16,417 bases of DNA, taken from Coleofasciculus chthonoplastes F2-STO-03 (lineage in GTDB: Bacteria > Cyanobacteriota > Cyanobacteriia > Cyanobacteriales > Coleofasciculaceae). The first letter of the stretch is position 1. Every line of letters starts with the position of its first letter. This document shows, piece by piece, positions 1-16,417 of this stretch. The stretch lies in NCBI GenBank assembly GCA_040222015.1, contig JAVJWO010000062.1:1-16417 (forward strand). Reading direction: 5' to 3'. The notes under the pieces were generated by a model. The model saw nothing but the letters and a program-made list of their open reading frames with translations, made no database searches and was not told the DNA's origin. The position numbers and the translations under genes are program-made.

Positions 1-120
1 GATCGGCTTGATCTTAATGATACCCGCTATCCAGAAGAGGAATCGATCCGAAGTGCGCGAGAACTATGGAAAAGAGTAGGTTTACATCCTCCCAACACTG
101 ATCCTTGCCAATCCGCTTAA
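1..120 (+). CDS. 3' end of an unidentified CDS (partial, runs in from the window edge)
   Basis: Frame +1 is open from base 1 (DRLDLNDTRYPEEESIRSARELWKRVGLHPPNTDPCQSA) to TAA at 118-120, followed directly by a repeat cluster. No family recognised. Confidence 0.4.
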   Translation, partial: DRLDLNDTRYPEEESIRSARELWKRVGLHPPNTDPCQSA

Positions 121-126
121 ACAAGT

Positions 127-159
127 GCGATTAGCTTCGCTAGTGCCGAAGGCAATCGC
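127..159. repeat. SDR5-like 25-nt element inserted in a HIP1 site, copy 1
   Basis: GCGAT-TAGCTTCGCTAGTGCCGAAGGCA-ATCGC; related copies at 1874, 2843 and 2892. Confidence 0.7.
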
Positions 160-245
160 GTTTGGGTTAGGTTGAGGGGAGATTGTGCGATCGCGGGGTG
201 ATAAGATTTGGGTGTGATGTGCGATCGTGTGGTGATTGGGTTGAA

Positions 246-614
246 ATGAGTACATTATTTGACCTACTTGAAAAAATCAAAACCAAACCTGGATTATACC
301 TGGGAACTGCCTCGATTACGAATTTGCGGATGTTCCTTCTTGGCTATCGCTTTGCGCGAATAGAAGCAGGTATCACCAATACTGAAGCCGAAAGTGACTT
401 TTACAAAAACTTCCAACCGTGGCTACAAAACTATTTATCCATCCGTACTGTTAACGCTTGGGACAAACTGATTTTGCTAACCTGTATTGATGAAAAAGCG
501 GCGTTTGACTATTTTTTTCAACTGCTTAATGAGTTTCTGCAACGAGACAAAAGCCAAGATATTGATCCAATGCTGATCGAATCATCCTCAAATGATACCG
601 AACAAGTGGCATAA
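246..614 (+). CDS. Conserved cyanobacterial-type hypothetical protein (122 aa)
   Basis: ATG at 246; the ORF extension to 183 only translates repeat DNA. The pattern LLEKIKTKPGLYLG..SITNL..FL.GY...F..WL...W..LIL...DE..AFD.FF.LL.EF resembles a small helical hypothetical family common in cyanobacteria. Confidence 0.75.
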   Translation: MSTLFDLLEKIKTKPGLYLGTASITNLRMFLLGYRFARIEAGITNTEAESDFYKNFQPWLQNYLSIRTVNAWDKLILLTCIDEKAAFDYFFQLLNEFLQRDKSQDIDPMLIESSSNDTEQVA

Positions 615-807
615 AGTGCGATCACTTATGGGTTGAGGGAGGAGAGTGCGATTCGCGTTTGGGTGAGGTTGAAGGGAGAAAGTGCGATTCGCGCTTATTG
701 AAAAAAATCATAACATCCCCAACCGGGCGTACACTTCCCAATCAGCATACAAAAAAACCAAGTTGTGTTCTATCACGTTATTGGTACGCCTTGTCGAGTA
801 TTTGGAC

Positions 808-859
808 AGATGCTTCGTTTCGTTCCTCCGCTTCGCTGCGGACTCCACTCAGCATGACA
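808..859 (-). repeat. TGTCA/CGTC-tagged REP-like repeat with a nested hairpin
   Basis: Minus strand TGTCATGCTGAGTG...AACGAAGCATCT; internal hairpin TCCGC-TTCGCT-GCGGA at 827-842. Confidence 0.45.
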
Positions 860-1026
860 TATTTCACCTTTAACGGCTACCAGGGAATTCGCTTGGTGAT
901 TGGGTTGAATAGAAGGGATGCGATCGCGGGGTGATAAGATTTGGGAATAGAGTGCGATCGCGTGTTGATTGAGTTGAACAGATGGGATGCGATCCGCGAT
1001 CGTCTCATTGAGTCAATTATATCATT

Positions 1027-1113
1027 GGGCGCAATGTTTGTAATAGGGCGCACGTCATGTTGGTAAAGGGCGCACGTCATGTTAGTAAAGGGCGCACGTC
1101 GGTGCGCCCCTAC
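1027..1113 (-). repeat. GTAG REP (1090-1113) with a tandem 22-bp half-REP array
   Basis: GGGCGCACGTCATGTT(G/A)GTAAA at 1046 and 1068, a degenerate unit at 1027, then the palindrome GGGCGCAC-GTCG-GTGCGCCC-CTAC. Confidence 0.9.
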
Positions 1114-1130
1114 GTGTTTAATGGTTATGT

Positions 1131-1832
1131 ATGAAATATAATCCCCAATTCCATCATCGCCGTTCCATTCGTCTTCCCGGTTTTGATTATGGACAATCGG
1201 GTGCTTATTTTATTACCCTTTGCACCCGCAACAAAGAATGTTGGTTTGGCGAAATTCGGCAAAATAAAATGCATTTAAACCAATTGGGAAAAATCGTTGC
1301 CCAAGAATGGTTAAAAACACCGAAAATCCGACCCGAAATAACCTTAGATGAATGGATAATAATGCCCAATCATATCCACGGCATCATCATTATCCAACAA
1401 ACCGATACAAATGAACCCGTAGGGGCGCACCGACGTGCGCCCTATGACAAACCTGCGCCCTATGACAAACCTGCGCCCAAATACCAACCCGCGCCCTATG
1501 ACAAACCTGCGCCCTATTACCAATCGGGATACTTATTCCATCCTGCACCCAATACCAATCCTGCGCCCTCATCCCCCGATGTTCGTCGTTCCAGCAAATC
1601 CCTCCCCTCAATAATTGCTGGCTTTAAATCCGCCACCACCAAACGCATTAATCAACAGCGAGAAACGCCCAGACTTCCCTTGTGGCAACGCAATTATTAT
1701 GAATCCGTAGTGCGTGATACAGTTCATTTAGAACACATTCGCCATTATATTCGGGCAAATCCGACCCATTGGCAAGATGACCCCGAATTTTCCCAATATG
1801 CTTTAATTAATGACTATGATTTGCCGTTCTAA
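1131..1832 (+). CDS. REP-associated tyrosine transposase (RAYT, Y1/HUH, IS200-like TnpA family)
   Basis: N-terminus HHRRSIRLPGFDY..GAYFITLCT, HUH motif MPNHIHGII, SL.SII.GFKS, LWQRNYYE, catalytic Tyr region HYIRANP; flanked by GTAG REPs. Confidence 0.92.
   Translation: MKYNPQFHHRRSIRLPGFDYGQSGAYFITLCTRNKECWFGEIRQNKMHLNQLGKIVAQEWLKTPKIRPEITLDEWIIMPNHIHGIIIIQQTDTNEPVGAHRRAPYDKPAPYDKPAPKYQPAPYDKPAPYYQSGYLFHPAPNTNPAPSSPDVRRSSKSLPSIIAGFKSATTKRINQQRETPRLPLWQRNYYESVVRDTVHLEHIRHYIRANPTHWQDDPEFSQYALINDYDLPF
1419..1568 (+). repeat. Intragenic GTAG REP (1419-1442) plus an in-frame 18-bp tandem array
   Basis: GTAGGGGCGCACCGACGTGCGCCC is the exact reverse complement of 1090-1113. TGCGCCCTATGACAAACC-type units start at 1436, 1454, 1472, 1490, 1508, (1526 degenerate), 1544 and 1562. 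Confidence 0.9.
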
Positions 1833-1873
1833 TTGAGGCGGGAAGAGGGGAAAAGGAGATGGGGAGAAGGGAT

Positions 1874-1906
1874 GCGATAAGCTTGGCTTGTGCCGAAGGC
1901 GATCGC
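1874..1906. repeat. SDR5-like 25-nt element inserted in HIP1, copy 2
   Basis: GCGAT-AAGCTTGGCTTGTGCCGAAGGCG-ATCGC. Confidence 0.7.
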
Positions 1907-2007
1907 GCGGTGATTGGGTTGAGGAGAAGGGATGCGATCGCTCGTCGATATTGCATGGTGGAATCGTGCCAGATCGTGGATCACTAGAGGCACATACCCA
2001 AAATCGA

Positions 2008-2036
2008 TAGACAAATAATTTTCAGACAATTATCAT
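2008..2036 (+). promoter_or_regulatory. Putative sigma70-type promoter of the TA operon
   Basis: TAGACA (2008-2013), 17-nt spacer, TATCAT (2031-2036), 33 nt upstream of the antitoxin ATG. AGACAA repeats overlapping the promoter are candidate operators. Confidence 0.55.
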
Positions 2037-2069
2037 GGAACTATTCGTCTGTATGATTGGGCGGTAGCC

Positions 2070-2360
2070 ATGTCTCTCAACCTTCGCAACATTCATCCCC
2101 TATCTGACTTTCAACGAAGCGCCAAAGCGTTTTTAACCACTCTCAAAGACACCCAAGCACCCATCGTACTAACGGTGAACGGCAAAGCCGCCGTCGTCGT
2201 CCAAGACGCGGAAAGCTACCAACGCCTCCTAGAACGCATCGAACTCTTAGAATCCCTAGCCGGAATTCGCAAAAGCCTAGATGAATTTGAACAGCATCAG
2301 GGAATGCCCTTAGACGAAGCCTTTGTGCAATTACGTCAAAAGTATGGCATACCGGATTGA
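2070..2360 (+). CDS. Type II TA antitoxin, Phd/YefM family
   Basis: IHPLSDFQR....L..LK...PIVLTVNGKAAVVVQDAESYQ.L is a Phd/YefM signature; overlaps the downstream toxin. Confidence 0.9.
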   Translation: MSLNLRNIHPLSDFQRSAKAFLTTLKDTQAPIVLTVNGKAAVVVQDAESYQRLLERIELLESLAGIRKSLDEFEQHQGMPLDEAFVQLRQKYGIPD

Positions 2361-2694
2361 AATCTCACCCACTGCCATTGCGGATATCGAGGGCATTTTT
2401 CTGTGGATGAAGAACTACTCAATCGATCAAGCTCATCAGTGGGTTAGAGGCTGCTACGAAATCATGCTAACCCTAGAGAACTTTCCCAATCGCTGCCCCC
2501 TCGCCATCGAAAGCCAATACCTAAATCGACCTGTGCGACAATTGCTCTATAAAAAGCAATATCGAATTCTGTTTACAGTGGGTACAGGCAACGCCCCAGA
2601 TAGCCAGGATATGGTGCAAATCCATCGAGTCCTTCGTGCTGCCCAAGAGCGATTGCAAGATTTGTCACAATTGCTTGGTGATGAGGAGGATTGA
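2344..2694 (+). CDS. Type II TA toxin, RelE/ParE family
   Basis: MAYRIEISPTAIADIE...L..FPNRCP.A.E......RQLLY...YRILF....V.I.RV; ATG at 2344 overlaps the antitoxin 3' end. Confidence 0.88.
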   Translation: MAYRIEISPTAIADIEGIFLWMKNYSIDQAHQWVRGCYEIMLTLENFPNRCPLAIESQYLNRPVRQLLYKKQYRILFTVGTGNAPDSQDMVQIHRVLRAAQERLQDLSQLLGDEED

Positions 2695-2700
2695 TATTGA

Positions 2701-2772
2701 TAAAGGGCGCACGTCACCTTGATAAAGGGCGCACGTCACCTTGATAAAGGGCGCACGTCGGTGCGCCCCTAC
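2701..2772 (-). repeat. GTAG REP (2749-2772) with a tandem 22-bp half-REP array
   Basis: GGGCGCACGTCACCTTGATAAA at 2705 and 2727, then the full REP; 2745-2772 is identical to 1086-1113. Confidence 0.9.
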
Positions 2773-2842
2773 AGGCGGACACATTTTCATAAGGCAAAAT
2801 TATACCAGGAAAAAGACGCGATCGCATGGATTTGGATTGAGT

Positions 2843-2924
2843 GCGATAAGCTTCGCTTGTGCCGAAGGCAATCGCATAAAGGAGAAAGGATGCGATAAGC
2901 AACCCTTGTGCCGAAGGCAATCGC
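2843..2924. repeat. SDR5-like 25-nt elements inserted in HIP1, copies 3 (2843-2875) and 4 (2892-2924)
   Basis: GCGAT-AAGCTTCGCTTGTGCCGAAGGCA-ATCGC and GCGAT-AAGCAACCCTTGTGCCGAAGGCA-ATCGC. Confidence 0.7.
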
Positions 2925-3011
2925 GTGGTGATCAGATTTGGGTATGGAGTGCGATGTTTCTTGAACCATCCATAAAACAAAACTGGCAGTCAGATTTCCC
3001 CCTAATTCCCC

Positions 3012-4793
3012 TTAATCTTCAGAAATCCTCAACTCGTGAATATTCCAGAACGCACCCCCTAAAGCCGAATACTCAATCCCCTCGACGCGATCGCGCACAG
3101 CCGTCATCGATAGGGGATTCACCAAATAAATAAAAGGTAAGTGTTCTTTAATCAAACGTTGAGCTTCACCATAAATAGCTTTACGCTTTTCTTCATCCAA
3201 CTCTTGAGACCCTTTAATATAGAGATCACTGATCCCTTGCTCCCAAGGCGCAACCTCCCACCCCTGAATCTCCGGTTGACCAACCGTTGGTTTTTGATTA
3301 AAACTGTGCAATCCACCTTCCGTAGACCAGACATTAGCACTATTATTCGGTTCTAGTCCACCACCCGAAAAACCCAGAAGATGACATTCCCAATCTAAAC
3401 TGTTACTCAGTTTTTCGACCAAAGTACTAAAAGCAATGGGATTAAAATCCACTTGTATGCCAACTTTCGCCAAATCTCGTTTAATTTGCGATCCCATGGC
3501 TTCGCGCAGTTTATTCCCCGCATTGGTAATTAAAGTGAAACGCACGCGATTGCCTTGATCATCCAGGAGTTGTCCTTCATCGTTATACTGGAAACCCGCG
3601 TTTAACAGTAATTCTTTAGCTTTGTCCAGATTATATTCGTAAATTGGCAGTCCTTCTTCGGGAGACAAATAATAAGGACTTTGTACCGGAAGGTTGGAAT
3701 ACTGAGGTTCACCCAATCCCCGAAACGAGTTATCAATCATCGTTCTGCGGTCAATCGCATACGCCACCGCCTGTCTAAATTCCAAGGTATTGAACCAACG
3801 GGATTTCATCGGTTCAATTAAGGGTTCGCCGTCTCGACTGCCTTTGTTAAGATTAAATGAAATAAAACTAGAACTTAGCGTGGGACCGCCAACGTAAATG
3901 TTAAAGTTACTGCGTTCCTCTTCCCGCTTGAGTAGGGAATAGAAATTCGGTGAGACACTAATCGCATCTAACCCACCGGAACGAAACTGCAAAAAGGCAG
4001 TATCCGTAGATTCAACAACTTCCCAGAACAGCCGATTAATATAAGGTTGGGGTTGACCTTGAGATCCTTTACGCCAGTAATAGGGATTGCGGCGAAAGAC
4101 TAAGCGTTGATTGGTATTGTAAAGATCAAGCTGATAAGGACCATTGACCACAATTTTATCCGGGTCAGTATCCACACCCCAAGTGGTCATAAACTTGGGT
4201 CTTCCTTCTTGGTCTTTCTCAGTTATCGTATCCTTAAGGGCGTGGGCGGGTAAAATTGCCAGTCCTGTGGTGCGGAGAAAGGGCGCAAACGGTTCGGGTG
4301 TGGTAAATTCAATTCGCCTCTCATCGAGTTTCCGTACAGTGGGAAAGCCGCGTGTTTCGCCAATTCTGAGAATGTCGCGAATATCGGTGGGAATGTCTTC
4401 GTTGAGATAGATATCGTTATAGGTAAAGACAATATCATCAACGGTTAAGGGTTCTCCATCAGACCACTTTAATCCCTCTCGCAGGGTAAAAACAATCCGC
4501 TGTTGGTTATCGGAGATATCCCAAGACTCAGCCAGAGAGGGTTCAATTTCTCCAGTGATACCATTTTCCGTCACCAGTCCTTCGTAAGTGTAGCCAAAAA
4601 TATTCGGCGACTCCTGAGAGAGGGCGTAGTTAAAGGTTTTGGGGTCACTGAGAATACTGGTCACCAGTTGGGAACCCTGGGCGGCTTGCGAGGTAAAGAG
4701 TGCAGGGTTACAGGCGGACAGTGCGATTGCGACGATACAGGTCAGTAGACTTAGACACCAGCGACGCAGAGGAATGTTTGCCAAGATAGTCAC
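3012..4793 (-). CDS. ABC transporter substrate-binding lipoprotein, family 5 (peptide/nickel)
   Basis: Lipobox LSAC; DPKTFN, EGLV....EPSLAESW, FTLREGLKWSDGEPLTVDDIVFTY, NGPY, FRQAVAYAIDR motifs. Confidence 0.93.
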   Translation of the reverse strand: MTILANIPLRRWCLSLLTCIVAIALSACNPALFTSQAAQGSQLVTSILSDPKTFNYALSQESPNIFGYTYEGLVTENGITGEIEPSLAESWDISDNQQRIVFTLREGLKWSDGEPLTVDDIVFTYNDIYLNEDIPTDIRDILRIGETRGFPTVRKLDERRIEFTTPEPFAPFLRTTGLAILPAHALKDTITEKDQEGRPKFMTTWGVDTDPDKIVVNGPYQLDLYNTNQRLVFRRNPYYWRKGSQGQPQPYINRLFWEVVESTDTAFLQFRSGGLDAISVSPNFYSLLKREEERSNFNIYVGGPTLSSSFISFNLNKGSRDGEPLIEPMKSRWFNTLEFRQAVAYAIDRRTMIDNSFRGLGEPQYSNLPVQSPYYLSPEEGLPIYEYNLDKAKELLLNAGFQYNDEGQLLDDQGNRVRFTLITNAGNKLREAMGSQIKRDLAKVGIQVDFNPIAFSTLVEKLSNSLDWECHLLGFSGGGLEPNNSANVWSTEGGLHSFNQKPTVGQPEIQGWEVAPWEQGISDLYIKGSQELDEEKRKAIYGEAQRLIKEHLPFIYLVNPLSMTAVRDRVEGIEYSALGGAFWNIHELRISED

Positions 4794-4822
4794 GAATCCG
4801 ATTCAATGCTTACAACCTAATT

Positions 4823-4862
4823 GTAGAGACGATAGTAGAGACGCGCCATGGCGCGTCTCTAC
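4823..4862. repeat. Second GTAG REP family: perfect 28-bp palindrome plus a duplicated arm
   Basis: GTAGAGACGCGCCATGGCGCGTCTCTAC at 4835-4862, preceded by GTAGAGACG at 4823-4831; identical palindrome at 11277-11304. Confidence 0.9.
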
Positions 4863-4884
4863 AACTGTTAGGCTTGAGCCATCT

Positions 4885-5056
4885 GCATCACAAAGGACAA
4901 GTGACGTCCTCCTACACCGACCCTACGGGTACGGTTGTAGGCTTCCTTTGGGGTTCCGTTTCAGAACGACGCTTCCGGCGTTTTATAGTGGGGAATACGC
5001 AAGAGCCCACTTCTTGCTTATTGCAAGAGAAACTGTAGTTATGGAATTTAGTTTTT
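4885..5056 (-). ncRNA. Putative TnpB omegaRNA (reRNA)-like scaffold plus flank-derived guide
   Basis: Serial stem-loops (5012-5028, 4987-5011, ~4953-4978, 4911-4941) end at the element right end, downstream of a candidate promoter. Both RNA ends are approximate. Confidence 0.5.
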
Positions 5057-5214
5057 GCTGTCAATTTACCAGCTTTTACAGCTTTGTCAATGAAATACAA
5101 AAACAATTTACCCTTAATATTAGCTTACAACTTGCTTGTTGTAAGCTAATAAACTGGCGATTCATCCCACGCTCAATCGAAGATTAGAGCGTGGGGAACC
5201 TATCGCCGGATAAG
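4901..5214 (-). mobile_element. Non-autonomous IS200/IS605-family mini-element (no tnpA or tnpB)
   Basis: Minus-strand right end GAAG-CCTACAACCGTACCCGTAGGGTCGGTGTAGG-AGGACG-TCAC. Left-end hairpin CCCACGCTC...GAGCGTGGG at 5166-5195 with outer GGCGAT/ATCGCC. 4901-4995 matches 16323-16417 at 94/95 nt, with identity stopping exactly at TCAC. The left boundary is inferred. Confidence 0.8.
5063..5090 (-). promoter_or_regulatory. Putative promoter inside the mini-element
   Basis: Minus strand TTGACA (5090-5085), 16 nt, TAAATT (5068-5063) with an extended TGn; a second TTGACA at 5064-5059. Confidence 0.45.
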
Positions 5215-8200
5215 CTAAACATCCTCATTCTCCTCATCCTCCACATATTCCGCCGCCAACTCGTCTGAGTTTTCGTCCTCATCCATCAGCGACTCAAAAT
5301 CGCTGGTATCCTCTTCTTCCATACTGTAAGCGCGAGCCGTGCGATCGTCTAGCACTTCTAAGGAATCATCTTGGTCGAATTCACTACTCTCATTCAGATC
5401 GCCAAAATTATACTCAGCGCCGCCATTTGAGGAATCAGCATCGACACCACTGGTTGGGTCTTCATAAGCGTTGTACCCGGTTCCTGCGGGAATCAGGCGA
5501 CCAATAATCACGTTCTCCTTCAGACCCCGTAACCAATCGGATTTCCCTTCAATAGCAGCTTCGGTGAGGACACGAGTGGTTTCCTGGAAGCTAGCGGCGG
5601 AGATGAAGCTATCCGTATTCAGTGAGGCTTTGGTAATCCCCAATAATACCGGCGTATATTGAGCCGGTGCGCCTCCGGTAATTGCCATGGCTTCATTTAC
5701 GGTCTCAATTTGCCGCAACTCCACCAATTCTCCAGGTAGCATTGTGGTATCACCCCCATCATCGACCCGAACTTTAGAGGTCATCTGACGGACAATCACT
5801 TCGATATGCTTGTCCGAGATATCAATTCCCTGGGATTGGTACACCGACTGGACTTCATTAACCAGAAATGCTTGTGCGGCTTGCAGTCCCGCTAAAGCAC
5901 CTTCATAGATTCCCTTTTCTTCCACAGTGAAATTAAAGAAGATCTCCAGAATCTCGTGGGGATTTGCCGGTCCATCAGTTAACGGTTGACCTACCTTAAC
6001 AAACTGAGCATCGGAAACCATCGCGTTTTGTCCCGGACTCACCGGATAATCTGTAATCACCCCTTCCGGTTCAATCACTTTGATATCAACAGTTTCATCT
6101 TCCTCATAAACCACCTGCGTCTCACCGGGACGTCGGGCTAATACACAGGCTTCTTTGGGTCTACGGGCTTCTAGGAGTTCTTCAATCCGGGGTAGTCCTT
6201 GAATAATATCCCCCGTCTTCGCCCGCTCAAACACCAGCAGCACCAGGTTGTCACCCCGTTGCACCAAGTCTCCATTATCAATTTGCAGCACCGCACCGGC
6301 GGACACCCGATAAGGACGTGCGAGTCTCAACGTTACTGAGTCTTCCTTCACTTGGACAACTTGTCCGGATTCGGAGGCTTGCAGATTGGCGGCGAGGAAA
6401 TCAGTCTCCACGACTAAATCTGCCACCTTCACCTGAGGTGTGCCACTAATGGGAACGGTAATCCGATCCGCATCCCGAACCACCAGTACCCGGCGAATGG
6501 CTTCCACCCCTTCGCGAATCCCTCGGACTTCACCGGATTCTTTACACTGAATTTCGGTGCGGGCGACGACGTCTTTGGGCGCAATTTTATCCCCATCGTT
6601 AACTAACAGCCGAGTTTGGGTACTTCCCCCTAAGGGATCAGCCGAGGTATCGCGCCGGATCACCAACGATTCCAGGATTACCAACTGCAACCGCCTGTCC
6701 TCTGGATCATCCGACTCTTCGGTTGTGACTAATTCAATATCAGCAGAAAGCTGAGAGGTGGAATGATCGCCGTCGGACTCATGAGTCATGTCCAAAACGA
6801 GTTGAGTTCGCAGCAACTCTAGTCCTTCAACGGACTTGATCCGCTCTCCATCTTTGTAGGGTAGTCGCTGAATCGTCCGTAGTTCAATCGCGATCGCACT
6901 CTCGCCATCCGACTCACCGCCCTCGGCTGAAGCACCGTTGGCACTGTCGATGGAGGCTTGAGAGGGGACATCGGGTTCATCGGGAATCTTAAACTCTACC
7001 ACAGGTCTGAGCAGTAATGCCATTCCCTCTGGCGTCTCGGCGATTTCCCCATACCGCAGTTCCGCCACGCTTAACCCCGGAACGGGTTCTGTACCCGGAT
7101 GTACCAGCTGACCTTCAGAGGCAAAAGCCTCGGGGACTTCATCCACCAAATGCAAGTCTCCGGGCTTAATCACAATTTCCCGCAGAATGTCATTCTTCTG
7201 CACAACTTCGACAATCCCTCCCGATTGACAGAAGATATCTTTCACCACTTCTGTCCCGGCTTCCACATATTGACCATCTTCCACTAGCAGCAACGAGATA
7301 TCTTTATTAACCTCGTGGCATTCTTCAGGAATCCACAGCAGGGTGCCGCCTTTAGTGACTTCGTATCCTTGCTTGGCTTTACCGCGCTTGGCGACTTCTA
7401 CGCCGCCATACTTAATAATCCCCCCAGTCTGGGTGCGATAGCGATCATCAACCAGCTCCGCTACCACTTGATTATTTAACACTTTTGTGCCTGGGGTTGC
7501 CTTGAGCAAGAAGCGCTGGTTATTGGCGGTGTGAATCACATACTGTTCGCGACCCCCACTACTTTCCATCCGCACCGCCGCTTGGTCTAGGCGTACTGAC
7601 GCGGTGATGATGTCAATTTCCCGCTTGCCCGGTGTCAGTCGCACTACACCACCGTTTTGGCTAACTAACTTGGTTTCTGCTAAAACGGAACCGGGTTCCA
7701 CGGCATCCCCGTTTCTGACCACGGGTTCGGCACCAGGGGGCAGATTATACACCTCTCCTGATAACACCCACAACAAGCCACCGCGCTGGGCAGTGCGGGT
7801 CGTATTCCCTTGGCGATCGGTTTTTTCTTCGGGGATCAAGTCGGCAAACAGAACTTCTCCCGCCAAATCCGAGGCTACGTCTTTCGCGGCTTTTTCCGTA
7901 GACAGGCGAGATTTGCCCAACGCCACTTCTGCTAAAAGCTGTTCTGCTTTTACCTGTTGCCCATCGGTAACTAGGAGGATGGAACCAGGCGTGACCGGAA
8001 CAGTCTTGGCTTTCCCCTTATTGGTGGGTTCCAGAATCAGTTCGCCTGCGACTTCCACCTGTTCGCGCTCTTCACCGTGGCGGGTACGGACACCTCGGGT
8101 TCGCAGACTGCTCGAAAAGCGGACAACACCGTCAAACGCCGCTGAGACTTGGCGGGCGACTTCACCGGTGAATACTCCCCCGGTGTGGAACGTCCGCATG

Positions 8201-9219
8201 GTCAGCTGAGTTCCAGGTTCACCAATGGACTGAGCCGCAATAATACCAACGGCTTCTCCCAAGTCCACCATATGCCCATGGGCCAAACTCCAGCCGTAGC
8301 AATGCTGGCAGACAGAACGCGAGGCTTCACAGGTAAGGGGAGAGCGAACCATCAACTCTTCCACCTCCGCTTTGCCGATGATCTCGGCTAAATCGTCGGA
8401 GATAGCTTGGTTACGTTTGGCGATCACCTCTTTGGTTTTCGGATGCAGCACATCAGCGGCTAGGACTCGCCCCAAGAGACGATCTTGCAGGGGAATCAGC
8501 ACGCGATCGCCATCGGTCATCGCGGTTAGTTGGATGCCTCGGGTTGTCCCACAGTCCACTTCCCGGACAATCACATCCTGAGACACATCCACCAGACGTC
8601 GGGTCAGATACCCGGAGTCAGCCGTTCTCAGGGCGGTATCCACCAGTCCTTTCCGTGCGCCGTAACTGGAAATAATATATTCAGTAACGGTTAACCCTTC
8701 CCGGAAATTGGTCTTGATCGGCAGGTCAATAATTTCCCCTTGCGGATCAGCCATTAGACCCCGCATCCCGACCAATTGGCGCACCTGAGACAAGTTTCCT
8801 CTTGCCCCAGAAAACGCCATCATATAGACCGAATTTAAGGGATCAGTTGCCTTGAAATTGACCACCACTTCATCTTTCAGGGCTTCCGACGTACTATTCC
8901 AGGTATCAATTACTTTCTGGAATCGTTCAACTTCGGTGATTTGTCCCCGACTGTAACGTTCTTCCGTGGCACGAATCTGGGCTTCTGCCGCTTCTAGCAT
9001 CTCACGCTTTTTCGGCGGGACAAGTAAGTCATCGACACTAATCGAAACCCCCGCTTTTGTGGCATAGCGGAATCCTAAATCTTTAAGTTGGTCAGCCATC
9101 TGAGCAGTCCGGGCGCTGCCATACTTAGTAAACGCCCAGGAAATCAGTTTTTTGAGCTGACCTTTATCAACGACTCGATTGTAGAAAATCGATTCTTTTT
9201 GTCCTTTGTCATTCGTCAT
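5215..9219 (-). CDS. rpoC2: DNA-directed RNA polymerase subunit beta'' (cyanobacterial RpoC2)
   Basis: [53 protein letters not shown], large SI3 insertion, [33 protein letters not shown]. Confidence 0.99.
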
Positions 9220-9262
9220 TTGTCATTCGTCCTTGGTGATTCGTCCTTGGTGATTCGTCCTG
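9200..9262. repeat. STRR-type heptamer tandem repeat, 9 units
   Basis: TGTCCTT TGTCATT CGTCATT TGTCATT CGTCCTT GGTGATT CGTCCTT GGTGATT CGTCCTG. Confidence 0.85.
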
Positions 9263-9271
9263 GGTTTTGGT

Positions 9272-11152
9272 TCAGGTAATCATCAGAGCATCTTGAATCG
9301 CTTTGTTGTAAATAATTCGACCGGGTGTGGTGCGAACGTACTGAGAAATCAGTTCTCCCTCTGCTGTTTGTCGCACACGGCGGTCTTTGTAGACTTTAGT
9401 CACTGTCCCATCTGTAGCGGTTTCTGAGGAAATCACCTGTCCATCATCCGACTTGCCTGACTGAATCGTGCCATCAAACCGCACCCACACATAGGCGTGT
9501 AATTCAACTTGCTGTTGTTCAAAAGCGCGGATGGCATCATCGAGAGAGGCAAAATAGCGACCTTCTTTTTTGGCGTGGGGATTTTCAGCGGTGAGATAAT
9601 AACACCCCAGTACCATATCCTGACTGGGTGCGACAATTGGACGACCCGTTGCTGGCGAGAGAATATTATTGGACGCCAACATTAACAAACGAGCTTCGGC
9701 TTGAGACTCCAAAGACAGGGGAACGTGAACCGCCATCTGGTCACCGTCAAAGTCCGCGTTAAAGGCGGGACAGACTAAGGGATGCAGTTGAATCGCCCGA
9801 CCTTCAACCAAAATCGGTTCAAAGGATTGAATCCCTAAGCGGTGCAGCGTTGGTGCTCGGTTGAGCAAGACGGGATGACCCGCAATCACTTCTTCTAGCA
9901 CGTCCCAAACGCTGGCGTCACCGCGCTGAATCAGTTTTTTGGCGGCTTTAATGTTATTGACTAACCCCTGACTAATCAGGCGATGGATCACAAAGGGTTG
10001 AAACAGTTCAATCGCCATTTCGCGGGGTAAACCGCACTGGTGAATTTTCAGATTCGGACCGACGACGATGACCGAACGTCCGGAGTAATCCACCCGTTTC
10101 CCCAAGAGGTTTTGGCGGAATCGACCCTGTTTCCCTTCAATAATGTCCGACAATGACTTTAATGCCCGATTATTCGCACCCACCACCGTGCGTCCTCGGC
10201 GTCCATTATCAATCAGCGCATCAACGGCTTCTTGCAACATCCGTTTTTCATTACGGACAATAATTTCTGGGGCGAGGATTTCCTGGAGGCGTGCTAAGCG
10301 ATTATTGCGGTTGATCACCCGGCGATACAAGTCATTCAAGTCTGAAGTCGCAAAGCGTCCACCATCGAGCTGAACCATGGGACGCAAATCCGGTGGGATA
10401 ACCGGAATCACCGTCAGCACCATCCACTCGGCTTGGGACCCGGTGGCGATAAAGTTATCAATCACCCGCAGTCGCTTAATCAGCTTTGCCCGCTTTTGAC
10501 CTTTGGCGTTGCTGATGTCCTCGCGCAGCTTTTCCGCTTCGCTGTCTAAGTTGACATCTTGCAAGAGTCGTTGTAGAGCTTCTGCACCAATGCCCACTTC
10601 TACGCCATTCAGTTCGGAGTCTTCGCTGTAAAGTTGCTCCTCAATTTCCAGCCATTGGTCTTCAGTCAATAGCTGTTTATAGCTGAGATTTTCAGCATTC
10701 CCTGGACTCAGAACAACATAAGCATTGAAATAAACAATCTGCTCAACATCCCGCAACGGCATATCCAAGAGAATACTCAGGTAACTGGGAATTCCTTTGA
10801 GATACCAGACATGTGCCACAGGCGCCGCCAGTTTAATAAACCCCATGCGATGTCGTCGTACCCGCGACTCCGTGACTTCCACGCCGCAGCGTTCACAAAC
10901 AATCCCACGATGACGAACTCGTTTGTATTTGCCGCAGTGACATTCCCAGTCTTTTGCTGGACCAAAAATCCGCTCACAGAACAACCCGTCCATTTCGGGT
11001 TTGAGCGTGCGATAGTTAATCGTTTCTGGTTTCGTCACTTCCCCTACAACTTGACCATTCGGTAGGGTACGTTCTCCCCATATACGGATGCGCTCCGGAG
11101 AGGCAATTCCAATTTTTACGTAGTCAAAGCGCTGTTCTTGTTGCTGTTTCAT
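9272..11152 (-). CDS. rpoC1: DNA-directed RNA polymerase subunit gamma (RpoC1)
   Basis: [13 protein letters not shown], Zn-finger CHCGKYK..CERC, catalytic [16 protein letters not shown]. Confidence 0.99.
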
Positions 11153-11174
11153 CTTCCAGGGTTTTTAGGGTTTC

Positions 11175-11306
11175 AGACGTGCCATGGCGCGTCTTGAATT
11201 TTGAATGGGTAGGGGCGGGTTTGACGACTATCGTGTTTTGTTCACCCAGATGTAACTCAACCCGCCTCGACTGGATGTAGAGACGCGCCATGGCGCGTCT
11301 CTACAT
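11175..11306. repeat. Cluster of three REP-like elements in the rpoB-rpoC1 spacer
   Basis: Degenerate AGACGTGCCATGGCGCGTCT at 11175-11194; GTAGGGGCGGGTTT...AACCCGCCTCGAC at 11209-11271; perfect ATGTAGAGACGCGCCATGGCGCGTCTCTACAT at 11275-11306. Confidence 0.85.
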
Positions 11307-11324
11307 TATTCAACGAGAGAGAAC

Positions 11325-14300
11325 TTATAACTCTTCTTCTTCGAGTTCCTCACTGCGGAGGGATTCATAAGTGGGTCGGCTGGGGGTACGACGGCGGTCG
11401 CCATCTGCCATCAAATCAACTTCTAAATCACGGCTAGAGCCATCGTCATCGGTTTCTACTTTGTGAACGGCAATATCCAGTCCCAAGGATTGCAGTTCTC
11501 GCATCAACACCTTAAAGGATTCCGGCGTACCGGGTCGGGGAATCGCCTTGCCTTTGACAATAGCGTTAAGGGCTTCATTACGACCCTGCATATCGTCCGA
11601 TTTCACGGTGAGTAACTCTTGCAGGGTATAAGCCGCACCAAAAGCCTCCAATGCCCAGACTTCCATTTCACCAAATCGCTGACCGCCCTGCTGCGCCTTA
11701 CCTCCCAAGGGTTGCTGAGTAACCAGGGAATAAGGTCCAGTGGAACGAGCATGAATCTTATCATCAACCAAGTGAACCAGTTTTAACATATAGGCGATAC
11801 CGATTGTCACCGGACGATCAAAGGCTTCGCCCGTGCGACCATCAAATACCTGGATTTTGCCCGGATTGTCTGGATCAAATACCCAATCTTGCTGAGTTTC
11901 TTCCCGGGCTTGCTGGAGTTTGCCGTGAACGGTTAGCCGGGATGCTTCTTCCCCATACATTTCATCAAAGGGAATCATTTTAAATCGCAGTCCCAAGTTT
12001 TCACCCGCCCATCCCAGTAAACATTCAAAGACTTGACCGACATTCATCCGACTGGGAACGCCCAAGGGATTGAGAACAATGTCGAGGGGAGTGCCATCAG
12101 GGAGGTAGGGCATATCTTCCATCGGCAGAATCCGGGAAATAATCCCCTTATTGCCGTGACGGCCTGCCATTTTATCACCCACCTGAATCTTGCGCTTCTG
12201 TGCCACATAGACGCGCACTACCATGTTGGCACCAGGGGGGAGTTCATCGCCTTGCTCACGGGTAAAGATGCGGACATCCACAACCCGACCTTTTTCGCCA
12301 TTGGGAACACGCAAGGAATTGTCACGCACATCCCGGGCTTTTTCTCCGAAAATTGCCCGGAGTAGCTTTTCTTCGGGGGGTTGGTCGGATTCGCCTTTGG
12401 GTGTCACTTTACCGACAAGAATATCTCCGGCTTCTACCCACGCTCCGATCCGAATAATCCCTTGTTCGTCGAGTTGGCGCAGCGAATCTTCCCCCACGTT
12501 GGGAATTTCACGGGTGATTTCTTCGGGTCCGAGTTTGGTTTGTCGGGCTTCAATTTCGTATTTTTCAATGTGAATACTGGTGTACACATCATCCAACACC
12601 AGTCGTTCACTAATCAGGATGGCGTCTTCGTAGTTGTAGCCTTCCCAAGGCATATATGCCACCAGAATGTTCTGTCCTAATGCCAGTTCTCCTCCTTCAG
12701 TGGCTGAACCGTCAGCCAGGATTTGACCCGCTTCTACGTCATCTCCGTAAAAAACTAACGGACGCTGATTTAAGCAGGTGTCTTGGTTAGACCGCTGATA
12801 TTTCTGGATTTCATACTCGATGATTTCTGGTTTGCTGGTTTGGGCTGTCTCTGGGCTGTCTCCGGGCAAGGCGGGGGTGCTGGGAGCAGTTCGTACACGA
12901 ATTTTGGTGGCATCTACATAAACGACCTCACCGGCTTTCCGTGAGACAATCACCATACCTGAATCTCGTGCGGCTTGGGCTTCCAAGCCTGTACCCACCA
13001 AGGGGCGTTCTGGACGCAACAAGGGGACGGCTTGCCGTTGCATGTTTGAACCCATCAGGGCGCGGTTGGCGTCATCATGTTCCAGGAAGGGAATTAATGA
13101 GGTTGCCACGGAGATAATTTGTACCGGGGATACCGCCACAAAGTCTACCTGATCAGGGGTGGTGGTGGTGAATTCTTGGCGATAGCGCACGGGAACGGAT
13201 TCGCCCAAGATATAGCCATTTTCATCCATGGGGATGTCACCAGGAGCAACGCGCTTGTCGTCCTCTTGATCAGCGGTCATATAAAGCGGCGCTTTGTCTT
13301 TGATCACCCGCCCGTTTTCTACGGGGTACGAGGGGGTTTCAATAAAGCCGTAGGGATTAACTCGTGCATGGGTTGCCAAGGAACCAATTAGACCGGCGTT
13401 GGGTCCTTCTGGGGTTTCGATGGGGCAAATTCGTCCATAGTGAGAGGGGTGAATATCTCGCACGGCAAACCCTGCCCGTTCCCGGGTTAAGCCACCGGGT
13501 CCCAAGGCAGATAAACGGCGTTTGTGGGTTAACTCAGCTAGGGGATTGGTCTGATCCATGAACTGGGATAGCTGAGATGAGCCAAAGAATTCTTTAATCG
13601 CCGCGACTAGGGGTTTGGGGTTGACCAAGGAGGCGGGGGTTAGGGTATCGGAATCAGAAACGGTCATTCGCTCCCGAATAATTCGCTCTAAGCGATTCAA
13701 TCCCACCCGAACCTGGTTTTGCAGGAGTTCACCCACGGAACGAACCCGGCGGTTCCCCAAATGGTCGATATCGTCGGTGTTGCCAATATCAAATTCCAGG
13801 TTGATCAGGTAATCGATCGCGCTCATAATATCTTGGGGCGTCAGCACGCGGATTGTATCGGCAACATTTAAGCGCAATTTGCGGTTAATTTTGTAGCGGC
13901 CGACACGACCGAGATCGTAACGTTTGGCGTCGAAAAAGCGTGAGTCTAATAACTGCTGACCCCCGCTTACTGTCGGCGGTTCACCTGGACGGAGCTTGCG
14001 ATATAGCTCCATCAGGGCTTCTTCTTCACTGGGATTGCCTTCTTTGTCTAAGGTCTTTTGATAATAGTCCGGGTGACGCAGGGCATCGATAATTTCGTTG
14101 TCCGAGAGTCCTAGGGCTTTTAAGAGAACTTGGGCAGACAGTTTCCGGGTTTTGTCGATACGAACCCAGACTAAATCATTTTTGTCGGTTTCAAATTTTA
14201 ACCAAGCGCCTCGGTTGGGGATTAAAGACGCGGAGTAGGTACGGCGTCCGTTTTTGTCGATTTCAGACTTATAGTATACGCCGGGACTGCGGACAATTTG

Positions 14301-14675
14301 ATTGACAATGACCCGCTCGGCACCATTAATAATAAACGTACCGCGATCAGTCATCAGGGGCAGATCGCCAATAAAGACTTCTTGCTCCTTAATCTCACCC
14401 GTCTCTTTGTTGATCAGGCGAGTGGGTACATACATTTGCACGGCATAAGTGCTGTCTCGCCGCTTGGCTTCATCCACATCATATTTAGGGCGCTTGAGCT
14501 TATAGTTTTTGCCGATAAAGTGGAGTTCCAGCTTACCCGTGTAGTCACTAATCGGTGAGAAGCTGTCGAGTTCTTCAATTAACCCTTCTTCAAGAAACCA
14601 GCGAAAACTGGCTCGCTGAATTTCAACTAAGTCTGGTAATAGATAGGTGGGAGTTGTATAAGTTTGAGTAGTCAT
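11325..14675 (-). CDS. rpoB: DNA-directed RNA polymerase subunit beta
   Basis: [79 protein letters not shown]. Confidence 0.99.
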
Positions 14676-15105
14676 GCTTTTCCTTCTGGAGAGGGTGAAT
14701 CAGCGTCAGGATGGGCTTCACAGCCAAGGTAGAGGCGGAATTTGCTCCTCTAGTCAGCAATCCTGAGCAATACGATAGTATGATTGGCTATATCTATCGG
14801 GGTAGATATTAGACAGCGTCTAGCGCTGCTAAGCCGAGAATTTTTACCTCAAAGAAGCAATAAGAGAGTCTGAGGATAATAACGACTGTCTTAATAATCG
14901 GCGGGAGCGTTTTAATGATAATGATGATACAGGGGTTGATCTACAATTAGATAGAGTCGGCGGCATCTTCTCCTCGTGGGCAGTTGGGTATCGATTAAGG
15001 ATTGTTTCGGGGTAGGCAGTGATGGCGGGATAAAACTTGAGAAAATTTTATACATAGTAACTCTTCTTAATCAATTATGGCGCAAGCTGTCTGTTAAGGG
15101 GAGAT

Positions 15106-15167
15106 GGGGGAGCAGGGGAAGCAGGGGAAGCAGGGGGAGCAGGGGGAGCAGGGGGAGCAGGGGAAGC
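15106..15167. repeat. G-rich 9-bp tandem repeat, 7 units
   Basis: (GGGG[G/A]AGCA)x7 in the tatD-rpoB spacer. Confidence 0.9.
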
Positions 15168-15269
15168 GATAGTGAAAAATTAATAGGTTGCCCTATTAAT
15201 CCTCTTTTTGACCCCTTCGCCGAGCTGATCAAATAGACTGGTTAACGGCTGGCGATCGCATTCCTCTAG

Positions 15270-16073
15270 CTAGTTACTAGCGGCACTCGGCAGGCTTAGA
15301 TTAAACAGCCGACAGGCATTCTGGGTGGTTTCTTGTGCCAAGGTTTCCAGGGGAATCTGCCGCAGTTTGGCAACACAATCGGCAACATGGTACACGTTAG
15401 CGGGTTCATTGCGCTTCCCCCGTTTGGGTACGGGGGCGAGGAACGGACAATCTGTTTCAATCAGCAGGCGATCACTTGGCACTAGGGCGGCTGATTCTTT
15501 GATGGCTGTGGCGTTTTTAAAGGTGACAATACCACTGAAGCTAATATAAAAGCCTAGATCCAAAAACCACTGAGTCTCCTCAGGCGTTCCCCCCCAACAA
15601 TGCATCACACCCCGAATGGGTCCCACCTCTTGACAAAACTGCTTCACCTGATCACGAAGATCGGCGGCGGCGTCGCGACAGTGAATAATCACGGGTAAGT
15701 TAAGCTCGTGGGCGATCGCAAGTTGTGCAGCGAATACCTGCTTTTGCTGGTCTTTGTTTTCGGCTTTGTAGAAATCTAACCCCATTTCCCCAATTGCCAC
15801 AACTCGGGCATCGGAATCAGCTAAGGCGCGAATTTGATCCGCCATTGGGGGCGTCCATTTGTGGGCATCTAGGGGATGTAAGCCAACGGCAAAAGACAGT
15901 TCCGGGAATTGGTTAGCCAACGTTTGTATCCCTGAAAACTCTGAAGGTTCGACACAGGAATGAACCAGCCGCACGACGCCGACATCCCGCCAGCGATCGC
16001 GCACCGCTTCTCGATCAGACTCGAAGACATCGAAGTTGATATGAACATGGGTGTCTATCAACTGCATTGACAT
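15270..16073 (-). CDS. tatD: TatD family hydrolase/DNase
   Basis: [62 protein letters not shown] at 16087-16083 favours ATG 16073 (alternative 16067). Position upstream of rpoB is typical of cyanobacteria. Confidence 0.95.
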
Positions 16074-16322
16074 TGTGTTTGTCCTCCCCCGCTCAATTCT
16101 TACCCAAGACCAACCCAATGAACTAACATTTTTCCTAGCTTAGAGCTTATTTTTGAGTTAACACGCTTAAAATCGGGTGTCACTCACATCTTGCACCCGT
16201 CTTACCAACCCCGTTAAACCCTAGACTCAAAGCTCAAACCCGCTCAAGCTTACTGGATAAGGGTTTGCGGGCGTTCACCCGCCTCAGCCTCAGTGAGCTA
16301 ACCGCAGAAATATACTGACTAG

Positions 16323-16417
16323 GTGACGTCCTCCTACACCGACCCTACGGGTACAGTTGTAGGCTTCCTTTGGGGTTCCGTTTCAGAACGACGCTTCCGG
16401 CGTTTTATAGTGGGGAA
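16323..16417 (-). mobile_element. Right end of a second copy of the IS200/IS605-type element (truncated by the window edge)
   Basis: 94/95 nt identical to 4901-4995, with a single G/A difference at 4933/16355; same orientation. Confidence 0.85.

Follow-up and report, generated by a model that had tools for sequence, protein, structure and literature searches.

A gene-less IS200/IS605 element behind rpoC2 of a Coleofasciculus genome as a candidate self-promoted ωRNA cassette

Behind rpoC2 on contig C62 of genome G000 lies a mini-element of 314 bp (5214→4901, minus strand; positions are those of the window, that is, the whole stretch of 16,417 nucleotides analysed here). It contains no transposase or nuclease gene, and its right end reads GAAG-hairpin-TCAC. 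The locus raises the question of what such an element descends from and what its remaining sequence may still do. An earlier note had described an element of ~314 bp with a left-end hairpin and this right end, and its description was borne out, with the boundaries set by other copies of the element. We regard it as virtually certain that this is a protein-free IS200/IS605 PATE. Our preferred reading, to which we assign a probability of about 0.55, is that the family consists of self-promoted ωRNA cassettes that make productive use of a TnpB in trans for their own retention. For the window copy, which is slightly degenerate, we are mildly inclined to doubt such productive use.

Setting, copies and insertion sites

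The element adjoins the rpoC2 stop codon (5215) in the same orientation, and a gene for an ABC substrate-binding protein (PF00496) starts at 4793, 108 nt downstream; all three lie on the minus strand (Table 1). The window also holds rpoB and split rpoC1/rpoC2 frames, which mark a cyanobacterium, and at 2070-2694 a Phd/YefM antitoxin and ParE-family toxin pair. The element is without terminal inverted repeats and has palindromes near both ends. Folded as the minus strand, the whole element beat its shuffles (z -7.9, 0/100), and so did its 3' 176 nt (z -3.0, 2/200). No Rfam family reached the gathering score over the window, and none reached E≤1 over 4800-5300. A 64-aa frame (4912-5106) had no Pfam match and was rejected as a gene. 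The earlier statement that the element has no credible ORF therefore holds as far as genes are concerned, but the same frame is the decayed 3' end of a tnpB, matched by the element on contig C131 at element positions 122-149 and 215-314.

Table 1. Positions of the element's parts and of adjoining features in the window
Feature	Position	Strand	Basis
Target/TAM TTTAG (core TTAG), outside the element; includes the rpoC2 stop codon TAG	5215..5219	-	Directly precedes 21/23 left-end rows; ORF end 5215
Left end with subterminal hairpin (5207-5156)	5156..5214	-	91% over 57 nt to C131 left end; fold
Inherited σ70-like promoter: -35 CTTACA 5145-5140, 17-nt spacer, -10 TAATAT 5122-5117	5117..5145	-	Alignment motif; predicted
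Perfect 14-bp inverted repeat, overlying the promoter in the window copy	5118-5151	-	Sequence
Second promoter-like match TTGACA, 16 nt, TAAATT; arose inside the tnpB remnant	5063..5090	-	Scan
Decayed tnpB 3' coding remnant (YKAAKAGK codons 5093-5066) and deletion-junction hairpin (5028-5012)	5012..5093	-	86% over 28 nt to C131
ωRNA stem 1: 5011-5006 with 4992-4987 (-111..-106 / -92..-87); pseudoknot loop 5001-4997	4987..5011	-	
A-rich linker, short stem (4982-4970), variable hairpin 'stem 3' (4967-4953)	4946..4986	-	
Right end: GAAG 4945-4942, hairpin 4941-4911, 3' pseudoknot strand 4907-4903, terminal TCAC 4904-4901	4901..4945	-	
Flanking host DNA, putative guide, outside the element	4885..4900	-	Orthologous sequence behind rpoC2 in element-free G003; no second occurrence in the assembly at 14 nt
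Second copy of the same PATE family, right-end 95 nt, cut by the contig end	16323..16417	-	98.9% identical

A BLAST search of G000 with the element gave 67 matches, and a near-identical right end was followed there by 12 distinct 3' flanks. The copy-number check proposed in the note thus revealed a multi-copy element with 12 distinct insertions. TTAG stood directly before 21 of 23 left-end rows and after a one-base shift before another, the last having TTAA; TCAC terminated 21 of 24 right-end rows, and the sequence beyond it varied. Because the copies share their ends while their flanks vary, the boundaries of the element are fixed. Two forms were found. The long form (301-314 bp) has five copies in G000, and four other long copies are 92-97.5% identical to the window copy. 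The short form (229-231 bp; four complete copies in G000) lacks the middle 82 nt, and its 231-bp version consists of the left end, the promoter and the last 131 nt. End or whole-element matches occurred in all eight congeners (8/8) and in 18/61 genomes overall.

Precise empty sites, with a gap of 0 between the flanks, were present at 9/10 orthologous loci (4/5 for the C174 copy, 1/1 for C18 and 4/4 for C148); copies C125 and C175 had no usable orthologue for this alignment. Since the flanks abut exactly in relatives, the element inserts 3' of TTAG without target duplication. The window insertion is polymorphic, being absent in 5/5 congeners examined. One of these genomes, G003 (L078, G003:C158), aligns on both sides of the window site but has 4 extra bases after the rpoC2 stop, so that the window site also lost 4 bases at some time (4897-4901 region). 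With these bases missing beside the right end, the guide would match the element's own excision site only and not the ancestral empty allele.

Other sites are filled in two species (G000:C195:16041-16269 and L067 (G001:C131); G000:C131 and L070 (G007:C39)), so that these insertions would predate the split or have moved with their flanks. In RNA run X1, a loose end continues from the right end into sequence that directly follows TTAG in G000 contig C71, and it reads as the filled allele of a site that is empty in G000. Three contigs have the same right end and 46-nt flank (window 16277-16417, G000:C97:1-277 and G000:C100:1-157); the copy on C97 measures 231 bp and the one on C100 111 bp, joined at a repeat common to the left end and stem 1, and the junction is either an assembly bubble or a real rearrangement. 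At G000:C105:21771 (minus) a hybrid passes from the PATE left end, promoter and junction hairpin into the inverted end of an unrelated C195 tnpA element. Lone left ends and other fragments are common in G000. Terminal-only derivatives of ~55-175 bp without stem 1 were seen at G000:C161:14914, at C27:17823-17880 and at L088. The persistence of such much shorter derivatives speaks against a need for the ωRNA part: since they exist, it is not needed for an element to persist.

A second multi-copy family with GAAG/TCAC right ends (G000:C1, C3, C75, C106, C108, C137 and C203) has its own stem 1 and pseudoknot, with no tnpB frame directly upstream. These ends probably represent a further PATE family with an ωRNA, one related to the TnpB type of C26/C189.

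Parent tnpB and the ωRNA-type core

G000 contains 75 matches to the TnpB zinc-finger family PF07282, and three of its elements, on C131, C198 and C49, carry both end types. The C131 element sits after TTTAG, has the same end types as the PATE and encodes a TnpB of 469 aa (PF12323, PF01385, PF07282), whose residues D233, E318 and D416 coincide in the alignment with the RuvC motifs of ISDra2 TnpB and whose zinc finger is present. Identity between the window element and C131 was 91% in the left end, 86% in a 28-nt coding scrap and 82% in the last 100 nt. The earlier note had made its case depend on a tnpB-bearing parent with the same ends; C131, with its catalytic motifs intact, is such a parent and shares the right end. 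In C198 the frame is open and D-E-D is kept, but the gene has gained an in-frame palindrome and a short duplication; C49 has undergone an internal deletion, which leaves C131 as the one clean cognate TnpB in the assembly. A compatible TnpB with an intact RuvC D-E-D, predicted to be active, is thus encoded in the same genome. The palindrome in the C198 tnpB is the same repeat as a GTAG-tagged perfect palindrome at window 4821-4864, for which the assembly has 198 pattern matches.

One deletion junction was common to nine long PATE variants from six genomes, and a copy in G001 retains more tnpB codons together with a remnant of the ribosome site. These two observations indicate that the lineage arose once and is old within the genus. 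As judged from the alignments, the element descends from a tnpB-only element through an internal deletion.

A cognate TnpA, by comparison, was not found: there was none among 43 tnpA loci, no tnpA locus of G000 (a draft assembly of 219 contigs) has these ends, and 108 end-bearing loci yielded no cognate TnpA except in three sister-family elements. Autonomous relatives with a similar end architecture occur in G008 and G029, and the best G000 matches to the TnpA of G008, the nearest autonomous relative, reached 38-43%. In IS608, guide and cleavage sequences obey a position-wise pairing rule; for the comparison with ISDra2, the end TCAA is taken from the earlier note, as against TCAC here. The window itself holds a 233-aa frame (1131-1832) with a weak match to Y1_Tnp and a short peptide repeat inside it, which we take to be a REP-associated tyrosine transposase and which could mobilise small palindromes.

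The ωRNA scaffold of ISDra2 has 116 nt, its stem 1 pairs -116..-111 with -91..-86, a pseudoknot joins -5..-3 to -103..-105, and sequence upstream of -117 can be dispensed with (Nakagawa et al. 2023, PMC10097598). In the present element we propose a pseudoknot between the stem-1 loop (-101..-97) and -7..-3. An A-rich linker is present, and at the place of ISDra2 stem 2 only a local 4-bp stem is predicted. Our alignment A1 comprised 41 ends (12 PATE, 16 core tnpB and 13 sister or other). The pseudoknot helix was paired in 96.1% of 203 cells with 8 two-sided cells (0/500 shuffles; slid controls 24-55%), and the whole structure model was 91.5% paired with 78 two-sided cells; these counts are inflated by sequence kinship and the structure was drawn from the same sequences, while pairing is understated in them through a one-column shift in the stem-1 register of the sister families and through two pseudoknot cells lying in gaps. 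Covariation among copies, on which the note's claim of an ωRNA-like module had likewise been made to depend, is thus seen across 41 ends, and the claim is upheld by a pseudoknot that covaries within a core laid out as in ISDra2.

A two-sided change of a pseudoknot pair from A-U to G-C occurred in 7/12 PATE rows and in 0/16 core tnpB rows. None of 22 genus matches to the 3' side of the changed pair ends a tnpB frame, and the 5' partner lies outside the right-end hairpin. We regard this apparently PATE-only compensatory change, which would be one evolutionary event among related sequences, as suggestive but not decisive. The first pseudoknot pair (-101/-3), which belongs to the core pairs in ISDra2, is mismatched in the window copy, where 4/5 pairs are kept and a U-A pair at -102/-2 is possible. 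The same pair is absent in 5/9 variants (window copy included) and from the most abundant subfamily; all five pairs are present in 4/9. The stem-1 loop variant that breaks it forms an inverted repeat with sequence just upstream (window 5001-5018; also C198, C156 and L052), and its recurrence in several lineages is as would be expected from template switching in single-stranded DNA.

Stem 3 was a hairpin in 9/9 variants at identities of 38-100%. It beat mononucleotide shuffles in 7/9 variants, the window copy not being among them (52/300), and control windows in the tnpB scrap fold too (z to -3.6), although the control row of G005 covered a wrong region. Segment identity was 72-100% for stem 1 and pseudoknot versus 67-98% for the tnpB scrap, so the core is not clearly better conserved. 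RNAalifold on nine PATE cores returned a covariation term of -0.06 and missed stem 3 through alignment slippage. All in all, the last 111 nt very probably represent a retained ωRNA-type core.

Transcription, guides and what the element may do

Hexamers for -35 and -10, set exactly 17 nt apart, stood at the same place in 6/9 long variants with diverged spacers, a pattern chosen after viewing the alignment, and were absent in 3/9. Among the other full-length copies of G000 the -35 is TTGACA in 6/8; it is CTTACA in the window copy and in C18 and is lost in C214. The predicted promoter of the window copy thus appears weakened at its -35. From the inherited promoter an RNA of ~210 nt plus guide is predicted for the long form; that of the short form would begin near the 131 nt kept at the right end. 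A promoter scan found 2 sites versus 0.8±0.9 expected. The ~170-nt RNA claimed in the note fits the second of these (5090-5063), but this site is not kept in diverged PATEs, and the inherited promoter predicts the longer RNA.

Of 24 RNA runs listed, none contained half of the element's words. The RNA evidence that we have consists of assembled contigs of RNA libraries from four runs, which indicate presence only and give no level, strand or RNA ends. Such contigs contain the right end and cross into the flanks of other copies, which, as presence, is no proof of transcription; a single contig of X11 runs from 5088 to 4901 and then 36 nt into the flank of the C174 copy, again as presence only. 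The X1 contigs show an adapter-like loose end at 5093, and their summed depth was ~4,000-32,000 over 4901-5083, 25-36 over the left-end hairpin and 10 over rpoC2, which we treat as a lead and not as evidence, since it speaks to neither level nor strand. The depth contrast was only few-fold in X2 and X4, where one long contig skips the site. The right end joined to the window copy's own flank was in none of the RNA contig pieces listed, which proves nothing.

Using 13 PATE and 3 parent flanks as guides, we searched 64,587 TTAG-adjacent sites, all of them chromosomal. The best match per guide had 3-5 mismatches in 16 nt with seeds of 6-9 nt, as compared with 3-5 mismatches and seeds of 6-11 nt for 25 random controls, and 0/16 flank-derived guides had a second TTAG-adjacent chromosomal target above random 20-mers. 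The sole good target is, on this search, each element's own empty site. In the absence of a second TAM-flanked target, the likely role is selfish retention at that site and not host regulation, and the wider role as a guide cassette that the note had envisaged found no support. The same applies to the nuclease-dead partner named there, as two full-length cognate frames (C131 and C198) keep D-E-D.

Meers et al. (bioRxiv 10.1101/2023.03.14.532601) describe how TnpB cuts the donor joint and recombination with the sister chromosome restores the element; an own empty site as the only good target fits this retention model. AmaTnpB trims RNA to a 126-nt ωRNA, with RNA substrates supplied in vitro (PMC10278001), which makes loading in trans plausible, although it also shows that the usual source for TnpB is its own mRNA, and TnpB may prefer RNA in cis. 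On these grounds we propose the following course. As homology shows, the element arose a single time in the genus, when a tnpB-only element lost its interior and kept the left end, the promoter, a scrap of tnpB and the ωRNA core at the 3' end. A putative Y1 TnpA would mobilise it in trans, with insertion 3' of TTAG and no target duplication, the pattern documented by the empty sites. Minus-strand transcription from the inherited promoter, or rpoC2 read-through in the case of the window copy, would cross TCAC into the flank. The cognate TnpB of C131, or that of C198, would bind the RNA and trim it at the 5' end, by analogy with AmaTnpB. The guide would then direct cutting of the own empty site only (TTAG plus flank) that is left after excision, and, following Meers et al., repair from the sister chromosome would restore the element.

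The most serious alternative is that the element is a passive relic, spread only through recognition of its ends by TnpA, whose ωRNA-like part and promoter are decaying leftovers that form no productive complex with TnpB. We consider this unlikely. It would accommodate the loss of the -101/-3 pair from the most abundant subfamily, a segment conservation that does not single out the core, the persistence of promoterless long variants (3/9) and of minis without stem 1, and the frequency of lone left ends and other fragments. It sits poorly with a two-sided pseudoknot change exclusive to PATEs, with both hexamers and the spacer length being kept while the spacer diverges, with a stem 3 re-paired by new sequences, and with a short form that dropped the scrap and retained promoter and full core.

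It is improbable that PATE RNA is a decoy that binds TnpB and guides poorly, so that one or two tnpB genes face about a dozen cassettes, whose RNA titrates TnpB and reduces its cutting. The numbers in G000 (12 PATE insertions versus 1-2 open cognate tnpB frames) and the imperfect pseudoknot of the main subfamily lend this some colour, but four pseudoknot pairs and the possible U-A at -102/-2 remain, and 4/9 variants keep all five.

Still less credence is due to a role in cis only, in which the left-end hairpin ends rpoB-C1-C2 transcription or the promoters drive the downstream ABC gene: the co-oriented position directly behind the rpoC2 stop and 108 nt upstream of the next gene, and promoter-like sites pointing toward the ABC gene, would suit it, but the scan found no minus-strand terminator, relatives are without the element at this site and the other 11 insertions would be left unexplained. 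Largely refuted, finally, is a domesticated guide cassette for a nuclease-dead TnpB (a TldR-like repressor) or host defence, to which the genome's wealth of TnpB-family matches (75 for PF07282) and the C178 frame (minus, 420 aa), the one of 19 full-length TnpB-like frames without a RuvC-I pattern under a crude, strict motif filter, might point, because C178 is not among the parent's close relatives while C131 and C198 keep D-E-D, the guides come from insertion flanks at random and have no second TTAG-adjacent target above control (3-5 mismatches in 16 at best, the same as for the controls) and the insertion is absent in 5/5 congeners examined.

Retention through a TnpB supplied in trans, the reading that we prefer, has a bolder form, in which the PATE lineage, long established and under selection, serves as a self-promoted ωRNA cassette, a 'parasite of a parasite', and is the main ωRNA supplier in the cell. 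This is tentative, and we lean against it. If it were true, promoter geometry would have been kept and RNA structure re-paired across six species after the loss of tnpB; a single tnpB would protect at least a dozen unrelated sites on a cyanobacterial chromosome present in several copies, its own ωRNA having to compete with more abundant PATE RNA, and the family would offer a natural system for measuring retention in trans and cis/trans competition for TnpB. Many cyanobacteria have several chromosome copies, which would supply repair templates.

Comparison with known systems

TldR systems pair a RuvC-dead protein with a guide RNA that derives from TnpB and has a promoter to itself, the guide being fixed and having a genomic target. 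The present family resembles them in its candidate guide RNA of TnpB origin under a predicted promoter, but its cognate TnpB is intact, its elements move, and their guides are whatever sequence flanks the insertion; neither a RuvC-dead cognate TnpB nor a fixed guide with a TAM-flanked target was found.

With PATEs the agreement is close: the element has no terminal inverted repeats, inserts 3' of a target of 4-6 nt, is gene-less and has IS605-type ends. PATEs were described by Dyall-Smith et al. (2011, PMC3119063), in the passages compared here, as gene-less IS605-type derivatives with near-terminal palindromes, without target duplication and in multiple copies of >90% identity. Our family is alike in all these respects, including the lack of terminal inverted repeats and a length too short for a transposase, and HqIRS71 of that study likewise keeps a disrupted piece of C-terminal coding sequence. 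Unlike those PATEs it has a cyanobacterial host and a TTAG target, and that study predates the ωRNA, its passages compared here leaving guide function aside. According to the Discussion of Meers et al., PATEs often encode ωRNAs that need TnpB in trans. The PATE-like minimal elements of Geobacillus stearothermophilus, as presented there, are similarly gene-less and have the ends of tnpB families, and retention is attributed there to TnpB cutting of the donor joint; they differ in their TAM and TnpB clade, and a matching TnpA was not found in the present assembly.

The family also agrees with standalone ωRNAs in its origin from a tnpB 3' end and right end with a flank guide, in its pseudoknot (at family level) and in a D-E-D effector in the genome. 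Standalone ωRNAs (Altae-Tran et al. 2021, as summarised in PMC10691335) are mobilised, lack effector and transposase and share the genome with effector-bearing loci, as is the case here; that summary states that they were shown to work in trans, with their biological role unknown, whereas trans function is only predicted for our family. With the ISDra2 ωRNA (PMC10097598) it has in common a core of ~110-116 nt, stem 1 near -111/-90, a pseudoknot from the stem-1 loop to the last nucleotides, a terminal stem and a flank guide. The predicted TAM is TTAG here versus TTGAT in ISDra2, and the pseudoknot register in our element is an alignment-based proposal.

Our literature search, which covered mainly openly available papers, found no description of this Coleofasciculus PATE family. 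The family makes a tidy test case: a single intact TnpB stands beside a dozen cassettes without genes, which come in a long and a short form, empty sites are known, and the promoter and a pseudoknot pair are kept in some natural variants and lost in others. For a cyanobacterial TnpB a TTAG-type TAM is predicted, and the family offers a naturally trimmed scaffold of 111-131 nt, with no pointer to a new host function. As ωRNA-bearing PATEs and trans-acting standalone ωRNAs have already been published, the family itself is an addition to a known kind.
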